Assembly (NCBI GenBank): GCA_964387275.1
Contig: CAYLVW010000001.1
Location: 227,436 to 291,435, forward strand
Reading direction: 5' to 3'
From: an uncultured Candidatus Saccharibacteria bacterium
GTDB taxonomy: Bacteria; Patescibacteriota; WWE3; UBA101185; UBA10185
DNA length: 64,000 nucleotides
Part shown: piece after piece, positions 1 through 64,000 of the stretch
How the letters are laid out: each line of letters begins with the position of its first letter
Numbering within the stretch: the first letter of the stretch is position 1
Notes under the pieces: generated by a model
Told to the model about the DNA's origin: nothing
Seen by the model: only the letters and a program-made list of their open reading frames with translations
Database searches by the model: none
Program-made: the position numbers and the translations under genes

Positions 1-614
1 TCTCTAATTCCGAACATATACAGAAAAAGGTCGCTAAGATTTACCGTAGATACTCAGAAGTTATACACCCCTTTGCTGGCGATATACCTAATGGAATTTC
101 TTCTGAAAATAATCTTGGAGATTACTACTTGGTGATTACTAGAATAGTTCCTTGGAAAAAAATAGATATTGCAATTGAAGCTTTTAGGTTAATTTCTAGT
201 AAGCTTTACATTGTAGGAGAGGGCGACCGGGGCTATGTTGATCAATTGCTTCATATAGCTCCCAATAATGTTAGTTTCCTTGGTAGGGTAGGGGAGAGTG
301 AAAAATATAAACTACTCAAGCACGCAAAGGCTCTCATAATGACTCAAGAGGAGGATTTTGGTATAAGTGCTATTGAGTCTATGAGTGTTGGTACTCCAGT
401 TATAGCTTTTGGCAGTGGAGGTGCTAAGCATACTGTAGTAAAGGGAATCACTGGCGTTCATTTTGATGAACAAAACCCTCAGTCCCTGCTTAATGCATTG
501 AGTGAGTTAAATAGCTTAGTTATCGATAGAGAGATTTTGGTTAAAGTAGCCAGTAAGTATTCACGTAGAGGATTTTTCGAAAAGCTTAATATTTTAATTT
601 CAAATACGCTATAA
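1..614 (+). CDS. Glycosyltransferase family 1 (GT-B fold), C-terminal portion; the 5' end lies upstream of the window
   Basis: The frame is open from nt 3 with no stop before the first in-track start (TTG at 129). The translation carries the GT1 C-terminal donor-binding signature ...EDFGISAIESMSVGTPVIAFGSGGAKHTVVKGITGVHF... Confidence 0.75.
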   Translation, partial: SNSEHIQKKVAKIYRRYSEVIHPFAGDIPNGISSENNLGDYYLVITRIVPWKKIDIAIEAFRLISSKLYIVGEGDRGYVDQLLHIAPNNVSFLGRVGESEKYKLLKHAKALIMTQEEDFGISAIESMSVGTPVIAFGSGGAKHTVVKGITGVHFDEQNPQSLLNALSELNSLVIDREILVKVASKYSRRGFFEKLNILISNTL

Positions 615-644
615 TAATGTTGCCCGATTTTTAGTTGTGAAACA

Positions 645-1280
645 ATGAATTTATACGATTTTATTAAAAGAATAATTGATATTTTGGGTGCACTTGTGGG
701 TATTATTATTTTTTCTCCTATAATGGCAATGACTACACTTCATATTTTTATTACATCGCCTACTGGGCCCATATTGGCGGATATGAAAAAGAGGATGGGT
801 CGCGGCGGGAAAGAGTTTAGAATGTTTAAGTTTAGATCTATGATACCTAATGCCCAGAGATGGCTTGAAGATCACCCTGAGCTCTATAAAAAGTATCAGG
901 AGAGTGGTTATAAATTAGATCCAGATCCCAGACTTATAAAAGGTGGTAATTTTATAAGGAAAACTAGTATTGACGAGCTTCCTCAGTTTTTTAATATTTT
1001 ATTCGGCGACATGAGTTTAGTAGGTCCTAGAGCCTATTTTAAGTATGAACTTGATGAACAAAGGTCAAGACATCCTGAGACTGCCTCAGATATTGATCTG
1101 GCTCTGACTGTAAAGCCTGGGCTGACAGGTATCTGGCAAACAAGTGGTAGATCAGAGATTGGATTTGTTGAAAGGATAAAAATGGATTCAACCTATGCAA
1201 AACGTAGGGATATACTGTATGATTTACTGATAATTCTCAAAACGCCGTTGGTGGTGTTAAAAAGAAAAGGAGCAATTTAA
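645..1280 (+). CDS. Bacterial sugar transferase (polyprenyl-phosphate hexose-1-phosphate transferase, Bac_transf/WbaP C-domain family)
   Basis: N-terminal TM helix, RMFKFRSM motif, DELPQFFNILFGDMSLVGPRA and GLTGIWQ...SGRSE motifs typical of the PF02397 family. Confidence 0.8.
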   Translation: MNLYDFIKRIIDILGALVGIIIFSPIMAMTTLHIFITSPTGPILADMKKRMGRGGKEFRMFKFRSMIPNAQRWLEDHPELYKKYQESGYKLDPDPRLIKGGNFIRKTSIDELPQFFNILFGDMSLVGPRAYFKYELDEQRSRHPETASDIDLALTVKPGLTGIWQTSGRSEIGFVERIKMDSTYAKRRDILYDLLIILKTPLVVLKRKGAI

Positions 1281-1283
1281 TCT

Positions 1284-3230
1284 ATGTCTGAAGTAAAAAC
1301 TTGGTCACCTAATTCATCAAATTTTAAAACCAAACCTCTTGGTGAGGTTAGTAACCGTAACGTATCCTTACTTGTGAAAATTTTAGTTAGCTTAGGTGTC
1401 TTTGTATTAGTGGTCAGTGGTGTATTAGGATTTTTGTTTTACTCCTTTATTTTTGCCCCAGGGCAGGTTCTTAAATCAAAAGCAGACATATTGCAAAAAG
1501 ATGTTGCAACCGTTCAACAGAATTTAGTAAAAAGAGACTTAGTGTCTGCAGAGTCAAGTATGCAGAAGGTTGAGAAAGATCTAACTGACATTAGAAATTA
1601 TAGAGATGACAAATTTAAGTGGTTAAATAACTTTTCACAAACCAAGGGCTATTATGAAGATTCTGAGTACTTTATAAATTCGGGTTTTTATGCAGTAGAT
1701 GCTGTTAGGGAGGCTATTGTAGTAATTAAGCCTTTTGCAGATGCTGCAGGGCTCAAGGTAGAAAATCCCGATGCTCCTGTTGCTGATGAAGGTCTTATGG
1801 AAGCTTTTTCGAAATGGATATCTATAATGCCTGAAGTTGCCAATAATATTGATGGTGTGGTTGTTAAGTTGGACAAGGTCGGGGATGAGCTTGCTAAGGT
1901 TGACCCTAATAGATATCCAGAAGAATTTAATGGTGCAGAGATCCGATCAAACATTGTAAGAGCTCAAAGAACTCTTTCTCAAGTCTCAGAGTATGCACCT
2001 GACATCAAAAATGCCTTAACTGTGATACCTGGGTTACTTGGTGTTGAAACTCCTGAGAAAAGATATATGGTCGTCATGCAAAATGATAAAGAAATTAGAG
2101 CCACTGGGGGGTTTTGGACTAACTATGCTACTTTCAAGATAAAAAATGGAATGCTATCCTCTGATTTCTCTTCCAAAGATATGTATAGTGTTGATTTAAC
2201 TCTGGATGCAATTGATGCCACTTTTGACTTTCCTGACGCACCTTTATCCTACCAGAAATATCTAAAAGTTGAGAGATGGTATGCAAGGGATGCAAATTAT
2301 TCTCCAGATTTGCCCACTTCTATAGATAAATTTATGTATTCATACAATATGGCTATGAGAATTAATCCAGTTGAAATAAAACCTGTCGATGGGGTTATAA
2401 CAATTGATACACAGGTAGTTAGTGAGCTTCTGGAGGTGACGGGCCCTGTTACTGTGAATGGTTTTACTTATAATAAAGACAATGTTGTTTTAGAGCTTGA
2501 GAAGATCGCAAGTTTAGCATTAAGGGAGCAAGCAAACAGAAAAAGAGTTTTAGGAGATCTAATGGAAGCGATGTTGATAAATGTCTTTGAGTCAGATAAA
2601 AACCTTTGGCCAAAACTTATTGATAAAGGAATAGATTTAGCGATAAGAAAACATATCCAGGGGTTTTCCTACAACCCAGATGCTCAAACTTTGCTTGAGA
2701 AATATAATGTCGGTGGGAGAATTGTAGATCCTGTAGATGGCGATTACTCCTACATTGTAAGCACTAATTTAGGAGGGGATAAGACGAACTGGTTTACTGA
2801 TAAAGATATTGCCCATACTTTGACAAATGAAGGTGGGAAATGGGTTCATACTGTGAAGATTAAATACACCTACGATCAGCCCTCTGAAGACTATGCGCCT
2901 TTTGTTAAGAGGTTTAAGGACTGGGTCAGGGTGTTTGCTCCAAACGGCTCAACTCTAATTGCAGTTGAGGGTAGTGAGGATGGGACTGGGCAAGATATTG
3001 AAAGAAACAAAACTTTCTTTCACGGTTATATTGAGCTAGGACCTGGTGAATCCAAAGAGATAATTTTTAAGTATTCTTTGCCAAGTAATGTAGTAATAGG
3101 TGATACATATAGCTTATATATTCAAAAACAAGGCGGAATAGATACAGAAACCCATTCTGTTACCGTTAATGGGAAAACCCAAACTATAGAGCTTAAAACA
3201 GATCAAAAGGTCACAATAAAACTTAAATAA
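1284..3230 (+). CDS. Membrane-anchored extracytoplasmic protein of unknown function (possibly DUF4012-like), encoded next to sugar-transferase genes
   Basis: 648-aa ORF with a single N-terminal TM segment (LLVKILVSLGVFVLVVSGVLGFLFY), then a large soluble domain. There is no recognisable catalytic motif, and the DUF4012 assignment is a recollection rather than a match I can verify. Confidence 0.55.
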   Translation: MSEVKTWSPNSSNFKTKPLGEVSNRNVSLLVKILVSLGVFVLVVSGVLGFLFYSFIFAPGQVLKSKADILQKDVATVQQNLVKRDLVSAESSMQKVEKDLTDIRNYRDDKFKWLNNFSQTKGYYEDSEYFINSGFYAVDAVREAIVVIKPFADAAGLKVENPDAPVADEGLMEAFSKWISIMPEVANNIDGVVVKLDKVGDELAKVDPNRYPEEFNGAEIRSNIVRAQRTLSQVSEYAPDIKNALTVIPGLLGVETPEKRYMVVMQNDKEIRATGGFWTNYATFKIKNGMLSSDFSSKDMYSVDLTLDAIDATFDFPDAPLSYQKYLKVERWYARDANYSPDLPTSIDKFMYSYNMAMRINPVEIKPVDGVITIDTQVVSELLEVTGPVTVNGFTYNKDNVVLELEKIASLALREQANRKRVLGDLMEAMLINVFESDKNLWPKLIDKGIDLAIRKHIQGFSYNPDAQTLLEKYNVGGRIVDPVDGDYSYIVSTNLGGDKTNWFTDKDIAHTLTNEGGKWVHTVKIKYTYDQPSEDYAPFVKRFKDWVRVFAPNGSTLIAVEGSEDGTGQDIERNKTFFHGYIELGPGESKEIIFKYSLPSNVVIGDTYSLYIQKQGGIDTETHSVTVNGKTQTIELKTDQKVTIKLK

Positions 3231-3239
3231 CTCTACAAC

Positions 3240-3965
3240 ATGAAAACACTAACTACTGAGGCTGTTGTTTTAAAGCACAGCCTCTTTAAGGATAATGATA
3301 AGATCATTACTCTTCTTACTAAAGACTTAGGTAAGGTATCCGCTATTGCTAAGGGTATCAGAAAGTTTAACTCTAAGAGATCCGGTCAGTTAGATATACT
3401 TACTCATATAAAGATAAGTCTAGTTGACTATGGCGGTAGGTATATTGTAACCGAAGTTAAAAGTTTAAATTCCTTTCCAAAAATTAAGAATAATTTTGAT
3501 TTGAGTAAGAAAGCATTTTATCTACTAGAGTTGGTGCACAGATTTTTGGAAGAAGATGACACAAAAAGTGAAATATACAGCTTATTGCTGTCTGCTATTT
3601 TGAAATTAGAAAGTTATGAGAAATTTTCCGGCTTTATAGTTAAACATTTTGAACTCAAACTACTAGCTAGTTTGGGTTATGAGATGTGTCTTGATAGGTG
3701 TGCTAAATGCGGAAAGAAATACGTCGGAGATTGGAAGCAAGTTTCGTTTAATTTTGACTATGGCGGTCTAATATGTGATGAATGTAATGTAGGGGGGTTT
3801 AAAATTCAAATTGATACAGCTAATTTACTTAGCTATCTTTACAGTCCTTCAGAATTTAGTGAAAGACCAAAGAATCTAGTTCGTGAGTCTGACTACGTAG
3901 TAACCGAGTTTATGGAACGTGTCCTCGGAAAACCAGTTAAAAGTCTTAGGGTGTTTAGTGTATAA
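3240..3965 (+). CDS. recO: DNA repair protein RecO
   Basis: N-terminal OB-fold signature (EAVVLKHSLFKDNDKIITLLTKDLGKVSAIAKGIRK) and a C-terminal Cys4 zinc motif (CAKCGKK...LICDECN). Confidence 0.8.
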   Translation: MKTLTTEAVVLKHSLFKDNDKIITLLTKDLGKVSAIAKGIRKFNSKRSGQLDILTHIKISLVDYGGRYIVTEVKSLNSFPKIKNNFDLSKKAFYLLELVHRFLEEDDTKSEIYSLLLSAILKLESYEKFSGFIVKHFELKLLASLGYEMCLDRCAKCGKKYVGDWKQVSFNFDYGGLICDECNVGGFKIQIDTANLLSYLYSPSEFSERPKNLVRESDYVVTEFMERVLGKPVKSLRVFSV

Positions 3966-3973
3966 TCGCAGGT

Positions 3974-5338
3974 ATGGCTGAAGAACTTACGAAATTTCAA
4001 AAAATAGTTTCACTTGCTAAAAGAAGAGGTTTTATATATTTGTCGTCGGAAATTTATGGGGGGTTGGCAAGTGTTTATGATTATGGTCCCATGGGTATAG
4101 AGCTTATGCGAAATATTAAGGATTTATGGTGGAAAAATTTTGTCCACAAGAGGCCTGATATCGAGGGTATGGAGAGCATGATTTTGATGCACCCCACTGT
4201 TTGGAAAGCATCCGGGCATGTAGATGGGTTTAGTGATCCGATGATTGATTGTAAAGAGTGTAGATCAAGATACAGAGCGGATCATTTAATTGAGGAAGCA
4301 ATCCCGGGGGTTAATTGTGATGACTATGATAACCAAGGGCTTACAAAAATCGTTGAAGAGAAGAAGATACTTTGTCCAAACTGTGGAAAAAATAACTGGA
4401 CAGAGGTTAGGAATTTTAATTTGCTATTTGAAACACACATTGGTAGCTTATCTGAAGACAAATCTATTGTTTACTTAAGAGGTGAGACTGCACAAGGTCA
4501 ATTTGTACAATTTAAAAACATATTGGATTCATCAAGGCAAAAGATACCCTTTGGAATTGCTCAGATTGGAAAAGCTTTCAGAAATGAGATCACAAAAGGT
4601 AAGTTTGTATTTAGAACCTTGGAGTTTGAACAAATGGAGATAGAGTATTTCATTAGGGAATCTGATTGGGAGAAGTCTTATGAACAGTGGAGAAAGGACA
4701 TAGAAAATTGGTATTTTAATATTTTGGGAATTGCTAAAGAAAACTTTAAATGGAAGCCACACCATCCAGATAAACTAGCCCACTACGCTAAAAAAGCAGA
4801 AGATTTAGAGTATAAGTTTTCTACTGGCTTTGGAGAAGTCAGTGGTTTGCATTATAGAACAGACTTTGATCTTGGTACCCACCAAAAGTACTCAGGATCT
4901 GATATGTCTGTGCTTGATCAAGAATCCAACACCAAGTTTTTACCTCATGTTATAGAAGCTACCTATGGAATGAATAGAAATTTATATATGCTGCTTGATG
5001 CAGCGTATACAGAAGACGGAGACAGAGTAGTTTTAAAACTGGATAAAAAAGTGGCTCCTTATAAAGCAGCAGTTTTTCCACTTGTAAGAAATAAGGAAGA
5101 GATTGTCACCAAGGCTAAAGAAGTATTTTCAAAGCTTCTTGATGCTGGAATTTCTGTAGATTGGGATGATAGAGGCAATATTGGTAAAAGATATCTATCT
5201 CAGGATGAGATAGGAACTCCAGCTTGTATTACAATAGATTACCAAACATTAGAGGATGGTACTGTGACAGTAAGAGATAGGGATACTACTGAGCAAAAGA
5301 GGGTTCTAATTTCAGACTTACAGAGAATTTTACTTTAA
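3974..5338 (+). CDS. glyQS: Glycine--tRNA ligase, dimeric class II type
   Basis: 454 aa. The N-terminus QKIVSLAKRRGFIYLSSEIYGGLASVYDYGPMG is the characteristic GlyRS start, with class II motifs and a C-terminal anticodon-binding domain. Confidence 0.85.
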   Translation: MAEELTKFQKIVSLAKRRGFIYLSSEIYGGLASVYDYGPMGIELMRNIKDLWWKNFVHKRPDIEGMESMILMHPTVWKASGHVDGFSDPMIDCKECRSRYRADHLIEEAIPGVNCDDYDNQGLTKIVEEKKILCPNCGKNNWTEVRNFNLLFETHIGSLSEDKSIVYLRGETAQGQFVQFKNILDSSRQKIPFGIAQIGKAFRNEITKGKFVFRTLEFEQMEIEYFIRESDWEKSYEQWRKDIENWYFNILGIAKENFKWKPHHPDKLAHYAKKAEDLEYKFSTGFGEVSGLHYRTDFDLGTHQKYSGSDMSVLDQESNTKFLPHVIEATYGMNRNLYMLLDAAYTEDGDRVVLKLDKKVAPYKAAVFPLVRNKEEIVTKAKEVFSKLLDAGISVDWDDRGNIGKRYLSQDEIGTPACITIDYQTLEDGTVTVRDRDTTEQKRVLISDLQRILL

Positions 5339-5490
5339 TATAGATATTGTTTACACACTTTTAATATCCTGGAGTAGTGAGGATTTTTTGGTTTTAAGAT
5401 TTTGTTTTTATTCCAGTATCTTTCTTAATTCAAGTTAATCTTTATTTTTACCTTTGTCTAAGTAGATTCGGGTTTTATTTGTATTGACAG

Positions 5491-5538
5491 TGGATTTCAA
5501 ATGGTGGAAGATGGATATAGTATGGTGATTAATGGTGA
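5491..5538 (+). promoter_or_regulatory. Five phased TGG(T/A) repeats (GTGGAT, ATGGTG, ATGGAT, ATGGTG, ATGGTG; period 10-12 bp) upstream of mraZ; candidate MraZ operator/dcw promoter
   Basis: Read directly from the sequence, 65-110 nt upstream of the mraZ ATG. MraZ proteins in model bacteria bind direct GTGGG/TGGGN-type repeats with a 10-bp period in their own promoter. Confidence 0.45.
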
Positions 5539-5601
5539 AATAATCAAAAATTCTCACCATGCAATTTCCGTAAAAAGAAGCTGCCTTAAAAATTAATTAC
5601 T

Positions 5602-6015
5602 ATGCAATTATTTCTTGGAGAGTACCAACCAAATATCACAGAGGGATTTCGTCTTGCACTGCCTAAAAAGATGAGAGATCAGATACGAGGTGAAGAGATT
5701 GTACTCTCCAGGGGATTTGAAAAGTGCATATCAATATACGACAAAGAAGAATGGGTAAAGGTTTATGAAAAAGAGTCTGCTGGAGGTTCTATAACAGACT
5801 TAAGATCTAGGGATATAAAAAGATATATGTTTGGGTTGGCTATAGAAACTACAATTGATTCTCAAGGAAGGGTTGTACTTCCGGCGACCTTAAGGGATTA
5901 CGCAGAGTTAAATAAAGAAACAACTATTGTCGGTGCTGGGGATCACATTGAAGTTTGGGATAAGGTTAACTGGGAGAAACACCTAGAGTTTATAGCTTCC
6001 AGACTTACTAGTTAG
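5602..6015 (+). CDS. mraZ: Transcriptional regulator MraZ
   Basis: 137 aa with duplicated MraZ/SpoVT-AbrB-type halves, encoded immediately upstream of rsmH in a dcw cluster. Confidence 0.8.
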   Translation: MQLFLGEYQPNITEGFRLALPKKMRDQIRGEEIVLSRGFEKCISIYDKEEWVKVYEKESAGGSITDLRSRDIKRYMFGLAIETTIDSQGRVVLPATLRDYAELNKETTIVGAGDHIEVWDKVNWEKHLEFIASRLTS

Positions 6016-6016
6016 T

Positions 6017-6910
6017 ATGAAGTATCATGAGCCAGTAATGCTTAAGGAAGTGTTGGCGCAGTTAAATTTTGGGGCAAGTGGAGGTGTAAAGATAATTGAT
6101 GCAACACTTGGGGATGGTGGTCACACGATAGAGCTGCTCAAGAGAGGCTATTGTGTACTAGGGTTAGATGTAAGTGATGTGTCATTAAAAAACGCTACTA
6201 CTAGAATAACGGAGCTTGGGTTAGCAGATAGGTTTAGAGCAGTGAAAGGGAACTTTAAAAACATAGAAAAACTTGCAACTGAGAGTGAATTTGCTGGGGT
6301 GAGTGGTATTTTGTTTGATCTTGGTTATAGCTCATCACAACTATTGGAAGATGAGGTTGGATTGTCTTTCTTAAAAGACCAGCCTTTGGACATGAGATTA
6401 AGTAGTGAACTTGGTGTAACAGCATCTGATCTAGTAAATGTTCTTGCAGAGAAAGACCTAGCTAGAATGTTTTATGATTTAAGTGATGAGAAGTATGCAG
6501 GGAGGTTCGCAAGGGCTATTGTTGAGGCTCGTAAATTGAAGAAATTACAGACAACCAAAGATTTGGCTGATTTGATTAAGTCTGTATCTTCTTTAGGCTA
6601 TGAGCATGGCCGTATCCATCCAGCAACTCGTGTCTTCCAGGCTTTGAGGATTGCTGTAAATGGAGAGTTTGAAAATTTAAAGGTTTCACTGCCTCAGGCG
6701 GCGCACTTGTTACTGCCTGGCGCTAGGATGATTGTAATTACCTTTCATTCTAGCGAAGATCGTTTGGTCAAAGAGTTTGGCCGAAGTGCGCCGCCTGAAC
6801 TAAAAATAAAAGAAACCACCAAAAAACCTATTTTACCTACTGAAACTGAGGTATCATTAAATACACGGTCCAGGAGTGCTAAGATGAGAGTTTTTGAGAA
6901 AGTGCTATGA
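6017..6910 (+). CDS. rsmH: 16S rRNA (cytosine1402-N4)-methyltransferase RsmH (MraW)
   Basis: HEPVMLKEVL...IDATLGDGGHT SAM-binding start and conserved dcw position after mraZ. Confidence 0.85.
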   Translation: MKYHEPVMLKEVLAQLNFGASGGVKIIDATLGDGGHTIELLKRGYCVLGLDVSDVSLKNATTRITELGLADRFRAVKGNFKNIEKLATESEFAGVSGILFDLGYSSSQLLEDEVGLSFLKDQPLDMRLSSELGVTASDLVNVLAEKDLARMFYDLSDEKYAGRFARAIVEARKLKKLQTTKDLADLIKSVSSLGYEHGRIHPATRVFQALRIAVNGEFENLKVSLPQAAHLLLPGARMIVITFHSSEDRLVKEFGRSAPPELKIKETTKKPILPTETEVSLNTRSRSAKMRVFEKVL

Positions 6911-7227
6911 CCGAACAAAAAATGAAAACATTAACCAAGTCTAAGTTATTTTTTATTGCTTCCATTGTCTTGTTTGTGGTTTCAATGTTTACACAGATGT
7001 ATATCACCAATATCTTTGCAGTTAAGGGTAATGAGGTAGCAAAGCTGACCACAGCTTCTACAAGTTTAAAAAGGGAAATTTCTGAGCTAACTCTTAAGAA
7101 ATCCCTTCTCTCAACTCTCTCAGTGTTACAGACTCAGGCTAAATCTCAAGGATTTATAGAAATGACCACAGCAATCAATACCCTACATCCTGTTTCAGTC
7201 GCTTCTTTGAATTCTGTGACTTATTAA
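6907..7227 (+). CDS. ftsL: Cell division protein FtsL-like (small bitopic membrane protein with coiled coil)
   Basis: 106 aa with one N-terminal TM helix followed by a heptad-like region. It overlaps the rsmH stop and precedes ftsI, which is the canonical ftsL position. Confidence 0.6.
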   Translation: MTEQKMKTLTKSKLFFIASIVLFVVSMFTQMYITNIFAVKGNEVAKLTTASTSLKREISELTLKKSLLSTLSVLQTQAKSQGFIEMTTAINTLHPVSVASLNSVTY

Positions 7228-7240
7228 ATACAATAAGTAA

Positions 7241-9124
7241 ATGCATCTTATTAGTTTGTTGAAAAAGGATATAAGGCTTAGCTTAGTATTTTTACTATAC
7301 ACAACACTTTCTGCTATTTTCATTTTGAGGTTGTTTTTTATTCAGGTAATAGATCACTCGAAACTTAGTGAGTTGGCACAAAGTCAGTATTGGGCAGAGA
7401 GGTCTATTTCCTCAAAAAGAGGTGACATAAGAACTTCAGACAATTTTCCTCTAGCTACAAGCCAACTAAGTTATTTGCTTTATGCTGAGCCGAAAAATAT
7501 CAAAGATAAAACTGACTATGCCACAAGATTATCTGATCTTATGGCAGAATTATTTGATCCTATTAAGGATCTACCTCTTACGGAGTCTGAAAAGTTAAAG
7601 ACAGAAGCTGAAATACGTGTGGCCAAGCTTGTTTACAAAGATGACACATTTCAAAAGTATAAAAAACTACTTGATAACGATCTATATTGGATAGGATTAG
7701 AGAAGAATCTACCTCCCGAGAAAAAGAAAAAAATAGAGGAGTTAGGTTTGGGATTTATAGGTTTTGAAGAGGAACCACTTAGATACTATCCAGAGAGTAC
7801 TCTTGGTTCTCATATTTTAGGCTTTGTTGCATCTGACGAGAAAGGAAATAAAAAAGGTTACTACGGTATAGAGGGTTTTTTTGATGGAGACCTTAGAGGT
7901 AAACCCGGCAAGGTAGTAGAAGAGAAGGATGCTTTTGGGGAGCCTATACTAATAGGAGGTTATAGAAAAGTTTCTGCTTTGGATGGGAGAGATATAGTAC
8001 TTACTATAGATAGATCAGTTCAGTTTATTACAGAGAGGCGGCTTAAGGAGGGGGTAGAGAAGTATAATGCTCAGTCAGGATCTGTGATAATTATGGATCC
8101 TTATTCTGGGGATGTTATCGCTATGGCTAATTACCCTAACTATAATCCTGGGGATTTTAACAGTGATGAGAAAGTTATTGATGAGCTTTCATCTAGGAAG
8201 AGTTTAGAAAGAAAGAATTTAGCAATATCTGAAAACTATGAGCCGGGGTCAGTAATAAAGGCATTAACCGTAGCAACTGCTTTAGATTTGGGTAAGATAA
8301 CGCCAGAATCAACTTTTGAAGATAACGGACCTGTTTATTATTCAACGTACTATATTAACAACTGGAATTTACAGCACTATGGCACACAAAATATTATCCA
8401 ACTACTTCAGAAATCAAATAATATTGGAGCAGCTTATGTTGGGCACTTAGTTGGTGCCGAAAGTCTTCTTAGCTATTTTAGCAAATTCGGTTTGGGTACT
8501 AGGTCTGGTATTGAGCTTGAGGGGGAGGATGCAGGGCTATTAAAAAATGGTAAGGATATGCCGGATATTGACTTAGCAAATCACTCTTTTGGTCAGGGGA
8601 TGCTTTCTACGCCACTACAGGTTTTAAATGCATTTAATGTCCTTGCAAATGGAGGCAAACTAATGAAACCTAGAATTGTGGCTAAGGTATTGGATGGTGG
8701 TAAGGAGATTGAACTTCCTGTAAAAGAAATAAGGAGAGTTATCAAAGAGGACACCTCAAAAACTATTACAGACATGCTACTTCAAACAGTAGATGGTGGC
8801 GAGGGTAGGTATTTTAATTTGAAGACCTATAAAATCTCAGGCAAAACAGGTACTGCCCAAATCTTTATTGACGGTAAGTACGATGCTAGAAAGACTAATG
8901 CTACTTTTGTAGGATATTTATACACAACTCGGAAATTTTCTATGATAGTTAGGTTAAATACACCCAACGAGAGTGTATATGCTTCTGAGACCGCTGTGCC
9001 ATTGTTTATGCAAATTACTGATGACCTTGTTAAGTATTATGGCATTGCTCCTGACAGATCCTTAGAGGAAGTTGATGCTATGTCAGAAAAACCTGCAGTG
9101 ACAGTTGAGAAACCGATAAATTAG
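7241..9124 (+). CDS. ftsI: Penicillin-binding protein 2 / FtsI-type class B transpeptidase
   Basis: N-terminal TM segment and the transpeptidase motifs SxxK (GSVIK), SxN (SNN) and KTG (SGKTGTA). Confidence 0.85.
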   Translation: MHLISLLKKDIRLSLVFLLYTTLSAIFILRLFFIQVIDHSKLSELAQSQYWAERSISSKRGDIRTSDNFPLATSQLSYLLYAEPKNIKDKTDYATRLSDLMAELFDPIKDLPLTESEKLKTEAEIRVAKLVYKDDTFQKYKKLLDNDLYWIGLEKNLPPEKKKKIEELGLGFIGFEEEPLRYYPESTLGSHILGFVASDEKGNKKGYYGIEGFFDGDLRGKPGKVVEEKDAFGEPILIGGYRKVSALDGRDIVLTIDRSVQFITERRLKEGVEKYNAQSGSVIIMDPYSGDVIAMANYPNYNPGDFNSDEKVIDELSSRKSLERKNLAISENYEPGSVIKALTVATALDLGKITPESTFEDNGPVYYSTYYINNWNLQHYGTQNIIQLLQKSNNIGAAYVGHLVGAESLLSYFSKFGLGTRSGIELEGEDAGLLKNGKDMPDIDLANHSFGQGMLSTPLQVLNAFNVLANGGKLMKPRIVAKVLDGGKEIELPVKEIRRVIKEDTSKTITDMLLQTVDGGEGRYFNLKTYKISGKTGTAQIFIDGKYDARKTNATFVGYLYTTRKFSMIVRLNTPNESVYASETAVPLFMQITDDLVKYYGIAPDRSLEEVDAMSEKPAVTVEKPIN

Positions 9125-9164
9125 CTTCATTATTTTTTCATAAACGGTAGTTAAACTTGTTTTT

Positions 9165-9512
9165 GTGACTGTGTTGAAATCTGTGGTGGGTCATTATTAT
9201 GAGACTATTGTAATTAACCACTTTATTAAAAAAGGATTTTCCTTAATATGCAGGAATATATTCTATAAGAGGTTTGAATTTGATGCTGTACTTAAGAGAT
9301 CTTCAATTACTTTCTTTTTAGAAGTTAGATATAGAGATAGTAATTTGGTTTTAGATCGTAGGGAATATTTTAGTCCTAAAAAGCATTACTTGTTTGCAAC
9401 TCATGTTAAAGATTACGCGGTAAGCCACAAAATTCTCAACTATAGGGCGTTGTTAGTTCTTGTTAATGACGCGAATTCAGTAATGCACTTGCATGTTTTT
9501 AGCATAATCTAA
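9165..9512 (+). CDS. UPF0102/YraN-family putative endonuclease
   Basis: 115 aa. The ...KRFEFDAVLKRSSITFFLEVRYRDS segment matches the YraN core (GEIDLI...FVEVRYRRS). Confidence 0.5.
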   Translation: MTVLKSVVGHYYETIVINHFIKKGFSLICRNIFYKRFEFDAVLKRSSITFFLEVRYRDSNLVLDRREYFSPKKHYLFATHVKDYAVSHKILNYRALLVLVNDANSVMHLHVFSII

Positions 9513-9537
9513 GGTTGTTGCTATCTTTATTGCAATT

Positions 9538-9954
9538 ATGTACCATATAAATATGCCAAAAAGAATCTTAATCGTAGAGGATGATATATCCCTATATAAT
9601 ATGTACGCTGCAGAGTTAACTTTAAAAGGCTACGAGGTTAGCAATGTACCAGATGGTTCGTTGGCCTTTGATGGTATAAAGACAAGAAAACCGGATTTGG
9701 TTTTACTTGATCTCATGTTACCTAAGAAAAATGGTCTTGATATCTTGCAAGAAGTGAAAAGTGACGACGTGTTGAAGTCTACAAGGGTTGTTATGCTTAC
9801 TAATTTTGGAAATGATGAGAATATAAGTAAAGCATTAGAACTTGGGGCCGAAGACTATATTATGAAATACAACATCGTTCCTTCAGAACTTTCCGAGAAA
9901 GTAAGTTCAATCTTAGGCGATGCACCTAATACTGCTGTTAAGTTTTTAAACTAA
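9538..9954 (+). CDS. Stand-alone response regulator receiver domain (CheY-like)
   Basis: ILIVEDD...LVLLDLMLP (phospho-acceptor Asp), conserved Thr (VVMLTN) and Lys (YIMK); there is no output domain. Confidence 0.8.
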   Translation: MYHINMPKRILIVEDDISLYNMYAAELTLKGYEVSNVPDGSLAFDGIKTRKPDLVLLDLMLPKKNGLDILQEVKSDDVLKSTRVVMLTNFGNDENISKALELGAEDYIMKYNIVPSELSEKVSSILGDAPNTAVKFLN

Positions 9955-9964
9955 AAGAGATAAT

Positions 9965-11623
9965 GTGTCATTAACTACTGCCCTTGTTGCAATAACAATT
10001 TTGTTAATAGTCGTAATAGTTGTATTGACCATAAAACTTTTCCAGCACACTAAAGCGTACAAATCCCATGAGTTTAAACTTGATGAAGTTATCTCCAAGA
10101 GTGGCAGTGAGATTTCTCGGATTAATTATTTTTTGCAATTACAGGAAAAGTTAGATCATTCCTCTGAGTTAAGGTCAGTTTTGGACATTCTCCTGAGTGA
10201 ACTTTCATCGGTAGTACATTGTGATGCCATAAGTTATACCATATTTGACGGTGTTAAGGTTGTTAACAAAATATCTCTAAATATTGAGCTCCCTAGAAAC
10301 GCCTTAGAAGATTTTTCCAATAAGGGGCTTTCTGAATTTTCTCACGGTTTTGATAAAGAGATGGATTTTGCTAAGACCCAGGAAATCTTAGTAGGCCGGA
10401 CGCTGTCAAATGATAACACCAAGTTATTTAACTCTTATTTATTTGTGCAAATTTTTGTGGGAGACTCTTTTTCAGGTGTGTTGGGTATGGCTTCATTAGA
10501 CAGAGGATCTTTTTCTAAAGAAACCGAGGAGCTTGCTAGAAAATCATTAAGTTATGCCACAGGCACCATCGTATCCGTTAAGAACTTACTTAATAAAGAG
10601 CAAAACACATTATCTAAGATACTAGCAGGTTTAAGCGAGGGCGTTGCTGTGGTAAATAAGGACTTAACAGTTGAATTTACAAATGTAGTTCTTTCTGAGC
10701 TTTTGCAGACAGATAAATTAACAGATGTAAGTTTTTATGATTTGGCCGCTTCATTTAGTTCCAAATTTAATTTGGAGCAGAAAGTCAATAAAGTTTTTGA
10801 GGATGGTAAGGAGACGGTTTTTGAGGATTTAAACTTAGGTGAGAAATTTGTAAAAGTAGTTATTCTGCCAATTCTTTTCAATAATGTGGTTCAATCAGTA
10901 GCTGTTATTATTTATGATCTAACTAAAGAGATTGAGTTTAAACGCCTTGAGACAGAATTCACTGCAATGATTGTTCATGAGTTGCGGTCACCACTTACTG
11001 TAATAAGAGGAACTACCGATATGTTGATTAAAAATGTTGAATCGATGACTACAGATCAGAAGGTTACTTTACTTACACAGATGAAAGGGTCCTCCGAGAA
11101 TATGTTAAACCTGGTAAACGATCTTTTAGACACTGCAAAAGCGGAGGTGGGAAAATTACAGCTTAATAAAAATTATTTTGATATAAACGCTCTCATAGAT
11201 GAACGTCTAGTTAGTTATTTATCTATCGCTAATGAGAGGGGAATTTCGCTAGATTCAAAACTGGATAAATCTATAGGTCAGCTAAGTATTGATGAGGCTA
11301 AAATTAAACAGGTTCTAAATAACCTACTTTCGAATTCTTTAAAATTTACAGACTCCGGGGGTTTAATTACGGTAACAACTAAGAGAGACCATGGTTTTGC
11401 AGAGATAGTGGTATCAGATACAGGAAAGGGAATTTCCGATGAATCAAAAGCTAAACTATTCTCTAAATTTATGCAGTTTAAACAGAGAAATACTTCAGAT
11501 AAAGGTACTGGGTTAGGACTTGTTATAACCAAAGGAATAATTGAGACACATGGGGGGAGGATTTGGGTAGAAGACAATATTCCTAACGGTACAAAATTTA
11601 TTTTCACGCTACCTTTAACTTAA
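9965..11623 (+). CDS. Sensor histidine kinase (TM, GAF/PAS-like sensor, HisKA, HATPase_c)
   Basis: N-terminal TM helix, H-box MIVHELRSPLTVIRG, N-box LNNLLSNSLKFT, G-boxes DTGKGIS and GTGLGLVI. Confidence 0.85.
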   Translation: MSLTTALVAITILLIVVIVVLTIKLFQHTKAYKSHEFKLDEVISKSGSEISRINYFLQLQEKLDHSSELRSVLDILLSELSSVVHCDAISYTIFDGVKVVNKISLNIELPRNALEDFSNKGLSEFSHGFDKEMDFAKTQEILVGRTLSNDNTKLFNSYLFVQIFVGDSFSGVLGMASLDRGSFSKETEELARKSLSYATGTIVSVKNLLNKEQNTLSKILAGLSEGVAVVNKDLTVEFTNVVLSELLQTDKLTDVSFYDLAASFSSKFNLEQKVNKVFEDGKETVFEDLNLGEKFVKVVILPILFNNVVQSVAVIIYDLTKEIEFKRLETEFTAMIVHELRSPLTVIRGTTDMLIKNVESMTTDQKVTLLTQMKGSSENMLNLVNDLLDTAKAEVGKLQLNKNYFDINALIDERLVSYLSIANERGISLDSKLDKSIGQLSIDEAKIKQVLNNLLSNSLKFTDSGGLITVTTKRDHGFAEIVVSDTGKGISDESKAKLFSKFMQFKQRNTSDKGTGLGLVITKGIIETHGGRIWVEDNIPNGTKFIFTLPLT

Positions 11624-11627
11624 GTCT

Positions 11628-13031
11628 ATGAAAGTAAATAGAAACATTTTTCGTGAGTACGATATAAGAGGTATTTATGGGTCTGATCTGACCTTAGACC
11701 TAGCGTATCATGCCGGCAGGGCTTTTGGAACTGTCTTAAACTCTAAGTATATAAAGTCAGTAATTGTTGGGTACGATAATAGAGAAAGCTCTCCACTGAT
11801 AGCAGAAAAGCTAATAGATGGGTTAGTTACCTCGGGTATAAATGTGGTTAACACAGGTTTTGCGTTGACTCCTGAAATCGCATTTTTTACGTGCACTCAG
11901 GGTTTTGATTCGGGTATATCTGTAACAGCAAGTCATAATCCCAAAGAATTTAACGGGATTAAGTTTTACTTAAAAGATGCTGTGCCGTTTTTTGGATCCA
12001 GTTTGACTAAGCTTTCGGAACTTATGGAATTAGAGGATTATGTACTAGGTGAGGCTCGAAAAGTTAGTGTCGATTACGGAGACCAGTATATTGCAGAGTT
12101 CCTCTCCAGATTTAAATATAAAAAGAGTGTTAAAGTTGTTGTTTCCTCAAGAAATGGAACTCCTGGTAAATTTCTCAAACAAATATTTGATAACCTAGGC
12201 CATACTGTAACTGAACTAGATTGTGAGCTTGACCAGAATTTTCCAAAAGGTGCTCCAAACCCAGAGGATCCAATGTATCTTGCAGAGGTTTCAGCTAAGG
12301 TTTTAGAGAGCTCCTCTGATGTTGGCTTTGCTTTTGATACAGACGGGGATCGTGTGGCTGTTTGCGATGAAAAAGGTGTATTTTATGAAACAGATAAATT
12401 GCTAATGCTTCTTTCTACTTATCTGCTAAAGTCTACGCCTGGAGCAAAAATAATATATGATGTGAAATCCAGTGAAAATCTTAAAGAACTAATAGAAAAT
12501 TCTGGGGGAACTCCCAAGATGGTAAAGACTGGGCGTACAGTTTTTTCTGAAGAACTAAGAGGCGGCGCAATTCTTGGTGCTGAATACGCTGGTCACATTT
12601 TTTATGGCAAAGAGTTTTTTGGAATAGATGATGCAATATACACTTCATGCAAAGTTCTTGAAATACTAGATACGAGTGGGAAAAGCTTATCCGAACTGTT
12701 TTTTGATTATAAGAAAATGTATCATACTACCGAAATTAAAATTCCTTGTTCGGATTCCAATAAATTTGAGGTTATCCAGAAAGTAAAGAAATCTATTGTA
12801 TCTGATCCTTTATTTACAGATCACTTAGATATAGATGGGGCTAGGGCTTATTTGTCTGATAGGTCCTGGATGCTTGTGAGGGTATCAAATACATCACCTT
12901 ATCTTACTACTCGTATTGAAGCACTAACTGAGAGTAGTTTTAAAGTGTTAAAGGAAAAGCTAATTCAGATTCTTGCCCAGAATAATTTAGATACTGATTT
13001 ATTGGATAAAGTAAGGGTTATCTACTCTTGA
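11628..13031 (+). CDS. Phosphohexomutase (phosphoglucosamine mutase/phosphomannomutase family, GlmM/ManB-like)
   Basis: Active-site loop GISVTASHNPKEFNGIKF (phosphoserine), metal-binding FAFDTDGDRV, and a sugar-binding loop. Confidence 0.8.
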   Translation: MKVNRNIFREYDIRGIYGSDLTLDLAYHAGRAFGTVLNSKYIKSVIVGYDNRESSPLIAEKLIDGLVTSGINVVNTGFALTPEIAFFTCTQGFDSGISVTASHNPKEFNGIKFYLKDAVPFFGSSLTKLSELMELEDYVLGEARKVSVDYGDQYIAEFLSRFKYKKSVKVVVSSRNGTPGKFLKQIFDNLGHTVTELDCELDQNFPKGAPNPEDPMYLAEVSAKVLESSSDVGFAFDTDGDRVAVCDEKGVFYETDKLLMLLSTYLLKSTPGAKIIYDVKSSENLKELIENSGGTPKMVKTGRTVFSEELRGGAILGAEYAGHIFYGKEFFGIDDAIYTSCKVLEILDTSGKSLSELFFDYKKMYHTTEIKIPCSDSNKFEVIQKVKKSIVSDPLFTDHLDIDGARAYLSDRSWMLVRVSNTSPYLTTRIEALTESSFKVLKEKLIQILAQNNLDTDLLDKVRVIYS

Positions 13032-13100
13032 TTGTAGAAGCTTATCCAACTAGAATTAGTATAAGTAATAATTAACAAATTTAAGTTAAGGATTTTATAG

Positions 13101-15371
13101 ATGAATAAAAGTACTGCTCCTGCTTTATGGTTTTCTCAGATTAGGAAAACTGACCTTCCGATAGTTGGAGGTAAGGGTGCTAATTTAGGCGAGATGACTT
13201 ACGCCGAAATACCTGTACCAAATGGTTTTGTAGTAACCTCAACTGCTTATTTTGAATTTTTAAAATCAACCTCACTAAAACAGAAGATAATCACTGAACT
13301 TTCTGGTCTTAATGTCAATGATAGCAAGAAGTTGCAATTAGCTTCAAAGAATATAAAAACAGCTATTATGTCTGCCGAGATGCCTCAAGATATTCAGGAT
13401 GCAATTAAAACTTATTATCATGAGTTAAGTGGTAAGGAGGATAGATTCGTTGCTGTTAGATCTTCTGCAACTGCGGAAGATTTACCAGACGCTTCTTTTG
13501 CAGGTCAGCAAGAAACTTATTTAAACGTAAAAGGTTTTAAAGATGTTGTGCACCACGTTCAGAAATGTTGGGCTTCCCTTTTTGAGGCAAGAGCCATATT
13601 TTATAGAGTTCAGAATAAATACAGTCATTTAAAAGTTGGTATTGCAGTTCCGGTGCAGTTGATGGTTCAATCTGAGGTCTCCGGCATTATGTTTACCGTA
13701 AATCCACTTACAAATGACACTGATGAGGTTTCTGTAGAAGCAGCTTGGGGTTTGGGCCAGCCGATAGTTTCAGGAGAAGTTACACCTGACCAGTATATTG
13801 TAAATAAGAAAAGTGGAAAAATTACTTATAAGTACTTATCTAAGCAAACGTGGCAATTTACTATTTCCGGCAACGTCCCAGTTGCAAAAGCACACCAGAA
13901 GGTTCAAAAACTAAGTGACAAGCATATATTAGAGTTAGCGAAGATAGGTTTAAAAGTTGAGGAACATTATGGTAGGCCTCAGGATATGGAATGGGGTATG
14001 GAGGATGGTGAGCTCTATGTAGTACAAGCAAGGCCTGTTACCACACTAAAAGCTAAGGAAAAGAAGGAAGAAGCTGTATTGGATCCTTCCAAGAAGCTTA
14101 ATGTAGTGTTAGAGGGGTTAGGTGCGTCTCCGGGTATAGCTTCTGGCACAGTTAAGATTATTAAAACAGCCTCAGAGATAGATAAAGTAAAAGAAGGAGA
14201 CATTTTGGTAGCTGTTATGACAAATCCAGATTTTGTACCGGCAATGAAAAGAGCAGTTGCTATATTAACTGATGAGGGCGGTAGAACCTCACATGCATCT
14301 ATTGTTTCGCGAGAACTTGGTATTCCAGCTGTAGTTGGGTCCTCACACGCTACAACTATGTTAAAAAATGGCGAAGTTATTACAGTTGATGGATTTTCTG
14401 GGAAGGTATACGAAGGAAATGTTTCCGTAATGCAAGAGGTTAAAAATGATGGAAAAGATTACTCTAAGGTTAAGACGGCCACAAAAGTGTACATGAATTT
14501 AGCTGAGCCTGAGCTTGCTGAGGAAATGTCTAAAAGAAATGTAGACGGTATTGGTTTACTAAGAGCAGAATTTATGATTGCTCAGATTGGTACTCACCCT
14601 CGAAAACTAATAAAAGATGGTAAAGCAAAAGATTTTACAAAGAAATTAGAAGAAGGTTTACTAAAGTTTGCTGAGTCTTTTAGCCCTAGGCCTGTAGTTT
14701 ATCGATTTACTGATTTCAAGACTAATGAGTACGCTTCATTACGTGGTGGTAAGGAGTTTGAGCCTTACGAACCAAATCCGATGATTGGGTTTAGGGGTAC
14801 TGGGAGATACTTGGATGATGCTGAGGTTTTTAAGTTGGAAGTAGAGGCAATTAAGAACGTAAGAAATAAGCATGGATTTAAAAATTTGCATGTAATGTTC
14901 CCGTTTGTTAGGACAGTTCAGCAGCTAATTGACGGAAAGAAGTTGCTATCCTCACTAGGGCTTAGGCGAAGTGCTTCTTTTAAAGTATGGATGATGGTCG
15001 AAATTCCTTCTAATGTTATTTTGCTTGATGAGTTTTTATCTCAGGGTGTTGATGGTGTATCAGTTGGTACAAACGATTTAACAATGCTTACACTTGGTGT
15101 AGATAGAGATAACAATAAAGTTGCTAAGACGTACAGCGAGCTTGATGAGTCTGTGCAAAGAAGTCTTGAGAAGATTATTACAACATGTAAGAAGCATAAA
15201 GTTACATGTTCGGTATGTGGGCAAGCCCCATCAGTATATCCTGAGCTTGTAGAGAAGTTTGTAGAGTGGGGAATAACCTCGGTTTCTGTTGCCCCGGATG
15301 TTATAGAAAAAACTAGGGGTATTGTTTATGAGGCTGAGAAAAGAGTTTTGGGTCGAGGTAGGAAGAAGTAG
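13101..15371 (+). CDS. ppsA: Phosphoenolpyruvate synthase (pyruvate, water dikinase)
   Basis: 756 aa. N-terminal PEP/pyruvate-binding (ATP-grasp) domain with IVGGKGANLGEM, a central phosphohistidine domain (GGRTSHASIVSRELGIPAVVG) and a C-terminal PEP-utilising TIM barrel. Confidence 0.8.
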   Translation: MNKSTAPALWFSQIRKTDLPIVGGKGANLGEMTYAEIPVPNGFVVTSTAYFEFLKSTSLKQKIITELSGLNVNDSKKLQLASKNIKTAIMSAEMPQDIQDAIKTYYHELSGKEDRFVAVRSSATAEDLPDASFAGQQETYLNVKGFKDVVHHVQKCWASLFEARAIFYRVQNKYSHLKVGIAVPVQLMVQSEVSGIMFTVNPLTNDTDEVSVEAAWGLGQPIVSGEVTPDQYIVNKKSGKITYKYLSKQTWQFTISGNVPVAKAHQKVQKLSDKHILELAKIGLKVEEHYGRPQDMEWGMEDGELYVVQARPVTTLKAKEKKEEAVLDPSKKLNVVLEGLGASPGIASGTVKIIKTASEIDKVKEGDILVAVMTNPDFVPAMKRAVAILTDEGGRTSHASIVSRELGIPAVVGSSHATTMLKNGEVITVDGFSGKVYEGNVSVMQEVKNDGKDYSKVKTATKVYMNLAEPELAEEMSKRNVDGIGLLRAEFMIAQIGTHPRKLIKDGKAKDFTKKLEEGLLKFAESFSPRPVVYRFTDFKTNEYASLRGGKEFEPYEPNPMIGFRGTGRYLDDAEVFKLEVEAIKNVRNKHGFKNLHVMFPFVRTVQQLIDGKKLLSSLGLRRSASFKVWMMVEIPSNVILLDEFLSQGVDGVSVGTNDLTMLTLGVDRDNNKVAKTYSELDESVQRSLEKIITTCKKHKVTCSVCGQAPSVYPELVEKFVEWGITSVSVAPDVIEKTRGIVYEAEKRVLGRGRKK

Positions 15372-15405
15372 TTTTGTTGTTGTTTTTGGTTTAGTTTGAT
15401 GTTTT

Positions 15406-15432
15406 GGGCCGCCTGCATTCTGCAGGCGGCCC
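15406..15432 (+). terminator. GC-rich perfect hairpin downstream of ppsA (GGGCCGCCTGCA-TTC-TGCAGGCGGCCC); no U-tract
   Basis: A 12-bp perfect stem with a 3-nt loop lies 35 nt after the ppsA stop, in an AT-rich intergenic region. Confidence 0.5.
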
Positions 15433-15524
15433 CATCTCGCATACCTCTTTAATTACCTCCGTACACTCACTACCAAAATATTCTTCCGTTCCTCCTCTTT
15501 TGTCTTAAGTGCACATACTCTATA

Positions 15525-16784
15525 ATGAAACTAATGCCTAATTCGAAGCCTAAAATTGAAAAGATAAGTTGCCACAAAATAGTAAATTCAAGAGGCGACT
15601 GGACAATAGCTACTAAAGTACTGTTAACAGATGGAAGTGTGGGCGTGCAAACGATACCAGACGGTGCGTCAAAGGGAGAACATGAGGCCCATACCATTCC
15701 TCCGGAGAAAGCAGTTCAGGTTGTAAGTTCTGTATTAAATGATGCGTTACAAAGCGAAGACCCCTTTGATCAAAAAAATATAGATAATACTCTACTTGAA
15801 CTCGACGGTACACCTAATAAATCTCATCTGGGGGCCAACAGCTTGTTGTCCGTGTCTTTAGCAGTTGCAAGATCCACGGCGCAACACTACAAGATCGAGT
15901 TATTTGAGAGAATCGCTCAGATATATGAAAATAAATTAGCTCTTAATGGAGAATTAAAATTTCCAACTCCTGTTTTTAATATCCTCAATGGAGGTAAACA
16001 CGCAAATAACGGTTTATCTTTTCAAGAGTTTATGATTATACCGTCTCCAAAAGTAGACTACGACAGGAGTGTATCTATGGGTATAGAGATCTACCATTTA
16101 CTTAAAAAAGAACTACAGCTGCTTGGTAAGGCAACTGGGGTTGGTGATGAGGGAGGTTTTGCGCCAAGCGGTTTCAACCCTGAAACAGCTCTTGAGATTT
16201 TGCGAAACTCTGTATCGAGAAAATATAAGCCTGGAGATGATGTTTTTTTTGGAATGGATGTAGCGTCAGGATCCTTTTATAATGGTCACTCCTATGTTCT
16301 TCCTGAAATTGGTGCTACTTACAATGTTTCACAGATGAATGAATATTACGGAAAATTATTAAAGAAATTTGAATTACTATATATTGAGGACCCGTTTTAT
16401 GAAAATGATATTGATGGTTGGAAAAGTTTCTACACTAATTTTAGTGGTAAAGTTATGGTTGTCGGTGACGATCTTGTGGTTACAAACCCAAAACTGCTTT
16501 CTAAATACTCCAAAAACTCAATGCTAAATGCTGTAATTGTAAAACCAAATCAAATAGGTACACTAACAGAAACCTTGGACTTTATTAAAATAGCTCAGAG
16601 CCACAAGATGGGTGTGATAGTCAGCCATAGAAGTGGTGATACTGCTGAAGATACTTTTATTTCTGACTTAGCTGTAGGAACGTCCGCAGACTTTATAAAA
16701 TCAGGCGCACCCGCAAGAGGAGAACGAGTAGCAAAATACAACAGATTATTAGATATTTATGATATGCATAGATTTAGCAAGTGA
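15525..16784 (+). CDS. eno: Enolase (phosphopyruvate hydratase)
   Basis: Enolase signatures VKPNQIGTLTET and SHRSGDTAEDTFISDLAVG, with an N-terminal ...SRGDWTIATKV... barrel-capping domain. Confidence 0.9.
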   Translation: MKLMPNSKPKIEKISCHKIVNSRGDWTIATKVLLTDGSVGVQTIPDGASKGEHEAHTIPPEKAVQVVSSVLNDALQSEDPFDQKNIDNTLLELDGTPNKSHLGANSLLSVSLAVARSTAQHYKIELFERIAQIYENKLALNGELKFPTPVFNILNGGKHANNGLSFQEFMIIPSPKVDYDRSVSMGIEIYHLLKKELQLLGKATGVGDEGGFAPSGFNPETALEILRNSVSRKYKPGDDVFFGMDVASGSFYNGHSYVLPEIGATYNVSQMNEYYGKLLKKFELLYIEDPFYENDIDGWKSFYTNFSGKVMVVGDDLVVTNPKLLSKYSKNSMLNAVIVKPNQIGTLTETLDFIKIAQSHKMGVIVSHRSGDTAEDTFISDLAVGTSADFIKSGAPARGERVAKYNRLLDIYDMHRFSK

Positions 16785-17338
16785 TTACTCGTTATCTTGA
16801 AGTTTCAGCAAATCCCACTATAAAAATAAAAGTCTCAATCCTAAAAAGACGTGATGTTAAACATGTTACTGTAAGAAGATTTGGTACTGACGTTTTTCAT
16901 ATATCTGCACCAAAGCTTTTGTCAACCGTACATGTTTACGATTATATTAAAAGTAATTTAGAAGGACTCCTTACTTTACGTATATGCAAAGACTCTAAAA
17001 AAAATACTAGACTTGAATACCTTAGAACTAAAAGGGAAGCAATGGTTCTTGTAGAAGCTATAGTAAAAAAGTACCAAAGTTTGTACCCATTTCCTCCCCA
17101 TACAATAAAAATAAAAAACACATCAAGTATTTGGGGCAGTTGTAGTAGTTCCAGTAGCCTTAGTATAAATTACAGGATTGTTAAACTTCCAAGTCATTTA
17201 CAAGAGTATATAGTCTTGCATGAGCTTTGCCACCTCTATGAAATGAATCACTCTAGTAAATATTGGAAGTTAGTAGAACAACTAGATCCAAAATACAAAA
17301 TTAAGCACAGGGAATTAAAAAAGCTCCACACTTTGTGA
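16781..17338 (+). CDS. YgjP/DUF45-family zinc metallohydrolase (WLM/SprT-like HExxH)
   Basis: HELCHLYEMNHSSKYWKLV matches the DUF45 (PF01863) HExxH...NHS..FW signature. It has a GTG start overlapping the eno stop. Confidence 0.65.
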   Translation: MITRYLEVSANPTIKIKVSILKRRDVKHVTVRRFGTDVFHISAPKLLSTVHVYDYIKSNLEGLLTLRICKDSKKNTRLEYLRTKREAMVLVEAIVKKYQSLYPFPPHTIKIKNTSSIWGSCSSSSSLSINYRIVKLPSHLQEYIVLHELCHLYEMNHSSKYWKLVEQLDPKYKIKHRELKKLHTL

Positions 17339-17370
17339 TTGTTTTATCAAAGTATGGAGCTGCAAATACA

Positions 17371-17748
17371 TTACTTTCCGTTTCTTATTACAGTAGCAGG
17401 TATATTGTTTCTTCCTATCTCCCCGATATACTTACGTGGCTTAACATTCATCCCAATAAGCATTAGCACCTTACCTGTAGTTTCATCAACTATAGCCTTA
17501 AGCTTAGTCTTTTGTCGCTTAGGAGAGACAACTCTAATGGATAGGTCTATCTTGTGTTTGGTTACTGATTCAGTGTTTACAACAAGATAGTAGTGGCCTT
17601 CAATTAGTTCCAGACCATTATCTGGATAAAGGATAACTTTTTCGCCATCAAATTCAACTCTAGCTGTGCCCAGGATATTGTTAAATCTCTGCCCGTGTAC
17701 AGTCCTAAGTACATAGGCGTGCCCCTTTGGCAGGGTTTGGATAATCAC
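17371..17748 (-). CDS. Hypothetical protein (125 aa)
   Basis: Preferred over the overlapping + strand ORF 17339..17590 on amino-acid composition and because it continues the minus-strand lexA-gpm operon. No recognisable domain. Confidence 0.4.
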   Translation of the reverse strand: MIIQTLPKGHAYVLRTVHGQRFNNILGTARVEFDGEKVILYPDNGLELIEGHYYLVVNTESVTKHKIDLSIRVVSPKRQKTKLKAIVDETTGKVLMLIGMNVKPRKYIGEIGRNNIPATVIRNGK

Positions 17749-17849
17749 TTTTCTTCTCCTTTTCCTCTTTACCTATTCTACCACCCAAAGCCAATCATTA
17801 TAACCTATAATATTGAAATAGGCAATTCTAAGGTGTTGACCAAAATCTC

Positions 17850-18059
17850 TTACTCTACTTTCCTTAGTTTATATAGGTTATCTAGCTTCTCAGTTACCTG
17901 ATACACTCCATCAAATCCACTAATTTGTATCCTGATTCCCCCTGTAAGAAGAACTTTTGTAGTTAGTTGCATTTCCTTTTGAGAAAAAATTCCAAGCCCG
18001 TAATAAGTAGAACCAGTTAGTGAATAGATTTCTCGTTCGAAGTCAGCGGTCACTCTCAC
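17850..18059 (-). CDS. Hypothetical small protein (69 aa)
   Basis: Lies 11 nt downstream of the gpm-like gene on the same strand. No known motif. Confidence 0.3.
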   Translation of the reverse strand: MRVTADFEREIYSLTGSTYYGLGIFSQKEMQLTTKVLLTGGIRIQISGFDGVYQVTEKLDNLYKLRKVE

Positions 18060-18070
18060 AACCCCTTTCT

Positions 18071-18757
18071 CTAGCGTATTATATAGGACAGATAGTCTTG
18101 CGCAAGCGGTGTTTCCATTTCACAGACTTCTTCTACAGTAAGGTTTTCGAAGTATTTTCTAAATCCTCTAATTGAATTTCCATGACAAGAAATAGCAACA
18201 TTGATGTTGTTATCTTTGATCATTGGTACTATTTCATCGCAAAAATTCTTTACCCTCAGAATTACTTCTTCTAAGTTTTCACCGCCTTGTGCTTTTTTTG
18301 TATAGGATCGTCTATATTCTTTTAATAATTCAGGATTTTCTAGTTGGAGTAATAGTTTACTTTGTCCCTGTAATTCACCGTAGCATCTTTCTCTAATTCT
18401 AAAATCCGTATGTATGTCTAAACTAGTTGCTGTTGGATTTTTTGACATTGCTAATCTCATTGTTTGGACTGCTCTAACTTGAGGTGAGGAGATTAACATC
18501 TGAATTTTTTTATCTTTGAGTTTATCTGCTAGGTCCAAGGCTTGTTTTTCGCCTTTTAAAGTTAATTTTGCATCACGCCATCCACTGAATATGTAGTTTT
18601 CGTTATCTTCTGATTGGCCATGTCTAAATATATAGACTGTAGGTAGGCTAGAGTCTTCCTCCTTTGGCATGAATGTAGTTTTTTTATAATTCAGGGTTTC
18701 GAGAGCATTATCTACAGTATCTTTTCCATACTTTGTATAAAAAGAGTTTAAATCCAT
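18071..18757 (-). CDS. Histidine phosphatase superfamily protein, 2,3-bisphosphoglycerate-dependent phosphoglycerate mutase-like
   Basis: Catalytic RHG motif (VYIFRHGQSEDNENYIFSGWRD) and second His motif (SCHGNSIRGF) as in dPGM/GpmB enzymes. Confidence 0.65.
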   Translation of the reverse strand: MDLNSFYTKYGKDTVDNALETLNYKKTTFMPKEEDSSLPTVYIFRHGQSEDNENYIFSGWRDAKLTLKGEKQALDLADKLKDKKIQMLISSPQVRAVQTMRLAMSKNPTATSLDIHTDFRIRERCYGELQGQSKLLLQLENPELLKEYRRSYTKKAQGGENLEEVILRVKNFCDEIVPMIKDNNINVAISCHGNSIRGFRKYFENLTVEEVCEMETPLAQDYLSYIIR

Positions 18758-18796
18758 ATATTTAGTATAAAGTACTTTAGCTAAATAGTTGAGTGT

Positions 18797-19426
18797 TTAG
18801 TTAAATTTTCTGATTACACCTGTGACTACACCCTGCACTATTATGGAATCAGCATCTACTATTATAGGATCCATTTCGTCATTAGCCGGTTGCAGTCTGA
18901 TTTTTCCGCCTTTTTCTTTGTAAAATCTTTTCAGGGTGGCAAAGCCATTGTCTACTAGTGCTACAACAATATCTCCGTTGTTTGCTGTGTCTTGCTGTTT
19001 AATAACTACGAAATCATCATTAAATATTCCATCTTTGATCATAGAGTCCCCTTTAACTTGTAGGACATAACATCTTTTAACTTTTGAAACTAAGTCTGGG
19101 GATACTGTCACAGTTGCTAAGGGATTTTCAATTGCTTCGATAGGTTTGCCTGCTGCAATATAGCCTACGAGGGGTAGTTCTATACCTAAAAGGGCAGCAT
19201 TAATTTTTTCGTCGAGTATTTCTATTCCTCTAACAGCGCCCTCAAATCTTCTGATAAGACCTTTTTTAACGAGGGCTTGTAAATGTTCATGTACTGTTGC
19301 CAGAGATGACAAGCTCATTGCATTGGCTATTTCTTGGAGAGTTGGTGAAGTACCATTAAGTTGTATGTATTGGGATATATAATCCAAAATTTGCTTTTGT
19401 TTTTTATATACTGTAACTGGACTCAT
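18797..19426 (-). CDS. lexA: LexA repressor (SOS regulator; wHTH + S24 peptidase)
   Basis: N-terminal winged helix, Ala-Gly self-cleavage site (VGYIAAGKPIEA), Ser nucleophile (VKGDSMIKDG) and Lys general base (ATLKRFYKE). Confidence 0.9.
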   Translation of the reverse strand: MSPVTVYKKQKQILDYISQYIQLNGTSPTLQEIANAMSLSSLATVHEHLQALVKKGLIRRFEGAVRGIEILDEKINAALLGIELPLVGYIAAGKPIEAIENPLATVTVSPDLVSKVKRCYVLQVKGDSMIKDGIFNDDFVVIKQQDTANNGDIVVALVDNGFATLKRFYKEKGGKIRLQPANDEMDPIIVDADSIIVQGVVTGVIRKFN

Positions 19427-19547
19427 TATATTCTCCTCATAGAAGATTCCGTATTTTAAACTCTACGGGTTCTTCTCTTATAGCGAGTTGTACTTGTGCT
19501 TATCGTTAGGTAGGCACTTAATCTTCCCGCTACAAAAATAAATTAAT

Positions 19548-19608
19548 GGTTACCGAATTTTTGTATTTTCTTCGGTAATGTAATATTACCGAATAGTTCC
19601 CGAAAGTC
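19548..19608. promoter_or_regulatory. Candidate SOS operator region in the divergent lexA/uvrB promoter: overlapping palindromes TTACCGAA-N13-TTCGGTAA and TTCGGTAA-N7-TTACCGAA, plus a CCGAA direct repeat
   Basis: Read directly from the sequence between divergently transcribed lexA (-) and uvrB (+). TTACCGAA lies at 19550-19557, TTCGGTAA at 19571-19578 and TTACCGAA at 19586-19593. Confidence 0.45.
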
Positions 19609-19683
19609 AACAAAGATTTTCCTTATTTTAGGTTATTACCTCCAACACCAGATTTATTTACGAAGGTAACCCGAAATGATATT

Positions 19684-21786
19684 ATGTTAGTTATGTTTGA
19701 TTTAAAGTCTAACTACAGTCCTACAGGAGATCAACCAAATGCTATAAACCAACTTACAGAGTGGGTTTTGAAAGACAAACGTAATCAAACTCTTTTAGGT
19801 GTTACAGGATCGGGAAAAACATTTACAATAGCAAATCTAATAAAAAATGTAAGCAAACCCACTCTTATTATTTCTCATAATAAAACTCTCGCCGCTCAGC
19901 TTTACCAAGAGTTTAGAGATTTTTTTCCAAACAACGCTGTAGAGTATTTTGTTAGCTACTATGACTACTATCAGCCCGAAAGTTACATTCCTCAGACAGA
20001 TACCTACATCGAAAAGGATGCAGACATTAACGAGAAGATAGATAAACTTAGATTATCGGCAACTACATCACTCATGACCAGAAAAGATGTTATTGTAATA
20101 TCTTCAGTGTCTTGTATTTATAACCTAGGGTCGCCAGCTGAATACTCAAAAATGGCATTAGAGCTACAAATAGGTATGAAACTCAGACAAGTGGATTTAT
20201 TAAAACGACTTTCTCAAATTTATTATGATAGATCAGAGTTTGAATTCAAAAGAGGAACTTATAGAGTGCGTGGCGAGTACGTAGATGTTTATTTAGCCTA
20301 CACTGATTTTGGTATTAGAATAGAAATATTAAATGACATACTAATGGATATATCTTATTTTGACCCATTGACTGGTAACATTATTGATAAAAGTATTTTA
20401 CCCCAGGAAAGAAGAGGTAGCCACACAAAATCTATAACTCAAGATCCGAAAGATTATGTCGAACAGCATATGGTGCGAGGGAACTATGCCTACATCTACC
20501 CAGCGAAGCATTATATTGCACCCGAGGAGCGTAGAAAGTCAGGTATGGAGCAGATACAAGAAGATTTAAGTACACAGCTTAATCTTCTTAGAAGTCAAGG
20601 AAAAATGATAGAGGCTTATAGGTTAGAGCAGAGGACAAACTATGATTTAGAAATGATTCAGGAGATCGGGTATTGTAAGGGTATTGAAAATTACTCCAGA
20701 TATTTTGACGGTAGGGAGGTTGGTGGTACACCTTATACTTTAATGGACTTTTTTCCAAAAGATTACTTATTAGTAATTGATGAGTCTCATATCACAGTGC
20801 CACAAGTGAGGGGCATGTTTAATGGCGATAGGGCAAGAAAGCAAACATTAGTTGACTATGGATTTAGACTACCATCAGCATTAGATAATAGACCGCTTAA
20901 TTTTGAGGAGTTTTTGCGTAAAGTAAACCAAACAGTTTTTACATCAGCAACCCCTACAGATTGGGAATTAAGCATGTCTGAGGGACGTATAGCCGAGCAA
21001 ATCATACGACCTACTGGAATTGTAGATCCTACTATCAAGATACTACCTAGTAACGGTCAGATTGATGACCTTTTTGCAAGAATTAAACAAAGAATTTCTA
21101 ACTCACAAAGAGTCTTAGTTACTACACTTACCAAAAGAATGGCTGAAGAGCTTGCTTCTTTTCTTGTCGAAAAGGGTATTAAAGTTACATACCTGCACTC
21201 AGATATAGATACTTTGGAAAGAACAAATATCTTGGACGATCTGCGCAAGGGTAATTACGATGTGCTTGTGGGAATCAACTTGTTAAGAGAGGGTTTAGAT
21301 TTACCCGAAGTTTCACTTGTAGCTATTTTAGATGCAGATAAAGAAGGTTTTCTAAGAAGTGATACTTCTCTTATTCAAACTATGGGAAGAGCAGCTCGGC
21401 ATATTCTTGGGGAAGTTGTTATGTATGCAGATAATATTACTGGCAGCATGAGAAGAGCAATAGATGAGGTAGATAGAAGAAGAAAGATTCAAACACAGTA
21501 TAATCTTGATCATGGAATTGTTCCAACCCAAATTAATAAACCCATTAGAGCAAAGTTAATAGATGATGAGATTGAAGAAACCACTACCTCTAAACAAAAG
21601 AGAGGTAGCAAAAAGATTACTGAAAATGAAGATTATACAATCTTACCACCGCCAGAAATTAAAAAGCTTGTAAAAAAGTATACAGAGATGATGAAGTTTG
21701 AGGCAGAAAGTTTGAATTTTGAAAAAGCCGCTGATCTTAGAGATAAACTTCGTGATATCAAAAAGCATTTAGACTCAATTGAGTAA
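19684..21786 (+). CDS. uvrB: Excinuclease ABC subunit B (UvrB)
   Basis: N-terminus SPTGDQPNAINQL...TLLGVTGSGKTFT (Walker A), helicase motifs and a C-terminal UVR domain. The true start may be the ATG at 19693 (MFDLKS...). Confidence 0.9.
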   Translation: MLVMFDLKSNYSPTGDQPNAINQLTEWVLKDKRNQTLLGVTGSGKTFTIANLIKNVSKPTLIISHNKTLAAQLYQEFRDFFPNNAVEYFVSYYDYYQPESYIPQTDTYIEKDADINEKIDKLRLSATTSLMTRKDVIVISSVSCIYNLGSPAEYSKMALELQIGMKLRQVDLLKRLSQIYYDRSEFEFKRGTYRVRGEYVDVYLAYTDFGIRIEILNDILMDISYFDPLTGNIIDKSILPQERRGSHTKSITQDPKDYVEQHMVRGNYAYIYPAKHYIAPEERRKSGMEQIQEDLSTQLNLLRSQGKMIEAYRLEQRTNYDLEMIQEIGYCKGIENYSRYFDGREVGGTPYTLMDFFPKDYLLVIDESHITVPQVRGMFNGDRARKQTLVDYGFRLPSALDNRPLNFEEFLRKVNQTVFTSATPTDWELSMSEGRIAEQIIRPTGIVDPTIKILPSNGQIDDLFARIKQRISNSQRVLVTTLTKRMAEELASFLVEKGIKVTYLHSDIDTLERTNILDDLRKGNYDVLVGINLLREGLDLPEVSLVAILDADKEGFLRSDTSLIQTMGRAARHILGEVVMYADNITGSMRRAIDEVDRRRKIQTQYNLDHGIVPTQINKPIRAKLIDDEIEETTTSKQKRGSKKITENEDYTILPPPEIKKLVKKYTEMMKFEAESLNFEKAADLRDKLRDIKKHLDSIE

Positions 21787-21884
21787 TTAAGATATCCCAT
21801 TTTATATTTCTTAATTAATATTTATTTTCTGCTAACATATTGTTATAAATTACATAAGGATGTTTTCTTTATTCAGAAAATACT

Positions 21885-23915
21885 TTGATTAATATTGTAA
21901 TTACTAAAACTAAAAGTTTATTCCACGATATATTTTACCTTTCTCTCTTTTTAGTAGTAGGTCTTGGTAATGTTATTCTTAGACTATTCAGAGAAGTTTT
22001 TAGGAAGGTTAGATTTAAAGGTACTGTAGTAACTCAAAATAAATTTAAAACAGTAAGTAAAACTAAAGCTTCCAAAGCTAAAACAAAGTATCATTTGATA
22101 GAATCTATTGGGATTTTTATGTTAGGCTCTGTATTTTCCCTCGTCTTTATTTTTATACCAATTCAAGTGTATTTCTGGTACAGAGACTTACCAAACCCGG
22201 AACTACTAGTTAGCAGAGTCAGAAATAGTAATACAACGATTCTTGATAGATATGGTAGGCTTCTTTACAAACTAAATGAAGATAGTAGCTATGAGAACGT
22301 ACACTTTACACAGATTCCTGACTATGTAATTAAGTCAACATTAGCAATAGAAGATCACGAGTTTTATAATCACTATGGTTTTAGACCACTTAGTATAATA
22401 AGGGCAGCAAGAGCAAACATAGTTTATGATCAAATCCAAGGCGGTTCTACTATTACTCAACAGCTAGTAAAAAACATATTATTATCTCCAGAAAAAACAT
22501 ACTCAAGAAAACTTAAAGAAGTTGTAGTTTCTGTTTTGGTTGAGAAAAGGTACACAAAAGATCAAATACTTGAAATGTATCTAAACAATATTTCATACGG
22601 TGGTTCTTCAATAGGTATCCAAGCTGCGTCAAAAAGTTTTTTTGGAAAAAATGTATGGGATTTATCTTTGGCTGAAGCTACTATGCTCGCAGGACTTCCT
22701 TCAGCTCCCTCAGTTTATTCTCCGACAACAGGAGATTTTGATAAAGCAAAGCAACGTCAACTTTATGTACTTGAGAGGATGGTATCCCTTGGTTATATCA
22801 ATAGGGAGCAGGCAGATGAAGCAATTAAAGATGAGTTAGTATTTATCACCCCTTCAAGTTATATTAGGGCACCTCATTTTGTGAATTATGTACTAGACTT
22901 AGTAAATGAAAAATATGGTAGTGTGTATGTGGCTTCTGGTGGGCTTACTATAAGGACAAGTATAGATTTAGATTTGCAAGAACAAGTTCAGTCCATTGTT
23001 CGATCTGGTGTAGAAAAAAGCAAGTATTTGAATATTACAAACGGCGCAGCATTAGTACTTGATAAAAACAGAAATGAAATTTTAGCTTATGTAGGTTCCT
23101 ATAATTATTCAGTTCCTGGATGGGGAAACTACGATATTATAAGAGCAAAAAGGCAACCTGGTTCTTCCATTAAACCAATCACTTATGCTTTAGCGTTATC
23201 AAAAGGCATGACTGCTGAATCAAAAATATTGGATGATGAGTTAGTAATAAAAAATGATTGGGAAACTTATAAACCTGTTAACTACGACGGTAAATATCAC
23301 GGGGAAGTTACACTCACTTCTGCTTTAGCGAACTCTTACAATATACCAGCGGTTAAACTTACACAGAAGTACGGTGCTTATAGTGTAGTCAATCTAGGTA
23401 AAATAATGGGTCTTAGTAGTTGGAATCCTGACGAAGTAGATTATGGTGTATCTGTTACTCTAGGAGGTAAGGAAGTAACTATGTTGGAACTGGCTAATGT
23501 TTATGCGACTTTTGCAAGACAAGGTTATTTTAGTGATATAGACCCGATAATTTCAATAACCGATAATAATGGATACGAAATATATTCAAATGACGAAGAT
23601 ATTGTATCAGTGGGAGAGCAAGTTTTAGATAAAAATATAGCTCAGACAATAACTAATATACTTTCAAGTAACACAGCGAGAACTCCTGCATTTGGTTCAA
23701 GATCTTCTCTTGTGGTAACGGGTCATACTGTGTCTGTAAAAACAGGCACTACCGACAAAAAGAGAGACAACTGGACTCTTGGTTACGATGAGAATTACGT
23801 TGTGTCCGTTTGGGTAGGAAATAACAATAACATTCCTATGAACCAAAACTTAGCCAGTGGTTTATCTGGTGCAGCTCCTATTTGGAATCAGATTTTTAAT
23901 GCTTTATATAAGTAA
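21885..23915 (+). CDS. Class A penicillin-binding protein (bifunctional GT51 transglycosylase/transpeptidase, PBP1A-like)
   Basis: GT51 motifs (EDHEFYNHYGF, GGSTITQQLVKN) and transpeptidase motifs SxxK (GSSIKP) and KTG (VKTGTT), with an N-terminal TM anchor. Confidence 0.85.
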   Translation: MINIVITKTKSLFHDIFYLSLFLVVGLGNVILRLFREVFRKVRFKGTVVTQNKFKTVSKTKASKAKTKYHLIESIGIFMLGSVFSLVFIFIPIQVYFWYRDLPNPELLVSRVRNSNTTILDRYGRLLYKLNEDSSYENVHFTQIPDYVIKSTLAIEDHEFYNHYGFRPLSIIRAARANIVYDQIQGGSTITQQLVKNILLSPEKTYSRKLKEVVVSVLVEKRYTKDQILEMYLNNISYGGSSIGIQAASKSFFGKNVWDLSLAEATMLAGLPSAPSVYSPTTGDFDKAKQRQLYVLERMVSLGYINREQADEAIKDELVFITPSSYIRAPHFVNYVLDLVNEKYGSVYVASGGLTIRTSIDLDLQEQVQSIVRSGVEKSKYLNITNGAALVLDKNRNEILAYVGSYNYSVPGWGNYDIIRAKRQPGSSIKPITYALALSKGMTAESKILDDELVIKNDWETYKPVNYDGKYHGEVTLTSALANSYNIPAVKLTQKYGAYSVVNLGKIMGLSSWNPDEVDYGVSVTLGGKEVTMLELANVYATFARQGYFSDIDPIISITDNNGYEIYSNDEDIVSVGEQVLDKNIAQTITNILSSNTARTPAFGSRSSLVVTGHTVSVKTGTTDKKRDNWTLGYDENYVVSVWVGNNNNIPMNQNLASGLSGAAPIWNQIFNALYK

Positions 23916-24078
23916 GTTTAATATATTTCCCTAGTAGTATGGTTTCTAGTAATATCTGGGTAGAAGTTTTACTTTTAACTAGCACCAAAATAGTATACCT
24001 AGGTTTTAAGTGTGTCCTATTTATTATTGGAAAAATTCCTACTTCACAAACCCGAAATTATCCCGTAAACTCATTTTT

Positions 24079-27000
24079 ATGTCATCAGCTCTGGACTCTA
24101 TTATTGTTAAAGGTGCAAAGCAGCACAACCTCAAAAATGTTGATCTTGTGATACCAAAAAATAAGTTTGTCGTTTTTACCGGTGTTTCAGGTTCTGGTAA
24201 ATCTTCTCTTGCTATGGACACCATATACGCTGAAGGTCAACGAAGATATGTTGAGAGCCTTTCTGCCTATGCTAGGCAATTTCTTGGTGTTATGGATAAG
24301 CCAGACGTTGAAAAAATCGAAGGCCTATCCCCCGCTATTGCTATAGACCAAAAGACTACTTCAAGAAATCCAAGATCTACTGTAGGTACAATCACAGAAG
24401 TTTATGATTTTCTTAGACTTTTGTACGCTCGGGTTGGGCATCCCCATTGTCCTACTTGTGGTAGGGAAATTAGCAGGCAAAGTACTGATCAGATAGTAGA
24501 AAGAATTTTTACTCTTGCATCCCAAGAACCCGATTTTAAAAAAGAAAAAGGTGTGAGATTTATGATTATGTCCCCTGTTGTTAGAGACAGAAAAGGAGAG
24601 TTTTCTACTCTCTTTGATAATTTAAAACGCCAAGGAATATTTAAAGCTCGAATCGACGGTGTTATCAGAAATCTTGGTGACCATCTTGAGCTGCTTAAAA
24701 ATAATAAACACACTGTAGAGGCTATTATTTCTAGAAATATTATCAGTTCTAAAAAGCTTAAAGATTCAGAAGACGGGAAATCTTTAAGATCCTCGATTAC
24801 TCAAAGTATTGAGGCTGCACTAAGGCTTAGTAATGGCAATGCTATGTTATCTATTATTAAAGACAGCTCATTCGATTTTCCAGAAAATCCGAAAGAAGTT
24901 GAAGATCATTTATTTTCTGAAAACTTTGCCTGTCCTTTTTGTAATATTTCTTTACCCGATATAGAACCCAGAACCTTCTCGTTTAACTCTCCTCATGGTG
25001 CCTGTCCTTCCTGTGATGGGCTAGGCACTCAGCTTGATATAGACGAAACTACTATCCTAAATAAAGAATTGTCTATAAGTGAGGGAGGGGTGCTTCCTTG
25101 GAACAAACTTTTTGAACATACAACTTGGACCTCTATGGTTATAGACTCTGTTGCAAAAGACTATGGATTCTCTTTGGATACACCTATAAAAGATCTATCC
25201 AAGGAGCATCTGGAGCTCATACTTTACGGACCCAAAGAACTTAAAAAGTTCAAAGTTACATATAATACTAAAGACGGTAACAGTGGTAACTTCAATTCTA
25301 AGTTTGAGGGAGTGATTCCTAATTTATTAAGAAGGCACAAAGAGACCGAATCAGATTATGTACGTGGAGAGATTGAAAAATACATGGTAAGAGAAGCATG
25401 TCCTGTATGTAAGGGTGCGAGATTAAAGAAAGAGGCTATGTCTGTAGTAATTGATAGTAAAAGTATTTTTGAAAGTACTGAACAGCCCATCGATGTTTTT
25501 GCTTCTTGGGTAAGTCATATAGAGAACGAGGTATTTTCTGAAAGAGAGAACTCTATTGCTGAAGGAATACTAAAAGAAATAAATTACAGAGTTAAATTTT
25601 TAGTTGATGTTGGTTTGTCTTATCTAACTTTGAGTAGAGCATCTTCTCACTTATCAGGTGGGGAAGCACAGCGTATTAGATTGGCATCACAAATAGGTTC
25701 TGGTTTGTCAGGAGTGTTATATGTACTTGATGAGCCGTCTATTGGTCTTCATCAAAGAGACCAAGGTAAACTTATAACTACACTAAAGCATCTAAGAGAT
25801 CTTGGTAACACCGTACTTGTAGTCGAACATGATACAGAAACAATGCTTGAATCTGACTATATTTTTGATTTTGGTCCTGGAGCCGGAGAGCATGGGGGTA
25901 AGATAGTATCAGAAGGCACCCCAGAGCAAATAAAAAAAGATAAGAATTCTGCTACTGGGGACTATCTTTCTGGAAGGAAAGTGGTAGGAGGTTTATATAA
26001 CAAAATAAAAAAAGACCTCGAAGAGCTCGATCCAGAGTCTGGTTTTTCCAAAACTGTTAAAGAAAAAATTTTAGGTAAATCCCTTGTTCTTAAAGGAGCT
26101 ACAGGAAGGAATCTCAAAAACGCTAATCTTGAAGTTCCTCTTGGGAAATTTGTTTGTGTTACTGGGGTTTCAGGTTCTGGGAAATCCACCTTAGTTATGG
26201 ATACTTTGTATAGAGCTTTAAGGCATGAGTTTGGTTTAAAAAATGACGAGAAGCCAGAGCCTTTTAAATCTTTAACTGGGACAGAGAATATTACTCAAAT
26301 GATAGCCATTGATCAGGCACCAATTGGACGTACTCCTAAGTCTAATCCAGCGACTTACACTAAGGTTTTTGATCACATTAGAGAACTTTTCTCTAAGACC
26401 GAGGAAGCCAGAATTAGAGGTTATAAAGAAGGTAGGTTTAGTTTTAATGTTAAGGGTGGCAGGTGTGAAGCCTGTGGCGGTGAAGGTCAGATTAAAATTG
26501 AAATGCAGTTTATGCCCGACGTTTATGTGAATTGTGAGGTTTGTCAGGGTAAGAGATACAATCGTGAAGCTTTGGAGATTTTTTATAAAGGTAAAACAAT
26601 TGCAGATGTTTTGGATATGACTGTTGATGAGGCGTTGAATTTTTTTGCAAACATACCTCAGATTTACAGGAAGTTGAAAACAATTCAGGATGTCGGTTTG
26701 GGATATATCAGGCTAGGCCAACCTGCACCTACTATGTCTGGCGGTGAGGCTCAGAGGGTTAAGCTTGCATTAGAGCTTTCTAAAAGATCTTATGGCAGTG
26801 CTTTATATATTCTTGATGAGCCTACTACAGGTTTGCACTTCTCTGATCTTGAAAAACTAGTTGTAATTATCAAAAGGCTTACAGCTAAGGGTAATACTGT
26901 TCTTGTTATAGAGCACAACTTAGATCTTATTGCTAATGCTGATTGGGTAATTGATTTAGGTCCTGAAGGTGGTACAAATGGAGGTAGGGTTCTATTTAAT

Positions 27001-27096
27001 GGTACTGTTAAAGAATTGCTTACTAAAGATTCCTACACTTCTTCTGCCTTGAAGTTAAATATTAACAATGTTAACAAGGTGATTTTGGGTAATTAA
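24079..27096 (+). CDS. uvrA: Excinuclease ABC subunit A (UvrA)
   Basis: Two ABC ATPase modules (GVSGSGKSS/GVSGSGKST Walker A; LSGGEAQR signature twice) and zinc-finger Cys clusters. The start is placed at MSSALDSIIVKG; the ORF-track start at 24010 adds an implausible 23-aa extension. Confidence 0.9.
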   Translation: MSSALDSIIVKGAKQHNLKNVDLVIPKNKFVVFTGVSGSGKSSLAMDTIYAEGQRRYVESLSAYARQFLGVMDKPDVEKIEGLSPAIAIDQKTTSRNPRSTVGTITEVYDFLRLLYARVGHPHCPTCGREISRQSTDQIVERIFTLASQEPDFKKEKGVRFMIMSPVVRDRKGEFSTLFDNLKRQGIFKARIDGVIRNLGDHLELLKNNKHTVEAIISRNIISSKKLKDSEDGKSLRSSITQSIEAALRLSNGNAMLSIIKDSSFDFPENPKEVEDHLFSENFACPFCNISLPDIEPRTFSFNSPHGACPSCDGLGTQLDIDETTILNKELSISEGGVLPWNKLFEHTTWTSMVIDSVAKDYGFSLDTPIKDLSKEHLELILYGPKELKKFKVTYNTKDGNSGNFNSKFEGVIPNLLRRHKETESDYVRGEIEKYMVREACPVCKGARLKKEAMSVVIDSKSIFESTEQPIDVFASWVSHIENEVFSERENSIAEGILKEINYRVKFLVDVGLSYLTLSRASSHLSGGEAQRIRLASQIGSGLSGVLYVLDEPSIGLHQRDQGKLITTLKHLRDLGNTVLVVEHDTETMLESDYIFDFGPGAGEHGGKIVSEGTPEQIKKDKNSATGDYLSGRKVVGGLYNKIKKDLEELDPESGFSKTVKEKILGKSLVLKGATGRNLKNANLEVPLGKFVCVTGVSGSGKSTLVMDTLYRALRHEFGLKNDEKPEPFKSLTGTENITQMIAIDQAPIGRTPKSNPATYTKVFDHIRELFSKTEEARIRGYKEGRFSFNVKGGRCEACGGEGQIKIEMQFMPDVYVNCEVCQGKRYNREALEIFYKGKTIADVLDMTVDEALNFFANIPQIYRKLKTIQDVGLGYIRLGQPAPTMSGGEAQRVKLALELSKRSYGSALYILDEPTTGLHFSDLEKLVVIIKRLTAKGNTVLVIEHNLDLIANADWVIDLGPEGGTNGGRVLFNGTVKELLTKDSYTSSALKLNINNVNKVILGN

Positions 27097-27219
27097 CCTA
27101 GTTTGTATAAAGCTTAGTGTTTTTTAGATAGATAATATGTGGCTTAACTAGTGGTTTAAAAGCTTAAACTTTCATATACAAAAAAAGAAAAATAAACTTA
27201 TTAAAATTTGTGAAGACTG

Positions 27220-28605
27220 TTATTCTTGTACAATAGCTCTGTAGATTCTTTCATGTTCACCGGAGATTTTTTTAGAATTTTTCCTTCCACCGCCCCTATT
27301 ATTTGCCCTAACAAGCATGGTATCAATATTATCTCTTATCGCTGTTTTGGCTAAATCATCTATTTCCTTAGAAGTTACAGGTAGAGTTTGAATAATTACA
27401 TTATTTCCTCGTTTTTTATAATACTCAAAGATTGCTTTTAAATCCTCTGGGTCAGAATCTGCTGGAAATCTTAATACTACGGGAAATTCTCCATATTGAT
27501 TCTCTAGTCCTATCTGAGCGTTTATAAAATTGCCGAAATTTTGAATTTTATCTATATCGGCCCCTAAATTGAAAGTATTTCCGCTGTTTGATTTGTAGGA
27601 TACCTTGTGTCCTAGGAAATTAACATCTCTCATTGCTGTTGCAAGTGCTTTTGTTTCTTCAGGCTTGTAACATTTTACTTCTACTATTCCTCTTAGTTCA
27701 TCGCCATGTAGGATAAATGCATCAGGCATAGTAAATTCTTCTTTGAGAGTTGTCTCATGTTGTGAGTTTCCAGAGTTACTGCTCCATCCTGAGAACCCAG
27801 TTATATATTCATGTTGAGCAAGTTGTATTCTTTTTCGCTCAGCCCATTTTCTGTAAAGTAAAGCTTTAACATCCCCAGATAACTCCCTATTTTCTCTGAT
27901 TTCAGTAAGTTTAGGGTCAATACCTATTGTGTTTATTGGTATAGGTCCTCCAGGAATTCCTGTCCTTATGGGTGAGATTGCAAAACCTTGTTGTAAAACT
28001 CCTGATATTATTCTAGCTTTGTTTCTACCGTATGGGCTATCTGAGCCTCCAATAGTTGAAGTACCTTCTAACTCACTGATATCTCCAAGAGTTCTGCTCT
28101 GTAGAGCTTCTATACTATATTGAGCGCTTATTCTTTCTCCTGTGAATCCTCTTATGTTCCCTTCTAATGTTTCTTTTATAACAGCTTCATTTATACTCCC
28201 ATTTCGATAGTTGCCTTCAATTTGAGCAATTAAATCCAAAAAAGTATAGTTATTCCATTTCCAACTGGGACTTGTTGCAACCTCTAGTTCTTTTTCTTTA
28301 GTGATAGGTGATGTTTCAGCACTTAGTATTTTTCGACCCAGGAGCTCCCTAATCCTGGATTTTATTCTCGCTCTTGTTTCCGGCTTTTCTGCTATGGTTT
28401 CTAGTACATTATTGCCTGTTGGTGTTTGTGTGATTGCTGCTATTGAAGGTTTTGTTACTGCTGTAGTAGGTTCACTAATAGGTGTTACATGCGGTGGTTT
28501 GCTAAGCTCATTTGTCTGGGGAGGGTTATCAAGTCCAGCAATAAAAAGAGCATCCTTAGTAAGTTGTTCTCTATCTTCTGTTGTAAGTTCAAAGCTTAAC
28601 TTCAT
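27220..28605 (-). CDS. Hypothetical protein (461 aa) with no signal peptide and a possible PD-(D/E)xK-like motif in the C-terminal half
   Basis: Long ORF overlapping the upstream transglutaminase-like gene by 4 nt (operon). The segment ILHGDELRGIVEVKCYK resembles a D...ExK nuclease core, but the match is weak. Confidence 0.5.
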   Translation of the reverse strand: MKLSFELTTEDREQLTKDALFIAGLDNPPQTNELSKPPHVTPISEPTTAVTKPSIAAITQTPTGNNVLETIAEKPETRARIKSRIRELLGRKILSAETSPITKEKELEVATSPSWKWNNYTFLDLIAQIEGNYRNGSINEAVIKETLEGNIRGFTGERISAQYSIEALQSRTLGDISELEGTSTIGGSDSPYGRNKARIISGVLQQGFAISPIRTGIPGGPIPINTIGIDPKLTEIRENRELSGDVKALLYRKWAERKRIQLAQHEYITGFSGWSSNSGNSQHETTLKEEFTMPDAFILHGDELRGIVEVKCYKPEETKALATAMRDVNFLGHKVSYKSNSGNTFNLGADIDKIQNFGNFINAQIGLENQYGEFPVVLRFPADSDPEDLKAIFEYYKKRGNNVIIQTLPVTSKEIDDLAKTAIRDNIDTMLVRANNRGGGRKNSKKISGEHERIYRAIVQE

Positions 28606-30326
28606 TTTGTATCAAAAGTGTATGTTTCTCCACTAAAATCTTTAAACTCTACAATACTATCTTTTTTAGTATATATTGTTTTTGACTCAAGTGGCCCAAT
28701 TTCTATTTTATCTTCTGTTATGGCGTAAATTTTCCTGCCTGTTAGATTTTTGATTTTGTAAGCTGTTTGACCCTTTAAATATTTTAAAATATTAAAGCCT
28801 AGTGTTGGTTTGATTTCTATTTTAATACTATTACTATCAAGTTTTTCAATATCGGATGCATTGTCATTAGTTTTTATATCTATTTGTTTTTCGTTATCAT
28901 CAAACCTGTATGCTCCTGCTGGTAGAGGTAATTCACTATTTATACCTTTGGTTACAAACGCTATATGGTTTGTGTCAAGCTTAGTGAAATAATCAAGACC
29001 TGAGGTGTTTCCCCAAGTCGGGTCTATCTGTAGCCAACCTAATTTTGGGTCATAAAATTCAGCCCAAGCATGCAGGAAATCTCCTGAGCTGATTTCTGAT
29101 GATACTGGGGTGCTTGAAGGTGTTGATGGTAGCGCGTAACCATTGATTTCTCTAGCGGGTATTCCCATAGCTCTTGCGATGGCAACAAATGTATCTGTAA
29201 ATTCCATGCAAGCTAGAGTATTGGCACCTTGTAACGTAGCTCTTGCTCCTTTTCTTGAGATTGTTTCTTCTTGTGTTTCTGAGTTATATTTAAGCCTTTC
29301 TGAAATATCTTTATATATAAGTTTTGCATTTTCAGTAACAGAGAGGTCAGGGTTTTTTATACTTTTTGCGAGATTTCTAACTTCTTGAGATCCTGTTTCC
29401 CAATACTTTTGCGAAGATGTGTATTGTTTTACTAATTCTTGTGGTAAATCACTGAAATTACCTCCTTCGTTTGGATCAAATTGAAAAGGAATTACTTTTA
29501 TTTGACCAATAACATTTATATAGATTTCAGATTTAGGAGCTAATTTGTAGTGAGCAATAAAATTTCCGTCTTTATCTGTTTTTACATACTCGGGGGTGGG
29601 GTCAATATTTTTGAAAATTACTTGTTGGTACCTATTTATTTCAGGAGGTAGTGCTACCGTTTGATACGATGTAATTACAGAAGTATTTTTAAGGTTGTAT
29701 TTTATATTAAAATCATATATCTGAAATTCACCAAAAGCTGCTGAGACACCACTTTCTAAAGAGTTTTTATCAAAATAGTATATGGTGCCAGAGCTTATGA
29801 CTTCTTCTTTTATTGGGGTAGGGGACACAAAAAGTTTTTTACCATAAGTATTAGGGATTTGAATAGTTATATGGTAATCCTCTATAGAATCAAACTCGTT
29901 TACTGGCGGTATTGAGATAGAATATATTTTTCCCATTTTTGTCGCTAAGTCTTTAGTTTTGTAGCTTATGTTAATTTCATTTTTTTTGTCTATTCCTATT
30001 TGTTGTTCATCAAATAATGCCTTGATGATAGTTTCGTTGCCGCCTTCTGAGGTTTCGATATTTAGTTTTTCCTTTGCATCTGTAGCCTGAACATCAGAGA
30101 TTTCTATATTTTTTACTATAAGGGTAAAAGAAGTAGGTATAATGTCTTTTTGTTTGTTAATAATTTCTACCCTTTGGTTTACTTCTGCCACAGCAGTATC
30201 TGAAAATATATATTTTGTATCGTAACTTGTTAGAAATTTAAGTTCTTCTGCTTTTAAGTTTCCGCTAAGTAATGTTACAGCAGAGACTATTAATAGGGAT
30301 TTTATTATAAAGCTATAAATAGGCAT
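28602..30326 (-). CDS. Transglutaminase-like superfamily protein (secreted/membrane-anchored; Cys-His-Asp core)
   Basis: Signal/TM start MPIYSFIIKSLLIVSAVTLL, then a large extracytoplasmic domain with the core LACMEFTD (Cys)...FLHAWAEFYDP (His)...IDPTWG (Asp). The ORF track extends to 30425, but the inner ATG fits a signal peptide and avoids overlap with uvrC. Confidence 0.7.
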   Translation of the reverse strand: MPIYSFIIKSLLIVSAVTLLSGNLKAEELKFLTSYDTKYIFSDTAVAEVNQRVEIINKQKDIIPTSFTLIVKNIEISDVQATDAKEKLNIETSEGGNETIIKALFDEQQIGIDKKNEINISYKTKDLATKMGKIYSISIPPVNEFDSIEDYHITIQIPNTYGKKLFVSPTPIKEEVISSGTIYYFDKNSLESGVSAAFGEFQIYDFNIKYNLKNTSVITSYQTVALPPEINRYQQVIFKNIDPTPEYVKTDKDGNFIAHYKLAPKSEIYINVIGQIKVIPFQFDPNEGGNFSDLPQELVKQYTSSQKYWETGSQEVRNLAKSIKNPDLSVTENAKLIYKDISERLKYNSETQEETISRKGARATLQGANTLACMEFTDTFVAIARAMGIPAREINGYALPSTPSSTPVSSEISSGDFLHAWAEFYDPKLGWLQIDPTWGNTSGLDYFTKLDTNHIAFVTKGINSELPLPAGAYRFDDNEKQIDIKTNDNASDIEKLDSNSIKIEIKPTLGFNILKYLKGQTAYKIKNLTGRKIYAITEDKIEIGPLESKTIYTKKDSIVEFKDFSGETYTFDTK

Positions 30327-30348
30327 GACTTTGTATATAATACAAGAT

Positions 30349-31740
30349 ATGTTTGCTCTAACAAAACCCGAAATTAAAGAAGCTGTTAATAATTTACCCA
30401 AAGTACCCGGTGTATATATATACAAAGATATTAACGGTCAGGTCATATATGTAGGTAAAGCAAAAAACCTGAGGAACAGAGTTCGTTCATATTTTATTGA
30501 TAACCTTGACCTTGGAAGTAAAACAAGGGCTCTTGTTGAAAAAATTGATAGTATAAACCACATTGAAGTTACCTCTGAACTTGAGGCTTTAATATTAGAG
30601 GCTGAGTTAATCAAACTTCATAAACCTTACTATAATATAAATCTTAAAGATGATAAGTCCTACCTTTATATAGTCGTAAGAAATGAAAAGATTTTTTCGT
30701 CATTTTTTGAGAAAGAGGTGAAACTGCCTAAAATAATTCTTGCCAGAAAAAGTGATCTTGACAATGAGGATATCCCATTTGGTCCTTACCCAGATGCTAC
30801 CACAGCAAGATATATTGTACGAAGCCTTAGAAAGGTTTTTCCATATAGGGATTGTAGTACAACTAAATTTGAACGTCACTCGAAATTAAATAAAGCATGT
30901 CTTTATGGGCACCTTGGGTTATGCCAAGCTCCTTGTACGACTACTGGCACCATAAATCCCAAAGAGGCTATATCAAACTATAAGAAAGATATTTCTAGGT
31001 TAAAAGATATATTATCGGGTAGAGGTTCTGCCCTTCTTCTTGAATTGAAACGTAAAATGCACGACTATTCCGAAGCCGAGGAGTATGAATCTGCGGCAAT
31101 CTATAGAAATATTATCTCTAAATTTGAGTATGTAAGGCAAAATTTCAGAACAGCACAGTCTTATATTGATAACCCATATTTAGTAGAAGATACTTTAGCT
31201 AGGTCTTTGGCAGATCTTAAAGTCTACCTTCCTTTTATTACTAATGATTTGCAACGTATCGAATGTTACGATATTTCAAATATTTCAGGTAAAGAATCAG
31301 TTGGAGCTATGACAGTATCTATAAATGGAAGACTGGAAAATTCAAAGTATAGAAAATTTAAGATTAAGATGAAGAACGAACCTAACGATTATGGTATGTT
31401 GCAAGAAGTTCTTAGAAGACGGCTCAAACGGGGCATTAATAGTGACTTAGGTTGGGAATTGCCCGAGTTACTTGTTATAGACGGGGGGAAGGGCCAAGTA
31501 GGCGCAATACAGCAAGTGCTTAATGAATATGAACTGGACATTCCTCTTATAGGTCTTGCTAAAAGATTTGAGACCATAGTGTACATTGAGGGTGGTGAGT
31601 TTAAGGAGCTACTATTAGACAGGGGCAATGAAGGCTTAAAACTGCTACAAAGATTGCGGGACGAGGCGCATAGATTTGGTCAGAAATATCATCACCAATT
31701 AAGGCTTAAGAAGATCGAGTTTACCAAAACTAAGAAATAG
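30349..31740 (+). CDS. uvrC: Excinuclease ABC subunit C (UvrC), short form lacking the C-terminal (HhH)2 domain
   Basis: GIY-YIG (PGVYIYKDINGQVIYVGKAKNLRNRVRSYF), a UVR motif, and an RNase H-like endonuclease domain ending at ...RDEAHRFGQKYH. Total length is about 464 aa; an alternative start is 30325. Confidence 0.8.
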   Translation: MFALTKPEIKEAVNNLPKVPGVYIYKDINGQVIYVGKAKNLRNRVRSYFIDNLDLGSKTRALVEKIDSINHIEVTSELEALILEAELIKLHKPYYNINLKDDKSYLYIVVRNEKIFSSFFEKEVKLPKIILARKSDLDNEDIPFGPYPDATTARYIVRSLRKVFPYRDCSTTKFERHSKLNKACLYGHLGLCQAPCTTTGTINPKEAISNYKKDISRLKDILSGRGSALLLELKRKMHDYSEAEEYESAAIYRNIISKFEYVRQNFRTAQSYIDNPYLVEDTLARSLADLKVYLPFITNDLQRIECYDISNISGKESVGAMTVSINGRLENSKYRKFKIKMKNEPNDYGMLQEVLRRRLKRGINSDLGWELPELLVIDGGKGQVGAIQQVLNEYELDIPLIGLAKRFETIVYIEGGEFKELLLDRGNEGLKLLQRLRDEAHRFGQKYHHQLRLKKIEFTKTKK

Positions 31741-31754
31741 CTCATAATTCAAAT

Positions 31755-32168
31755 ATGAAGAGGGTATTAAAGGCATTTTTCTTTTCTTTATATTCCTTAA
31801 TAATTAGCTTTATTTTAATTAGAGGTATAGATTTTGGAACTGAGTTTACTAGAAACTTCTTGATCTTTTCTACAGGGCTATTTGCTTTTAATATACTAAT
31901 TAAAAAGATCTTAGCCTTAATTTCTCTACCGTCTGAGGGATTTTGGTTTTTGGTGATTAATTCTCTTCTTAATATTGCTTTGATGTTTGTAATGATTACT
32001 TTTCTACCCGAAATTACAATTTCTCAAACTACTGACCTAAATTTGAATTTTGGCTTGGATATGTTACCATCTTATGAGCTAAAATCAGTACCGACAATTA
32101 TTGTGTCAGGTTTAGTTTTTACGGTGTTTTACAGGTTTTTAAATTGGATATCTGGAGGTAGAAGATGA
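31755..32168 (+). CDS. Hypothetical integral membrane protein (4 predicted TM helices)
   Basis: Hydrophobic 137-aa ORF; its stop overlaps the secG start (ATGA). Confidence 0.45.
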   Translation: MKRVLKAFFFSLYSLIISFILIRGIDFGTEFTRNFLIFSTGLFAFNILIKKILALISLPSEGFWFLVINSLLNIALMFVMITFLPEITISQTTDLNLNFGLDMLPSYELKSVPTIIVSGLVFTVFYRFLNWISGGRR

Positions 32169-32392
32169 ATTTTTTGTTAATATCAGAAATTGCCCAAGTG
32201 ATCATAGCCATAATAGTGGTTTCTTTGGTATTAATACAATATAGGGGAAAAGGACTAGCCTCGGCTGTCGGTTCCGGAATTCAATTTTATGGATCAAGAA
32301 GGGGTCTTGAGAAAGTAGTCTTTTATTCAACAATTATTTTTTCAATATTATTTGTTGCAAATACTTTTGTAATAATTCTGCTTCGAAGCTAG
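32165..32392 (+). CDS. secG: Preprotein translocase subunit SecG-like
   Basis: 75 aa with two TM helices around a Gly-rich loop (LIQYRGKGLASAVGSGIQFYGSRRG), as in SecG. Confidence 0.5.
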   Translation: MNFLLISEIAQVIIAIIVVSLVLIQYRGKGLASAVGSGIQFYGSRRGLEKVVFYSTIIFSILFVANTFVIILLRS

Positions 32393-32410
32393 TTAATCTA
32401 GTAATACTAT

Positions 32411-33733
32411 ATGGATACAATTTACATCGAAGGTGGTATACCTCTAACAGGCACTGTGTATATGTCGGGTGCAAAGAACTCAGCTCTTAAGCTTATACAT
32501 GTCGCTATGTTTTCAAATGAAGACATTATTCTTATGAATGTACCTAGAATAGGTAATATTACTGTAGATCTGGAAATAATTACTCAAATGGGTGGTAAAG
32601 CTGAGTGGTTAGGTAATAACAGACTACTACTAAATGGTTCGGGGTTACACACATTTGAAATACCTCAAGAGCTGGGGGCAAAGTACAGAACAGCAAGCCT
32701 ACTAGCAGCCCCCCTATTATATAGATTTGGTAAAGCGATAGTTCCAAAACCTGGTGGTTGTAAAATAGGACCAAGACCTATAAACAGGTGGGTAGAGACT
32801 TGGGAAAATTTAGGCATCTCAGTTACTGAAACAGACAATTCCTATATTCTAGAATCTAAATCAGTGGAAGGGTGCGACATCAATTTTAAAGTAAAAACAC
32901 ACATGGGTACAGATAACGCAATTCTGTCATCTTTATTTTCTAAGGGTGTAACTACTATAAATAATGCAGCTGAAGAAGTTGAGGTAGATGATTTGATAGA
33001 TTTTTGTAATTTGATTGGCGGTAATGTAAAAAGGTTGGCTCCGGATAGAATTCAAGTTACCGGTGCTCAGGCATTTAAAGGTGCCGTATTTAGTGTACAA
33101 AACGATAGGAACGAAGCTGTGACATTTGCAATTGCCGCGTATCTAACAAAAGGTGATTTAACTATATCAGGCGTGAATAAAGGGCACTTACTTTCTTTTT
33201 GTAACACCTTAAATAAAATTGGATGCAAATATGAGTTTTCTAAAAATGATATGAAGGTTTGGTATTCTGGGGAGGAGTATTTAGGTACTAATATTACTAC
33301 TTCTCCTGCTCCAGGGTTTATGACTGATTGGCAGTCGTTGATTACACTGTTGTTGACACAAGCAAAGGGAGAAAGTCTTGTATATGATACTGTCTATACA
33401 GATAGATTTGGTTATACAAAAGACTTAAATAAAATGGGAGCCGATATTGAGTTGTTACAGCCCTCTACCCTAGATTTAGATTTAGTGATTAGTGATGATG
33501 CTTATGATATTTCCAGTAAAGGTGAGCCCTTTTGTGTAGCTAAAGTAACAGGACCTACAAAATTAAAATCCTCTAAATTAGTTGTACCGGATTTAAGGGC
33601 CGGAGCAACTTTTGTACTTGCAGGATTGGCCGCAGAAGGTACCACTGAATTATCTGGGTATGAAAATATATCAAGGGGATATGAAAATTTTGTTGACAAG
33701 CTTATCTCTCTTGGTGCTCATATAAACAGTTAA
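32411..33733 (+). CDS. murA: UDP-N-acetylglucosamine 1-carboxyvinyltransferase (MurA)
   Basis: N-terminus IEGGIPLTGTVYMSGAKNSALKL and active-site Cys loop KPGGCKIGPRPI (EPSP-synthase fold). Confidence 0.85.
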   Translation: MDTIYIEGGIPLTGTVYMSGAKNSALKLIHVAMFSNEDIILMNVPRIGNITVDLEIITQMGGKAEWLGNNRLLLNGSGLHTFEIPQELGAKYRTASLLAAPLLYRFGKAIVPKPGGCKIGPRPINRWVETWENLGISVTETDNSYILESKSVEGCDINFKVKTHMGTDNAILSSLFSKGVTTINNAAEEVEVDDLIDFCNLIGGNVKRLAPDRIQVTGAQAFKGAVFSVQNDRNEAVTFAIAAYLTKGDLTISGVNKGHLLSFCNTLNKIGCKYEFSKNDMKVWYSGEEYLGTNITTSPAPGFMTDWQSLITLLLTQAKGESLVYDTVYTDRFGYTKDLNKMGADIELLQPSTLDLDLVISDDAYDISSKGEPFCVAKVTGPTKLKSSKLVVPDLRAGATFVLAGLAAEGTTELSGYENISRGYENFVDKLISLGAHINS

Positions 33734-33793
33734 TTTACTTTTGTTTACTGTGTTAGAATATAGAGTAATTGAAGGTACTTACCTTACATTCCT

Positions 33794-34882
33794 ATGGTAT
33801 ACGATTTACTATTACTTTTTTTGGGCATAATACTTAGTTTCGCACTATTTCCTTTGTGGATATGGTTTGTCTACAAATTCCAGATGGGCGAAGAGATAAG
33901 ACAGGACGGCCCTCAAACGCATCTGGCTAAGCGTGGAACCCCTACAATGGGTGGTTTTGTAATTATATTTGTAGTATCAATAATTACCTTCCTGCTAAAT
34001 CAAAGTAGAACACAGACGTTACTTCCGGTTTTTGTTGCCTTGCTAGCTGGATTATTTGGAATAATCGAAGATTTGACAAAGGTATATAGAAAATCTGGAT
34101 TACCAAACTTTTTTACCCACCATTTCTCATTTATATATAAGTATCTTGTTAAAGTTATTAATTTTTTCTTAAGACCTTTAAGATTTTTGGTAAATGGGTT
34201 TATTGAACTATCCAGAGTAGTGGGAAGTAACGCAGAAGGTGGTTTGCAAACTTATCAAAAATTTTTAATCCAAGGAGGTATAGCTGGATTTGTTTCTTAT
34301 TGGACGTATGTAAAGTTGGGATGGGATTATATCTGGTTTCCATTAGTGGGTGATATTAAAGTTGGAATGTTGTATCCGGTAATTGTTTTTTTCCTTTTTC
34401 TAATGACGCTTAATTTTGTTGCTTTTACTGATGGTCTTGATGGTTTGGCTGGGGGTCTTACTCTCATAGCGTTAGGAGCCTTTTGGGTTGTGGCATCTAT
34501 TATGAATTACAATTCTCTAACAGGTTACATTGCTACTATTATTGGAGCTGTGATCCCATTTTTATACTTCAATGTAAATCCTGCTCGTATTTTTATGGGT
34601 AATGTGGGGTCTCATGTTTTTGGGGCAACACTGGCATTACTTGGTGTTTTGATGCATCGGGAAATTGCAATGCTTTTAATTTGTGCAGTTTTTATGGCAG
34701 TAGGTATAAGCAGCCCCCTGCAGCAATTTTCTGTGAAGCTGACCGGTAAGAGGCTATTTAGAATGGCACCATTACATCATCATTTTGAAATGTTAGGGTG
34801 GCCTGAAACAAAAGTTACCTTTAGATTTTGGATTATTGGTATCTTTTTTGCTTTTGTAGGTATATTTGTTGCTCTCCTGTAA
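33794..34882 (+). CDS. mraY: Phospho-N-acetylmuramoyl-pentapeptide transferase (MraY)
   Basis: Polytopic membrane protein with MraY motifs MGGFVII, TDGLDGLAGG, NPARIFMGNVGS and HHHFE. Confidence 0.85.
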   Translation: MVYDLLLLFLGIILSFALFPLWIWFVYKFQMGEEIRQDGPQTHLAKRGTPTMGGFVIIFVVSIITFLLNQSRTQTLLPVFVALLAGLFGIIEDLTKVYRKSGLPNFFTHHFSFIYKYLVKVINFFLRPLRFLVNGFIELSRVVGSNAEGGLQTYQKFLIQGGIAGFVSYWTYVKLGWDYIWFPLVGDIKVGMLYPVIVFFLFLMTLNFVAFTDGLDGLAGGLTLIALGAFWVVASIMNYNSLTGYIATIIGAVIPFLYFNVNPARIFMGNVGSHVFGATLALLGVLMHREIAMLLICAVFMAVGISSPLQQFSVKLTGKRLFRMAPLHHHFEMLGWPETKVTFRFWIIGIFFAFVGIFVALL

Positions 34883-34888
34883 AACCTA

Positions 34889-36058
34889 ATGAAGAGGAGC
34901 TACTTTAAACACGACAAAGACGATAAAGGTCTGATTTATGCAGTTGGATTTGTACTAACTTTTGGGTTAGTAATGATCTATAATTCCACTGCTGTTTATT
35001 CTCATGATGTTTTTGGAGGTGCCTATAAATTTGTTTTCTTGCAATTGATATGGATTATTTTAGGGTCAATTGGTTTTTGGTTTTTTTATAATTTCGACTA
35101 CAAGTATCTATCAAAATTTGCACTCCCTGTATTTATTATTAGTATGGTTTTTTTAGGTATGGTGGCTGTGGCGGGAATATTACCATGTAGCATGAACATA
35201 CCTTTTGTGCCTTGTATTAATGGGGCAAATAGATGGTTTTACCTAAATCCAGATCCGTTACCAAGAATACCTTTTCTTGGTGTTTTGGGTTTTCAGCCAA
35301 GTGAGTTTGCAAAGTTAGCCATGATTATTATCTTAGCTGTAATATTTTCAAAGGTAACTCTCCTTAATAAAAATGATTGGGATTGGTTTTATAAGTACTT
35401 AATCTATTGTATTAGTGTTTCAGTACTAATTATTCTTCAGCCTAATATGTCTACAGCAGTGTTGGTTGCTACTATAGGGACAATAATATATGTATCTTCG
35501 GGGGCTTTTTTAAAACCACTTTTGGTAAGTTCACCCATAGTGGTGCTTCTTGGAGTTTCTGCAATGCTGTTGTCGCCTTACAGAAGAGATAGGTTTATGA
35601 GTTTCTTATCCAGTGATCCAGCACAAGCTGAGGGTGCTAGTTATCATGTTAAGCAGATACTAATAGCTCTAGGATCTGGTGGTATTTTTGGCGTAGGATT
35701 TGGTCAATCCAGACAAAAATATCAGTATCTTCCTGAAGTCTCAGCAGATTCAATTTTTGCAATTATTGGTGAAGAATTAGGTTTTATTGGAACCACTCTA
35801 GTTATTTTAGTTTTCCTCTACATTTTTTACAAAGGTTTCAAGATTGCTGTTAAAGCTCGGGATTCTTTTGGTAGGCTTCTGGCAATCGGGATAATAAGTT
35901 GGTTAGGTTTTCAGTTTTTTGTTAATATTGCCGCAATGACCAAACTCATACCTTTAACAGGAGTGCCGCTGCCTTTAGTTTCCTATGGCGGCTCTTCCAC
36001 CTTATTTATGCTTGTATCTTTAGGGATATTGGCTAATATAGGAAGAAATTCGAGCTAA
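34889..36058 (+). CDS. ftsW: SEDS-family peptidoglycan glycosyltransferase (FtsW/RodA)
   Basis: 10-TM protein with PSEFAKLAMII and ...GSGGIFGVGFGQS...SDSIFAIIGEELGFIG motifs, in the dcw position between mraY and murG. Confidence 0.8.
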   Translation: MKRSYFKHDKDDKGLIYAVGFVLTFGLVMIYNSTAVYSHDVFGGAYKFVFLQLIWIILGSIGFWFFYNFDYKYLSKFALPVFIISMVFLGMVAVAGILPCSMNIPFVPCINGANRWFYLNPDPLPRIPFLGVLGFQPSEFAKLAMIIILAVIFSKVTLLNKNDWDWFYKYLIYCISVSVLIILQPNMSTAVLVATIGTIIYVSSGAFLKPLLVSSPIVVLLGVSAMLLSPYRRDRFMSFLSSDPAQAEGASYHVKQILIALGSGGIFGVGFGQSRQKYQYLPEVSADSIFAIIGEELGFIGTTLVILVFLYIFYKGFKIAVKARDSFGRLLAIGIISWLGFQFFVNIAAMTKLIPLTGVPLPLVSYGGSSTLFMLVSLGILANIGRNSS

Positions 36059-36059
36059 T

Positions 36060-37151
36060 ATGAAAATAATCATGACCGGGGGTCATCACTCCAGTGCAAT
36101 GCCTGTTATAAAAATTTTAAAAGCACTTAAGGTTGAGATATTGTGGTTTGGTCACCGATATTCTCTTGCTAAAGATGAGAATGATACTTTGGAGTATCGA
36201 GAGATTACTTCAGAAGGTATAAGATTTATTGAACTACCGACAGGGAAGTTATATAGAAATATTTCGGTTTCATCCATTGTTAAGATTATTAAGGCAACTT
36301 ATTATTCTATGCAAGAAATTAGGGAATTCAAACCTGATATTATTCTTTCCTTTGGTGGTTATTTAGCAGTTCCAGTTGTAGTTGCGGGGTGGATACTGGG
36401 TATTAAAATACTAACGCACGAACAGACATTAATATCTGGGTATGCTAATAGGGTTATAGCTTTATTTGCGGACAAAATACTTGTGTCTTGGCTTGAATCT
36501 GCAAAGTATTTCCCAACAGAAAAGGTTGTATTTAGCGGTATTCCTCTAAGAGACTCTATATTTAAAAATAATAATGATTTTGTTATTGATAATAACTTGC
36601 CAACTATTCTTATTATGGGTGGGAAAACAGGCTCACATATTATAAATATGGTTATAAGAGACGGGTTAGTGAAATTGCTAGATAAATACAACCTGATACA
36701 CCAGACAGGAGATTACTCAGAATTTAAAGATTATGATGAACTTGTTAAAGCTCACAGTTTTTTAAAAGACCACAAAGGTACTTATATCGTCAGAAAGTTT
36801 CTATCTGAAAGTGAGGTAGGATCTGCTTACTTTTGTAGTAATGTTGTGGTTTGTAGGGCAGGGGCCCACACAACATTAGAGCTACTAGCACTTAAGAAGA
36901 AGGCAATAATGATTCCTATACCTTGGGTATCCCACAATGAGCAGAATTTAAATGCATCTCTTGTTGCTGAGTCAGGGCTTGCGATTGTCTTGCCAGAAAA
37001 AAACTTCAATACAGAAACCTTAATACGCGAGCTTGACATGATGACTAACGAAGCAGCATCCGTAAAGAAAGACTTATATAAGAACTATCCAAAAGATGCA
37101 GAATATAGAATAGTGAATCAAATCAGGTTAGTATTAAAAAGTGAATTCTGA
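36060..37151 (+). CDS. murG: UDP-GlcNAc:undecaprenyl-PP-MurNAc-pentapeptide GlcNAc transferase (MurG)
   Basis: GT28 fold: N-terminal IIMTGGHHSS loop and C-terminal VVCRAGAHTTLELLALKKKAIMIPIP donor-binding segment. Confidence 0.8.
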   Translation: MKIIMTGGHHSSAMPVIKILKALKVEILWFGHRYSLAKDENDTLEYREITSEGIRFIELPTGKLYRNISVSSIVKIIKATYYSMQEIREFKPDIILSFGGYLAVPVVVAGWILGIKILTHEQTLISGYANRVIALFADKILVSWLESAKYFPTEKVVFSGIPLRDSIFKNNNDFVIDNNLPTILIMGGKTGSHIINMVIRDGLVKLLDKYNLIHQTGDYSEFKDYDELVKAHSFLKDHKGTYIVRKFLSESEVGSAYFCSNVVVCRAGAHTTLELLALKKKAIMIPIPWVSHNEQNLNASLVAESGLAIVLPEKNFNTETLIRELDMMTNEAASVKKDLYKNYPKDAEYRIVNQIRLVLKSEF

Positions 37152-37980
37152 GCATAAACAAAGATCTAAAGTAGTTTTTTATAATACAAAAAATACAGGT
37201 AGGAAAAAGCCTGGGGTTGTTGAATCTGCAAAAACTGGATTTAGGAAGTTTAGCCCAACTATCAAACCAATTTTAGTTATTTCTACTATAATTGTACTTT
37301 TATTTTCGCTATTTAATTTTTTACTGCACAGCAAGTTTCTAACAGTTACAAAAATTAATATTAACTCAAAGAACGGTTTTTATTTAGTTGATCTAAGTGA
37401 ACTTAGGAGACTAACTGAAGAAAATTTATTGGGTAAAAACTTGTTATCTGTAGATGTATATGAAATGTCAGACATCCTTACTAGGAACTTTCTTGGTATT
37501 AGACACTTAGTTATTACCAAAAACTATAACGGTGTTGTAGACATTCTTATTGAAGAGAGAATACCTATAGGTATCATTACAAAAAATAGCGAAAACTTTA
37601 TAGTAGATGCGGGTGGTTACGTTATAGGGGCAGTTTCAGAAGAATATATTAATAGGACCGATAGCCTAAGGACATTACCTAGGATTTCTTATAATAGTGA
37701 GGTAAAAATTGGTACCAACATTGATAAAAATATCATCCCAGCTTACTTAGAGCTTTACCAGAATATTGAAAAAAATAATATCAAGGCTTCGAGTGTAAGC
37801 TTTAATAGCTACTACATGGAGTTAAATTTAGAGTCTGGAGTAAAACTTCTCGTCGGAACAGATAAAAGTATTACAAAGTCTTTGGAATATGTATTAAACT
37901 TAATAAGGCAGTTAAGTGTCGAAGGTAAAAATATAAAGAAAATTGATTTACGTTATGATAAAGTAATAGTAGAATATTAA
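37141..37980 (+). CDS. ftsQ: Cell division protein FtsQ/DivIB-like (TM + POTRA)
   Basis: Bitopic protein with a TM helix at residues about 45-65 followed by a POTRA-like domain, located between murG and ftsA. Confidence 0.6.
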   Translation: MNSEHKQRSKVVFYNTKNTGRKKPGVVESAKTGFRKFSPTIKPILVISTIIVLLFSLFNFLLHSKFLTVTKININSKNGFYLVDLSELRRLTEENLLGKNLLSVDVYEMSDILTRNFLGIRHLVITKNYNGVVDILIEERIPIGIITKNSENFIVDAGGYVIGAVSEEYINRTDSLRTLPRISYNSEVKIGTNIDKNIIPAYLELYQNIEKNNIKASSVSFNSYYMELNLESGVKLLVGTDKSITKSLEYVLNLIRQLSVEGKNIKKIDLRYDKVIVEY

Positions 37981-38022
37981 AATACCTCGCATAATCCTTT
38001 AACTGCGCGGAAAACAATAAAT

Positions 38023-39279
38023 ATGTCCAAAGAAAAAATTATAACCGGAATCGACATAGGGTCAAACAAGATAAGTACAGCTGTAGCTTCAGTATCGGAT
38101 AACAAGGTATCTATAATCGGGGTATCAGGTTTTGTTCAATCTAAAGGGATAAGTAAGGGGTCAATTAATGATATTGATAGTGCCGTTGAAGCAATTTCTG
38201 CAAGTATAGAAAAAGCAGAAAGAATGGCTGGAGTTTCAATTTCATCTGCTTTTATTACAGTTGGTGGTAGTCATATAGAAACTTTAAACTCTCATGGAGT
38301 TGTAGCAGTTACCCCAAATAAAAGCTCTGAGATAACAACTTTAGATGTTGCGAGGGTTACTGAAGCAGCTCAGGCGGTCTCACTTCCTTCTTCTAGGGAG
38401 ATAATCCATGTAATACCTAGGGATTTTATAATTGACTCTCAAGATGGTATTAAAGATCCTGTAGGTATGTCTGGTGTTCGTTTAGAGGTCGAGACAAACA
38501 TTATCCACGGTCTTAGTGCACCTATAAAAAATCTTGTAAGATGTGTACAACAGGTGGGTGTTAGTGTTGAAGATTTAATCTATACGGCTTTTGCGTCCTC
38601 AGAAGCTGTTTTGAATGATACTGAGAAAGAACTTGGTACACTACTTGTAGATATTGGCGGCGGTACCACCTCTCTTATAGCTTTTTTGGATGGGAGCCCT
38701 ATTTATTCTGCTGTGTTACCTATTGGAGGAAGGCATGTCACCAATGATCTAGCAGTTGGTCTTAGAGTTGGGTTAGACGTTGCTGAAAAAATTAAGATAA
38801 AGTTGAGCAACGAACGTCCCAATTTTTCAATAGCAGAAAAGGGTAAGATGAGTGAGAATTTTGATGTTTCAGAATTTGGGGTTGATAGTGATGCCATTCC
38901 ACGCAGATATTTATATGAAATTATTGACGCAAGATTAACAGAAATTTTCAAGTTAGTATCCTTAGAGTTGGCAAAAGCTAATTTGGTGGGTAAATTGCCT
39001 GCCGGTCTTGTTATAACCGGGGGCGGTGCTATGACTTCTGGTCTTGAAAAAGTTGCAAAAAATAACTTAAAAATGCCCGTACGCACTGGTTATCCAAAAG
39101 GTGTTACCGGTTTAATTGATGAGATACAAGGGCCTGAATATTCAGGTACTATTGGATCCATTTTATACGGAGCCAATTTACTTAAGAGCGGTTTTGCGCT
39201 ATCTTATGATAAAGGTGGTTCCGGACCTAAATTACAAATCGGTAAAATATTTGAAAAATTAAAATCTTTCCTGCCCTAA
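38023..39279 (+). CDS. ftsA: Cell division protein FtsA (actin-like ATPase)
   Basis: ITGIDIGSNKISTAV phosphate-1 loop, LVDIGGGTTS phosphate-2 loop and VITGGGA adenosine motif. Confidence 0.85.
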   Translation: MSKEKIITGIDIGSNKISTAVASVSDNKVSIIGVSGFVQSKGISKGSINDIDSAVEAISASIEKAERMAGVSISSAFITVGGSHIETLNSHGVVAVTPNKSSEITTLDVARVTEAAQAVSLPSSREIIHVIPRDFIIDSQDGIKDPVGMSGVRLEVETNIIHGLSAPIKNLVRCVQQVGVSVEDLIYTAFASSEAVLNDTEKELGTLLVDIGGGTTSLIAFLDGSPIYSAVLPIGGRHVTNDLAVGLRVGLDVAEKIKIKLSNERPNFSIAEKGKMSENFDVSEFGVDSDAIPRRYLYEIIDARLTEIFKLVSLELAKANLVGKLPAGLVITGGGAMTSGLEKVAKNNLKMPVRTGYPKGVTGLIDEIQGPEYSGTIGSILYGANLLKSGFALSYDKGGSGPKLQIGKIFEKLKSFLP

Positions 39280-39410
39280 AAATTATTTTGTGTTTTTTAC
39301 ACAAATTATTTGTTTATAGTCTAAAGTATTTGTTTAGATCCTTTTGACTTTCGTCATAAATAACTGACAAAAGCAATTTGGACGTGACGGACAGACCGTT
39401 CAAAGGAGAT

Positions 39411-39436
39411 ATACAAACAAACTGATTTGTTTGTAT
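39411..39436. promoter_or_regulatory. Perfect 11-bp inverted repeat (ATACAAACAAA-CTGA-TTTGTTTGTAT) in the ftsZ 5' leader, 13 nt before the start codon
   Basis: Read directly from the sequence. It lies between an AAGGAGAT element (39402-39409) and the ftsZ ATG (39449). Confidence 0.4.
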
Positions 39437-39448
39437 TGAATAAAGCAG

Positions 39449-40669
39449 ATGTATATAAAACCTGAGATAGAAAGATTCGCAAAAATTAGAGTAGTTGGCG
39501 TAGGCGGTGCGGGGTGTAATGTGTTAAACACAATGATTTCCTCAAAGCAGATTCAGGGTGTTGAATTTATTGCTGTTAACACAGATGCTCAGGCACTTTC
39601 TGTAAATCAAGCTTTTGTAAAATTACCGATTGGCCAGGAGCTAACTCATGGTTTGGGGGCTGGATCTAATCCTGATGTTGGTAAGAAAGCAGCTGAGGAA
39701 AGTTTGGAGACCATTAAATCCAATTTAGAAGGTTCTGACATGGTTTTTATTACATCAGGTATGGGTGGGGGTACAGGTACAGGGGCCTCTCCTGTAATTG
39801 CTGCGTTAGCAAAGAAAATGGGCGCATTAACTATTGGCGTTGTAACTAAACCTTTTTCTTTTGAAGGTTCCAAGAGAATGAGAAATGCGGAGAAGGGTAT
39901 AGATGAGCTTAAAAAGGAAGTTGATGCCTTGATAGTTATACCAAACAACAAGTTACTTGAGATATCCGACGAGAAGATGTCTATGATTGATGCTTTTAGG
40001 CTTTCTGATAGCGTATTAAACCAAGGTGTTCAAGGTATATCTGATTTGATTGTTATGCCAGGTCTAGTAAATGTAGATTTTGCAGATGTTAGAACTATTA
40101 TGAAGGATTCTGGATCTGCTCTGATGGGTATAGGTATTGGTACTGGTGAGGGAAGAGCTGAAAAAGCTGCCCAAGATGCAATATCCTCTCCTCTATTAGA
40201 ACTTTCAATTGAAGGAGCTACCGGCATACTATTTAATATCGTTGGAGGCGCAAATTTGACGATGAAGGAGATTGACAGAGCTGCAGGGATTATCACTTCG
40301 GCTGCTTCACCAGATGCTAATGTTATTTTTGGTACGACTATAGACGAATCCTTAACAGATCAAATCAAGATCACTGTTATTGCAACAGGTTTCGACGATG
40401 ATGTTAAATCCAGGCTTGGCTTTAATGTTGATGCCAGAAGGCACAATGCACCTGTACAAACTACTTCTCCTGTAGCTCAGACTATATCCACTGAATTTTT
40501 AAAAGGTGAGGAGCTTACACCCGAACCTTTTAAGCATACCGATGATATGACAGGAAAAAAAGACGATAAAGACAGTAAAGGTCCTTTTAAGAACAATACT
40601 GGTAGTGGAGAAGGAGATTCAAATCCTGATTCCATTTATGATATTCCCGCTTTTCTCAGAAGAGATTAG
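39449..40669 (+). CDS. ftsZ: Cell division GTPase FtsZ
   Basis: [15 protein letters not shown] and tubulin signature [16 protein letters not shown], with an acidic/Gly-rich C-terminal tail ending DIPAFLRRD. Confidence 0.9.
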
Positions 40670-41050
40670 AAGTTTTTTCTACTTGCTTATTTTTGTAAGT
40701 AAGCCCAAGTCGCTATACTTTTCGTTCGTTTTTTTGAAGTAAGATTTATTCTTACAATATAGGGCTTGGGTTTTCAGGAGTTGAGGTTCTATTGTTATAC
40801 ATACGAAGGATGAGTTTTCTGCTTTTGCTTACGTAAACTCCTTTACTTAACACACTAACCTTATTGTCTGCTAATAAATTTTGTGTTTTGATAAAAATCA
40901 CAACGTAAATATTTAAAAGTTTTGTGGGCCACCAATTTTTTTATCGTAGTCAGGTAGGATAATGCTCAATCCTATACAGGGTACGATAGAGTTGATAACA
41001 ACTCCAACAGGCAGTGAAAGGTTGTTGCCTCATAAAATTTTCCCTGCACC

Positions 41051-43567
41051 ATGAACTGGTCAAATGTAGGAGGTTCTAGCACCTCTGAAACTTCTAAAGT
41101 TGCGGATACTACCGCAAATGTTTCTACGTCTCCAATTAAGCATCAAAAAAATCAAACTATCGAATTGTCGGAAAACTCTAGGAAAATCCTTGAAAAAAGG
41201 TATTTGAGGAGAGATGAAAAGGGTGCCCCTGCAGAAACAGTCGAGGGGATGTTTGATAGGATTGCAAAAACTATGGCAGAACCTGATAAGGGTTATAGAG
41301 ATACCGAGATTTCTGAGATAGAATACTACAACTTACTTTCTCAGAAAAAATTTTTTCCTAATTCACCAACATTTACTGGAGCCGGTACACCGCTAGGGCA
41401 GCTGGCTGCATGTTTTGTTCTTCCAGTTGCTGATGATCTTGGTAAAAGATCTGATGGTATTTTTTCAACACTTCGGGTTGCTGCTCTAATTCAGCAAGTT
41501 GGTGGTGGTAACGGCTTTTCTTTTTCTGATCTTAGGCCAAAAAATTCCAGAGTAGAGAGTAGCAATGGTAAGGCAACAGGTCCAGTAGGCTTTATGAAAG
41601 TTTATGATAGTGCATTTGGGGAGGTAGCTCAGGGTGGGGTTAGAAGAGGAGCTAATATGGGTGTATTACAAGTAGATCACCCAGATATAAGGGAGTTTAT
41701 TCAATGTAAGGCTGAAGAAGGTCAAGTTTCTAACTTTAATATTTCTGTTGCAATTACTGACAAATTTATGAAGGCGGTAATTGATGATACAACTTACGAT
41801 TTAGTAGACCCACATACAAAAAGAGTTACAGAATCCCCAAGAGCACGAGAGATATTTGAGATGATAGTAGAGTACGCTTACAGAAATGGAGAACCAGGAG
41901 CTTTGTTTATAGATGCTGCCAACAGACAGAACCCTGTTCCTCATCTTTACGATTTAAAAGCAACAAATCCCTGTGGAGAGCAGTGGCTAGGGCCTTATGA
42001 GAACTGTTGTTTAGGTTCTATTAATCTACTTCAAAATATTGATTCAAATGGAAACTTAGATTGGGAACAGTTTAGGGAGTCCATAGAGCTTTCAACTAGG
42101 TTTTTGGACAATGTTGTTACAGCTAATAAATACGTACCTGCTGTTCCAGAGCTTAGGCAAGCTGCAGAAAATGTTCGTAGGATTGGGTTAGGCTTAATGG
42201 GTCTTGCTGATGTAATGTATTCGATGGGAATTAGATACGGAAGTGATGAAGGTCAGGAATTTGCAGCTCAGGTTTCTGAGTTTATGAGATATCACTCTAT
42301 GAAGACTTCAATTCAGCTAGCGAAAGAAAGGGGGCCTTTCTTAAAAATAGAAGGCAGTATATACGATCCTAAGAATTTGAAGTTTGAGGTGCCAAAGCCC
42401 TTGAAACCTTACACAAGGAATTGGGGGCGACCCTCACTTAATTGGAATGAGATTGTAGACGGAATTAAATCTTATGGTATTAGAAACGGCGCCCAAACTA
42501 CGATTGCACCAACAGGAACTATTTCTACAGTTGCTGGTGTGGAAGGCTACGGATGTGAACCAGTTTTTGCTTTAGCTTATCTACGTAATGTTTACCAAGC
42601 TGCAGGAGATTCTGGTAAGTTAACGTTAACCTACGTGTCTCCATTATTTGAGAAGGCTTTGGATAAGTTGAATTTAAGTGCTGATATAAAGAAGAAAGTA
42701 TTAGATGAGGTTTTGGATAAAGGTACATGTCAACATATTGAAGAAATCCCCGAAGAGATTAGAAGAGTTTTTGTTGTATCTTCGGATGTTAGTGCAGAAG
42801 AACACATCATGATGCAAGCTTCTATCCAAGCATTTATTGATAACTCGATTTCTAAAACTTGTAATTTTCCTTCAACCGCTACTAAAGAAGATGTCGCTAA
42901 CGCTTACATACTTGGTTGGCAGAATGGTTGCAAGGGTCTTACGGTTTATGTAACAGGTTCTAGGCAAGAAGTTGTGTTGGAGACAAAGGAAACAAAAGCC
43001 AAGAAGGAAGGAGTTCCTGCTGAAGTTACAGTTAAGGTCGATGGATCTATTGTTGCTAATAGAGATTTACAGCAAAGTAGGGGTTACAAGCTTGCAGGAA
43101 CTACTTACAAAGTCGATACTCCCCAGGGTAAAGCGTTTATTACTGTGAATAAAGACTCTGATGGATCTCCTCTTGAGGTATTTGCAAGTGTTGGTAAGGC
43201 CGGTAGTGATGTTGCTGCTTTGTCAGAAGCATTAGGCAGACTTATTTCAGGTTGGCTTAGGTCTTCCAGTAACCCAGCAAAAACAGTCTACGAAATTGTT
43301 GTACAGCTAATTGGGATTGGTGGTGCTAGATCAGTTGGTTTTGGTGCTAAGAGGGTAAGTTCTATACCAGATGCTGTTGCTCAAGTTCTTGCTGAGGAGT
43401 TTGATATTAGAGTTCGTTCTAATGGTCAGAATAAAGTTGAAGAACAAAAAAAGACTGTTACAGCAGCAACCAGCCACACTAATATGTGTCCTGAGTGTGG
43501 TAATTCTTCTTTAGTTTTGGAAGAGGGTTGTGCAAAGTGTTACGATTGCGGTTACTCAGTCTGTTAG
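41051..43567 (+). CDS. nrdJ: Ribonucleoside-diphosphate/triphosphate reductase, class II (adenosylcobalamin-dependent, NrdJ)
   Basis: Class II RNR motifs TNPCGEQWL and NCCLGSINL, a 10-stranded barrel core, and a C-terminal Cys4 zinc ribbon CPECGNSS...[12 protein letters not shown]. Confidence 0.85.
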
Positions 43568-43589
43568 TTTAGTGTGTTGTTTTGGTTGT

Positions 43590-43644
43590 GAGGATTTAGT
43601 TTGGGGCGGGGCTGCTGTAAAACAGCAGCCCCGCCTAAATCCTC
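43590..43644 (+). terminator. Long GC-rich hairpin downstream of nrdJ (GAGGATTTAG[TTTGGG]GCGGGGCTGCTG-TAAAA-CAGCAGCCCCGCCTAAATCCTC)
   Basis: About 22 bp of stem with one 6-nt bulge, lying 23 nt after the nrdJ stop. There is no U-tract. Confidence 0.5.
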
Positions 43645-43689
43645 AGCCATAAATAAAAACTACATCCTACAAAAAACATGTAGTCCAAA

Positions 43690-44256
43690 ATGAAAATATA
43701 TACAAAAACCGGTGACAAAGGTCAAACATCTCTAATAGGAGGTATCAGAAAATCAAAAAAAGATCAGTTATTTGAAATATTGGGAGGTCTGGACGAGTTA
43801 AATTCGAGCATTTCTTTATTTAAAGAAAGTATTTTGGCAATAAAAAGCCACGACACTAACACAAGAACCATAATTAAAGAATTAATTATTACCCAAAATG
43901 TATTATTTGAGATAGGTGCGTTTGTAGCAAATCCAAAACAAAAAATAGCAACCACAGAATACTTGCTTGAACTTGTCTCAAGTTTAGAGTTAACAGTAGA
44001 CAACTTAGATCAAGAACTTCCAGAACTTAAAAACTTCATATTACCAGGAGGTAGCATGTCTTCTGCCTATGGACATTACTCTAGATCAGTATGTAGACGT
44101 GTAGAACGTGCCGTAGTTAGATATAGACCTTCTAAAAGTAGTAGATATAAGCATATAATAATTTATATAAATAGGTTATCCGACTTTCTATTTGTATGTG
44201 CCAGATACTGTAATTTTGTTTTAAGGAGAAAGGATGTTTTATGGGTAAAGGTCTAG
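43690..44256 (+). CDS. ATP:cob(I)alamin adenosyltransferase, PduO-type
   Basis: The N-terminus MKIYTKTGDKGQTSLIGG is the hallmark of the PduO/MMAB family; its length (188 aa) is typical. Confidence 0.8.
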   Translation: MKIYTKTGDKGQTSLIGGIRKSKKDQLFEILGGLDELNSSISLFKESILAIKSHDTNTRTIIKELIITQNVLFEIGAFVANPKQKIATTEYLLELVSSLELTVDNLDQELPELKNFILPGGSMSSAYGHYSRSVCRRVERAVVRYRPSKSSRYKHIIIYINRLSDFLFVCARYCNFVLRRKDVLWVKV

Positions 44257-44408
44257 ATTACAAATACTTACTTCTTTTTGTTACTCTCTTGATAGTGGGA
44301 TCTTTCTTATTGTTTTATATGGCAATTAGAGCATACAACGCTGACAAATACCTTGCGTCTGATGAATACAAAGATAAAAATCCTGAAAATTTAATTCTTA
44401 GTAAGTAG
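44241..44408 (+). CDS. Possible small membrane protein (55 aa) below the ORF-track size cut-off
   Basis: An ATG 12 nt after an AGGAGA element. It has one predicted TM helix (LLLFVTLLIVGSFLLFYMAI) and overlaps the 3' end of the adenosyltransferase gene in another frame. Confidence 0.25.
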   Translation: MGKGLDYKYLLLFVTLLIVGSFLLFYMAIRAYNADKYLASDEYKDKNPENLILSK

Positions 44409-44444
44409 CTTTATATTTTTACTTAATTTTAGTATGATACACCC

Positions 44445-47363
44445 ATGTTTAAAGAGATAAATTCTTCCCCGAATTTTCCGGAAATGGAGAAAAAAACTAA
44501 CGATTTTTGGAACAAGCTTAAAATTGTTGAGAAAGTACGAGCTTTAAGAAATACTGACAAGGTAGGTGAGAAAGTATATTACGATGGTCCTATAACAGCA
44601 AATGGAATGCCTCACTATGGTCATGCGATTACATGGACCTTAAAAGATGTTGTGCCTAGGTATTGGAGTATGTTGGGATACCAGGTACTTAGAAATATGG
44701 GCTGGGATTGCCAGGGAATACCAGTTGAGTACGAAGTTGAGAAAGAGTTAAAGTTTGAAAAAAAGGAAGATATAGAGGCATTTGGGGTTGAAAAATTTAA
44801 CCAGCTATGCAGAGAATCTGTTTTAAAACACCAGAAAGTTATGTTTGAGTATGAAACTCGCATTGGTAGGTGGTTTGATAACAAAGAAATTTATGCAACT
44901 ATGGACCCAACTTACATAGAAAGTATTTGGTGGTCACTAAAAGAGCTTTATACAAAGGGTTTGTTATATGAGGGACATAAAGTTGTAGCTTATTCCACAA
45001 GAGCAGGTACGACCTTATCCACTCATGAAGTAAGTGAGGGTGGCTACAAGGAGATAGAGGATCCTTGGATAACAGTAAGGTTTCCATTAGTTTCTACTGA
45101 AAAATTTTCAAAATATCTTCCTAATGGTGTTGCTAAGACATTTATTTTAGCTTGGACTACTACGCCTTGGACAATACCAGGTAATCTAATGCTTGCCGTT
45201 GGAGTTTCCATACAGTATGTAATGGTTGTGTGCGAAGGCAGTGCCTATATTGTTGCCAAAGAAAGACTAGAGGCAGTTTTTGAGGGTAAAACTTATACAA
45301 CAGTAGCAGAAATCTCCTCCTCCGATTTGCTTGGGTTGGAATACTCCCAACCTTTTAAACATTATGAATCAAAAAGAAGCGAGGGATGTTTTAGAATAAT
45401 CTCAGCTTCTCACACTAATACAGAAGATGGTACTGGTATAGTTCACCTGGCCCCCTATGGTGCTGAAGACTTTGAAGTTTTTATGGAGAGGGGGATTAAG
45501 ATTTTTGATTATCTGGATGAGAGCACAAACTTTACCAAAGACATACCAGAATATTCAGGTTTGTTTTATAAACAAGCCAATAAGAAAATTATCGCTGATC
45601 TACAAAATAAAGGCTTGCTATTTTCCCATGGTACCGTAGTGCACAGGATGCCAATGTGCTGGAGAACAGGGACACCACTAATATATAAACCTGTTAAGAG
45701 CTGGTATGTGGCAGTTTCTAAACTAAAAGATAAATTGAAAGAACAAAATCAGTCACTTAACTGGTACCCAGAGCATCTAAAAAATGGTAATGCTGGTATT
45801 TGGATAAACAATGCTAGGGACTGGGCAATATCCAGATCTAGGTACTGGGGTACTCCTCTTCCGGTTTGGGTTAATGACAAGACCGGAGATATATTAGTGA
45901 TAGGTTCTTTTAAAGAGCTTCAAGATTTATCTGGTGTTTTGTTAAGTGATCCTCACAAGCCGTTTGTAGACGACATTACTTGGGAAGACAAGGCAAAAGG
46001 CGGTACTTTCAGAAGAATCAAAGATGTAATTGATGTTTGGTACGACTCAGGATCTATGCCCTTTGCTAGGTTGCACTATCCTTTTGAAAACAAAGACAAG
46101 TTTGAAGAATCATTTCCAGCTGAGTACATTGCCGAGGGCCCAGATCAAGTGAGACTATGGTTTTATGTAATGCACGTTCTTGGGGTTGCTTTATTTGATA
46201 AAGTACCATATAAAAACGTAGTTACGATAGGTACTATGCTAGATGAGCACGGGAAGAAACTATCTAAAAGTAAGAAAAATTATAAGCCAATGGATGAGGT
46301 TTTAGATGTTTATGGTGGGGATGTTTTAAGATATTTTATTCTTAACTCCTCCATAGTAAGTGGTACTGATAGTATCTTTTCTGAAAAATATCTAATTGAA
46401 GCAAGGAAAGAATTTTTCTTAATACTTTGGAACTCTCTTAAGTATTTTGTATCTTATGCTAATATTCACAATTTTGTACCCTCTAGTGACTATCCAGAAT
46501 TAAACGAGGTTAATGATTATTACTTGCTTGATAAATGGTTATTAGCTAAGTTTAAGGTTTTGCAGTCAGAAGTACTTAGCAGTATGAGTAGATATGATAT
46601 TTTAAATGCAGCAAGACAGTTTGGTCCATTTATAACAGACTTATCCACCTGGTATATTAGACGTTCTAGGGATAGGATAAAAGAAGGGGACCTAGACTCC
46701 CTTAAATCACTGTACTTTGTATTTTCAGAGCTATCAAAGCTCTTGTCCCCATTTCTACCTTTCCTTAGCGAAGAAATATATCAAACCCTAAATCTACCTA
46801 AAACAACCGGAAAAGACTCAGTACACCTAGACAAGTTTGGATCAATACCAGATCTTACCAATGAAGATCAACAACTACTCCTACAAATGGAAACAACCAG
46901 AAAAATCGTGTCTCTAGCACTTTCCATAAGAGTAACCGAAGGGGTAAAAATACGACAACCCTTAAGTGACCTTGTTGTAGTATTCAAAAACAAAGACTTA
47001 GCAGAAAACTTTATTTCTAGACTCATAAATGATGAAGTCAATATCAAAACAATAGGTACAGTTTTACCATCTGACCTCTCTTCTTACAAAATGGCAGAAG
47101 ATACAGACTTTGTATTATATCTAAATACAGATATAACCGACGAGCTAAAACTTGAAGGAGACGCAAGAGATTTAGTTAGAAAGGTACAGGAAATGCGTAA
47201 GGAAAGTAATTTAGCTGTTGAAACCAAAATAGATTTAGTTCTTCCACAATCTCCAAAAAACAAACTTTTAATTGAGAATTTTAGAGATTATCTACTTGCC
47301 AAAACACAGGCTAAAACATTAGATATTTCTGATGAAGTTAATGATATAGTTATTAAATGCTAG
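44445..47363 (+). CDS. ileS: Isoleucine--tRNA ligase
   Basis: Class I HIGH (PHYGHA) and KMSKS (KLSKSKKN) motifs, with the IleRS-type GWDCQGIPVE segment. 972 aa, with no C-terminal zinc finger (type 2-like). Confidence 0.7.
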   Translation: MFKEINSSPNFPEMEKKTNDFWNKLKIVEKVRALRNTDKVGEKVYYDGPITANGMPHYGHAITWTLKDVVPRYWSMLGYQVLRNMGWDCQGIPVEYEVEKELKFEKKEDIEAFGVEKFNQLCRESVLKHQKVMFEYETRIGRWFDNKEIYATMDPTYIESIWWSLKELYTKGLLYEGHKVVAYSTRAGTTLSTHEVSEGGYKEIEDPWITVRFPLVSTEKFSKYLPNGVAKTFILAWTTTPWTIPGNLMLAVGVSIQYVMVVCEGSAYIVAKERLEAVFEGKTYTTVAEISSSDLLGLEYSQPFKHYESKRSEGCFRIISASHTNTEDGTGIVHLAPYGAEDFEVFMERGIKIFDYLDESTNFTKDIPEYSGLFYKQANKKIIADLQNKGLLFSHGTVVHRMPMCWRTGTPLIYKPVKSWYVAVSKLKDKLKEQNQSLNWYPEHLKNGNAGIWINNARDWAISRSRYWGTPLPVWVNDKTGDILVIGSFKELQDLSGVLLSDPHKPFVDDITWEDKAKGGTFRRIKDVIDVWYDSGSMPFARLHYPFENKDKFEESFPAEYIAEGPDQVRLWFYVMHVLGVALFDKVPYKNVVTIGTMLDEHGKKLSKSKKNYKPMDEVLDVYGGDVLRYFILNSSIVSGTDSIFSEKYLIEARKEFFLILWNSLKYFVSYANIHNFVPSSDYPELNEVNDYYLLDKWLLAKFKVLQSEVLSSMSRYDILNAARQFGPFITDLSTWYIRRSRDRIKEGDLDSLKSLYFVFSELSKLLSPFLPFLSEEIYQTLNLPKTTGKDSVHLDKFGSIPDLTNEDQQLLLQMETTRKIVSLALSIRVTEGVKIRQPLSDLVVVFKNKDLAENFISRLINDEVNIKTIGTVLPSDLSSYKMAEDTDFVLYLNTDITDELKLEGDARDLVRKVQEMRKESNLAVETKIDLVLPQSPKNKLLIENFRDYLLAKTQAKTLDISDEVNDIVIKC

Positions 47364-47980
47364 AACAACACACTTATTCTGGATATAGACCTGACGAGCC
47401 TGCAGATTTTAAGCGTTCTGAGGTAATATCTCCTGCTGTTTCTGATTACTGTGATTGGTTATTGCAAGAAATATCAGATACAGCGTCACCAGAGCGTAAT
47501 TTTGTAGCAATGGGTAAAGTTCTTGATACCATAAGGTTTTCAGAAGAGACCCCTCCGTCTCTAGAAGGAGGTTCTGAGGTAGAGCGTGAAGAGGCCAGGA
47601 TGAGGATAAATACTATAAACGCTTTAGAAAAAGTAGTAACTAATCACGCTTCTAGTCTCACTCTTGCCGAAATTCAAGATACTACTTTTGCATTAGATTC
47701 ACTAACTCAGCTTCACAGAGATTTTCTACTTAGAATTCTTCAAAACGCAGCTGACGATAATCCAAAAGCATTAGAGTTTTTCCACTTACATCCAGGAGAT
47801 GGGGAAAAAGTTAACGTTTTGGAGGAAATTACAAAAATATCTGAGCTTTTAGAATATCCCGGTACAGGTTATGTAAAACCTAGAGATCTTGAAGCTTTAT
47901 TGTTCGACTACAAGGACATAACATCTGCCCGTAACGGTTTTTTGTTGATTTCTAGATCACACAAAGCCTTTACTAATTAA
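47357..47980 (+). CDS. Hypothetical protein (207 aa)
   Basis: ORF overlapping the ileS stop by 7 nt. No recognisable domain, and its GC content is slightly above the local average. Confidence 0.45.
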   Translation: MLEQHTYSGYRPDEPADFKRSEVISPAVSDYCDWLLQEISDTASPERNFVAMGKVLDTIRFSEETPPSLEGGSEVEREEARMRINTINALEKVVTNHASSLTLAEIQDTTFALDSLTQLHRDFLLRILQNAADDNPKALEFFHLHPGDGEKVNVLEEITKISELLEYPGTGYVKPRDLEALLFDYKDITSARNGFLLISRSHKAFTN

Positions 47981-48039
47981 GTTTTTTGAAAACCCCGCAC
48001 TGCTCCTGCTTAGTTTTTTTTGTGTCTAAAGATTTAATG

Positions 48040-49083
48040 TTAATTACTAAATGTAGGAAGTATCATAAGCATTCTATTTTCCAATTTTGATCTTAAAGAC
48101 GCCACCTGCTGATTTCTTAAAAGTGCCGTTGATTGTAATAATTCCTCAAGGAAAGTAAGCTTTTTTGTTTGTGTTACAACTTGGTAGTCATCAAGACTTA
48201 GGTTACTCAGAGTTGCAACCTCACTTACAAAGTCGTCATATGATTTTATATCATCTATTAACCCAAGTTTATTGGCTTGAGTATTTTCATAAATTAATGC
48301 ACCCACCTCTTCCTTAATTGTTGTTGGATTTAGCTCTCTATTTGTGGCCACATGGTTTACAAAATTTTCGTATTCATTATTAATTCCTTCTTGTAGTGTT
48401 TGTTTTGTTTTATCAGACATCTTTTTATAAGGATTATCAAAATCTTTATCAAAACCTGCTGTAATATAGTATCTGTTTATACCAAACTCCGTAGACACAG
48501 CATCTCCAAACTGTGAAGATTCCGAGAGCACATTGTTATACTCTTTAAACGGCCCAAGTATTACTCCAATGCTTCCAGTAAGGCTTCCATAGTCTGCTGT
48601 AACTTTATCTCCAGAGGCTGCCACCCAGTAAGCACCACTGGCTGCCAGACCTGATATATGAGAATAAACTTTTCTGCTGCTTAAAGTGTTGTATTGAGCA
48701 ATACCGTCGGAAATTGCTTTAGCTCCTGTAATTGTGCCTCCGGGAGAGTTTATAGATAAAATCACAGCTTTTATGTCGCCATTTTCACTAGCAGTTAGTA
48801 ATTGTTTTTTTATATCGTACCCGTAAGTTACGTTGTAAGCTGTTAGAAGGTCAAGTATTGGTGATCCTGACGTATTAGAATCTAGGATTATTCCACTAAT
48901 ATCTATTTGAAGAATTTTGTTTGAAGATTTCTTATTACCATAGACGTAGGTATAGCTTTTATCTTGATCTTTGTCACCTTTATCTTCTGAAAATAGAGTG
49001 CTAAAGCCCAATAACAATGCATTGTAACCAAGAATAATAATTAATGCACCAATAACAAAGCTAAATAAACAGGATTTCTTTGA
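48040..49083 (-). CDS. sppA: Signal peptide peptidase SppA (S49 family, 36K type)
   Basis: KAVILSINSPGGTITGAKAISDGI (ClpP/crotonase-fold S49 motif). The start is placed at the internal MSKKSCLFSFVIGALIIILG TM segment; the ORF track extends to 49263. Confidence 0.75.
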   Translation of the reverse strand, partial: SKKSCLFSFVIGALIIILGYNALLLGFSTLFSEDKGDKDQDKSYTYVYGNKKSSNKILQIDISGIILDSNTSGSPILDLLTAYNVTYGYDIKKQLLTASENGDIKAVILSINSPGGTITGAKAISDGIAQYNTLSSRKVYSHISGLAASGAYWVAASGDKVTADYGSLTGSIGVILGPFKEYNNVLSESSQFGDAVSTEFGINRYYITAGFDKDFDNPYKKMSDKTKQTLQEGINNEYENFVNHVATNRELNPTTIKEEVGALIYENTQANKLGLIDDIKSYDDFVSEVATLSNLSLDDYQVVTQTKKLTFLEELLQSTALLRNQQVASLRSKLENRMLMILPTFSN

Positions 49084-49108
49084 CATTAAATTATGATAGC
49101 ATACTAAT

Positions 49109-49969
49109 ATGTTAGCAAATCCAGAGATTGTATTAAAAACAGATAGTGAAACTCCGGAGCCTGCACTTACTAAAGCTTCTGAGTTACTAGGTTTAGAAGG
49201 TGCTGAGAAAGAATTTTTGGAATTAGTGAGAGAAGCTGAAGAAAGATATTTAAGAGACAACACTTTTATAAAGCCTTCTGTTTATGGTTATGCTGTCGGT
49301 GCCTTATATAATACTGCACTGGATCGTGCAGAAGCCTCGGCTCATAACAGGGAAGAGTTAGCTGCTAATCTTAGATACGTTAATGGAATGTTTAGGCCGT
49401 TATTCGAATATCAACCTCGAGATCAATCCCGTAGTTCTGAGATGGCTAGGACTGTACGCTCGGGGCTAATAGTAGAACGTGCTGTTAGAAAAGTATTAGA
49501 AGGAGCAGGATACAGCACCAGAGCCCCTACATTAAAAATGGAGGCTAATGGTGTTGATTTAGTAATTCCTGTAGATGTTGATGGCGATACTCAGTACGGA
49601 TTGGCACAGATTAAGTCGGTTTATCTACCTAATGAGCTTAGTGACATGGGCATACGTGTTTTCGAAACCCCAACTGAAATAACCCAACTCGCAGATACGC
49701 ACTTTTTAGATGAATCTTACAATAGGTATGATAATACAACTACACCACATGGTCGGGTAATCAACTCGTGCCAAAAACTACTAAGATATAGTACGGAGTT
49801 TGAAAATGCTACACCAATGCTTATAATAGTTCCTTCTCCAGATAGCCCTCATTCGTGGATAAACATGGAATTAGGTACTGTTGTTGGTGATCCTAAAGAT
49901 CTAAGAAAAAGACATGAAGCTGTAGACTCTGTACTTTATAAAATATTTTTTGAAAGAGGCAAGAAATGA
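49109..49969 (+). CDS. Hypothetical protein (286 aa)
   Basis: No confident domain; a weak PD-(D/E)xK-like pattern (GVDLVIPVDVDGD...AQIKS). Its stop overlaps the next small ORF (ATGA). Confidence 0.45.
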   Translation: MLANPEIVLKTDSETPEPALTKASELLGLEGAEKEFLELVREAEERYLRDNTFIKPSVYGYAVGALYNTALDRAEASAHNREELAANLRYVNGMFRPLFEYQPRDQSRSSEMARTVRSGLIVERAVRKVLEGAGYSTRAPTLKMEANGVDLVIPVDVDGDTQYGLAQIKSVYLPNELSDMGIRVFETPTEITQLADTHFLDESYNRYDNTTTPHGRVINSCQKLLRYSTEFENATPMLIIVPSPDSPHSWINMELGTVVGDPKDLRKRHEAVDSVLYKIFFERGKK

Positions 49970-50151
49970 CTAGATTCCAGCTACCTGACTACGAAGAAAA
50001 AACTAAAGAAATTACTTGTAAAAAGGCCAAAGAGATATTTGAGTTGGTAATATCTAACCCGAAGAACGTTCCGTTTGATATCTTTTTAGAATCTCATCTT
50101 CATTTTTCCACTTGCCAAAAATGTCGAGCAACACTTAAGAAACAAAAATGA
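49966..50151 (+). CDS. Hypothetical small protein (61 aa) with a C-terminal CxxC pair
   Basis: Translationally coupled to the upstream ORF (ATGA overlap), with ...ITCKK...STCQKCRATLKKQK. Confidence 0.3.
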   Translation: MTRFQLPDYEEKTKEITCKKAKEIFELVISNPKNVPFDIFLESHLHFSTCQKCRATLKKQK

Positions 50152-50224
50152 AACAGAGTTTTTCACGTCAGCTCAACCTGTTCACCTCATCTGCCAACAA
50201 ACGTTGGTAATATTAAAGTGAGTT

Positions 50225-50875
50225 TTAATTTAGTTCCAACAGATTACTAAATACCTCAGGAGTTAAAGCGTCACCATCTGTCATTTTCCGCCAATTTAAG
50301 ATATGTTTTCTTAGTTTTTCATTTAGTTTGGCCATTGCATCATCTTTATTTATTTGTAATTGTCTTGAGATTGTTGATTCTGCTGAAATACCTGTTACCA
50401 AATGTTTATAGAAAGCAGTTACTGCAAGTTTATTTACATTCTGACCACCGGGTCCCGAAGATTTACTTCTAACATCTAAACTTATGTTACCAAGTCCTAA
50501 TTCGTTGTAAGCAAGCCCCGATAGATCTTCCTCGTGTATATAGCTATTTATCCAAGAAACATATCTACCTATTCGTTTTTGATTTTCTATATGATTTTCT
50601 GTAACCGGAAATCTTGCTAAATCAGCAACAAGAGCTTTTTTAGTATCTGCCATTTGTTTTTCTTTGCTGTTTCTAAGCTGACTATCTTCTATAGCCTTTG
50701 TTGTTTTTGCTCCATGCTTTTTTGTTTTGCCGCCTCCCCCACCCCGCTTTTTTTCTAAACCTTCTTCGTAGTCTTCCCAAATATCATATATCTCTTCAAT
50801 TTCTTCTGGGCTTATTTTTGATGTATCCTCCTGATCTGGTTTTTCAGGATTTTGAGGTGTTGTAAATGTGGGCAT
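50225..50875 (-). CDS. RF-1 domain (GGQ) peptidyl-tRNA hydrolase-like protein with an N-terminal acidic and Gly/Lys-rich extension (ArfB/ICT1-like catalytic domain)
   Basis: ...SLDVRSKSSGPGGQNVNKLAVTAFYKHL... is a GGQ-motif RF-1 domain (PF00472) occupying the C-terminal ~115 aa. The N-terminal ~100 aa is EEIEEIYDIWEDYEEGLEKKRGGGGGKTKKHGAKTTK. Confidence 0.55.
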   Translation of the reverse strand: MPTFTTPQNPEKPDQEDTSKISPEEIEEIYDIWEDYEEGLEKKRGGGGGKTKKHGAKTTKAIEDSQLRNSKEKQMADTKKALVADLARFPVTENHIENQKRIGRYVSWINSYIHEEDLSGLAYNELGLGNISLDVRSKSSGPGGQNVNKLAVTAFYKHLVTGISAESTISRQLQINKDDAMAKLNEKLRKHILNWRKMTDGDALTPEVFSNLLELN

Positions 50876-50957
50876 GTTTTGATTTTAGCAGGTTACTCAT
50901 GGTAGTAAAACAATAGTGTTCATAGATGGTTTTGGATTTATGAGAAGGTAAAAAAAT

Positions 50958-51014
50958 CCGGACCACCACATTGAGTAAAACTACACTTTCGTGTGTCTCA
51001 ATGTGATGATCCGG
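50958..51014. repeat. Imperfect 18-bp inverted repeat (CCGGACCACCACATTGAG / CTCAATGTGATGATCCGG) with a 21-nt spacer at the 3' boundary of the GC-rich gene
   Basis: Read directly from the sequence: 16 of 18 positions are complementary. It may be a terminator or an island boundary. Confidence 0.4.
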
Positions 51015-51026
51015 TCTAGGTGTCAG

Positions 51027-51686
51027 TTAGTCGTTGCCGTATTCCTCCTGGAACTGCTTGGTTTGGGCAGCGCGGCGTCGGATTTCGTTCTGCTCTTGGC
51101 CGCTAAGCCGGTTCCATTTCCTTTCAGCACGTTCAGCCGAGCGACCGATTTTTCCGCCGAGCACCAATTTTGGTGCCGGAAGGTTCAAGGCGGATTCCAG
51201 ATCGGTCTTGGCCTGTTCGTGTCGTCGCTCTGCCTCCATGCGACTTTCGTGCATCTTGCCCTCGACCAGCCCGTAGATGATGCCGTGCATCGACTTGTTC
51301 ACCAGGTCTGGGGAGTCGGACGAGTTGTCGACGATCAGTTTTCTCGACGGCTCCGTAGACCATTTATACCCCTTGGTTTTCACGTCGGCGTCGACCCAGT
51401 CGCAGGTTGCTACCGCTAGGCGGATCATGTACGGCTTCAGCCGCCCGTTGAGGTTGCTGAGAGACTCACGGATCTTCTTGACCGTGACGCTGCTGAGGAT
51501 GCCGTTGTCCGTGGTCTTGAGGATCAGATCGAGCTCCCCCATGTCGAGGTTCGCCATCTCGGCAACCTTTTCAATGACTGCATTGCCTTCCTCGCCCCAA
51601 TCGGCGGCGAGAAGCATGCTAGCCGTGTCGATCACGGCCTGGAAGGCACCGATGAAACCGTTTGGCTTGCCATTCGTGTCCGTCAT
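51027..51686 (-). CDS. Hypothetical protein (219 aa) encoded by compositionally foreign DNA (about 57% GC, against about 36% for the flanks); probable horizontal acquisition
   Basis: Abrupt GC shift confined to about 50.99-51.72 kb. It contains one long ORF with a sensible composition (MTDTNGKPNGFIGAFQAVIDTASMLLAADWGEEGNAVIEKV...) and several GC-induced shadow ORFs on other frames. I do not recognise the product. Confidence 0.55.
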   Translation of the reverse strand: MTDTNGKPNGFIGAFQAVIDTASMLLAADWGEEGNAVIEKVAEMANLDMGELDLILKTTDNGILSSVTVKKIRESLSNLNGRLKPYMIRLAVATCDWVDADVKTKGYKWSTEPSRKLIVDNSSDSPDLVNKSMHGIIYGLVEGKMHESRMEAERRHEQAKTDLESALNLPAPKLVLGGKIGRSAERAERKWNRLSGQEQNEIRRRAAQTKQFQEEYGND

Positions 51687-52218
51687 GGTGTTAATCTCCT
51701 GTAACAGGTGTACCCCCTAGAAAAGGGATACGAAAAGAAAGGTTCCAATAAGACTTTTTAAACTGACTTATTTAGTTTTCAAATTTTGATAGCGCTTCTC
51801 CTTATACTGAATAAATGCCCAAATAAGAATACCAGAGACCTGGTTTGATGTTTTTAGTTGATATAACGGGAAAACAATCCTTATTTAGACATTTATCCTT
51901 GGTATTTCGCTGTAGCTAAGTAATTTGAGCTAAGCTAAAAGGAGGCTGTACTAATTGATACAAATACACTATAACACTATAGGTTCAAATCTGTCAAGTC
52001 TTTAGAAGCATTATTTATACTAGTGCAAAGTTAATGTTACTAGCTTATACACACATTAGGTGGGAAGAGGGCAGTGATATTAAGAGAAAGTACAAGTTAC
52101 TCATTGCAAGGAATTTGATAAGCTGACGCTTTGGTATAGTGATACTTATATAAATTTTTGATGTTAAAGTTTAATTATTTATCAGAAATTTTTTTGTGAA
52201 ATGTGATAAGATAATTTT

Positions 52219-53610
52219 ATGCCCAATGTTGTAATTTCATTAAGCAAAAATAAATTGAAAGCAAGTGTAATTCTTACAAAGAGTATTGGTAAGAGTTTTT
52301 CCAGAGATGTGTTTACACAGGTTTTTGAATTGCCCGATACAGTTGTTAACGATACGATTATTTTAGACGCTGCACAGTTTGCTTCTGCTGTTAGCGATGT
52401 TGTATTACAACTTGTAGAAAAAAGCGGTAAAAGATTTAGTCCTAAAAAAGTTTCCCTCACATTTTTAACAGAACCTCAGAATGAAGTTTTAAAGTTTGTT
52501 ACAGTAAATAAACAGAGTGGCGACACAGAAGCACAAGTAATAGCAGAGGTAACATCCAAATTAAACCAAATAAAAATTGAGGATTTATATTTTACTTATT
52601 CTAAGGTTGCACCTTTTGTATATCAATTCGTAGGAGTAGAGAAGTCTATTTTAGATAAATATCTGGAAGTTTCAAATTTGCTACAAGTTGAGTTAAAAGG
52701 GGTTTTTCCTTGGGTTATGTTTTTACCAAAGTTTACAGGTGGTGTGGATCCTGCTATTTACGTATCCAATTCAGATGGTAGACAGGTAGTTGCTCTGTCT
52801 GAGCTTGGGGGTATCTATTATTCTTCTACATTCAGCGATGAGAGATCCACAGCAGAGCTTGAAAAGATGGTACACGAGCTTTCTATTTACAAGAGATCAA
52901 CGCCTATTAATAAGATTTTTTCACTAGATGAGTTTGAATTTAGTTTGGACCCTACATACGAGCTTGCCAAGATAAATTTAGGTGATATGTCTGAAAATCC
53001 AGAAGTTAGAGGTTTTGAGCATCACTTGGTAGCTGATTCTATTGTTGAATCAGATCCTCTTATATATACAGGAGTTGAAAATCTTCTGAATTTGTTACCA
53101 CTTCCAGTAGTTGAGCGTAAGAATTCTAAATCATTAGTATATGTAGGCGGTGGTGTGGCCTTATTCTTACTAATGGGAGGAATTTTTGGAGGCTTTTATC
53201 TATTCGGAGGGAAAATTGGTTCAAATAACTCAGCAAATGTGCTTAGTAATAGTGATTCAAAGCTTGAAGTTCCTACACCAACCCCAACCTTAGAAACTAC
53301 ACCTACACCTGTTCCAACCCCCGTTCTTGTTAAATCTGATTTTAAGATACGTGTGGAGAACGGATCGGGAATCCCCGGAGCAGCAGGAAAGGCTCAAGGA
53401 GTGCTTCAAGGGCTTGGCTACACCGTACCTGATATCGGCAATGCAGATGAGTCAGATAGATCTACCACATTAATTAAAATTAAGACATCAAAGTTGTCTT
53501 ATAAAGATCTTCTAATTACTGATCTAAAGTCTTCTTATGAACTTGTTGTAGAAGACGGACTTAATGAAACCACCGAATATGACGCTTTGATGGTTGTGGG
53601 TCAGAAGTAG
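52219..53610 (+). CDS. Bitopic membrane protein with a C-terminal LytR_C (LytR/CpsA/Psr C-terminal) domain
   Basis: About 300 aa cytoplasmic region, one TM helix (LVYVGGGVALFLLMGGIFGGFYLF), a Pro/Thr-rich linker (PTPTPTLETTPTPVPTPV), then KIRVENGSGIPGAAGKAQGVLQGLGYTV...GNAD...TTLIKIK, typical of LytR_C (PF13399). Confidence 0.6.
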   Translation: MPNVVISLSKNKLKASVILTKSIGKSFSRDVFTQVFELPDTVVNDTIILDAAQFASAVSDVVLQLVEKSGKRFSPKKVSLTFLTEPQNEVLKFVTVNKQSGDTEAQVIAEVTSKLNQIKIEDLYFTYSKVAPFVYQFVGVEKSILDKYLEVSNLLQVELKGVFPWVMFLPKFTGGVDPAIYVSNSDGRQVVALSELGGIYYSSTFSDERSTAELEKMVHELSIYKRSTPINKIFSLDEFEFSLDPTYELAKINLGDMSENPEVRGFEHHLVADSIVESDPLIYTGVENLLNLLPLPVVERKNSKSLVYVGGGVALFLLMGGIFGGFYLFGGKIGSNNSANVLSNSDSKLEVPTPTPTLETTPTPVPTPVLVKSDFKIRVENGSGIPGAAGKAQGVLQGLGYTVPDIGNADESDRSTTLIKIKTSKLSYKDLLITDLKSSYELVVEDGLNETTEYDALMVVGQK

Positions 53611-53775
53611 CTTCTATTTCGCAAATTTTATTTTGTAGATTTTAATTTATTTAGTAGCGAAAAGGTCATTTGGTTCAATTACTACGCTTTTTATTAAAGA
53701 AATTCCTATTCTTTTAGTGTGTATATTGTTTTTCAGGCTTTAATTGATACAATATCCTAAGTTTAAGGAGAACAC

Positions 53776-54090
53776 ATGAAAACGAATGTGCCTCAGTGTA
53801 GCCTTGCCCAGTTTTTGGGAGCTATTTTTGGCATGATCGTATATTTCTATATTTTCTATCTTTTGTTGGGGTTGGCTGGAACTAATTATTTTGTTGTGGG
53901 AATCCTGTCACTTATTAGTGTGTTTGTGCTTTTAGGACAGGTGATTATAGGTATAGGGACAGTCTATGACGCAGGATCTACAGCAAGTACAAGCTTTGAG
54001 AGGTTTATGTGGGGAGTCACGGTGTTTAGTTTTAGTGCCTTTGTGTTTGTGGTTAAGGTAGTGTTTTTTGATTTTAACCCTAAGATATAA
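53776..54090 (+). CDS. Hypothetical small membrane protein (104 aa, 3 TM)
   Basis: Hydrophobic ORF preceded by an AAGGAGAA RBS and followed by an intrinsic terminator. Confidence 0.5.
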   Translation: MKTNVPQCSLAQFLGAIFGMIVYFYIFYLLLGLAGTNYFVVGILSLISVFVLLGQVIIGIGTVYDAGSTASTSFERFMWGVTVFSFSAFVFVVKVVFFDFNPKI

Positions 54091-54107
54091 TCTTAGAGTA
54101 AGTTATC

Positions 54108-54147
54108 GCCCTGAACTGTGCTTTTGGCCAGTATCAGGGCTTTTGTT
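54108..54147 (+). terminator. Rho-independent terminator (GCCCTGAACTG...CAGTATCAGGGC followed by TTTTGTT)
   Basis: GC-rich stem plus U-tract, 18 nt after the stop of the 53776..54090 ORF. Confidence 0.6.
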
Positions 54148-54267
54148 ATATACTTTAAATGAAGATTTCGTAGATTAATATCTTTACTAAATCTTTTTTA
54201 TTTCAGAAGAGTACTTAAAGCTTTTAGTTACAAGTTAGAATCAGATTCTTCTGCTGCATAAATATTT

Positions 54268-54600
54268 ATGAAAGAAGTTAAATTTTTAAATAAAGATGGT
54301 TTTACTTGTATAAATTGTGGGAAACATGTTTTGTATGAATCATTTGGTACGAAAAACAGAAATCATTGTCCCTATTGTCTTTGTTCTAAGCATGTTGATA
54401 TAACTATCGGAGACCGGAGTAATAAATGTGGTGGAGTTATGAGGTGTATTGGTAAACTATATAAGCCTGATGGAGAAGAGGTTCTTGTTCACAAATGTGA
54501 TAAGTGTGATTCTGTTCGTAAGAATAGAGTTGCTGGTGACGATGATTGGGATTTAGTTGGTTTGCTACCCGTGCTTGAGGCTGATGCTTTGATGTTTTAG
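54268..54600 (+). CDS. RNHCP-domain protein (Cys-rich zinc-ribbon-like, function unknown)
   Basis: Contains the eponymous ...TKNRNHCPYCLCSKH... motif plus additional CxxC pairs (CINCGKH, CDKCDS). Confidence 0.65.
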   Translation: MKEVKFLNKDGFTCINCGKHVLYESFGTKNRNHCPYCLCSKHVDITIGDRSNKCGGVMRCIGKLYKPDGEEVLVHKCDKCDSVRKNRVAGDDDWDLVGLLPVLEADALMF

Positions 54601-54673
54601 CATAGGCATTTGAAAATATTCATTTTTCAGAATTTTCTATCCTGTAGTATAATGTTGTCCGGAGGATGAGGAC

Positions 54674-55129
54674 ATGGAAGATTTTACCCGAGGGCTGTTC
54701 CTTTTTGTGGGCATTGTGTCTATTGTTGGTGTTATTGCTAATCTGTTCGATCTTACGAAACCAGTCAATAAAGGATCTTTTGGTATATTTAGTCTATTTA
54801 TTGTTACTATTGCCCAGGGTATAGAGTTTATTTGCAATACTATTGGGGTTTGGATTCTCACTGCAAGTGGGCTTTTTCCTTGGTGGGTTGGGGTTTTGTC
54901 TATCGCAGTTATTGTCACAATTATCGTATTTTTCCTAAGACCTTCTAACATCAAGAAGCTTAGTGAAATTGCTAAGGAAAGCGCTCAACATGCAAATGAG
55001 ATTCTTTCACAAGGATCTGCCAGTTACGATACAGGTAAAAAGACTTTTCATGAGATTTTGCTTAGTGTTATGGTTATCGTTTTGGAAGCGTCTATGGCTC
55101 TTATTGTTATGGGTATTATTAAGGTTTAG
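54674..55129 (+). CDS. Hypothetical membrane protein (151 aa, 4 TM)
   Basis: Hydrophobic ORF; unassigned. Confidence 0.45.
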   Translation: MEDFTRGLFLFVGIVSIVGVIANLFDLTKPVNKGSFGIFSLFIVTIAQGIEFICNTIGVWILTASGLFPWWVGVLSIAVIVTIIVFFLRPSNIKKLSEIAKESAQHANEILSQGSASYDTGKKTFHEILLSVMVIVLEASMALIVMGIIKV

Positions 55130-55157
55130 TCGTTTGAGGTTTGGTCTGGTTTGACTA

Positions 55158-55206
55158 GGGGCGGCCGGAAAAGCGCAACTTTGTTGCTGATTTTCCGCGC
55201 CGCCCC
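55158..55206. repeat. 49-nt GC-rich palindromic element, copy A (GGGGCGGCCGGAAAAGCGCAACTTTGTTGCTGATTTTCCGCGCCGCCCC), between convergent genes
   Basis: 47 of 49 positions are identical to copy B at 56704-56752. It can fold as a nested hairpin (GGGGCGGC/GCCGCCCC, CGGAAAA/TTTTCCG, GCAAC/GTTGC). Confidence 0.7.
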
Positions 55207-55211
55207 ATTAC

Positions 55212-55694
55212 TTATCTATTACCAAAAGTTGTAACAAAAAATGACATAAAATATCCCGTCAATATTGCGAGCTCTGTCCAAACAAACCTCTCTTCATCCC
55301 AAGCGTCCATATTACAGTATTCTTCCAGTGAGACTGATTTACCATTGCCTATATCTATATTATTAATATTAAGTGCTGTGTAGTAGTTTCTTTCTTGTAT
55401 TTTTGCAACACCAACATTGTATCTTTTTAGTCCGTAGTAAAGACCCAGTACTATATACACGATAAAAGCCCAAGCTACCCAGGTTTGTAAACTTCCAAGT
55501 AGAACACTAGCAATTATGCACGCACTAGACGCTATTATAAGTAGCGTGATCCAAAAAGATAGAGTAAAAAGTGCTCTTCTATTAAGATGCTTTATCTTCG
55601 GTATGTACATACAAAGCCCTAGATAAATTATAAGTGCTGCGCCGATCACTCCATTTAGAAGTGTGATTGCTCCAATGAGCATCTGTGTAGTCAT
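55212..55694 (-). CDS. Hypothetical membrane protein (160 aa, 4 TM)
   Basis: Hydrophobic ORF; unassigned. Confidence 0.45.
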   Translation of the reverse strand: MTTQMLIGAITLLNGVIGAALIIYLGLCMYIPKIKHLNRRALFTLSFWITLLIIASSACIIASVLLGSLQTWVAWAFIVYIVLGLYYGLKRYNVGVAKIQERNYYTALNINNIDIGNGKSVSLEEYCNMDAWDEERFVWTELAILTGYFMSFFVTTFGNR

Positions 55695-56110
55695 TAGTTA
55701 AGCATCAAGGTAAGAACAATCAACGGTATAGATATAAACACACCCAAATAATCTCTAGTCTCACTATTTTGAGTAGTATCATTCCAATTTACATCTTGCT
55801 CTGATTTAAGCGCCTGGTGTATTTTTCTTCCTACTATATTTTCCACCATAAATGCCAGATCATATACTATAAAGTAACTGTAAATCAAAATATAAGGTAT
55901 ACCTATAATTGCATGTACCTTACTTTGAATAAACCACATATTGTAGGCAATTATTATTACCCCAAGCGATCTAAGTAGTCTTACAAAGAAGGCGATACTT
56001 AAATCTCGTACTTTGAGTATTGCGTAGGGCTTAGTTGAATCGAAAGTGCCTGTCATTATGGAACTAAGGCATAGTACTAGCAATCCTACCGTAAGAACTG
56101 AGATCTCCAT
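55694..56110 (-). CDS. Hypothetical membrane protein (about 138 aa)
   Basis: Hydrophobic ORF. The start is placed at the internal MEISVLTVGLLVL; the ORF track extends to 56155. Confidence 0.4.
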   Translation of the reverse strand: MEISVLTVGLLVLCLSSIMTGTFDSTKPYAILKVRDLSIAFFVRLLRSLGVIIIAYNMWFIQSKVHAIIGIPYILIYSYFIVYDLAFMVENIVGRKIHQALKSEQDVNWNDTTQNSETRDYLGVFISIPLIVLTLMLN

Positions 56111-56215
56111 TTTCTTCCCCTTTACTAGGGGGATTGTACAACAGTTTATACCCAATAACCATAGAATTTGCAGTATCCTGCTTGGTGTTGTAAGATCTTC
56201 CAGAAAGGAAGGAAA

Positions 56216-56668
56216 ATGGACCCTAAGTGGCTCGTTTTGACTTATTTTGTTACTTTCTCATTTTTTGCGCTTAATATGGTTTTTAATCTAACAGAGCGTG
56301 TGGTGCGAGGAAGGGGTAGGTTTACTTATGTTTTGGGATCTATCGCCCTGGCGATAATGGCTAGTGCCTCTTTTTTTATTTTCACATCAAACGTGGAAAG
56401 TGCCTATACAGGTGGTATTTTGTACCCTAATGCTATTGTAGTTCTTTTGTCGGCTTACTTGCTCATTTATTCAGGTGTACATTTGTTGGCTAGTTTTCTC
56501 GATAGAGCCATTAAGGTTTACTATGCTTTTTCCTATAGTAGGGTCCCTTCGGAAACTAATAAATTGACTGCTACACAAGAGTTTTTGCCTTTTTGGCCTA
56601 TTACTGGGATTCCTGATATGGTTATGATTTTATGTTTTATTTTTATGCTTGTTATTTACTGGGTTTAA
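56216..56668 (+). CDS. Hypothetical membrane protein (about 150 aa, 4 TM)
   Basis: Hydrophobic ORF. The start is placed at MDPKWLVLTYF; the ORF track starts at 56168. Confidence 0.4.
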   Translation: MDPKWLVLTYFVTFSFFALNMVFNLTERVVRGRGRFTYVLGSIALAIMASASFFIFTSNVESAYTGGILYPNAIVVLLSAYLLIYSGVHLLASFLDRAIKVYYAFSYSRVPSETNKLTATQEFLPFWPITGIPDMVMILCFIFMLVIYWV

Positions 56669-56703
56669 TTATTAGTTAGTTGTTTAGGATTTAGATATGT
56701 TAC

Positions 56704-56752
56704 GGGGCGGCCGGAAAAGCGCAACTTCGTTGCTGATTTTCCGAGCCGCCCC
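56704..56752. repeat. 49-nt GC-rich palindromic element, copy B (GGGGCGGCCGGAAAAGCGCAACTTCGTTGCTGATTTTCCGAGCCGCCCC)
   Basis: Near-identical to copy A; again between convergent membrane-protein genes. Confidence 0.7.
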
Positions 56753-56786
56753 TAATTTCTTATACAGATAAAACCCTAAATAGTAT

Positions 56787-57287
56787 TTAAACTAATCTTG
56801 ATATAACCAGAGCATAAATATAAAAACCAGCTACATAGAATAAAACAAGGAAACTAACCCCAGTCACAATAACTTTATTAGTTAATATACTCTTATCACC
56901 AAGTTCTTGGATTTTCACCAAGATTTCTTGATTACCTGTATCACTTACAAAACTTTCTAGTAGTTTATGGCGTTCTTGTAAATAATTAAGCCCGTCACTT
57001 ATGTTATAGATATAAATACTAATAAACAGAAGCAACGGTAGAAGCGCCCAGAAAACTGACAGTTTTGAAAGACCTGCCCCATACCTCATAACTATAAACA
57101 TAAATAATAGGCTTAAAGATGCATTTATAGGTATTTGAAGAAGATCCATTGCATTAACATCTTTAATTTTCTTTTTAGTGCAATAGTTCCAGACAAAGTC
57201 TACATTTATGATGGAAGCGTAGAGACATAAAGCCATGCCAACCAAGATAATTACTAGTGACATCGGATTTTCTATATATACTGTCAT
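56787..57287 (-). CDS. Hypothetical membrane protein (166 aa, 4-5 TM)
   Basis: Hydrophobic ORF; unassigned. Confidence 0.45.
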   Translation of the reverse strand: MTVYIENPMSLVIILVGMALCLYASIINVDFVWNYCTKKKIKDVNAMDLLQIPINASLSLLFMFIVMRYGAGLSKLSVFWALLPLLLFISIYIYNISDGLNYLQERHKLLESFVSDTGNQEILVKIQELGDKSILTNKVIVTGVSFLVLFYVAGFYIYALVISRLV

Positions 57288-57380
57288 TTTCTCCTACTTT
57301 CTTATGAGATTTTAGCATATGCTTATATCTTTAAGAAAACAGTTGAAATTCCAAGCTAAACATAGTAATATCACTCAGTT

Positions 57381-57677
57381 ATGGCATACGCTGTTATAAG
57401 ACTAGGAGGAAAACAAATCAAAGTTTCCGAAGGTCAGACATTTGAAATAGAGTCAGTTTCATCATTAGATAATGAGGTTTTAGCCTATTCCGACGGTAAA
57501 AAGGTTGAGTTTGGCCTTCCTATTGTAAAAGGGGCCACTGTAGTCTTAGAAAAAGTGGAAGAAAAAAATGCCGATAAGATTAGGGTAGTTAAATTTAAGG
57601 CTAAGTCTAGGTACAAAAGACAGGTAGGACACAAACAACCTATGTTCGTACTAAAAGTTAAGTCTATTTCTAAATAA
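57381..57677 (+). CDS. rplU: 50S ribosomal protein bL21
   Basis: MAYAVIRLGGKQIKVSEGQTFEIE is the canonical bL21 N-terminus. Confidence 0.9.
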   Translation: MAYAVIRLGGKQIKVSEGQTFEIESVSSLDNEVLAYSDGKKVEFGLPIVKGATVVLEKVEEKNADKIRVVKFKAKSRYKRQVGHKQPMFVLKVKSISK

Positions 57678-57686
57678 GGAAATCAT

Positions 57687-57956
57687 ATGGCCCATAAAAA
57701 AGCAGGATCATCAAAAGCAACACAAAAAGGAAACGTTAGAGGTAAAAGACTTGGAATTAAAGCTAGTGGAGGATCTGTAGTAAAACCGGGTCAAATCATT
57801 GTAAGACAAAGAGGTAAGGATTTTAATCCTGGAGAGAATGTGGACATGGGTAAAGATTTCACAATCTTTTCTTTGATTGCTGGAGTGGTTGAGTTTGTAA
57901 ACGTGACTAGAAAAAAGAAAAAAATAAACGTAATTGATCCTTCGGTTCTAGAGTAG
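57687..57956 (+). CDS. rpmA: 50S ribosomal protein bL27
   Basis: [43 protein letters not shown] is the canonical bL27. Confidence 0.9.
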
Positions 57957-58018
57957 TTCGATTTTTTCATCGTATCAAAAGCATATTTTGTAAACCCCAG
58001 TCTCTAGTTTCAAATAAG

Positions 58019-58573
58019 TTATTCGTGTTTTATTATCCTAAGTTTATCAAAGGGGTAATAAACCATAAAAGCGCGGCCAACTATGTTTTCTTTGTTTACA
58101 AAGCCAAACTCTCTTGAATCTGCACTGTTTTCTCTATTATCCCCAAGAAGCATAAAATTATTTTTTGGTACTACTATCTCATTATTTTGACCAATAGATT
58201 TGCCTCCAAGTGTAGAGTGGGGAGTTTCCAGATATTTTTCATTTAGAATCTCATCATTTATATAGATATCACCATTGATTATTCGTACTTTGTCGCCTTC
58301 TATTGCAATAATTCTTTTTATTAGCAGCCTATTTAAATTTACAGGATGTTTAAAGACTACTATTTCCCCCCTTTGCAATGGAGAAAATTTTAATGAAGCT
58401 TTATCTGCGATTATTTGCTCATCGGTTAGCAACGTTGGGTGCATGGAATCTCCTGTGACTACTAGTAGTTGACCTAAGAAAAAATAAACTAGAGTAAAAA
58501 TAACTGTACATATTACAGCAATCTCTATGAAGTCAATAAATATTAGAAAGCTGTTTTTTAGTAATTTGGCCAT
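58019..58573 (-). CDS. lepB: Signal peptidase I (S26 family)
   Basis: N-terminal TM anchor, Ser box GDSMHPTL, Lys box RIIAIEGDKV, and box E LGDNRENSADSREFG. Confidence 0.85.
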   Translation of the reverse strand: MAKLLKNSFLIFIDFIEIAVICTVIFTLVYFFLGQLLVVTGDSMHPTLLTDEQIIADKASLKFSPLQRGEIVVFKHPVNLNRLLIKRIIAIEGDKVRIINGDIYINDEILNEKYLETPHSTLGGKSIGQNNEIVVPKNNFMLLGDNRENSADSREFGFVNKENIVGRAFMVYYPFDKLRIIKHE

Positions 58574-58637
58574 TTAACAATTTTAGATCTTAATGTGATA
58601 ATATGCTATAGTTCCTTCTTAGAGATTGCACTATTTT

Positions 58638-58714
58638 GGGCTTATAGCTCAGCTGGTCAGAGCGCTGCATTCACATTGCAGAGGTCCTTGGTTCGAGCCC
58701 AAGTAAGCCCACCA
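58638..58714 (+). tRNA. tRNA-Val (anticodon CAC), CCA encoded
   Basis: GGGCTTA acceptor pairs with TAAGCCC. D-arm GCTC/GAGC, anticodon stem CTGCA/TGCAG with loop TTCACAT, T-arm CTTGG-TTCGAGC-CCAAG, 3' ACCA. Confidence 0.85.
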
Positions 58715-58851
58715 AGCTATTTAGTTACTAAAGAATCTTAGTAAATTAGGATGAAATGCACTAAGCTAAAAAGAGAAAATCTCATCAATGTTAGTTTTCT
58801 TCTATAAATAATTTGCTAATCCCTTTAGATTTGTAGTTATCAGAAAAGTTT

Positions 58852-59862
58852 TTATTTTTCCTCTTCTAGTTTTTGAGCAAGGTATAAGACCTGAGTGATG
58901 GCATCATCTAAGCTATCAGCAGTAACAGCACCACCTGCTGCCATATTATGACCTCCACCATTAAGTTTTTCGGCTAATCTTAGTACATTAAAATCTTTAT
59001 GATGAGATCTAAAACTTAAGCTATAAATATTGGAGTCTTTTTCTCTAACGACAAATACAAAATCCATATTTTCTAATGTTGAGATAAGATTAGAGGGTAC
59101 TGCTGTTGCTTCATCCAACTCTATTTTGTGGGTTTTTAGATCTTGTTTAGTTATGGTTGAATAAGCAATTTTTCGTTTTGGAACTACTCTTAAGTTAGTG
59201 TAAACTAGGCCTTTTAGCTTCATATTATCCAATGATTCATTATTTGATAAGTCGTACATTATTTTATAATTATCAACACCGTTTTTTACTAAGTAAGCAA
59301 TCATTTCGTAATCCATATATGTAGTTGCAGCGTTTTTAAAAAACATAGTGTCAAAAAGGGTTGCTAGAAAATAAGTTTCACCAAACTTCATATCTATATC
59401 AATATCTGCTTCCCTAAACATTGAAAACAATACTGTACAAGTAGATCCATAGTTTTTAACAAAGTTATATTCCCCAAATAATGTATTGCTGGCATGGTGG
59501 TCAATATTTATAGTACGTATACCCTCTACTAATTTAAATTCCATTGTTTTACTTATATGTTCGAGATTACCAGAATCAAGAAATATCTGAGTATCATAGA
59601 GTGAAAAATCAATATCTGTTGCTGGTTTAATTTCTTGTTTAATAAAACTAATATCGGTATATTTTTCAGCTAGTTCTTTTATACTTCCTGAAATACCATC
59701 ATCTAAAGTAACAGTCACATTCTTACCTAATTTGTCGACTAAGTATCCACGCATTATAGCTGCGCTGCCTAAAGCATCGTAGTCTACCCTTGAATCCATA
59801 CAAATGATTACATTATTTGATAGTTTTAGCTGTTCTATTATTTCGCTGGCTGAGTTTTGCAT
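58852..59862 (-). CDS. DHH/DHHA1 phosphoesterase (NrnA-like nanoRNase/pAp phosphatase)
   Basis: DHH motif (NIDHHASNT), N-terminal Asp-rich metal site (CMDSRVDYDALGS) and DHHA1 GGGH motif (GGGHNMAAGG). Confidence 0.75.
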   Translation of the reverse strand: MQNSASEIIEQLKLSNNVIICMDSRVDYDALGSAAIMRGYLVDKLGKNVTVTLDDGISGSIKELAEKYTDISFIKQEIKPATDIDFSLYDTQIFLDSGNLEHISKTMEFKLVEGIRTINIDHHASNTLFGEYNFVKNYGSTCTVLFSMFREADIDIDMKFGETYFLATLFDTMFFKNAATTYMDYEMIAYLVKNGVDNYKIMYDLSNNESLDNMKLKGLVYTNLRVVPKRKIAYSTITKQDLKTHKIELDEATAVPSNLISTLENMDFVFVVREKDSNIYSLSFRSHHKDFNVLRLAEKLNGGGHNMAAGGAVTADSLDDAITQVLYLAQKLEEEK

Positions 59863-59897
59863 AATGTGAAGATTTTATATTAGTTTAACCGCAAAAG

Positions 59898-61133
59898 CTA
59901 CTTGCTTTTGTCGTAAGATTCCAATAAATGCCATAAATCTAAATACCTACCATCGTACCCTAATGCCCAGATGCCAACTCCTGCTAATTGCATTTCGTTA
60001 GCATAGTCAAATTTATACTTCAGTGATTCTTTGTTTTCATAATAAACCTGTCTATAAGCATCATGTTCAGAGTTGTAATAAGTAAAATAAGGCACCTTAG
60101 CAACATCATCCCACTTAGGTTGTATATTATATGTTTCTATAATCTGCATAATATCTTGGTAGGTCTGGGCTCTTGCTCCAAAATCTGTAGTACCTAATAC
60201 ATTATTACTACTCTTTCTTGAGTAAGGTTCTGTTGTTGTAACTGGCCAGTTGTACCCATAGTAGGGAACACCCAGTAGTATTTTAGACGTTGGGGCATTT
60301 GCAATGTAGTCTTTTACAGTGGTACGGATATCGTATTCAGCGACAGTTCCTATACCATCAAGCGGTGCTGTAGGGCCCGCGTATTCTGATCCTGATGTTC
60401 TAAAATCATACCCCATGATAAAAATTAGGTCGACACTACTTGAAATTTCTTTTATATCAGTTATACGTTGTTTTCTATTAGAATCTGCAAACGCAGAAAC
60501 CGCCAATATAGAGTTACTGTCATGTTCTTTTATAAAATTACTGTAATGTTTAACAAATTTAGTGAATTTGTCTGTTAGTTCTTTATCTGTATAAGTTGAA
60601 TATTCAAAGTTTAAATGTACATCTGAAATTTTGTGATAGCTCAGCTCTTCAAGTGTTGTTTCTTCTAGTTTTTCCCAACAACTGACACAATTTAAAAAGT
60701 TCTCTGTTGTTTCGTCATTGTGTGAAATTAAAGTTAGAGAATATCTAGTGCCGTATTTTTTAGCTTCATTTATAGATTTCTTTAAGTCTTGGTTGTTTTT
60801 CCAATTATTGTACCCGGGTTCTATATTCCCGTCTGAGTCATATTTTTTAATTGAACCGTCGGGATTTATATACAGACCAAAATATGCAACATCAGTAAGA
60901 TGTTCGTATTTTAGGTTTTCCGTCTCCTTAATATTCCAGTATGGTAGGAATCCATAGATGAATTTTTCATGCTTTTGCGTTTTGTTACCAAACAACGAGC
61001 TTATACTAAACCCGTTGCTAAGTGGGGATATCAAGTCAATTTTAATGTCTAATGTATTAATAAGAAGTCCCACTACTGCGAATATAAGAGACAACAATAC
61101 TGTTAATGCTATTATTCTTACTCTGACTGCCAT
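59898..61133 (-). CDS. GH18-like (chitinase/YaaH-like peptidoglycan hydrolase fold) membrane-anchored protein with a degenerate catalytic motif
   Basis: N-terminal TM. GH18 landmarks are YGFLPYWN, MGYDF and LGVPYYGYNW; the DxxDxDxE motif is replaced by SDVHLNFEY (Glu retained, Asp residues substituted). Confidence 0.5.
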   Translation of the reverse strand: MAVRVRIIALTVLLSLIFAVVGLLINTLDIKIDLISPLSNGFSISSLFGNKTQKHEKFIYGFLPYWNIKETENLKYEHLTDVAYFGLYINPDGSIKKYDSDGNIEPGYNNWKNNQDLKKSINEAKKYGTRYSLTLISHNDETTENFLNCVSCWEKLEETTLEELSYHKISDVHLNFEYSTYTDKELTDKFTKFVKHYSNFIKEHDSNSILAVSAFADSNRKQRITDIKEISSSVDLIFIMGYDFRTSGSEYAGPTAPLDGIGTVAEYDIRTTVKDYIANAPTSKILLGVPYYGYNWPVTTTEPYSRKSSNNVLGTTDFGARAQTYQDIMQIIETYNIQPKWDDVAKVPYFTYYNSEHDAYRQVYYENKESLKYKFDYANEMQLAGVGIWALGYDGRYLDLWHLLESYDKSK

Positions 61134-61172
61134 CAGTAAATTATATATGATAATGCTAAAATTATATTAATC

Positions 61173-62348
61173 ATGTCTAGTAGAAACGCACTTTTAGTTA
61201 TATTAACACTCACAGCTTTATCTACCGGTTTCTACTTTCTAACTAAAGTAGAAAAGTTCTCAAAATTAAGTTTTATGTCTTTGCGTCAGGTAAATGATTT
61301 GCAATATACTCCTGACTGTATTTTTGAAGAGGAAGTATCTTATTACGAGTATTCAACGCCTGAGTCTGATCCAAAAATGCAGAAAACCAATAAATTTGGA
61401 TTATATGTATATGCAGAGAATGCAAAATTTTTCGAGCTTGCTCAAAATCTTGTTAATTCAAACGGTGGGGATTGGGGATTTGTGCTTATACCTTACAACA
61501 TTGAAGATACTGATTCAGAGAAATGGGAGAGAGTATTTGAACAGCTTCGTTCTAAACACCTAATACCTGTAATACAGTTACACGCTGAAGACTTATCTAA
61601 TTACAAATCTGATACAGATAGATCTGCCAAGTTTTTAAACTCATTTGTTTGGCCTGCAAAAGAAAGGTACATAAGCGTGTACAATGAAATGAATGACTCC
61701 AGATTTTGGTTTAATAAAGCAGATCCAAACGAATATGCACGGGTACTTGATTATACTATTGATGCCTTTAAGAAAGTTAATACTAACTACAAAATAATGA
61801 ATGGTGCTCTTAATGTTAGTGCCACAGCAGGAAACGGTTATATAGATGCATTCGAGTTTATGAAAAAAATGAATGAAGAGAAACCTGGTATTTTTGAGAG
61901 ATTAGACTATTGGGCATCGCATCCATACCCACAACCCGGTTTTAGAGGTAAACCTACAGATACAGGTAGAAATAGCATTAAGGCTTACTATGATGAGTTA
62001 TATTTTCTTCATAACAATTTGAAAATTTCCAAAGAATTGAAAGTTTTTATTACTGAAACAGGATGGCCTCATGCAGAGGGTGAGGAATATAACCCTTCTT
62101 ACTATAATATAGACACCGTGTCTACTTACACAAAAGAAGCTTTTGAAAAGGTTTGGCTGCCGGACCCGTTAGTTATGGCTGTTATGCCTTTTACAATTTG
62201 GTATAACAAACCATTTGATCATTTTTCGTGGATTAACAACGACTATGTGCCATATGCCCACTACGAAACCATTAAAAATATGGAGAAAATTTCAGGTAAT
62301 CAATCAGTGCTAGTGCCCCATACCTCTAAAACAAAAATTTGTAATTAA
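61173..62348 (+). CDS. Secreted/membrane-anchored clan GH-A (TIM-barrel) glycoside hydrolase-like protein
   Basis: N-terminal TM/signal. Candidate acid/base NE (SVYNEMND) and nucleophile ITETGWP motifs are separated by about 125 residues, as in GH5/GH17-type enzymes. Confidence 0.5.
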   Translation: MSSRNALLVILTLTALSTGFYFLTKVEKFSKLSFMSLRQVNDLQYTPDCIFEEEVSYYEYSTPESDPKMQKTNKFGLYVYAENAKFFELAQNLVNSNGGDWGFVLIPYNIEDTDSEKWERVFEQLRSKHLIPVIQLHAEDLSNYKSDTDRSAKFLNSFVWPAKERYISVYNEMNDSRFWFNKADPNEYARVLDYTIDAFKKVNTNYKIMNGALNVSATAGNGYIDAFEFMKKMNEEKPGIFERLDYWASHPYPQPGFRGKPTDTGRNSIKAYYDELYFLHNNLKISKELKVFITETGWPHAEGEEYNPSYYNIDTVSTYTKEAFEKVWLPDPLVMAVMPFTIWYNKPFDHFSWINNDYVPYAHYETIKNMEKISGNQSVLVPHTSKTKICN

Positions 62349-62385
62349 AGTATTGTATTAATTTAAGCTTTCTATTAGTAAATCA

Positions 62386-63684
62386 TTGTATAATTCAATT
62401 ATGAACCCTAGTGGTACAGCTAAAATTTTATTTAAGAACACTTTTTTTCAACTTTTAGCCAAATTTATAACAATGTCGGTTACATTAGTAGCCACTATGA
62501 TACTTACTAGAACGTATGGTAGAGAGGGGTATGGTGATTTTAACTTAATGCAAAACTTCCCAGCTATTTTTTTTGTTATTGTTGATTTTGGCTTAAACGC
62601 TATCGCTGTTAAAGAAATGTCTAAATCTGAAAAAAGCGAAAGTTATTGGTTTAATAATATCTTTTGGTTTAGAACATTATTTTCTCTGGTGTTAATAGGT
62701 GTTCTTTGGTTGGGACTGTACCTTTTTCCGTATGCGGAATCCCTTAGGTTTGGTATTCAACTTGGACTTTTTGTTATTCTTACGCAATCTTTTTTTAACT
62801 CTGCATCTATTATCTACCAATCAAAACTCAGATATGATCTGGCCTCCATTGGTCCCATTGCAGGATCCCTAATAATTTTTATGCTAGTTTTATTGATGTC
62901 ACATTTTAAAGTACAAATATCATTTGTTAACTTTAGTTATGTTATAGGAGGTCTGGTCGTATTATTGGTAAACTATTTTGCTATTAGAACGCTGGGTATT
63001 AAATTTAGCTTTTCAATGGACCCTCAATTTATAAAACGGCTGGTGATTCAGTCTTTGCCTCTCGGATTAATGTTCATATTTAGTCAAATTAATTTTAAAG
63101 CCGATTCTATACTGTTGTCTATTCTACAAGTACCTGAGTACTTACATCTTAACAATTCAGAAGCTGTAGCTGTATACGGTCTTCCTTATAAAATTTTTGA
63201 AGTATTTCTTGTATTACCTACTTTCTATATGAACTCGTTATATCCACTTCTTGTTCAGAAGTTTAATACAGATAAAAACGGTAAAGACTTATATGACTTT
63301 ATTGTAAAAAACCTTTTAACGTTATTTCTTGGGGGAATTACAATCGGGTCATTGGGCTACTTATTCTCTGACACAATTGTAGTAATTTTAGGGGGTTATC
63401 AGTTTGTTCAATCTATAGAGGTTGCGCAGATTTTACTTGGCGGCATCGTACTTTTTTTTATAACTCAACCACTTGCTTGGTTACTTGTGCTTTTTGACAA
63501 ACAGTCTTATCTGCCAATAATTTATCTTGTTAGTGCATGTTTTAATGTTTTGTGTAACTATTTTTTTATACCGATTGGTTCTTTTTACGCTTCTGCTACA
63601 ATTACACTTATTTCTGAACTGCTGATACTTTTAATGCTTATTCCTACTGTAATTATAGTGTGGAGAAAACATTATGTTGCTTAA
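62386..63684 (+). CDS. MOP-superfamily flippase (Wzx/polysaccharide biosynthesis protein-like), about 12 TM
   Basis: 432-aa polytopic membrane protein with an N-terminal LLAKFITMSVTLVATMILTRTYGREGYGDF segment like the Polysacc_synt family. Confidence 0.5.
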   Translation: MYNSIMNPSGTAKILFKNTFFQLLAKFITMSVTLVATMILTRTYGREGYGDFNLMQNFPAIFFVIVDFGLNAIAVKEMSKSEKSESYWFNNIFWFRTLFSLVLIGVLWLGLYLFPYAESLRFGIQLGLFVILTQSFFNSASIIYQSKLRYDLASIGPIAGSLIIFMLVLLMSHFKVQISFVNFSYVIGGLVVLLVNYFAIRTLGIKFSFSMDPQFIKRLVIQSLPLGLMFIFSQINFKADSILLSILQVPEYLHLNNSEAVAVYGLPYKIFEVFLVLPTFYMNSLYPLLVQKFNTDKNGKDLYDFIVKNLLTLFLGGITIGSLGYLFSDTIVVILGGYQFVQSIEVAQILLGGIVLFFITQPLAWLLVLFDKQSYLPIIYLVSACFNVLCNYFFIPIGSFYASATITLISELLILLMLIPTVIIVWRKHYVA

Positions 63685-64000
63685 GTATTTGTTACACTTA
63701 TGCTTAGCACTTTTAGTTTTAGGACAATTTACTAGATTTAGTAGAGGTGAATTTAGTCTTTATATAAGTGACATTGCAGTATTGTCCTTCGGTTTAGTTG
63801 GATTTATATTCTTCATTTTAAAAAAGAACTTATATGTCTCATATTCATTTTTGCTTTATACGATTTTCATTTTATATTGTTTAGTAACCCTTTTCTTAAA
63901 ATTTGAAGTTTATAGCATTAATCAGTTACTTGTTGCTGCCTCTTATATTGTAAGACTTGCTTCGTATCTTGGAGCTGCAGTAGTTGTTTCTAACATGCTA
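63674..64000 (+). CDS. Integral membrane protein, N-terminal part (continues beyond the window); possibly a polysaccharide polymerase/ligase-type protein
   Basis: ATG at 63674 overlapping the flippase stop. The frame is open to the window end and consists of successive hydrophobic helices. Confidence 0.4.
   Translation, partial: MLLKYLLHLCLALLVLGQFTRFSRGEFSLYISDIAVLSFGLVGFIFFILKKNLYVSYSFLLYTIFILYCLVTLFLKFEVYSINQLLVAASYIVRLASYLGAAVVVSNML

Follow-up and report, generated by a model that had tools for sequence, protein, structure and literature searches.

Predicted direct-repeat LexA operators on the divergent lexA and uvrB promoters of a WWE3 bacterium

The divergent genes lexA and uvrB of an uncultured WWE3 bacterium are separated by a spacer that contains several short repeats, which raises the question of whether these repeats form palindromic LexA operators, as a sequence-only reading of the locus had proposed, or operators of another kind. 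Within the 64-kb stretch of DNA analyzed here (the window), Pfam searches identified lexA and uvrB as the genes flanking the spacer. Its length is 257 bp, as first given, when uvrB is started at ATG 19684, and 266 bp when it is started at ATG 19693, the start preferred by alignment to uvrB orthologues, which begin ATG TTY RAN YTN at the position of 19693 (Table 1). Three exact copies of TTACCGAA are located at 19550-57 (+), 19571-78 (-) and 19586-93 (+), just as that reading had them. They are the only three in the 64-kb window and all fall inside one 44-bp span of the spacer; the number by itself is unremarkable (1.66 expected), and it is the clustering that characterizes them. The two inverted repeats that the copies form are real as sequence and perfect in the window, with arms of 8 to 9 nt: palindrome 1 (inverted repeat I8) is TTACCGAA-N13-TTCGGTAA, and palindrome 2 (inverted repeat I5) is better written as TTCGGTAAT-N5-ATTACCGAA, with 9-nt arms spanning 19571-19593. 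A direct repeat of CCGAA with copies 11 bp apart and a copy of ACGAAGGTAACCCGAAAT ahead of the uvrB start, both noted in the same reading, are also present and correspond to the elements designated Box 1 and Box 3 below. The pattern CGAA-N7-CGAA occurs just twice in the window (0.46 expected), at 19590-19604 and 19661-19675, on the same strand and both times within the lexA–uvrB spacer. Neither a Cheo-type box (GAAC-N4-GTTC) nor an E. coli-type box (CTGT-N8-ACAG) was found in the spacer with one mismatch tolerated, in agreement with the earlier view that the locus resembles neither. Rfam families gave no match in the spacer or the lexA leader, the sole match across the window being a tRNA at 58638-58711.

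Table 1. Coordinates of genes and predicted control elements in the window.
Feature	Coordinates	Strand	Description
LexA-box-like direct repeat TTCGGGTTTTATTTGTAT at mraZ (dcw cell-division cluster)	5467..5484	+	15.3 bits, fourth-best match in the window
lexA coding sequence	18797..19426	-	209 aa; PF01726 winged-HTH N-terminal domain and PF00717 S24 peptidase domain
Predicted lexA 5' leader	19427..19576	-	About 150 nt; start inferred from the -10 position; strongly structured
Orphan half-site TTCGGTAA	19550..19557	-	Left arm of palindrome 1; outside any full direct-repeat operator
Box 2, predicted LexA operator TTTGTATTTTCTTCGGTA	19560..19577	+	19.3 bits, second in the window; matrix derived solely from other genomes' Box 1 sites
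lexA promoter	19583..19610	-	Promoter scan; -35 TTGACT (19605-19610), 16-nt spacer, -10 TAATAT (19583-19588)
Box 1, principal predicted LexA operator TTCGGGAACTATTCGGTA	19587..19604	-	24.0 bits, top match in 64 kb
Box 3, predicted uvrB LexA operator TTCGGGTTACCTTCGTAA	19658..19675	-	17.2 bits, third-best match in the window
uvrB extended -10 TGATATTAT	19677..19685	+	Promoter scan, TG flag set
uvrB coding sequence	19693..21786	+	Pfam UvrB domains; start moved from 19684 to 19693 (MFDLKS...)

The protein that would read these sites is, judging from its sequence, a canonical and cleavable LexA. In addition to its winged helix-turn-helix and S24 domains, it has an Ala92-Gly93 cleavage site and the Ser128/Lys166 dyad, and a full-length alignment to solved LexA structures (E. 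coli, Thermotoga) showed that the AAG, GDSM and LKR motifs are conserved. The stretch SSLATVHEHLQAL aligns with the recognition helix of E. coli LexA but differs from it. Every position of this stretch is at least 90% conserved in a set of 81 LexA proteins from WWE3 and Microgenomates, including Daviesbacteria, Amesbacteria and others, and it marks a DNA-recognition region of the Microgenomates type.

Comparison of 80 orthologous lexA loci from WWE3 and Microgenomates (78 non-redundant upstream regions) identified the conserved element as TTCGG-N6-TTCGGTA, a direct repeat whose period is 11 bp and which lies between the -35 and -10 of lexA. Of the 78 upstream regions, 70 contained TTYG-N7-TTYG, and its spacing had a single sharp peak. 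An unbiased dyad count recovered TTCG-N7-TTCG in 45/78 regions (78-fold enrichment) and returned TTGAC-N3-TTCG-N7-TTCGGTA as the top enriched pattern upstream of lexA, counts that do not represent independent events because related genomes share ancestry. In a phylogenetic footprint, conservation was limited to the two lexA promoter elements (-35 and -10) and to Boxes 1 and 2, between unrelated flanks. When a weight matrix was derived from 69 Box 1 sites found in other genomes, with the window left out, its best three matches of the whole 64 kb all fell in the lexA–uvrB spacer (24.0, 19.3 and 17.2 bits); about 0.23 matches of at least 14 bits per window are expected by chance. The predicted operator consensus is TTCGGgt-N4-TTCGGTA with an 11-bp period, a direct repeat instead of a palindrome, and the spacer is best read as carrying three copies of this putative LexA operator on the lexA and uvrB core promoters. 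We consider it highly probable that LexA occludes both of the divergent promoters in this region and that it does so from direct-repeat operators and not from palindromes. The suggestion that the spacer holds lineage-specific LexA operators would in that case be borne out by direct repeats that are conserved at lexA and recur at uvrB.

Box 1 fills the spacer between the lexA -35 and -10 and shares 2 nt with the -10. The promoter frame (TTGACA...TAnnAT) is kept in 74/80 orthologous lexA loci, and direct repeats homologous to Box 1 were likewise found in 74/80. Box 2 lies in the opposite orientation and spans the predicted lexA transcription start and about 17 nt at the beginning of the transcript; most leader-bearing WWE3 loci have a conserved block in its position, at a distance of 15-17 nt from Box 1. 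Box 2 reaches at least 10 bits in 19 of 45 WWE3 loci, and in the remainder, about half, it scores lower because its distal half is the weaker TACG; its role may accordingly be weak or auxiliary. Palindrome 2 is the junction of these two head-to-head boxes, whose promoter-proximal half-sites face each other (TTCGGTAA-N7-TTACCGAA). Both boxes overlap lexA's own promoter, the placement expected of autoregulation, and LexA bound to Box 1 and Box 2 would repress its own gene.

On the uvrB side, Box 3 occupies the -35 region and the spacer of the promoter and ends 2 nt ahead of the TG of the extended -10. It would therefore stand in place of a -35, directly upstream of an extended -10 (TGnTATTAT), in a promoter predicted to start its transcript at the ATG. 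Since ATG 19693 is only 7 nt past the extended -10, the uvrB mRNA is predicted to be leaderless. Among 44 WWE3-type uvrB genes, TAnnnT ends 5-8 nt before the start in 39 and has the TGn extension in 38, and a Shine-Dalgarno-like motif was found in none of the 44. A site of at least 13 bits lies within -120 to +20 of the start in 44 of 64 uvrB genes compared to 9 of 977 control genes, and in WWE3-type loci it usually begins about -31 to -51 relative to the start codon. The operator persists where uvrB is 0.4-5.7 kb from lexA. In the closest relative, L081 (LexA 93% identical), TTCGGGTTATTTTCGTAA is retained beside uvrB despite a glycosyltransferase gene between uvrB and lexA. The box is also present at some uvrA genes in certain lineages; recurrence at further SOS-gene promoters, on which the sequence-only reading had staked its operator, is thus seen beyond chance, at uvrB genes away from lexA and at some uvrA genes. 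In the window, no separate uvrA box of at least 8 bits was found upstream of 24031, and uvrA may be co-transcribed with uvrB and a PBP gene. Because Box 3 lies on uvrB's own promoter, we propose that uvrB is repressed independently of lexA. The use of an operator in place of the -35, at a uvrB promoter with an extended -10 and a leaderless transcript, could be an arrangement undescribed so far. The divergent lexA/uvrB layout occurs in 30 of the 63 loci that hold uvrB. The idea that the two genes share a control region in a classic autoregulated SOS arrangement therefore stands in that both are under predicted LexA operators in a common layout, but in model organisms the classic arrangement is a different one.

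The fourth-best match in the window lies at mraZ, where the box (TTCGGGTTTTnTTTGTAT) abuts the promoter -35 TTGACA (5483-5488). Among 64 metagenomic mraZ loci, 37 had a same-strand match of at least 13 bits and 49 had one of at least 10 bits, and matches elsewhere in the mraZ-loci sequence numbered only 3 in 171 kb. The conserved block at these loci starts exactly at TTCG and keeps its position and orientation across most of the 64 WWE3-like loci. It is possible, and we suggest it tentatively, that the WWE3 LexA regulon reaches cell division directly through the mraZ (dcw) promoter. If LexA binds the mraZ box, DNA damage would be coupled to division at the dcw promoter, without an inhibitor of the SulA or YneA type. 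The conservation of the box suggests that DNA damage and the division cluster are linked in this direct way. A precedent exists in E. coli, whose dcw cluster has SOS boxes in its 5' part (PMC3265435). Upstream of the class II ribonucleotide reductase gene in the window (41051..43567), no LexA box was found, and neither the window nor the 80 loci contained recA, ruvB or dinB signatures.

An alternative hypothesis is that LexA binds symmetrically to the overlapping palindromes, TTACCGAA-N13-TTCGGTAA and TTCGGTAA-N7-TTACCGAA, and that the direct repeats are incidental. The perfection of both inverted repeats in the window, with their 8-9-nt arms, would fit such binding, as would the predominance of palindromes among known LexA boxes (PMC8565304). 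Proximal half-sites are moreover inverted in ~42 of the 78 orthologous regions (about half), in the pairing that matches palindrome 2, but there the inverted spacing drifts over N14-16, and over N11-16 in the Box 2 register, whereas the direct N7 spacing is invariant in the 70/78 regions that carry it. Palindrome 1 fares no better: the corresponding pairing (CGAA..TTCG) shows no spacing peak across the 78 regions, it has no counterpart in orthologues, and its left arm is missing even in L081. Box 3, the mraZ box and the boxes of lexA promoters that lack Box 2 (mostly those with leaders shorter than 30 nt) each consist of a single direct repeat and lack an inverted partner. On these grounds, variable inverted spacing and poor conservation against a fixed direct N7, we rejected the palindromes as operator units, and symmetric binding is very unlikely. 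What the locus holds is best read not as a canonical palindromic LexA box, whose dyad half-sites would keep one spacing across orthologous promoters, but as a non-palindromic element of fixed spacing such as the direct-repeat LexA box of Patescibacteria. The claimed geometry of two overlapping palindromes is consequently lost in the very comparison of lexA upstream regions that had been suggested for checking it, in which the direct repeat and not the palindrome spacing is conserved.

Palindrome 1 could nonetheless have a role that is compatible with direct-repeat operators, acting not as a DNA operator but in the RNA, where it would form an 8-bp stem-loop at the very start of the lexA transcript, and we regard the chances of this as evenly balanced. 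Its arms, 19550-57 and 19571-78, pair in a predicted stem at nt 3-31 of the modeled leader, whose overall fold has an MFE of -37.1 kcal/mol (z = -4.57 against shuffles); the first 42 nt alone reach z = -3.4. Comparable stems at the 5' end, in which the transcribed half-site of Box 2 is used again, are predicted in several other lineages (L009, L015/L017, L041, L043 and L044), with loops of ~10 to 20 nt and differing stem sequences. The feature is not universal: over 43 orthologous leaders the mean z is only -1.1, with 11/43 under -2, and in L081 the leader is ~55 nt, ~100 nt of the window's leader being missing there. The position of the stem also depends on a lexA transcription start inferred from the -10, and its downstream arm is at the same time a match to the LexA half-site, so that weak LexA binding is possible. 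The other arm is covered by no weight-matrix match of at least 8 bits, and alignments showed it to be missing in L081, L001, L082 and L003. The copy at 19550-57 is a lineage-specific orphan half-site that, in the modeled leader, most likely serves as the 3' arm of the 5' stem-loop. Such a stem-loop could stabilize the lexA transcript or modulate its translation. A head-to-head, two-box lexA promoter with a transcribed half-site reused in a 5' mRNA stem could likewise be undescribed so far.

The direct repeats might also be recognized by a protein different from LexA, such as MraZ or some uncharacterized factor controlling lexA, uvrB and the dcw cluster jointly. MraZ proteins bind short direct repeats with a period of roughly 10 bp, and the mraZ promoter itself carries this box in highly conserved form; that promoter, however, has distinct TGGTGA-type repeats downstream of its -35, which fit MraZ better. 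A box found on the lexA core promoter in 74/80 genomes and also at nucleotide-excision-repair genes is the signature of an autoregulated SOS system, and binding by another regulator is very unlikely. We take LexA to be the binder because the boxes lie at lexA, uvrB and uvrA and because of the 2017 study of Patescibacteria discussed below. An experimentally validated direct-repeat LexA motif in that group, as far as it is represented in the citing literature (PMC7739468, PMC8565304), also argues against a different regulator.

We propose that LexA, probably as one dimer per direct repeat, would occlude both core promoters until DNA damage triggers its RecA-stimulated self-cleavage (at Ala92-Gly93, by Ser128/Lys166), freeing lexA and uvrB together. 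With predicted operators on both core promoters, the spacer would therefore be an SOS control region of ordinary type, such as has been reported before in the superphylum. WWE3, an uncultured, genome-reduced CPR lineage, would thereby keep a compact, autoregulated SOS circuit that has nucleotide-excision repair at its core and whose LexA operator is a direct repeat; Table 1 gives its exact operator and promoter coordinates. The palindromic reading was plausible but, in our view, wrong, and its correction is relevant to scans of CPR genomes for SOS genes because a search for the palindromes would miss the sites at uvrB, uvrA and mraZ.

A LexA-binding motif of Patescibacteria was reportedly described by Sanchez-Osuna, Barbe and Erill in 2017 (Environ Microbiol 19:3465), in what we take to be, in the GTDB sense, the same superphylum as WWE3. 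Like that motif, the WWE3 element is a non-canonical direct-repeat LexA box, and it presumably matches the published consensus; Microgenomates loci in our set carry the box TTCGGGT-N4-TTYGGTA and the SSLATVHEHLQAL stretch of LexA, as WWE3 does. WWE3 is a separate candidate phylum in the NCBI taxonomy and possibly fell outside that study. The 2017 motif is mentioned among direct-repeat LexA motifs in a later paper (PMC7739468), and the supplementary Table S2 of another lists experimentally validated LexA proteins that include Collierbacteria (Microgenomates) and Parcubacteria (PMC8565304). The E. coli SOS box and the Cheo box share with the WWE3 system a cleavable LexA that would occlude the core promoters of lexA and uvr genes, but they are palindromic with fixed dyad symmetry, and neither occurs in the WWE3 spacer. 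The Balneolaeota LexA motif, TTACACATATTTTWTACATA, likewise came from a search for motifs in lexA promoters and is also a non-palindromic direct repeat, which differs in sequence and repeat length and whose regulon includes translesion polymerases, none of which were seen here (PMC7739468). Another direct repeat is the LexA box of alphaproteobacteria (and Acidobacterium), GTTC-N7-GTTC (PMC8565304). The WWE3 tetranucleotide is TTCG (extended TTCGG[G/T][T/A]) instead of GTTC, the base before TTCG in our matrix being mostly C or variable and not G, and the lineage is unrelated. The two boxes are nevertheless alike as tetranucleotide direct repeats with identical N7 spacing and an 11-bp period, associated with lexA autoregulation and DNA-repair genes, and an independent origin has been described for a direct-repeat LexA motif in an unrelated lineage (PMC7739468).

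The repeats described by a sequence-only reading of the spacer between the divergent genes lexA (18797..19426, -) and uvrB (+) were all recovered where it had placed them, and both flanking genes were verified by Pfam. No exact copies of TTACCGAA exist in the 64-kb window beyond the three in the table; that number is unremarkable (1.66 expected per 64 kb), and it is their clustering within 44 bp that stands out. A repeat finder recovered the inverted repeat TTACCGAA-N13-TTCGGTAA (palindrome 1, arms 19550-57 and 19571-78), whereas palindrome 2 (19571-78 and 19586-93) was better described as TTCGGTAAT-N5-ATTACCGAA, with 9-nt arms. CGAA-N7-CGAA occurs twice in the window against 0.46 expected (19590-19604 and 19661-19675), both times on the same strand and inside the spacer. 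As the same reading held, the spacer contains neither Cheo-type nor E. coli-type boxes, even with one mismatch tolerated.

A homologue search with the window's LexA returned hundreds of close homologues labelled candidate division WWE3 or Patescibacteria; WWE3 falls within Patescibacteria in GTDB and is a separate candidate phylum in the NCBI taxonomy. When one genome per species was scanned, 80 lexA loci were obtained from WWE3 and Microgenomates (e.g., Daviesbacteria and Amesbacteria), with LexA 58%-88% identical to that of the window, and the 300 nt upstream of each lexA were compared side by side. The recurrent architecture is TTGACA(-35)-nn-TTCGGnnnnnnTTCGGTAnnAT(-10), followed in most WWE3 genomes by ATACCGAAaGAAAanACAAA, and a TTCGG direct repeat with an 11-bp period lies between -35 and -10 in 74 of the 80 loci. 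When all 4-mer/gap/4-mer dyads were counted without bias, TTGAC-N3-TTCG and TTCG-N7-TTCG ranked highest. The latter was present in 45/78 lexA regions (78-fold enriched relative to 150-nt segments drawn at random from these loci) and, with the degenerate half-site TTYG-N7-TTYG, in 70/78; no other direct TTYG spacing was enriched in these 78 regions. The downstream block ATACCGAA-GAAAATA-CAAA reads TTTG-N7-TTCGGTA on the opposite strand, which is the same direct repeat. Many metagenome-assembled genome records among them (L002, L005, L006, L053-L057, L071, L073, and others) have "uncultured Candidatus Saccharibacteria" or "Gammaproteobacteria" in the title. This taxonomy looks wrong, since the lexA/uvrB loci in these records are of WWE3 or Microgenomates type and show the same operators.

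An 18-nt weight matrix was built from 69 distinct Box 1 sites (the direct repeat between -35 and -10 of lexA) of other genomes, excluding the window. Its four best matches in the window (Boxes 1 to 3 and the mraZ box) compare with a chance expectation of ~0.23 matches of at least 14 bits. Box 1, which is the CCGAA repeat (11 bp apart) of the sequence-only reading, fills the -35/-10 spacer of the predicted lexA promoter; Box 2 covers the predicted lexA transcription start; and Box 3, the reading's ACGAAGGTAACCCGAAAT copy, takes up the -35 region of the predicted uvrB promoter.

Coordinates of repeats, LexA boxes, promoters, and genes in the window
Feature	Position	Strand	Details
TTACCGAA copy	19550-57	+	exact-match search
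TTACCGAA copy	19571-78	-	exact-match search
TTACCGAA copy	19586-93	+	exact-match search
Box 1	19587-19604	-	TTCGGGAACTATTCGGTA, 24.0 bits, rank 1 in 64-kb window (weight matrix)
Box 2	19560-19577	+	TTTGTATTTTCTTCGGTA, 19.3 bits, rank 2 (weight matrix)
Box 3	19658-19675	-	TTCGGGTTACCTTCGTAA, 17.2 bits, rank 3 (weight matrix)
mraZ box	5467-5484	+	TTCGGGTTTTATTTGTAT, 15.3 bits, rank 4 (weight matrix)
lexA promoter	-35 19605-19610; -10 19583-19588	-	TTGACT, 16-nt spacer, TAATAT (promoter scan)
uvrB promoter	19677-19685	+	TG-extended TATTAT (promoter scan)
uvrB	19693..21786	+	favored revised start; Pfam
Class A penicillin-binding protein	21885..23915	same as uvrB	
uvrA	24031..26958	same as uvrB	follows uvrB and the penicillin-binding protein gene

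An alternative hypothesis, that of the sequence-only reading, is that the two overlapping palindromes are themselves lineage-specific LexA operators. Inverted TTYG..CRAA pairs do occur in about half of the 78 lexA regions, but their spacing is scattered from N14 to N16, and arrangements like palindrome 1 show no spacing peak whatever; a palindromic LexA-box family was tested and rejected on these grounds. Box and promoter coordinates show palindrome 2 to be the junction at which Boxes 1 and 2 adjoin through their promoter-proximal halves rather than a unit of its own. Among the closest relatives, multiple alignment shows conservation at -35, Box 1, -10, and Box 2 alone. The conserved N7 spacing, the dyad enrichment, and this alignment, set against the variable inverted arrangements, single out the direct repeat as the unit of the operator. 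The sequence-only reading is thus partly supported: its LexA operators stand, with half-sites kept across orthologous lexA upstream regions as direct repeats and not as palindromes.

The left arm of palindrome 1 (19550-57) lies outside every full weight-matrix site in the window. In the closest relative, L081 (LexA 93% identical), Box 1 is identical and Box 2 near-identical to those of the window, and the third half-site is absent; the lexA leader there is ~55 nt compared to ~150 nt in the window (19427-19576, -), ~100 nt being missing. Folded as RNA, the window's leader is far more stable than shuffled sequences (z = -4.57), and the arms of palindrome 1 form an 8-bp stem at its extreme 5' end. 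Given the lack of a full site, the absence from L081, and this stem, we consider with moderate confidence that the 19550-57 arm is a lineage-specific RNA feature rather than an operator. Comparable 5' stems built with the transcribed half-site of Box 2, with loops of varying length, occur in several other lineages, although they are not universal (mean z, -1.1; 11/43 leaders below -2), and an Rfam search of the window's leader matched no family. The leader also contains hairpins at ~19441-19476 and ~19481-19536 (-), and a terminator-like hairpin lies on the opposite strand (19496-19517).

The matrix was run over the fetched loci (1.36 Mb) with a cutoff of at least 13 bits, which gave 97 matches adjoining lexA and 48 elsewhere, many of the latter directly upstream of genes identified by Pfam as UvrB or UvrA. 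In a systematic test of uvrB, 44/64 uvrB genes had such a site within -120..+20 of the start, compared to 9/977 other genes, and uvrA had one in some lineages. The usual start of the box in WWE3-type loci is -31 to -51 from the uvrB start codon. The two genes are divergent neighbors in 30/63 loci holding uvrB; where uvrB lies 0.4-5.7 kb from lexA it still has its own box, and L081, with a glycosyltransferase gene between the two, retains TTCGGGTTATTTTCGTAA at uvrB. Box 3 is therefore uvrB's own operator. Of 44 WWE3 uvrB genes, 38-39 have a TGnTAnnnT whose end lies 5-8 nt upstream of the ATG, and none (0/44) has a Shine-Dalgarno-like motif, compared to 29/45 lexA genes with leaders, supporting a leaderless uvrB mRNA. 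The mechanical open reading frame start, ATG 19684, falls within the predicted -10, and both the orthologues and the geometry of a leaderless promoter favor ATG 19693 (MFDLKS...). In many Microgenomates and some WWE3 (L018, L034, L045, L047-L051, and L060-L080), the lexA start codon lies a few nucleotides past -10, so that lexA mRNA looks leaderless too; these loci lack Box 2 and keep only the direct-repeat Box 1.

In the window, the matrix scan assigned no separate LexA box to uvrA, and terminator prediction gave nothing between uvrB, the penicillin-binding protein gene, and uvrA (19693-26958). The three genes may form a LexA-controlled operon. Elsewhere, direct-repeat boxes of 14-20 bits are found at uvrA starts (~3515-3568 in L053, L055, L056, and L057; 3632-3649 in L080; 6007-6024 in L062). 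As such boxes mark only some lineages, uvrA regulation seems lineage specific and uvrB regulation widespread. A class II ribonucleotide reductase gene with a C-terminal TSCPD domain (41051..43567; region 40670-43567) lies downstream of ftsA and ftsZ, separated from them by a spacer of 380 nt in which neither a LexA box of at least 8 bits nor an Rfam match was found.

The mraZ box abuts the -35 TTGACA of the mraZ promoter (together 5467-5488), upstream of the dcw cluster genes mraZ-rsmH-ftsL. Metagenomes supplied 66 mraZ loci, most encoding a MraZ with 50-61% identity to the window's, and counts were made on 64 WWE3-like loci. Box position and orientation are kept in most of them, with same-strand matches of at least 13 bits in 37/64 and at least 10 bits in 49/64, and only 3 equally strong matches elsewhere in their 171 kb. 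The conserved block begins exactly at TTCG; both 7-mers are near-invariant, and the inner 4-nt spacer is variable. LexA-type mraZ boxes were also seen among the lexA loci (L015, 19915-19932; L017, 10989-11006). On the 3' side of the -35, TGGA/TGGTGG/TGGTGA repeats with a period of ~10-12 bp (5489-5560) belong to a TGGTGA-type series conserved across mraZ loci and are probably MraZ autoregulatory boxes. In E. coli, SOS boxes occur in the 5' part of the dcw cluster (PMC3265435), a precedent for LexA control of this promoter. The mraZ box is thus a candidate site through which LexA may control mraZ/dcw in WWE3.

The window's LexA aligns full-length with solved LexA structures and retains the Ala-Gly cleavage site (A92-G93) and the Ser128/Lys166 dyad. 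The stretch aligning with the E. coli recognition helix, SSLATVHEHLQAL, differs from that of E. coli, and its every position is at least 90% conserved among 81 LexAs of WWE3 and Microgenomates, which fits a non-E. coli DNA specificity common to both groups. We propose that LexA dimers bind each direct repeat, for which alphaproteobacterial GTTC-N7-GTTC is a precedent. Once bound, LexA would keep RNA polymerase off the lexA and uvrB promoters, and RecA-stimulated cleavage would lift repression.

Alphaproteobacterial LexA is known to target a direct-repeat box with an 11-bp period. LexA-binding motifs are described as varying widely, with several direct-repeat forms, and GTTC-N7-GTTC is given as the alphaproteobacterial box (PMC8565304); Table S2 of that source lists LexA proteins of Collierbacteria (Microgenomates) and Parcubacteria as experimentally validated. 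The Patescibacteria motif of Sanchez-Osuna et al. 2017 is cited among direct-repeat cases (PMC7739468). From the architecture shared with Microgenomates loci and their invariant recognition helix, we infer that TTCGG-N6-TTCGGTA corresponds to this published consensus. Like alphaproteobacterial GTTC-N7-GTTC, the window's box has an 11-bp period, but its tetranucleotide is different.

Follow-up and report, generated by a model that had tools for sequence, protein, structure and literature searches.

A tandem direct repeat as predicted LexA operator at the lexA, uvrB and uvrA promoters of a Saccharibacteria-like lineage

In the window, that is the whole stretch of 64,000 nucleotides of DNA analysed here, uvrB, uvrA and uvrC carry the same short sequence at their starts, which raises the question of what this sequence is. 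Searching both strands, we found exactly three copies of AACCCGAAAT, all on the plus strand, at 19668-19677, 24049-24058 and 30365-30374, at the starts of uvrB, uvrA and uvrC, respectively. The base composition of the window predicts about 0.14 copies. The extended 13-mer AAACCCGAAATTA is identical at uvrA (24048-24060) and uvrC (30364-30376), its counterpart at uvrB reads TAACCCGAAATGA (19667-19679), and a related TTCCCGAAAGT lies in the lexA-uvrB spacer (19597-19607). The initial annotation had described one 13-mer at the 5' ends of all three genes, and this description is confirmed; its coordinates are correct for uvrA and uvrC and are each off by one for the uvrB copy and the spacer element. 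Repetition of 10-mers as such is common, with 1242 canonical 10-mers occurring at least three times in the window. However, out of 2476 strand-specific repeated 10-mers, AACCCGAAAT alone has every copy near a gene start, all three falling within -45 to +60 of a start on the sense strand. Position, not repetition, sets AACCCGAAAT apart, and this confinement, along with the low expected count, upholds the earlier judgement that chance is an unlikely origin. Variants of AACCCGAAAT with one mismatch are about three times commoner than in dinucleotide shuffles (13 in the window against 4.5 expected). Almost none of them lie at gene starts, and nearly all fall within coding sequence and lack the tandem partner described below, for which reasons we rejected them as sites. 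Their excess is probably an effect of codon usage, which dinucleotide shuffles do not model.

The three uvr genes had been regarded as unlinked. Rather, they form an 11-kb cluster that opens with lexA, from which uvrB diverges. On the minus strand, lexA (18797-19426) encodes a protein of 209 amino acids with the Pfam domains LexA_DNA_bind (PF01726) and Peptidase_S24 (PF00717). Pfam likewise identifies uvrB (plus strand; the ORF begins at an ATG at 19684 and the conserved start is the ATG at 19693), a class A penicillin-binding protein (21885-23915), uvrA (plus strand, ATG at 24079) and uvrC (plus strand, 30349-31740). Between uvrA and uvrC, the minus strand carries a gene of unknown function and a transglutaminase-like gene (Transglut_core; 28602-30327) that is divergent from uvrC. 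The LexA of the window aligns over its full length to the E. coli and T. maritima LexA structures. In this alignment, IAAGKP matches the Ala-Gly cleavage site of E. coli (VAAGEP), GDSM matches the segment of the catalytic serine (GMSM), and LKRF that of the catalytic lysine (VKRL). As judged from these features, the lexA product is a full canonical LexA, with winged helix-turn-helix, S24 peptidase, cleavage site and Ser/Lys dyad. The closest reference genome is that of an uncultured Candidatus Saccharibacteria bacterium (L001), whose UvrB is 76% identical. The UvrC homologs with a taxon name belong to Saccharimonadales or to other Patescibacteria (CPR), the group that includes Saccharibacteria. 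The usual core target of SOS regulation, recA, gave no match when the window and all gathered loci of relatives were searched with E. coli RecA (tblastn). The UvrC of the window is short (463 amino acids), with GIY-YIG, UVR and RNase H-like endonuclease domains and no C-terminal helix-hairpin-helix domain found by Pfam; its best 120 homologs, mostly from Patescibacteria, are similarly short, all having 428-524 amino acids.

The repeated 10-mer is one unit, and the better-conserved one, of a two-unit direct repeat with an 11-bp period and the consensus TTACCGAA-N4-ACCCGAA. This arrangement follows from the window itself. In the 257-nt spacer between lexA and uvrB, CCGAA occurs five times, where 0.2 occurrences are expected; CGAA-N7-CGAA has only two matches in the window, both in this spacer; and at uvrA, CCCGTA follows AACCCGAAAT at a distance of 11 bp. 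The units occur in the variants CCGAA, CCCGAA, CCCAAA, ACGAA and CCGTA.

To define the repeat further we turned to relatives. A metagenome scan with LexA gave 80 loci whose LexA proteins are 57-88% identical to that of the window, and in many of them the gene order lexA <-> uvrB - pbp - uvrA is kept. A de novo EM motif search on 76 non-identical lexA upstream regions took its seeds from three sequences, at every third 20-mer, and settled on CCGAATATTACCCGAAGATG, which is present in nearly all 76 regions. From 64 of these lexA sites, with the window excluded, we built a matrix with the consensus TTACCGAATATTACCCGAAG. Scored in this way, the lexA promoter carries a site of at least 12 bits in 70 of 76 relatives, regardless of whether the neighbour of lexA is uvrB, a transglutaminase-like gene or another gene. 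In the window, the matrix recognises two sites at lexA (22.0 and 15.4 bits), one at uvrB (14.4 bits) and one at uvrA (10.2 bits). Across 835 kb from 77 non-redundant loci it returned 116 matches of at least 14 bits, 108 of them at lexA, uvrB or uvrA promoters; the 8 matches elsewhere are comparable in number to the 9 found in shuffled DNA. We put down to chance a window match of 13.2 bits at 35855, which falls within an FtsW/RodA-family ORF.

The uvrA promoters of relatives provide an independent test of the motif, because they are never adjacent to lexA. Among 22 such promoters, 12 contain AACCCGAA and 12 contain the tandem, which occurs in 0.4% of random 90-nt windows. Of the uvrB promoters of relatives, 26 of 46 have the tandem as well, again against 0.4% of random windows, although this support depends in part on the training set, since lexA and uvrB have a common spacer in many loci. 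The initial annotation had held that a 10-mer common at random positions, or one that is not kept at uvr genes in relatives, would tell against a shared element. Neither describes the uvrA and uvrB sites, which are kept when the 5' regions of relatives are aligned; conservation of the uvrC copy is only patchy, being limited to close relatives and a single distant genome.

Consensus promoter scans place all of these sites on predicted sigma-70-type hexamers, be it in the spacer, on the -35 or just past the -10. The predicted lexA promoter (TTGACT-16-TAATAT, 19610-19583, minus strand) holds two candidate operators. O1, TTACCGAATAGTTCCCGAAA (19586-19605, plus strand, 22.0 bits), contains TTCCCGAAAGT, is conserved in the lexA upstream alignment and lies between the -35 (TTGACT, 19610-19605) and the -10 (TAATAT, 19588-19583). 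O2, TTACCGAAGAAAATACAAAA (19559-19578, minus strand, 15.4 bits), is inverted relative to O1 and sits just past the -10; the O2 element, as TACCGAAnAAAAtACAAA, is conserved in four relatives (L081, L082, L089 and L136). At uvrB, the predicted promoter consists of TTTACG (19657-19662) and, after 17 nt, TATTAT (19680-19685) with a TG extension at 19677-78. The candidate uvrB operator, TTTACGAAGGTAACCCGAAA (19657-19676, plus strand, 14.4 bits), whose second unit is the uvrB copy of AACCCGAAAT, overlaps this -35 and abuts the TG-extended -10. In line with this geometry, the uvrB promoters of many relatives have a tandem aCC(A/G)AA-N4-ACCC(G/A)AA placed 4-5 nt ahead of TGnTAnAAT.

At uvrA, the candidate operator, AACCCGAAATTATCCCGTAA (24049-24068, plus strand, 10.2 bits), occupies the 17-nt spacer between the predicted -35 (TTCACA, 24043-24048) and -10 (TAAACT, 24066-24071), and here the uvrA copy of AACCCGAAAT is the first unit. 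The second unit reads CCGTA, and the -10 opens with the TA of this unit, which accounts for CCGTA in place of CCGAA in most relatives as well. The same substitution explains the modest 10.2 bits that the matrix, with its lexA training sites, gives for this site. In the two relatives L162 and L163, whose UvrC proteins are 71-74% identical to that of the window, TACTTCACAAACCCGAAAnnATCCCGTAAACTCATTTTTATG at uvrA is invariant save for two inter-unit bases, and the sequence upstream of it cannot be aligned. At least 8 more distant relatives keep TTCACA-AACCCGAA-N5-(A/C)CCGTA-nAAT at uvrA. Relative to transcription, the site at lexA is oriented opposite to those at uvrA and uvrB.

The promoter predictions also bear on why the elements seem to be placed at translation starts. 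In uvrB, uvrA and uvrC, a -10-like hexamer ends 6-7 nt before the ATG (19680-19695, 24066-24081 and 30336-30351, respectively), and none of the three starts has a Shine-Dalgarno sequence. Because of this 7-nt gap between -10 and ATG and the absence of a Shine-Dalgarno sequence, the three genes are probably leaderless, so that operators embedded in their promoters appear to lie at translation starts. The same -10-to-ATG geometry recurs for lexA, uvrA and uvrC in many relatives. In the window, lexA has a leader and carries the Shine-Dalgarno sequence GAGGAG. This leader contains a 134-nt insertion (19427-19560, minus strand) that the closest relatives do not have. The 146-nt stretch around the insertion (19585-19440, minus strand) has neither a match in Rfam nor a similar sequence in the rest of the window or the relatives' loci; its predicted fold has three hairpins and -37.1 kcal/mol, compared with -18.9 for shuffled sequence (z = -5.4).

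Taken as a whole, the tandem repeat is, with good probability, the SOS (LexA) operator of this Saccharibacteria-like lineage, through which lexA, uvrB and uvrA would be repressed. LexA is the most likely binder by association, that is by an autoregulatory position combined with repair-gene targets. The presence of the site in the lexA promoter whatever the neighbouring gene is the signature expected of LexA autoregulation, and lexA, uvrA and uvrB are all SOS targets in E. coli. A LexA half-site had been among the options raised for the shared 13-mer. For uvrA and uvrB this option gains support, since the element is a unit of the tandem that is also found upstream of lexA in about 70 relatives; for uvrC the case is weak, at 6.2 bits in the window, which is under any reasonable cut-off.

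The positions of the sites suggest how such a repressor could act. We propose that one LexA dimer would bind each pair of units. At uvrA, the bound pair would fill the spacer between -35 and -10; at uvrB, it would cover the -35 region and abut the extended -10; and at lexA, two pairs would flank the -10. Because the operators are placed on core promoter elements, bound LexA is proposed to block RNA polymerase. Upon DNA damage, RecA-stimulated self-cleavage of LexA would free the sites and induce lexA, uvrB and uvrA. What is predicted here is SOS regulation of the ordinary kind, acting through a direct-repeat operator specific to the lineage. It places uvrA and uvrB under predicted SOS control in this lineage, and the matrix and promoter geometry together provide a well-supported operator model for DNA-damage regulation in an uncultivated lineage with reduced genomes. 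In practice, the model can be used to predict regulons in Saccharibacteria/CPR genomes.

The predicted arrangement resembles that of the E. coli SOS boxes in several respects: the repressor site, here a predicted one, overlaps the lexA, uvrA and uvrB promoters, there are two operators at lexA, and LexA itself is canonical in its winged helix-turn-helix, S24 peptidase, Ala-Gly site and Ser/Lys dyad. By contrast, the E. coli box is a palindrome, CTGT-N8-ACAG, which is absent from the promoters studied here, whereas the repeat in this lineage is direct, CCGAA-N6-CCGAA. Also unlike in E. coli, the promoters here look leaderless, and there is a candidate intragenic site in uvrC. The alphaproteobacterial operator GTTC-N7-GTTC is closer in architecture, with two units in the same orientation and an 11-bp period; its unit, GTTC/GAAC, differs from the (A/C)CCGAA found here, and GTTC-N7-GTTC is absent at these promoters, its single match in the window being an unrelated one at 57945. 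With the Gram-positive Cheo box, CGAAC-N4-GTTCG, the comparison of consensus sequences reveals a common CGAA core, in its half-site CGAAC and in our CCGAA. The palindromic arrangement of the Cheo box is absent here, and GAAC-N4-GTTC, allowing up to one mismatch, has no match at any of these promoters. Since none of the E. coli, alphaproteobacterial and Cheo boxes occurs at these promoters, we rejected them as the identity of the sites.

A direct repeat is not foreign to LexA. Seventeen motifs of LexA are on record, and some of them, like GTTC-N7-GTTC of the Alphaproteobacteria, are direct repeats (PMC8565304); a LexA that recognises a direct repeat in Patescibacteria has also been described (Sanchez-Osuna, Barbe and Erill 2017, Environ Microbiol 19:3465, as cited in PMC7739468). 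The likeness of our sites to that motif lies in the direct-repeat structure and the lineage, as the citing paper describes them. The operator may already be known for Patescibacteria, and because a direct-repeat LexA motif has by that account been reported for the group, the novelty of the operator as such is modest.

As the assignment to LexA is by association, the tandem could instead be the operator of some other transcription factor, for example a damage-response or cell-cycle regulator encoded elsewhere. Such a factor would account for a motif that is unlike every classical LexA box tested and for the site at the promoter of mraZ (see below), which is not a classical SOS target. We nevertheless consider it unlikely: a foreign regulator would have to occupy the lexA promoter in 70 of 76 relatives irrespective of the neighbouring gene, its further targets, uvrA and uvrB, belong to the classical SOS set, and LexA is known for many changes of motif, direct repeats included (PMC8565304). 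The overlap of every site with core promoter hexamers invites a different reading, in which the tandem is a general promoter feature, such as an UP-like element or a spacer element of housekeeping promoters, and the abundance of 10-mers that occur three times or more in the window might even point to a chance repeat. Both are very improbable and were rejected, because the matrix matches are specific to the lexA, uvrB and uvrA promoters and because AACCCGAAAT is the sole repeated 10-mer confined to gene starts. Strong matches off these promoters do not exceed the shuffle expectation in the whole 835 kb, no window promoter beyond the lexA and uvr sites has the tandem except that of mraZ, and the site tolerates either orientation relative to transcription, as lexA on the one hand and uvrA and uvrB on the other illustrate.

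The initial annotation had further allowed for an RNA-level element, which would be a leader structure, a riboswitch or an sRNA target common to the three mRNAs. The uvrC copy is indeed transcribed. By contrast, the sites at uvrA and uvrB lie upstream of the predicted transcription starts, and at lexA transcription runs on the strand opposite the element. Nor do the sites match any Rfam family (a search of the window yields only a tRNA), and the three regions fold no better than their shuffles, with z = +0.4, +1.0 and +1.7. We give an RNA element next to no credence, and LexA remains the preferred binder of the tandem.

How the uvrC copy fits this LexA reading is a separate matter. The candidate site, TGCTCTAACAAAACCCGAAA (30354-30373, plus strand, 6.2 bits), covers +6 to +25 of uvrC and combines one perfect unit, the copy of AACCCGAAAT, with one poor unit, CTCTAA. 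It lies within the gene, downstream of the predicted -10 (TATAAT, 30336-30341) and of the ATG at 30349, and directly upstream of the predicted -35 (TTGTTA, 30364-30359, minus strand) of the divergent transglutaminase-like gene, whose predicted promoter is TTGTTA-16-TATTAT. The start codons of the two genes are about 21 nt apart, and their promoters overlap face-to-face. The copy is a weak or marginal member of the operator set, and the arguments on whether it works as a weak site are about evenly balanced. It may equally be no LexA site for uvrC, being kept for the peptide TKPEI or for constraints on a leaderless 5' end, or serving the transglutaminase-like gene instead; we regard this as a serious possibility, just short of an even chance. 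In its favour, only one unit is good, and the 6.2 bits reached in the window drop to about 0 in L161, the closest relative. No site was found in 7-8 other uvrC genes examined, including those of L101, L126, L135, L142, L152, L168 and L169. The N-terminus MFA(L/Q)TKPE is confined to the 4 closest of the best 120 UvrC homologs, and the minus-strand promoter immediately adjoins the copy.

Other features of the uvrC start speak for constraint on the DNA. We compared four genomes whose UvrC identity is 71% or more and counted identical codons among those that encode an identical amino acid. Codons 3-13 of uvrC have the strongest synonymous conservation of the gene, with about 5/6 to 6/8 invariant against 17% gene-wide, whereas in these genomes uvrA has no such constraint on its 5' codons. 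The site scores 12.7 bits in L162 and 11.7 bits in L163, where its first unit reads CTCAAA. In L170, whose UvrC is 55% identical, an 11.6-bit tandem occupies the same +6 to +25 despite encoding a different N-terminal peptide. The synonymous conservation, the scores in L162 and L163 and the tandem in L170 therefore argue for a site at the level of DNA at uvrC, whichever gene it would control. A functional site could act on the transglutaminase-like gene no less than on uvrC. In six distant relatives (L127, L128, L131, L139, L147 and L149), homologs of this gene are divergent from lexA and have the lexA operator in common with it, which suggests that the transglutaminase-like gene is a conserved member of the predicted SOS regulon.

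The candidate sites at the transglutaminase-like gene and at mraZ are the only parts of this picture that would be new to a specialist. They raise the tentative, and on present evidence rather doubtful, idea that the LexA regulon reaches the mraZ-led cluster and the conserved membrane transglutaminase-like gene, with an operator inside the first codons of uvrC. If true, SOS induction would have a direct link to cell division and to envelope remodelling in Saccharibacteria, tiny episymbionts that have no known SOS division inhibitors. The mraZ site, AATACAAATAAAACCCGAAT (5466-5485, minus strand, 15.7 bits; the plus strand reads ATTCGGGTTTTATTTGTATT), is intergenic, lies upstream of mraZ (5602-6015)-rsmH-ftsL-ftsI and overlaps the -35 of the predicted mraZ promoter, TTGACA (5484-5489). 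Its position suggests that direct SOS control of this division and cell-wall cluster is possible. In relatives, the sequence further upstream is not conserved, and TTCGGGTTTTnTTTGTATTGACA itself is kept in L164-L167, whose MraZ proteins are 60-73% identical to that of the window, with scores of 13.1-15.7 bits.

Follow-up and report, generated by a model that had tools for sequence, protein, structure and literature searches.

The stretch of DNA analysed here (the window, 64 kb) comes from a WWE3 (Katanobacteria, CPR) bacterium. On its forward strand, positions 41051-43567 encode a protein of 838 aa that had been annotated initially as a B12-dependent class II ribonucleotide reductase (RNR), NrdJ. 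We observed that this ORF had been placed exactly, and that its product scored 650.7 bits against the NCBIfam model TIGR02504 (NrdJ_Z, cutoff 400); the class I model TIGR02506 gave 335 bits, slightly under its cutoff of 341. The Pfam matches were to Ribonuc_red_lgN, Ribonuc_red_lgC and TSCPD (5e-131), with both the RNR alpha-chain barrel (PF02867, 5e-131) and the N-terminal all-alpha domain (PF00317, 3e-21) present. When the protein was aligned with T. maritima NrdJ (PDB 1XJE/1XJK; 4.5e-110 by sequence), C121, N306, C308, E310 and C319 fell on C134, N320, C322, E324 and C333. The catalytic Cys/Asn/Glu are thus aligned, N306-P-C308-G-E310 being the NPCGE finger loop with the thiyl-radical Cys, and the redox-active Cys pair is kept as C121 and C319 (C134 and C333 in T. 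maritima). From the TIGR02504 assignment, the enzyme would be of the dimeric type and act on NDPs. It differs from the T. maritima protein in an N-terminal extension of ~30 aa and in a C-terminal TSCPD domain followed by a six-cysteine zinc-finger tail resembling the one reported in NrdJd (PMC5704485), and it has no ATP-cone. As judged from these features, the product is a class II ribonucleoside-diphosphate reductase with intact catalytic residues, and is predicted to use adenosylcobalamin (AdoCbl). Pfam scans of the 64-kb window revealed no R2-like (NrdB/NrdF) ORF.

The next gene on the same strand, pduO (43690-44256), encodes 188 aa beginning MKIYTKTGDKGQTSL. Its assignment as a PduO-type ATP:cob(I)alamin adenosyltransferase also stood, with the ORF boundaries exact, since both PF01923 (Cob_adeno_trans, 1e-46, covering the full profile 1-171) and TIGR00636 (PduO_Nterm, 148.3 bits, cutoff 108.45) scored above cutoff. 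The protein consists of the N-terminal domain only, and belongs to the single-domain fold family of L. reuteri PduO and human MMAB (PDB 3CI1, 2IDX; E 6e-28 and 8e-26). The motifs KIYTKTGDKGQT, DELNS and R..RR.ER are kept. The N-terminal ATP motif (T-K-x-G-D-x-G-x-T/S) is present as KIYTKTGDKGQTS, the Asp/Arg/Glu cluster is retained, and F116 aligns with F112 of L. reuteri PduO. In L. reuteri PduO, displacement of the lower ligand is the role of Phe F112, and the Asp/Arg/Glu cluster belongs to the active site. The gene product is therefore a PduO-type adenosyltransferase by its conserved residues, and its activity is predicted. Unlike its L. reuteri and human counterparts, it has no pdu microcompartment or mutase context, and its client would be NrdJ. 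No flavodoxin or cob(II)alamin reductase was seen among the genes of the 64-kb window.

Overlapping the pduO stop by 16 nt is an ORF for a conserved single-pass membrane protein of 55 aa (44241-44408, forward strand). This is one of the few genes in the window with a strong Shine-Dalgarno sequence. Homologs occur at the matching position in three related loci (L034, L045 and L047), and also in L046, where pduO is missing. We considered this protein as a component of B12 uptake and rejected it, as it has no family match and persists in the pduO-less locus. It is probably not B12-specific.

We compared the locus with those of relatives. The order ftsA-ftsZ-nrdJ-pduO-(small membrane ORF)-ileS was found in ~25 WWE3 loci with one exception. 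Every WWE3 locus has nrdJ within the conserved core neighbourhood of dcw/ftsAZ, and in essentially all the recovered loci pduO follows nrdJ directly on the same strand. The exception, L046 (a WWE3 contig of 925 kb), has nrdJ but no pduO at the locus; here PduO is either encoded elsewhere or dispensable. Identities among the WWE3 loci are 65-88% for NrdJ and only 30-52% for PduO, and the persistence of the order despite this divergence indicates that the adjacency has been conserved over the long term. In one lineage with two NrdJ paralogs, both lie directly 5' of pduO. The Levybacteria (L035-L038) have the genes nrdR-nrdJ-DUF4430-pduO on one strand with minimal gaps. As a control, a T9SS-bearing bacterium has pduO beside an enoyl-CoA hydratase gene, showing that pduO is not adjacent to nrdJ in bacteria generally. 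A metagenome scan yielded no further lineages. The gap between the two genes is 0-47 nt and hairpin-free in at least 15 relatives, and only 0-18 nt in 12 loci, which implies co-transcription or translational coupling. With gaps of only 0-47 nt in most WWE3 loci, nrdJ and pduO appear from the comparison to be a conserved two-gene module that is normally co-transcribed.

In the window itself, the two genes are separated by 128 nt that contain a strong hairpin. The initial annotation had placed it at 43590-43644, and it is real: it spans 43589-43645 on the forward strand, and the fold of the spacer has an energy of -54.6 kcal/mol (z = -7.2), with none of 200 shuffled sequences as stable. An outer stem of 11 bp (43589-43599 with 43635-43645) encloses a perfect, GC-rich inner stem of 14-15 bp (43603/5-43618 with 43622-43635/7) that has a 3-nt loop, and the core has a stability of -43 kcal/mol. 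It is thus a GC-rich stem-loop as in an intrinsic terminator. However, no U-tract lies 3' of the stem, which is followed by AGCCATAAATAAAAAC, and the terminator scan does not flag it. The promoter and terminator scan of the nrdJ-pduO interval found neither canonical element. Similar hairpins with a GGGGCGG-type stem lie at the ends of other genes in the window (15406-15432, 55158-55207 and 56703-56753), and T-tracts are likewise lacking from the other GC hairpins found at such ends. The exact sequence is unique within the window, and a repeated mobile element was therefore rejected.

The initial annotation had suggested that the hairpin might allow the two genes to be transcribed independently. 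If it were a full terminator, nrdJ and pduO would be separate transcription units here and their adjacency only inherited synteny. The great stability of the hairpin fits this, as do the similar hairpins at sites where convergent genes end and transcripts should terminate, and the fact that non-homologous hairpins have evolved in the same gap in three relatives (L034, L015 and L049). Yet the scan showed no promoter-like site in the 44 nt between the hairpin and the pduO start, the hairpin has no U-tail, and most relatives have short gaps free of any hairpin. We consider full termination rather improbable, and the case for independent transcription is weak. The hairpin is most likely a terminator/attenuator or a 3'-end stabiliser, and attenuation or stabilisation of the transcript is more probable than its full separation into two.

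A second structured element lies upstream of nrdJ. In the MFE fold, positions 40916-41040 (forward strand) form a long hairpin with a 5' arm at 40916-40942 and a 3' arm at 41017-41040. This leader was found directly 5' of nrdJ in 21 WWE3 loci, and in the relatives it has a stem of ~20 bp capped by a loop of ~15 nt. In the window the apical region carries an insertion of 63 nt (40943-41005) that folds into two small extra hairpins; it is window-specific, as pairwise alignment showed it to be absent from the closest relative (L034, NrdJ 88% identical). The loop motif GGCAGUG (41010-41016) is highly conserved, with GGCAGT in 20 of the 21 leaders and AGCAGT in L046. A short CUGC (41044-41047), 3 nt 5' of the AUG, is complementary to the loop GCAG and could be its alternative or tertiary pairing partner; 16/21 leaders have CUGC(C/U) 2-4 nt before their AUG. 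A loop-tail pseudoknot (GGCAG:CUGCC) was not established, since the invariant loop leaves one-sided variation only (G-C, G-U, and A-U in L046), CUGC is missing from five of the 21 leaders, and the intramolecular contact would be awkward with a stem of 20 bp. A covariance model of the leader gave one match per locus, always directly 5' of nrdJ. The proportion of paired cells was 84.6%, against 39-49% in slid controls, and the covariation score was 0.47 against 0.11-0.18. Compensatory changes were present in 12/17 pairs, and 8 non-seed sequences showed the covariation again with no model fitting.

At 40863-40874 on the forward strand, ~180 nt 5' of nrdJ, we found the motif ATTGTCTGCTAA (consensus ATTGTyTGCTAA), which also occurs 5' of nrdJ in six relatives (L034, L013, L015, L023, L011 and L005). 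It may represent the -35 element of an nrdJ promoter; a strict sigma-70 scan gave no match at this site. A promoter inside the leader (a -10-like TAAAAT 5' of the CUGC) was rejected, since this site lacks an AT-rich box in L023 and L039.

The leader has the conserved, covarying 5' UTR structure that a generic riboswitch would show. No cobalamin riboswitch (RF00174 and variants) was detected in the 64 kb at the gathering threshold; no Rfam family, including the cobalamin and 2'-dG families, matched 40600-44500 at E<=10; and none matched near nrdJ or pduO in 7 related loci at E<=5. The window has no nrdR, and no NrdR box is found near nrdJ. In the WWE3 lineage, NrdR is missing from the nrdJ locus and Shine-Dalgarno sequences are mostly missing. 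Elsewhere, RNR genes are controlled by B12 riboswitches (nrdAB and nrdDG), by a 2'-dG riboswitch before the Mesoplasma RNR genes, and by NrdR boxes. The WWE3 element resembles these in lying directly 5' of an RNR gene and in being a covarying RNA structure that adjoins the start codon, and differs in having neither an Rfam match nor an NrdR box or nrdR in the window. We regard the leader as a candidate cis-regulatory RNA, previously undescribed, on the strength of its covariation.

What this leader does is a matter of two competing views. It is quite possible, if somewhat short of an even chance, that the hairpin is a mere mRNA stabiliser or translational damper without a sensor, or a palindromic operator acting at the DNA level. 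No ligand can be named for the leader, and the upper stem (CAAUCUU/AAGGUUG) and loop are conserved in sequence, as in an operator. Against this, the lower stem covaries while its sequence is free to change, and a loop of 6 invariant nt implies that some partner recognises it; the many G-U pairs, and the scores of 31-73 bits for the sense strand against 17-22 bits for the reverse, point to an RNA rather than a DNA element. The other view, that the leader is a Katanobacteria regulatory RNA that senses a metabolite or binds a protein and so sets RNR translation, is a tentative one, which we hold to be unlikely. The metabolite would be a dNTP/deoxynucleoside or a corrinoid.

We further examined the window's ORFs of 100 aa or more for B12-related genes, using our own Pfam scans and precomputed Pfam hits. 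Among these ORFs we found no second RNR and no cob/cbi biosynthesis genes, in agreement with the initial annotation, which had reported nrdJ as the only visible RNR and no cobalamin biosynthesis genes in the window. A His_Phos_1 ORF (18071-18757) was considered as CobC and rejected: it is a dPGM, scoring above the cutoff of TIGR01258 and far below that of CobC. Neither Pfam nor NCBIfam models detected a B12 uptake system (CbrT/ECF, BtuFCD, DUF4430) in the window. Judging by these 64 kb, part of a contig no shorter than 420 kb, it is plausible that this CPR bacterium salvages corrinoids, has NrdJ as its sole RNR, and depends on B12 from outside.

The genome might instead not be B12-dependent, having a B12-independent RNR or its own corrinoid synthesis, with the module as an accessory, oxygen-independent back-up. 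Many bacteria do carry several RNR classes, and the visible part is a fraction of the contig. B12 enzymes are also often dispensable (PMC6593275). However, nrdJ lies in the conserved core neighbourhood in all the WWE3 loci, and the one lineage with two paralogs duplicated nrdJ instead of adding another RNR class. Furthermore, CPR genomes are smaller than 1 Mb (the nrdJ-bearing WWE3 contigs are 0.47-0.99 Mb) and generally lack cofactor biosynthesis. We therefore consider independence from B12 very unlikely.

Together, the best explanation in our view (probability roughly 0.8) is that nrdJ and pduO form a WWE3 cofactor-supply module with one upstream promoter, in which the hairpin is a partial terminator or stabiliser. 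Both gene identities are clear, the catalytic residues are intact and the adjacency is conserved. NrdJ would reduce ribonucleoside diphosphates with AdoCbl as the radical initiator, and PduO would make AdoCbl from ATP and cobalamin (cob(II)/cob(I)alamin) that has been imported or has lost its adenosyl group. The earlier proposal that PduO makes the AdoCbl needed by NrdJ is supported by the gene identities and by a pairing conserved in both WWE3 and Levybacteria. The cell would take up corrinoid from outside, and PduO would serve NrdJ specifically, possibly passing the cofactor to it directly and re-adenosylating cofactor lost in side reactions. A promoter 5' of the long structured leader would drive both genes; the hairpin 3' of nrdJ, as partial terminator or 3'-end stabiliser, would leave more nrdJ than pduO mRNA, and pduO would be expressed by read-through. 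What speaks against this explanation is that a corrinoid transporter, a cob(II)alamin reductase and a flavodoxin are all unseen in the window, that L046 has nrdJ without pduO at the locus, and that the hairpin core, at -43 kcal/mol, could equally terminate completely. A different role for PduO, mainly as a repair enzyme or chaperone, is doubtful. Here ready-made AdoCbl would be imported and PduO would only re-adenosylate cob(II)alamin from damaged NrdJ. Human-type adenosyltransferases do deliver cofactor to, and retrieve it from, a client mutase, and the retention of nrdJ without pduO in L046 suggests some other supply for NrdJ. However, the sequence reads alike for repair and for the adenosylation of cobalamin obtained by salvage, and one role does not preclude the other.

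The nrdJ-pduO arrangement is an ordinary one of a known and understood kind, as is evident from the Levybacteria nrdR-nrdJ-DUF4430-pduO loci and from the published Lactobacillus delbrueckii nrdJ-cbrS-cbrT-pduO cluster (Rodionov et al. 2009; Santos et al. 2018, PMC5997447). L. delbrueckii is likewise a B12 auxotroph, in which the class II RNR is clustered with PduO and salvaged cobalamin is adenosylated for NrdJ (PMC5997447). In contrast to that cluster, neither an ECF S-component nor any other transporter gene lies between or beside the genes of the WWE3 module, which has no detectable cobalamin riboswitch and is embedded 3' of ftsA-ftsZ. The Levybacteria, also a CPR lineage, share pduO 3' of nrdJ on one strand with minimal gaps, but their upstream NrdR, NrdJ intein and membrane-anchored, transcobalamin-like DUF4430 protein between the genes (DUF4430 being the transcobalamin C-terminal domain; PMC4350170) are all lacking in the window. 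The initial annotation had overrated the novelty of the pair, since the B12 auxotroph with an adenosyltransferase only is the commonest auxotroph type (PMC6593275) and the L. delbrueckii clustering has been published (PMC5997447).

The gene pair is unsurprising, and public MAGs already annotate nrdJ-pduO. It confirms the expectation that an ultra-small CPR bacterium uses a B12-type cofactor to make DNA precursors and keeps only the last activating enzyme, with no cofactor synthesis visible in the window. This can guide the design of enrichment media, to which cobalamin should be added, and the modelling of B12 cross-feeding in communities. The leader RNA is a more useful by-product than the gene pair itself. 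If it proves to be a sensor, it would rank among the earliest descriptions of a lineage-specific regulatory RNA from Patescibacteria, and would give a handle on the control of dNTP supply in these bacteria.

We observed that nrdJ (41051-43567, plus strand, 838 aa), encoding a class II AdoCbl-dependent ribonucleotide reductase (RNR), and pduO (43690-44256, plus strand, 188 aa), encoding a PduO-type ATP:cob(I)alamin adenosyltransferase, lie exactly where the initial annotation had placed them, and that both had been named correctly. A profile search of NrdJ returned the RNR all-alpha, barrel and TSCPD domains. The protein scored 650.7 bits with the NrdJ equivalog model TIGR02504 (cutoff 400), and slightly under the cutoff of the class I RNR model. 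The top match among solved structures was Thermotoga maritima NrdJ (4.5e-110), with C121, N306, C308, E310 and C319 aligned to its catalytic C134, N320, C322, E324 and C333. Six cysteines (CPEC...) close the C-terminus and make up the zinc-finger tail known from the majority of class II RNRs (PMC5704485). The window NrdJ has no ATP-cone. For PduO, the Cob_adeno_trans profile covered the protein end to end (1e-46), the TIGR00636 score was over the cutoff, and the N-terminal ATP motif, the F112 equivalent (F116) and the Arg/Glu cluster of Lactobacillus reuteri PduO were all retained.

The relatives of NrdJ at 65-88% identity all came from candidate division WWE3/Patescibacteria MAGs. The order ftsA-ftsZ-nrdJ-pduO-ileS was kept in the WWE3 loci despite a PduO identity of just 30-52%, and searches seeded with PduO or NrdJ homologs instead gave an identical synteny picture. 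As the nrdJ-pduO gap was 0-18 nt in twelve loci and at most 47 nt in most of the remaining ones, the ancestral state, as read from these sequences, is a tightly coupled operon. The sole real exception among the WWE3 loci recovered was L046 (L046:3954-4203; GCA_052035175.1, 925-kb contig), where an intact nrdJ is followed by a small membrane ORF and ileS, with pduO absent between them. Locus L004 was rejected as a second case, since its contig stops within the first pduO codons. In one WWE3 lineage a second NrdJ paralog (L007:8500-10638, ~35% identical, with an N-terminal ATP-cone) lies between nrdJ and pduO. The Levybacteria cluster (L035-L038) reads nrdR-nrdJ(intein)-DUF4430-pduO. Transcobalamin-type B12 binders end in a DUF4430 domain (PMC4350170). 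The Levybacteria protein carries an N-terminal membrane anchor and is a candidate CPR protein for binding B12 outside the cytoplasm. As a control, the PduO homolog of a T9SS-bearing bacterium adjoins an enoyl-CoA hydratase, not nrdJ. Insertions of ~1 kb were seen in NrdJ at the catalytic Cys corresponding to window residue 308 (L017:5622-6706, L021:1068-2047 and L035:394-4071; L017 and L031 are the same contig), and Pfam calls the L035 insertion an intein with a LAGLIDADG endonuclease.

The best explanation of the pair is the obvious one, that PduO would adenosylate salvaged or de-adenosylated cobalamin to supply NrdJ. The B12 auxotroph L. delbrueckii similarly clusters nrdJ with pduO (nrdJ-cbrS-cbrT-pduO), and this was likewise read as adenosylation of cobalamin for NrdJ (PMC5997447). 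In a gut-genome survey, the commonest B12-auxotroph variant retained only the BtuR/PduO adenosyltransferase (PMC6593275). We further surveyed the window using Pfam on ORFs of at least 100 aa over the 64 kb (with NCBIfam for a few). It contains cell-division, cell-wall and glycolytic genes, UvrABC, LexA, aminoacyl-tRNA synthetases and unannotated membrane proteins. The survey found no second RNR and no cob/cbi genes, as had been proposed, and also no NrdR, BtuFCD, ECF, BtuM or DUF4430; no corrinoid uptake system is visible in the window. A histidine-phosphatase ORF was rejected as CobC, as it is dPGM by NCBIfam. An Rfam search of the window gave no cobalamin riboswitch and no family except one tRNA, and GC content was even across the locus. 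The suggested dependence on external corrinoids is plausible, given a CPR genome of <1 Mb; the analysis covered 64 kb from a contig at least 420 kb long. The nrdJ-pduO pair is real but ordinary, a further example of B12-salvage gene pairing, which is already known as a kind.

A small membrane ORF with a strong Shine-Dalgarno sequence and no family match (44241-44408) lies between pduO and ileS. It is conserved as a single-pass protein of 51-66 aa (KYLLL...YRAxxxDxYF) at L034:5058-5258, L045:4527-4694, L047:4602-4757 and L046:~3999-4160, the last being the locus that lacks pduO.

The hairpin reported between nrdJ and pduO (43589-43645) is genuine and very stable, as the spacer folds at -54.6 kcal/mol (z = -7.2). 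No U-tract follows it, and the terminator scan makes no call there. Three further GC-rich, tail-less hairpins in the window share its stem start (GGGGCGG/GGGCCGCC), one 3' of the PPDK gene (15406-15432) and two where convergent genes end (55158-55207 and 56703-56753). Such hairpins are probably the usual transcript-end structure of this genome and its type of terminator. They are often preceded by G/T-rich sequence (GGWTTTAG...), and the last two are near-identical copies. These two sit among four adjacent ORFs of 151-166 aa (54674-55129, 55212-55694, 55694-56155 and 56168-56668, within 54674-57287), each predicted to contain four to six hydrophobic segments, and a fifth slightly beyond (56787-57287); all five lack a Pfam match.

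The hairpin had been taken as a sign that the two genes may be transcribed independently. This is doubtful, since only 44 nt separate the hairpin from the pduO start and our scan found no promoter-like site in them. Unrelated hairpins occupy the same position in L034 (the closest relative, NrdJ 88% identical), L015 and L049, so the feature is recurrent but not ancestral. Given this recurrence, the missing U-tract, the gene-end class of hairpin and the lack of a promoter-like site in the 44 nt, we favour partial termination or 3'-end stabilisation, through which the nrdJ message would exceed that of pduO, rather than a split into two units. Same-strain short-read contigs (Logan SRR12762304; L001 end and L002 start) break inside the palindrome at ~43609-43611 with a ~3-nt overlap; the join in the window is supported by synteny in all relatives, not by the Logan assembly.

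The 381-nt ftsZ-nrdJ spacer carries a second structure at its nrdJ-proximal end, a conserved covarying hairpin (window 40916-41050, ~20 bp; also L003:5933-6009, L013:5851-5928, L034:1832-1910 and 17 other loci). RNAalifold on 12 sequences gave a 17-bp hairpin with compensatory changes in 13 pairs, from which a covariance model was built. The model matched exactly once per locus, on the sense strand and always immediately 5' of nrdJ; 21 WWE3 loci were hit, nine of them non-seed loci with E-values between 5e-12 and 1e-3. Across 378 kb there were no matches beyond these, and reverse-strand scores were much lower. In the model-fitted alignment of 21 sequences, 84.6% of cells pair (39-49% with slid partners), covariation scores 0.47, compared with 0.11-0.18 (0/500 shuffles reach 0.47), and the stem continues 3-5 bp beyond the model. 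A separate MAFFT/RNAalifold run on eight non-seed sequences recovered the same hairpin (21 bp, 13 compensatory pairs). The GGCAGU loop is invariant save for AGCAGU in L046, and CUGC(C/U) lies 2-4 nt 5' of the AUG in 16 of the 21 leaders.

The true 5' arm in the window is 40916-40942, while the window row of the model uses a nearer, wrong arm. Relative to L034, a 63-nt insertion (40943-41005) occupies the apical region; it folds into two additional small hairpins, and its GATAACAAC could pair with the 3' arm instead. This leader is absent from a second WWE3 group (L006, L007, L009, L010, L011 and L032). Four members of that group (L006, L007, L009 and L010) have a different one, TTTTGTGTTTyGATwAtATTACACTGCC followed by terminator-like hairpins, whose CACTGCC is the reverse complement of GGCAGTG. 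A related GTGT-N12-CACA stretch lies upstream of the window hairpin (40875-40905).

No Rfam family matches the leader, and we found no paper linking such an element to nrdJ. Most window genes have no Shine-Dalgarno sequence (it is present for a few: 44241, 53776, 17748- and 56787-), so structure near the AUG is plausible as a means of controlling initiation. That the leader responds to a ligand or a protein is a tentative reading, to which we give a probability of about 0.3. The hairpin is a candidate for a new cis-regulatory RNA, and the leader is the sole element of the locus with real potential for novelty.

What the first reader, a model, noticed from the sequence alone, without database searches (positions are those of the whole stretch)
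49109..50875. GGQ (RF-1 domain) peptidyl-tRNA hydrolase-like protein with a long N-terminal extension, next to a translationally coupled unknown gene pair
The minus-strand 216-aa protein has an ArfB/ICT1-type GGQ domain (SSGPGGQNVNK) in its C-terminal half. It is preceded by an acidic stretch and a Gly5-Lys-rich basic segment, which is the reverse of ArfB, where the basic tail is C-terminal. Immediately adjacent and convergent is a 286-aa unknown protein (weak PD-(D/E)xK-like pattern) whose stop overlaps a 61-aa CxxC protein (ATGA coupling). A ribosome-rescue or peptidyl-tRNA-hydrolase-like effector beside a coupled large/small gene pair is the kind of architecture seen in stress or abortive-infection modules. 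This is speculative.
Basis: partly seen in the sequence, partly recalled or inferred. Interest (0 to 1): 0.5.

Follow-up and report, generated by a model that had tools for sequence, protein, structure and literature searches.

The report
Release-factor-like hydrolase with novel N-terminal arm
The gene encodes a member of an uncharacterised but conserved family of small release-factor-like proteins from ultra-small (Patescibacteria) and Chloroflexota bacteria; it probably frees stalled ribosomes using an N-terminal arm instead of the usual C-terminal tail, and the odd neighbouring gene pair recurs beside it in a strain-variable slot.

Summary
ORF 50225-50875(-) encodes 216 aa with a canonical GGQ domain (Pfam RF-1, 42.7 bits against a cutoff of 35). 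It is preceded by an acidic helix, a Gly5 loop and a long basic helix.

This is not a one-off. About 117 clusters at 50% identity, from Patescibacteria and Chloroflexota, share the whole architecture. None has a basic C-terminal tail.

The GGQ domain is of the RF1/RF2/PrfH/C12orf65 type, not the ArfB/ICT1 type. It fails every NCBIfam equivalog cutoff, and no curated family covers the N-terminal part.

Orthologues sit in translation contexts (GGQ-TGT; GGQ-YchF-S6-SSB-S18). The most likely role is therefore a housekeeping, codon-independent peptidyl-tRNA hydrolase or ribosome-rescue factor. Its N-terminal hairpin may replace the ArfB tail, but that is inferred.

The 286-aa and 61-aa pair is real and translationally coupled. 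It has remote homologues, with a conserved E/D/QxK pattern and a C-x27-HxxxCxxC zinc motif. These lie next to the GGQ gene in at least two other Patescibacteria lineages. There, however, the pair occupies a 2.2-kb slot that is swapped for an unrelated cassette between strains with identical GGQ proteins. No defence-family hit was found.

The abortive-infection reading is only weakly supported. I rate this a new variant of a known kind, of moderate interest.

The parts
50225..50875 (-). Gene for the 216-aa stand-alone GGQ (class-I release-factor-like) protein. It belongs to an uncharacterised Patescibacteria/Chloroflexota family.
   Evidence: The ORF was found. Pfam RF-1 scores 42.7 bits against a cutoff of 35. 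It is the only GGQ-domain ORF in the 64-kb window. The AF2 model has pLDDT 85.7 and pTM 0.71. GC3 is 0.21, which is native composition.
50441..50449 (-). Codons of the catalytic GGQ tripeptide (residues 143-145), within SSGPGGQNVNK.
   Evidence: G143, G144, Q145 and K149 are invariant in the 46-sequence alignment A1.
50750..50845 (-). Acidic N-terminal segment (residues 11-42). The model places a helix at residues 23-42.
   Evidence: Net charge before the Gly window is -9 here. It is negative in 91% of 117 family representatives.
50729..50743 (-). Gly5 run (residues 45-49). This is the tip loop between the acidic and basic helices.
   Evidence: The family consensus is KGGGGGG and G48 is nearly invariant. 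In the model the loop covers residues 43-55 with lower pLDDT.
50618..50728 (-). Basic segment and long helix (residues 50-86). It is the candidate ribosome/rRNA-binding arm and may replace the ArfB C-terminal tail.
   Evidence: T58 is nearly invariant. The 35 residues after the Gly window are net positive in 85% of members. The model places a helix at 56-86 with pLDDT 87-97. The functional role is inferred.
50882..50909 (-). Promoter-like site (TTTACT-16-TAAAAT with TG) directly upstream of the GGQ start codon.
   Evidence: This is a consensus scan only. A hairpin at 50958-51014 lies between it and the upstream ORF. This suggests the GGQ gene is transcribed on its own.
49109..49969 (+). Gene for the 286-aa protein, the large gene of the 'Type A' cassette. 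It has a helical N-terminal half and a central E123...D150...Q167-x-K169 pattern (PD-(D/E)xK-like). Its function is unknown.
   Evidence: - The ORF was found.
- The only close hit in 5.8 billion proteins is itself.
- Alignment with L092_288 and L090_304 keeps G-x3-E, G(F/Y), P, G-x-D-L and Q-x-K.
- A profile built from the three relatives ranks it first of 835 window ORFs.
- Only 1 of 3000 shuffles reaches its score.
- The AF2 model is poor, with pLDDT 46.
- GC3 is 0.25, which is native.
49966..50151 (+). Gene for the 61-aa protein, the small gene of the 'Type A' cassette. It carries a C18-x27-H46-x3-C50-x2-C53 zinc motif of the zf-HC2/ZAS kind. Its start overlaps the stop of the 286-aa gene (ATGA).
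   Evidence: - The sequence was read.
- Alignment A5 has invariant C18, H46, C50 and C53.
- It is the only one of 835 window ORFs with this pattern.
- The small-protein profile ranks it first, and 8 of 3000 shuffles reach its score.
- The homologue L090_69 hits Pfam zf-HC2 below threshold, 15.3 against 22.2 bits.
50152..50224 (.). The 73-bp convergent spacer between the stop codons of the 61-aa gene and the GGQ gene.
   Evidence: Read. The consensus scan found no strong terminator here.
51027..51686 (-). Foreign 219-aa ORF in a high-GC island, immediately upstream of the GGQ promoter. It sits where orthologous loci have a strain-variable slot.
   Evidence: GC is 0.574 and GC3 is 0.75, against window means of 0.361 and 0.289 (z = 5.4 and 6.3). 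It has no hit in Pfam, NCBIfam, PHROGs, PADLOC, the PDB, phages or plasmids. The link to the variable slot is inferred.

Best explanation
The 216-aa protein belongs to a conserved, uncharacterised family of stand-alone class-I-release-factor-like proteins found in Patescibacteria (CPR) and Chloroflexota.

Shown:
- It has a complete, canonical GGQ domain of the RF1/RF2/PrfH/C12orf65 type.
- It has no codon-recognition domains.
- It has no basic C-terminal tail.
- It has a family-wide N-terminal module: acidic helix, Gly-rich loop, long basic helix, and a further helix. In the model that further helix lies next to the C-terminal helix of the GGQ domain. It carries the nearly invariant Y105 and W108, and the C-terminal helix carries H191 and W195. 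That these residues pack together is inferred.

Inferred:
- It is a housekeeping, codon-independent peptidyl-tRNA hydrolase that rescues stalled ribosomes.
- It puts GGQ into the peptidyl-transferase centre. The N-terminal helical hairpin, with its glycine-rich basic tip, binds rRNA in or near the vacant A site or mRNA channel. This would replace the C-terminal tail of ArfB.
- By rough geometry, a helix of about 46 A plus a GGQ domain of about 30 A approaches the roughly 75 A between the decoding centre and the peptidyl-transferase centre.

The adjacent 286-aa and 61-aa pair is a separate, rapidly evolving two-gene cassette: a nuclease-like protein plus a small zinc protein. It recurs beside the GGQ gene because the flank of that gene is a strain-variable slot. 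A functional link is possible but unproven.
For: Catalytic domain:
- Pfam RF-1 scores above its cutoff in the window protein and in all 46 aligned members.
- G143, G144, Q145, K149, H158 and N176 are invariant.
- The family profile matches RF1 at 7e-24, PrfH at 6e-23, RF2 at about 1e-20 and C12orf65 at 1.5e-17 across the whole domain.

Family and architecture:
- There are 130 phmmer hits, of which 117 share the architecture.
- Named members come from Patescibacteria and WWE3.
- There is a full-length member in a Chloroflexota MAG.
- AF2 gives pLDDT 85.7 and pTM 0.71, with pLDDT of 96-97 over most of residues 61-110.

Housekeeping context:
- GGQ-TGT lie on the same strand, 30-70 bp apart, in L088, L090/91, L092 and L100.
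- GGQ-YchF-S6-SSB-S18 is seen in L097-99 and L103.
- The same protein sequence is seen in many samples: 40 and 57 index blocks.
- Codon composition in the window is native.
- No member is found in IMG/VR viral contigs.

Vacant niche:
- Canonical ArfB was found in only 1 of 16 Chloroflexi genomes, in a survey that used a 20-kDa size cutoff (PMC4235212).
Against: - There is no biochemical or structural evidence for ribosome binding or hydrolysis.
- The role of the N-terminal arm rests on charge, conservation and rough geometry. I had no model coordinates.
- I could not examine whole genomes, so complementarity with ArfB, ArfA, tmRNA or RqcH is untested.
- The 286/61 pair sits beside the gene in three lineages, including one with different synteny and orientation. 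This hints at a functional link that the housekeeping reading does not explain.
- A few family members have lost the GGQ motif (for example GGE in P0113), so not all are hydrolases.
- A single-query phmmer search finds only about 117 clusters, so the family may be less universal in CPR than a core factor should be.
Confidence: 0.55

Rival explanations
1. The GGQ protein works with the adjacent variable cassette as a conflict module, on the logic of PrfH-RtcB. The nuclease-like 286-aa protein would be held in check by the 61-aa zinc protein. It, or the agents it responds to, would damage RNA or stall ribosomes. The GGQ factor would then release the stalled peptidyl-tRNA. Alternative cassettes (Type A, Type B and others) would be interchangeable partners.
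For: - In every Type A locus whose flank is visible (window, L092, L090), the pair is within one gene of a GGQ orthologue. The window has different synteny and a convergent rather than divergent orientation.
- Homology of both genes is supported independently, with 1/3000 and 8/3000 shuffles.
- In L090 the 304-aa gene and the GGQ gene share a 56-bp divergent control region.
- Unrelated two-gene cassettes with the same large-plus-small layout occupy the same place in L088, L091, L100 and L098.
- Burroughs and Aravind argue that several GGQ paralogues (PrfH, C12orf65) arose in conflict contexts (PMC6514570).
Against: - The GGQ protein is identical in L090 and L091 while the cassette is swapped.
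- Chloroflexota-like loci, L103 and L104-107 have no such cassette.
- There are no PADLOC or PHROGs defence hits.
- The nuclease assignment rests on a motif only. The AF2 model has pLDDT 46 and there is no PDB or Pfam hit.
- L090 and L092 share synteny, so they may count as a single evolutionary event.
Confidence: 0.2
2. The protein acts on split large subunits that still carry peptidyl-tRNA, not on 70S non-stop complexes. This would be a bacterial analogue of mitochondrial mtRF-R (C12orf65). The N-terminal helical arm would bind the 50S intersubunit face or the P-site tRNA.
For: The GGQ domain lacks the alpha-i insert and matches C12orf65 across the whole domain (E 1.5e-17; 7a5h). The helical arm is compact and highly confident, rather than a flexible tail.
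Against: - No S4-like partner (MTRES1/RqcP type) lies next to the gene in any locus examined.
- C12orf65 has a C-terminal basic extension and this family does not.
- Nothing here distinguishes 70S from 50S substrates.
Confidence: 0.15
3. The GGQ protein is itself a toxic or abortive-infection effector that releases nascent chains prematurely. The neighbouring pair, or the protein's own acidic N-terminal helix, would act as its inhibitor.
For: An acidic helix precedes a basic helix, which could be an intramolecular mask. The gene lies beside variable, possibly mobile cassettes and a foreign GC-rich gene.
Against: - Inheritance looks vertical, in housekeeping operons across two phyla.
- Composition is native.
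- The sequence is identical across strains that carry different neighbours.
- The family is absent from viral contigs and from the PADLOC models.
Confidence: 0.05

Closest known systems
ArfB (YaeJ) / mitochondrial ICT1 (mL62)
   Same: Both are small stand-alone GGQ proteins without codon-recognition domains. Both have a charged helical appendage that, in ArfB, probes the empty mRNA channel. The likely job, codon-independent peptide release, is the same.
   Different: - Here the appendage is N-terminal and is predicted to be a folded acidic/Gly-loop/basic helical hairpin, not a flexible C-terminal tail.
- The GGQ domain lacks the alpha-i insert of ArfB class 1 and ICT1.
- The family profile aligns with ArfB/ICT1 only over the GGQ loop.
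- The NCBIfam ArfB equivalog scores 15.7 against a cutoff of 100.
RF1 / RF2 domain 3
   Different: Domains 1, 2 and 4 are absent, as are the PxT and SPF motifs. The protein has 216 aa rather than about 360. prfA and prfB models score 25-32 bits against cutoffs of 370-423.
PrfH (release factor H, paired with RtcB2)
   Same: Both are short release-factor paralogues of about 200 aa. The GGQ domain is nearly as similar to PrfH as it is to RF1 (E 6e-23). Both have a possible association with conflict-type neighbours.
   Different: PrfH keeps a reduced codon-recognition domain. This family has an unrelated helical N-terminus. TIGR03072 scores 29 against a cutoff of 166.65. No RtcB was found among the neighbours scanned with Pfam in the window, or listed in the precomputed Pfam tables of the related loci (and the locus tables).
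C12orf65 / mtRF-R and 'classical' ArfB (Burroughs & Aravind 2019)
   Same: Both have an insert-free GGQ domain plus a charged helical region, in a stand-alone factor.
   Different: In those proteins the charged region is C-terminal. No MTRES1/RqcP-like partner was seen here. The N-terminal module described here is not among the architectures listed in PMC6514570.
zf-HC2 (ZAS) anti-sigma zinc fingers, compared with the 61-aa protein
   Same: It has the C/H-x(~27)-H-x3-C-x2-C ligand pattern. It is a small protein translationally coupled to an upstream partner gene.
   Different: It is only 61 aa and ends 8 residues after the CxxC. It scores below the Pfam threshold. The partner shows no sigma-70 domains.

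Membership tests
Pfam RF-1 (PF00472) GGQ peptidyl-hydrolase domain | Score at or above the gathering cutoff | tested here: met
   The window protein scores 42.7 bits against a cutoff of 35, over residues 137-191. All 46 members of A1 match.
Pfam RF-1 (PF00472) GGQ peptidyl-hydrolase domain | Catalytic GGQ tripeptide in its conserved context (SGxGGQxVNK) | tested here: met
   SSGPGGQNVNK is at residues 139-149. G143, G144, Q145 and K149 are invariant in A1.
ArfB / YaeJ / ICT1 | NCBIfam equivalog NF006718 at or above its cutoff | tested here: not met
   It scores 15.7 bits against a cutoff of 100, and only residues 137-151 align.
ArfB / YaeJ / ICT1 | Basic C-terminal tail or helix after a linker | tested here: not met
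   The last 30 residues have net charge +1 here and a median of -1 in the family. The basic segment is N-terminal.
ArfB / YaeJ / ICT1 | Stand-alone GGQ domain without codon-recognition domains | tested here: met
   The protein has 216 aa. Only the GGQ domain matches any release factor.
ArfB / YaeJ / ICT1 | Codon-independent peptidyl-tRNA hydrolysis on non-stop ribosomes | not testable with these tools
   This needs in-vitro release assays or genetic complementation.
RF1 / RF2 | Full-length equivalog score; domains 1, 2 and 4 with the PxT/SPF tripeptide | tested here: not met
   prfA scores 25.6 against 423, PRK00591 31.8 against 400 and prfB 32.2 against 370. Matches are confined to residues 131-194.
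PrfH | TIGR03072 at or above its cutoff | tested here: not met
   It scores 29 bits against a cutoff of 166.65.
PrfH | Operon with an RtcB-type RNA ligase | tested here: not met
   No RtcB was found among the genes at 47357-53610. None is listed in the precomputed Pfam tables of the related loci.
C12orf65 / mtRF-R | Insert-free GGQ domain | tested here: met
   Profile positions 101-165 align with 7a5h_C at E 1.5e-17.
C12orf65 / mtRF-R | C-terminal basic extension and an S4-like partner (MTRES1) | tested here: not met
   There is no basic C-terminus. No S4-domain neighbour is listed in the precomputed Pfam tables of any locus. The partner could still be encoded elsewhere.
PD-(D/E)xK nuclease superfamily (286-aa protein) | E...D...(D/E/Q)xK on an alpha-beta-beta-beta core | tested here: inconclusive
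   E123, D150 and Q167-x-K169 are conserved with L092_288 and L090_304. The order of predicted secondary structure fits, but the model has pLDDT 46. There is no Pfam or PDB hit.
zf-HC2 / ZAS zinc finger (61-aa protein) | H-x3-C-x2-C plus an upstream Cys/His ligand | tested here: met
   C18, H46, C50 and C53 are invariant in A5. The pattern is unique among 835 window ORFs.
zf-HC2 / ZAS zinc finger (61-aa protein) | Pfam PF13490 at or above its cutoff; cognate sigma factor encoded upstream | tested here: not met
   The window protein has no hit. The homologue L090_69 scores 15.3 against 22.2. The 286-aa protein has no Sigma70 domain hit.
Known anti-phage defence / abortive-infection systems | Match to a PADLOC model for any of the three genes or their homologues | tested here: not met
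   There were no hits at E <= 0.1 for the ten proteins submitted.

The most novel reading that the evidence does not exclude
The family is a previously unrecognised class of ribosome-rescue release factor in Patescibacteria and Chloroflexota. It would read the state of the A site with an N-terminal acidic/basic helical hairpin tipped by a glycine-rich loop. It would also be genetically coupled to interchangeable two-gene conflict cassettes, either a nuclease-like protein plus a zinc protein or alternatives. That would make it a CPR counterpart of the PrfH-RtcB 'repair the attacked ribosome' logic.
Probability: 0.15. Interest if true: 0.75.

Novelty: new variant of a known kind. Interest (0 to 1): 0.45.

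Why it matters
Stand-alone GGQ factors (ArfB, ICT1, mtRF-R, PrfH) are the known ways of releasing peptides without a stop codon. Each couples the same catalytic domain to a different sensor.

This family would add a further sensor architecture: an N-terminal folded hairpin instead of a C-terminal tail. It occurs in lineages with minimal genomes (CPR) and in Chloroflexota, where canonical ArfB is rare. It would therefore help to explain how those organisms deal with non-stop ribosomes.

It also offers a compact new scaffold for structural work on A-site recognition.

The recurrent, strain-variable two-gene cassettes beside the gene give a concrete and testable case of a possible link between ribosome rescue and genetic conflict in CPR bacteria. 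Very little is known about defence or toxin systems in these organisms.

Tried and rejected
- **Word-indexed homologue search, GGQ protein:** it gave only 5 hits. The exhaustive phmmer search was needed to see the family.
- **Scan of genome contigs with A1:** the pattern GGQNVNK recovered mostly ordinary RF1/RF2/ArfB genes. Only L016 is a true member.
- **Scan of viral contigs with A1:** 52 loci were returned. All match only the GGQ domain (RF-like or ArfB-like phage genes), and none is a family member.
- **Searches for the 286-aa family:** the result was an ORFan. A profile search found only P0145 and P0146. The metagenome scan found one 1.5-kb contig. The viral scan found none.
- **AF2 model of the 286-aa protein:** with 3 sequences it gave pLDDT 46, which is unusable, so no fold search was run on it.
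- **Other searches on the cassette proteins and the 219-aa ORF:** the profile search against PDB sequences, Pfam, NCBIfam, PHROGs and PADLOC found nothing significant.
- **Are Type B cassette proteins short versions of Type A?** hhalign gives a probability below 1%, so this was rejected.
- **Is the 286-aa protein a sigma factor partnered with a ZAS protein?** There is no Sigma70 hit, so this was rejected.
- **Is the GC island a structured RNA?** Rfam finds nothing even at E <= 1, and GC3 of 0.75 in the ORF frame argues for coding sequence.
- **Flanking repeats around the GC island:** only short, chance-level matches were found.
- **Are the CPR synteny partners (650-aa protein, TGT, CysRS, RecR) in the window?** tblastn finds none.
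Full report
**1. Observation**

The window is low in GC (about 36%). It carries dcw-cluster genes, ftsA/ftsZ, a ribonucleotide reductase and IleRS upstream of the finding.

At the stated coordinates there is a 216-aa ORF on the minus strand (50225..50875). Convergent with it lies a 286-aa ORF (49109..49969). The stop of that ORF overlaps the start of a 61-aa ORF (49966..50151) in an ATGA.

The 216-aa protein has these features:
- SSGPGGQNVNK at residues 139-149
- an acidic N-terminus
- RGGGGGK at residues 44-50
- a K-rich stretch after that

Pfam RF-1 scores 42.7 bits against a gathering cutoff of 35, covering only residues 137-191. This is the only GGQ-domain ORF in the 64 kb.

One detail needs correcting. 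The long SppA ORF that seems to overlap the 286-aa gene probably starts at 49086. That leaves 22 bp between two divergent genes.

**2. The GGQ protein belongs to a conserved family, and the N-terminal extension is part of it**

A word-indexed search found few relatives. An exhaustive phmmer search over 1.84 billion cluster representatives gave 130 hits. Most are 180-260 aa long and align over residues ~27-200 of the query.

A 46-sequence alignment (A1) shows the following conserved features:
- an acidic/aromatic motif (YxDxEE)
- a KGGGGGG loop
- a basic stretch with a nearly invariant Thr (T58)
- an invariant Tyr105 and a nearly invariant Trp108
- the GGQ block
- further invariant or near-invariant residues: H158, R171, N176, H191, W195

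Across 117 representatives the architecture is consistent:

| Feature | Value |
|---|---|
| Position of GGQ | about residue 122 |
| Residues after GGQ | about 76 |
| Net charge before the Gly-rich window | negative in 91% (median -5) |
| Net charge of the next 35 residues | positive in 85% (median +4) |
| Net charge of the last 30 residues | not basic (median -1) |

Named members come from Patescibacteria and WWE3. They are annotated only as 'hypothetical' or 'peptide chain release factor-like protein'. A full-length member lies in a Chloroflexota MAG (L016). Close relatives sit beside NADH/formate-dehydrogenase genes.

All 46 aligned members hit only PF00472 in Pfam. None reaches an NCBIfam cutoff.

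**3. What kind of GGQ domain it is**

The family profile aligns over the entire domain (profile positions 96-170) with these proteins:
- RF1, E 7e-24
- PrfH, E 6e-23
- RF2, E about 1e-20
- C12orf65, E 1.5e-17

With ArfB/ICT1 it aligns only over positions 101-133 (E 1e-10 to 1e-7).

NCBIfam scores are all far below their cutoffs:

| Model | Score (bits) | Cutoff (bits) |
|---|---|---|
| prfB | 32.2 | 370 |
| prfA | 25.6 | 423 |
| prfH | 29 | 166.65 |
| ArfB | 15.7 | 100 |

The domain is therefore the insert-free, RF-like ('classical') type.

The AF2 model built from A1 is confident (pLDDT 85.7, pTM 0.71). Its elements are:
- helix 23-42 (acidic)
- loop 43-55 (Gly-rich)
- helix 56-86 (basic, pLDDT 87-97)
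- helix 95-112
- the three-stranded GGQ domain
- helix 173-198
- helix 206-215

The review of release-factor diversity by Burroughs and Aravind lists RF1/2, classical and class 1 ArfB, PrfH, ICT1, C12orf65 and MRPS35. It does not list an N-terminally extended bacterial family (PMC6514570). Further literature searches found no description of one.

**4. Genomic context of orthologues**

In five Patescibacteria loci the order is RecR-CysRS-(650-aa gene, opposite strand)-[variable genes]-GGQ-TGT. GGQ and TGT lie on the same strand, 30-70 bp apart.

In WWE3 and in L103 the order is GGQ-YchF-S6-SSB-S18.

In another lineage a carbamoyltransferase gene lies upstream. An ECF sigma factor gene lies two genes downstream.

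In the Chloroflexota-like loci the neighbours are a bAvd-like protein, ComM and SecDF.

These are housekeeping contexts, several of them linked to translation. In the window the GGQ gene has native codon composition: GC3 0.21, against a window mean of 0.29 with sd 0.07. It appears to have its own promoter-like site. A hairpin separates it from the upstream ORF.

No family member occurs in IMG/VR viral contigs.

**5. The 286-aa and 61-aa pair**

The 286-aa protein is almost an ORFan.

In L092, which holds the closest GGQ relative at 38% identity, a 288-aa gene followed by a 61-aa gene lies one gene away from the GGQ gene. In L090 a 304-aa gene overlapping a 69-aa gene lies directly beside it, divergent, 56 bp apart.

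Similarities among these proteins are as follows:
- L090_304 and L092_288 are 32% identical (E 3e-24).
- The two small proteins are 47% identical (E 6e-15).
- The window's 286-aa protein matches L090_304 weakly: 25% identity over 166 aa, pairwise E 0.004.
- It aligns end to end with both relatives. The alignment conserves G-x3-E123, G134(F/Y), P140, G148-x-D150-L and Q167-x-K169.

I tested the remote homology with profiles built without the window sequences:
- The large-protein profile ranks the 286-aa ORF first of 835 window ORFs.
- The small-protein profile ranks the 61-aa ORF first.
- Only 1 of 3000 shuffles reaches the real score for the large protein, and 8 of 3000 for the small one.

The four small proteins share invariant C18, H46, C50 and C53, giving C-x27-H-x3-C-x2-C. 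Only this one window ORF has that pattern. L090_69 touches Pfam zf-HC2 below threshold.

I conclude that the window pair is homologous to the pairs in L090, L092 and L093 ('Type A'). It is not established. The AF2 model has pLDDT 46, and there are no Pfam, PDB, PHROGs or PADLOC hits.

**6. Is the trio a module?**

Evidence for a link:
- In every Type A locus with a visible flank, the pair lies within one gene of a GGQ orthologue.
- The window shares none of the other synteny genes.
- The window has the pair in a different orientation, convergent and downstream.

Evidence against a link:
- L090 and L091 encode identical GGQ proteins, and their flanks are 96-99% identical. The 2.2-2.3 kb between the start of the 650-aa gene and 22 bp upstream of the GGQ start is nevertheless completely different. 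L090 has Type A plus two genes. L091 has an unrelated 'Type B' pair (155 aa + 93 aa) plus two other genes.
- Type B also occupies this place in L088 and L100. WWE3 has yet another pair, 155 aa plus a 79-aa zinc ribbon.
- The WWE3 loci L097 and L098 have identical GGQ proteins but diverge from 192 bp upstream of the gene.
- The Chloroflexota-like loci, L103 and L104-107 have no such cassette.

The flank of the GGQ gene is therefore a strain-variable slot. In the window, the corresponding upstream position is occupied by a clearly foreign gene (section 8). The Type A pair itself has native composition.

The simplest reading is a core gene next to a recombination hot spot. A real functional coupling, on the logic of PrfH-RtcB, remains possible. 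I give it about 0.2.

**7. Mechanism**

Shown:
- The GGQ domain is complete and canonical.
- Codon-recognition domains are absent.
- There is no basic C-terminal tail.
- There is a conserved, confidently modelled N-terminal helical module with opposite charges on its two arms and a glycine-rich tip.
- The operon contexts are housekeeping ones.

Inferred:
- The protein is a codon-independent peptidyl-tRNA hydrolase that rescues stalled ribosomes.
- The N-terminal hairpin is the ribosome-binding or sensing element that replaces the ArfB tail.
- A 31-residue helix (about 46 A) plus the GGQ domain (about 30 A) approaches the roughly 75 A between the decoding centre and the peptidyl-transferase centre that release factors span. 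That distance comes from established structural knowledge. I had no coordinates and could not measure it on the model.

One published survey is consistent with a vacant niche. Canonical ArfB was found in only 1 of 16 Chloroflexi genomes, in a survey that used a 20-kDa size cutoff (PMC4235212).

Whether the substrate is a 70S non-stop complex or a split 50S-peptidyl-tRNA complex (as for mtRF-R) cannot be decided here.

**8. Noticed in passing**

A 219-aa ORF (51027..51686, minus strand) sits in a 0.7-kb island of 57-59% GC. Its GC3 is 0.75 (z = 6.3). It lies immediately upstream of the GGQ promoter. It has no homologue in any library searched and no Rfam match.

A few family members have lost the GGQ tripeptide.

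**9. Verdict**

I class the GGQ family as a new variant of a known kind, namely stand-alone GGQ release or rescue factors. It has an N-terminal sensor architecture that I could not find described in the curated libraries or the literature available to me. Interest is moderate.

Noticed in passing
window 50950-51750 (ORF 51027..51686, minus strand): This is a 0.7-kb island of 57-59% GC in a 36% GC genome. It holds a 219-aa ORF with GC3 of 0.75 (z = 6.3). The ORF has no homologue in Pfam, NCBIfam, PHROGs, PADLOC, PDB sequences, phages or plasmids, and the region has no Rfam match. It looks like a recent foreign acquisition and sits directly upstream of the GGQ promoter. An 18-nt-arm hairpin follows at 50958-51014.
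   Followed up: partly
L090:3700-5978 versus L091:3794-5978; L097 versus L098 upstream of the GGQ gene: Strains with identical GGQ proteins and 96-99% identical flanks carry completely different ~2.2-kb gene cassettes between the 650-aa gene and the GGQ start. The WWE3 strains diverge from 192 bp upstream of the GGQ gene. The 5' flank of the GGQ gene is therefore a recombination or variable hot spot in distant CPR lineages.
   Followed up: yes
L088:5211-5944, L091:3832-4631, L100:4149-4928: A second recurrent two-gene cassette ('Type B') occupies the same slot as the 286/61-type pair. It consists of a 139-155 aa protein with a GGD-x-hhh...D(L/V)TT motif plus a 78-93 aa protein. It has no Pfam, PADLOC or PHROGs hit and no detectable relation to Type A (hhalign probability below 1%).
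   Followed up: partly
L088-L093, L100 (for example L092:2102-4093, minus strand): A conserved ~650-aa protein with no Pfam domain (53-59% identity between lineages) always lies between CysRS and the variable slot, divergent from the GGQ gene. It has no homologue in the window.
   Followed up: no
L001:7148-7531, L004:2464-2859, L005:1222-1617, L098:248-628: A bAvd / 23S-rRNA-IVS-type four-helix-bundle protein (PF05635) lies immediately downstream of, and convergent with, the GGQ gene in the Chloroflexota-like loci. It also lies within 3 kb of the GGQ gene in a WWE3 locus. This may be chance, because the family is abundant.
   Followed up: no
window 48040-49263 (minus strand) and 49086-49109: The mechanical 407-aa SppA (Peptidase_S49) ORF overlaps the 286-aa gene. 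The plausible start (MSKKSC..., ATG at 49086) leaves only 22 bp between the two divergent start codons. Their promoters must therefore lie inside each other's coding regions, or the 286-aa gene starts at the internal GTG (V40), as in the 247-aa Logan gene call.
   Followed up: partly
window 47357-47980 (+): A 207-aa ORF has a start that overlaps the IleRS stop by 7 nt. It has no family hit in any library. It is unrelated to the 207-aa ORF that sits beside the GGQ gene in L092.
   Followed up: partly
proteins P0113, P0081, P0107, P0134, P0100 (family members): A minority of full-length family members lack the GGQ tripeptide (for example GGE in P0113). These are possibly catalytically inactive paralogues.
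   Followed up: no
L108-L159 (IMG/VR viral contigs, many over 200 kb): Many large phage contigs encode release-factor-like GGQ proteins. Some are full-length RF-like at about 350-390 aa, and others are short forms of 120-220 aa. None has the N-terminal module of the family studied here.
   Followed up: partly
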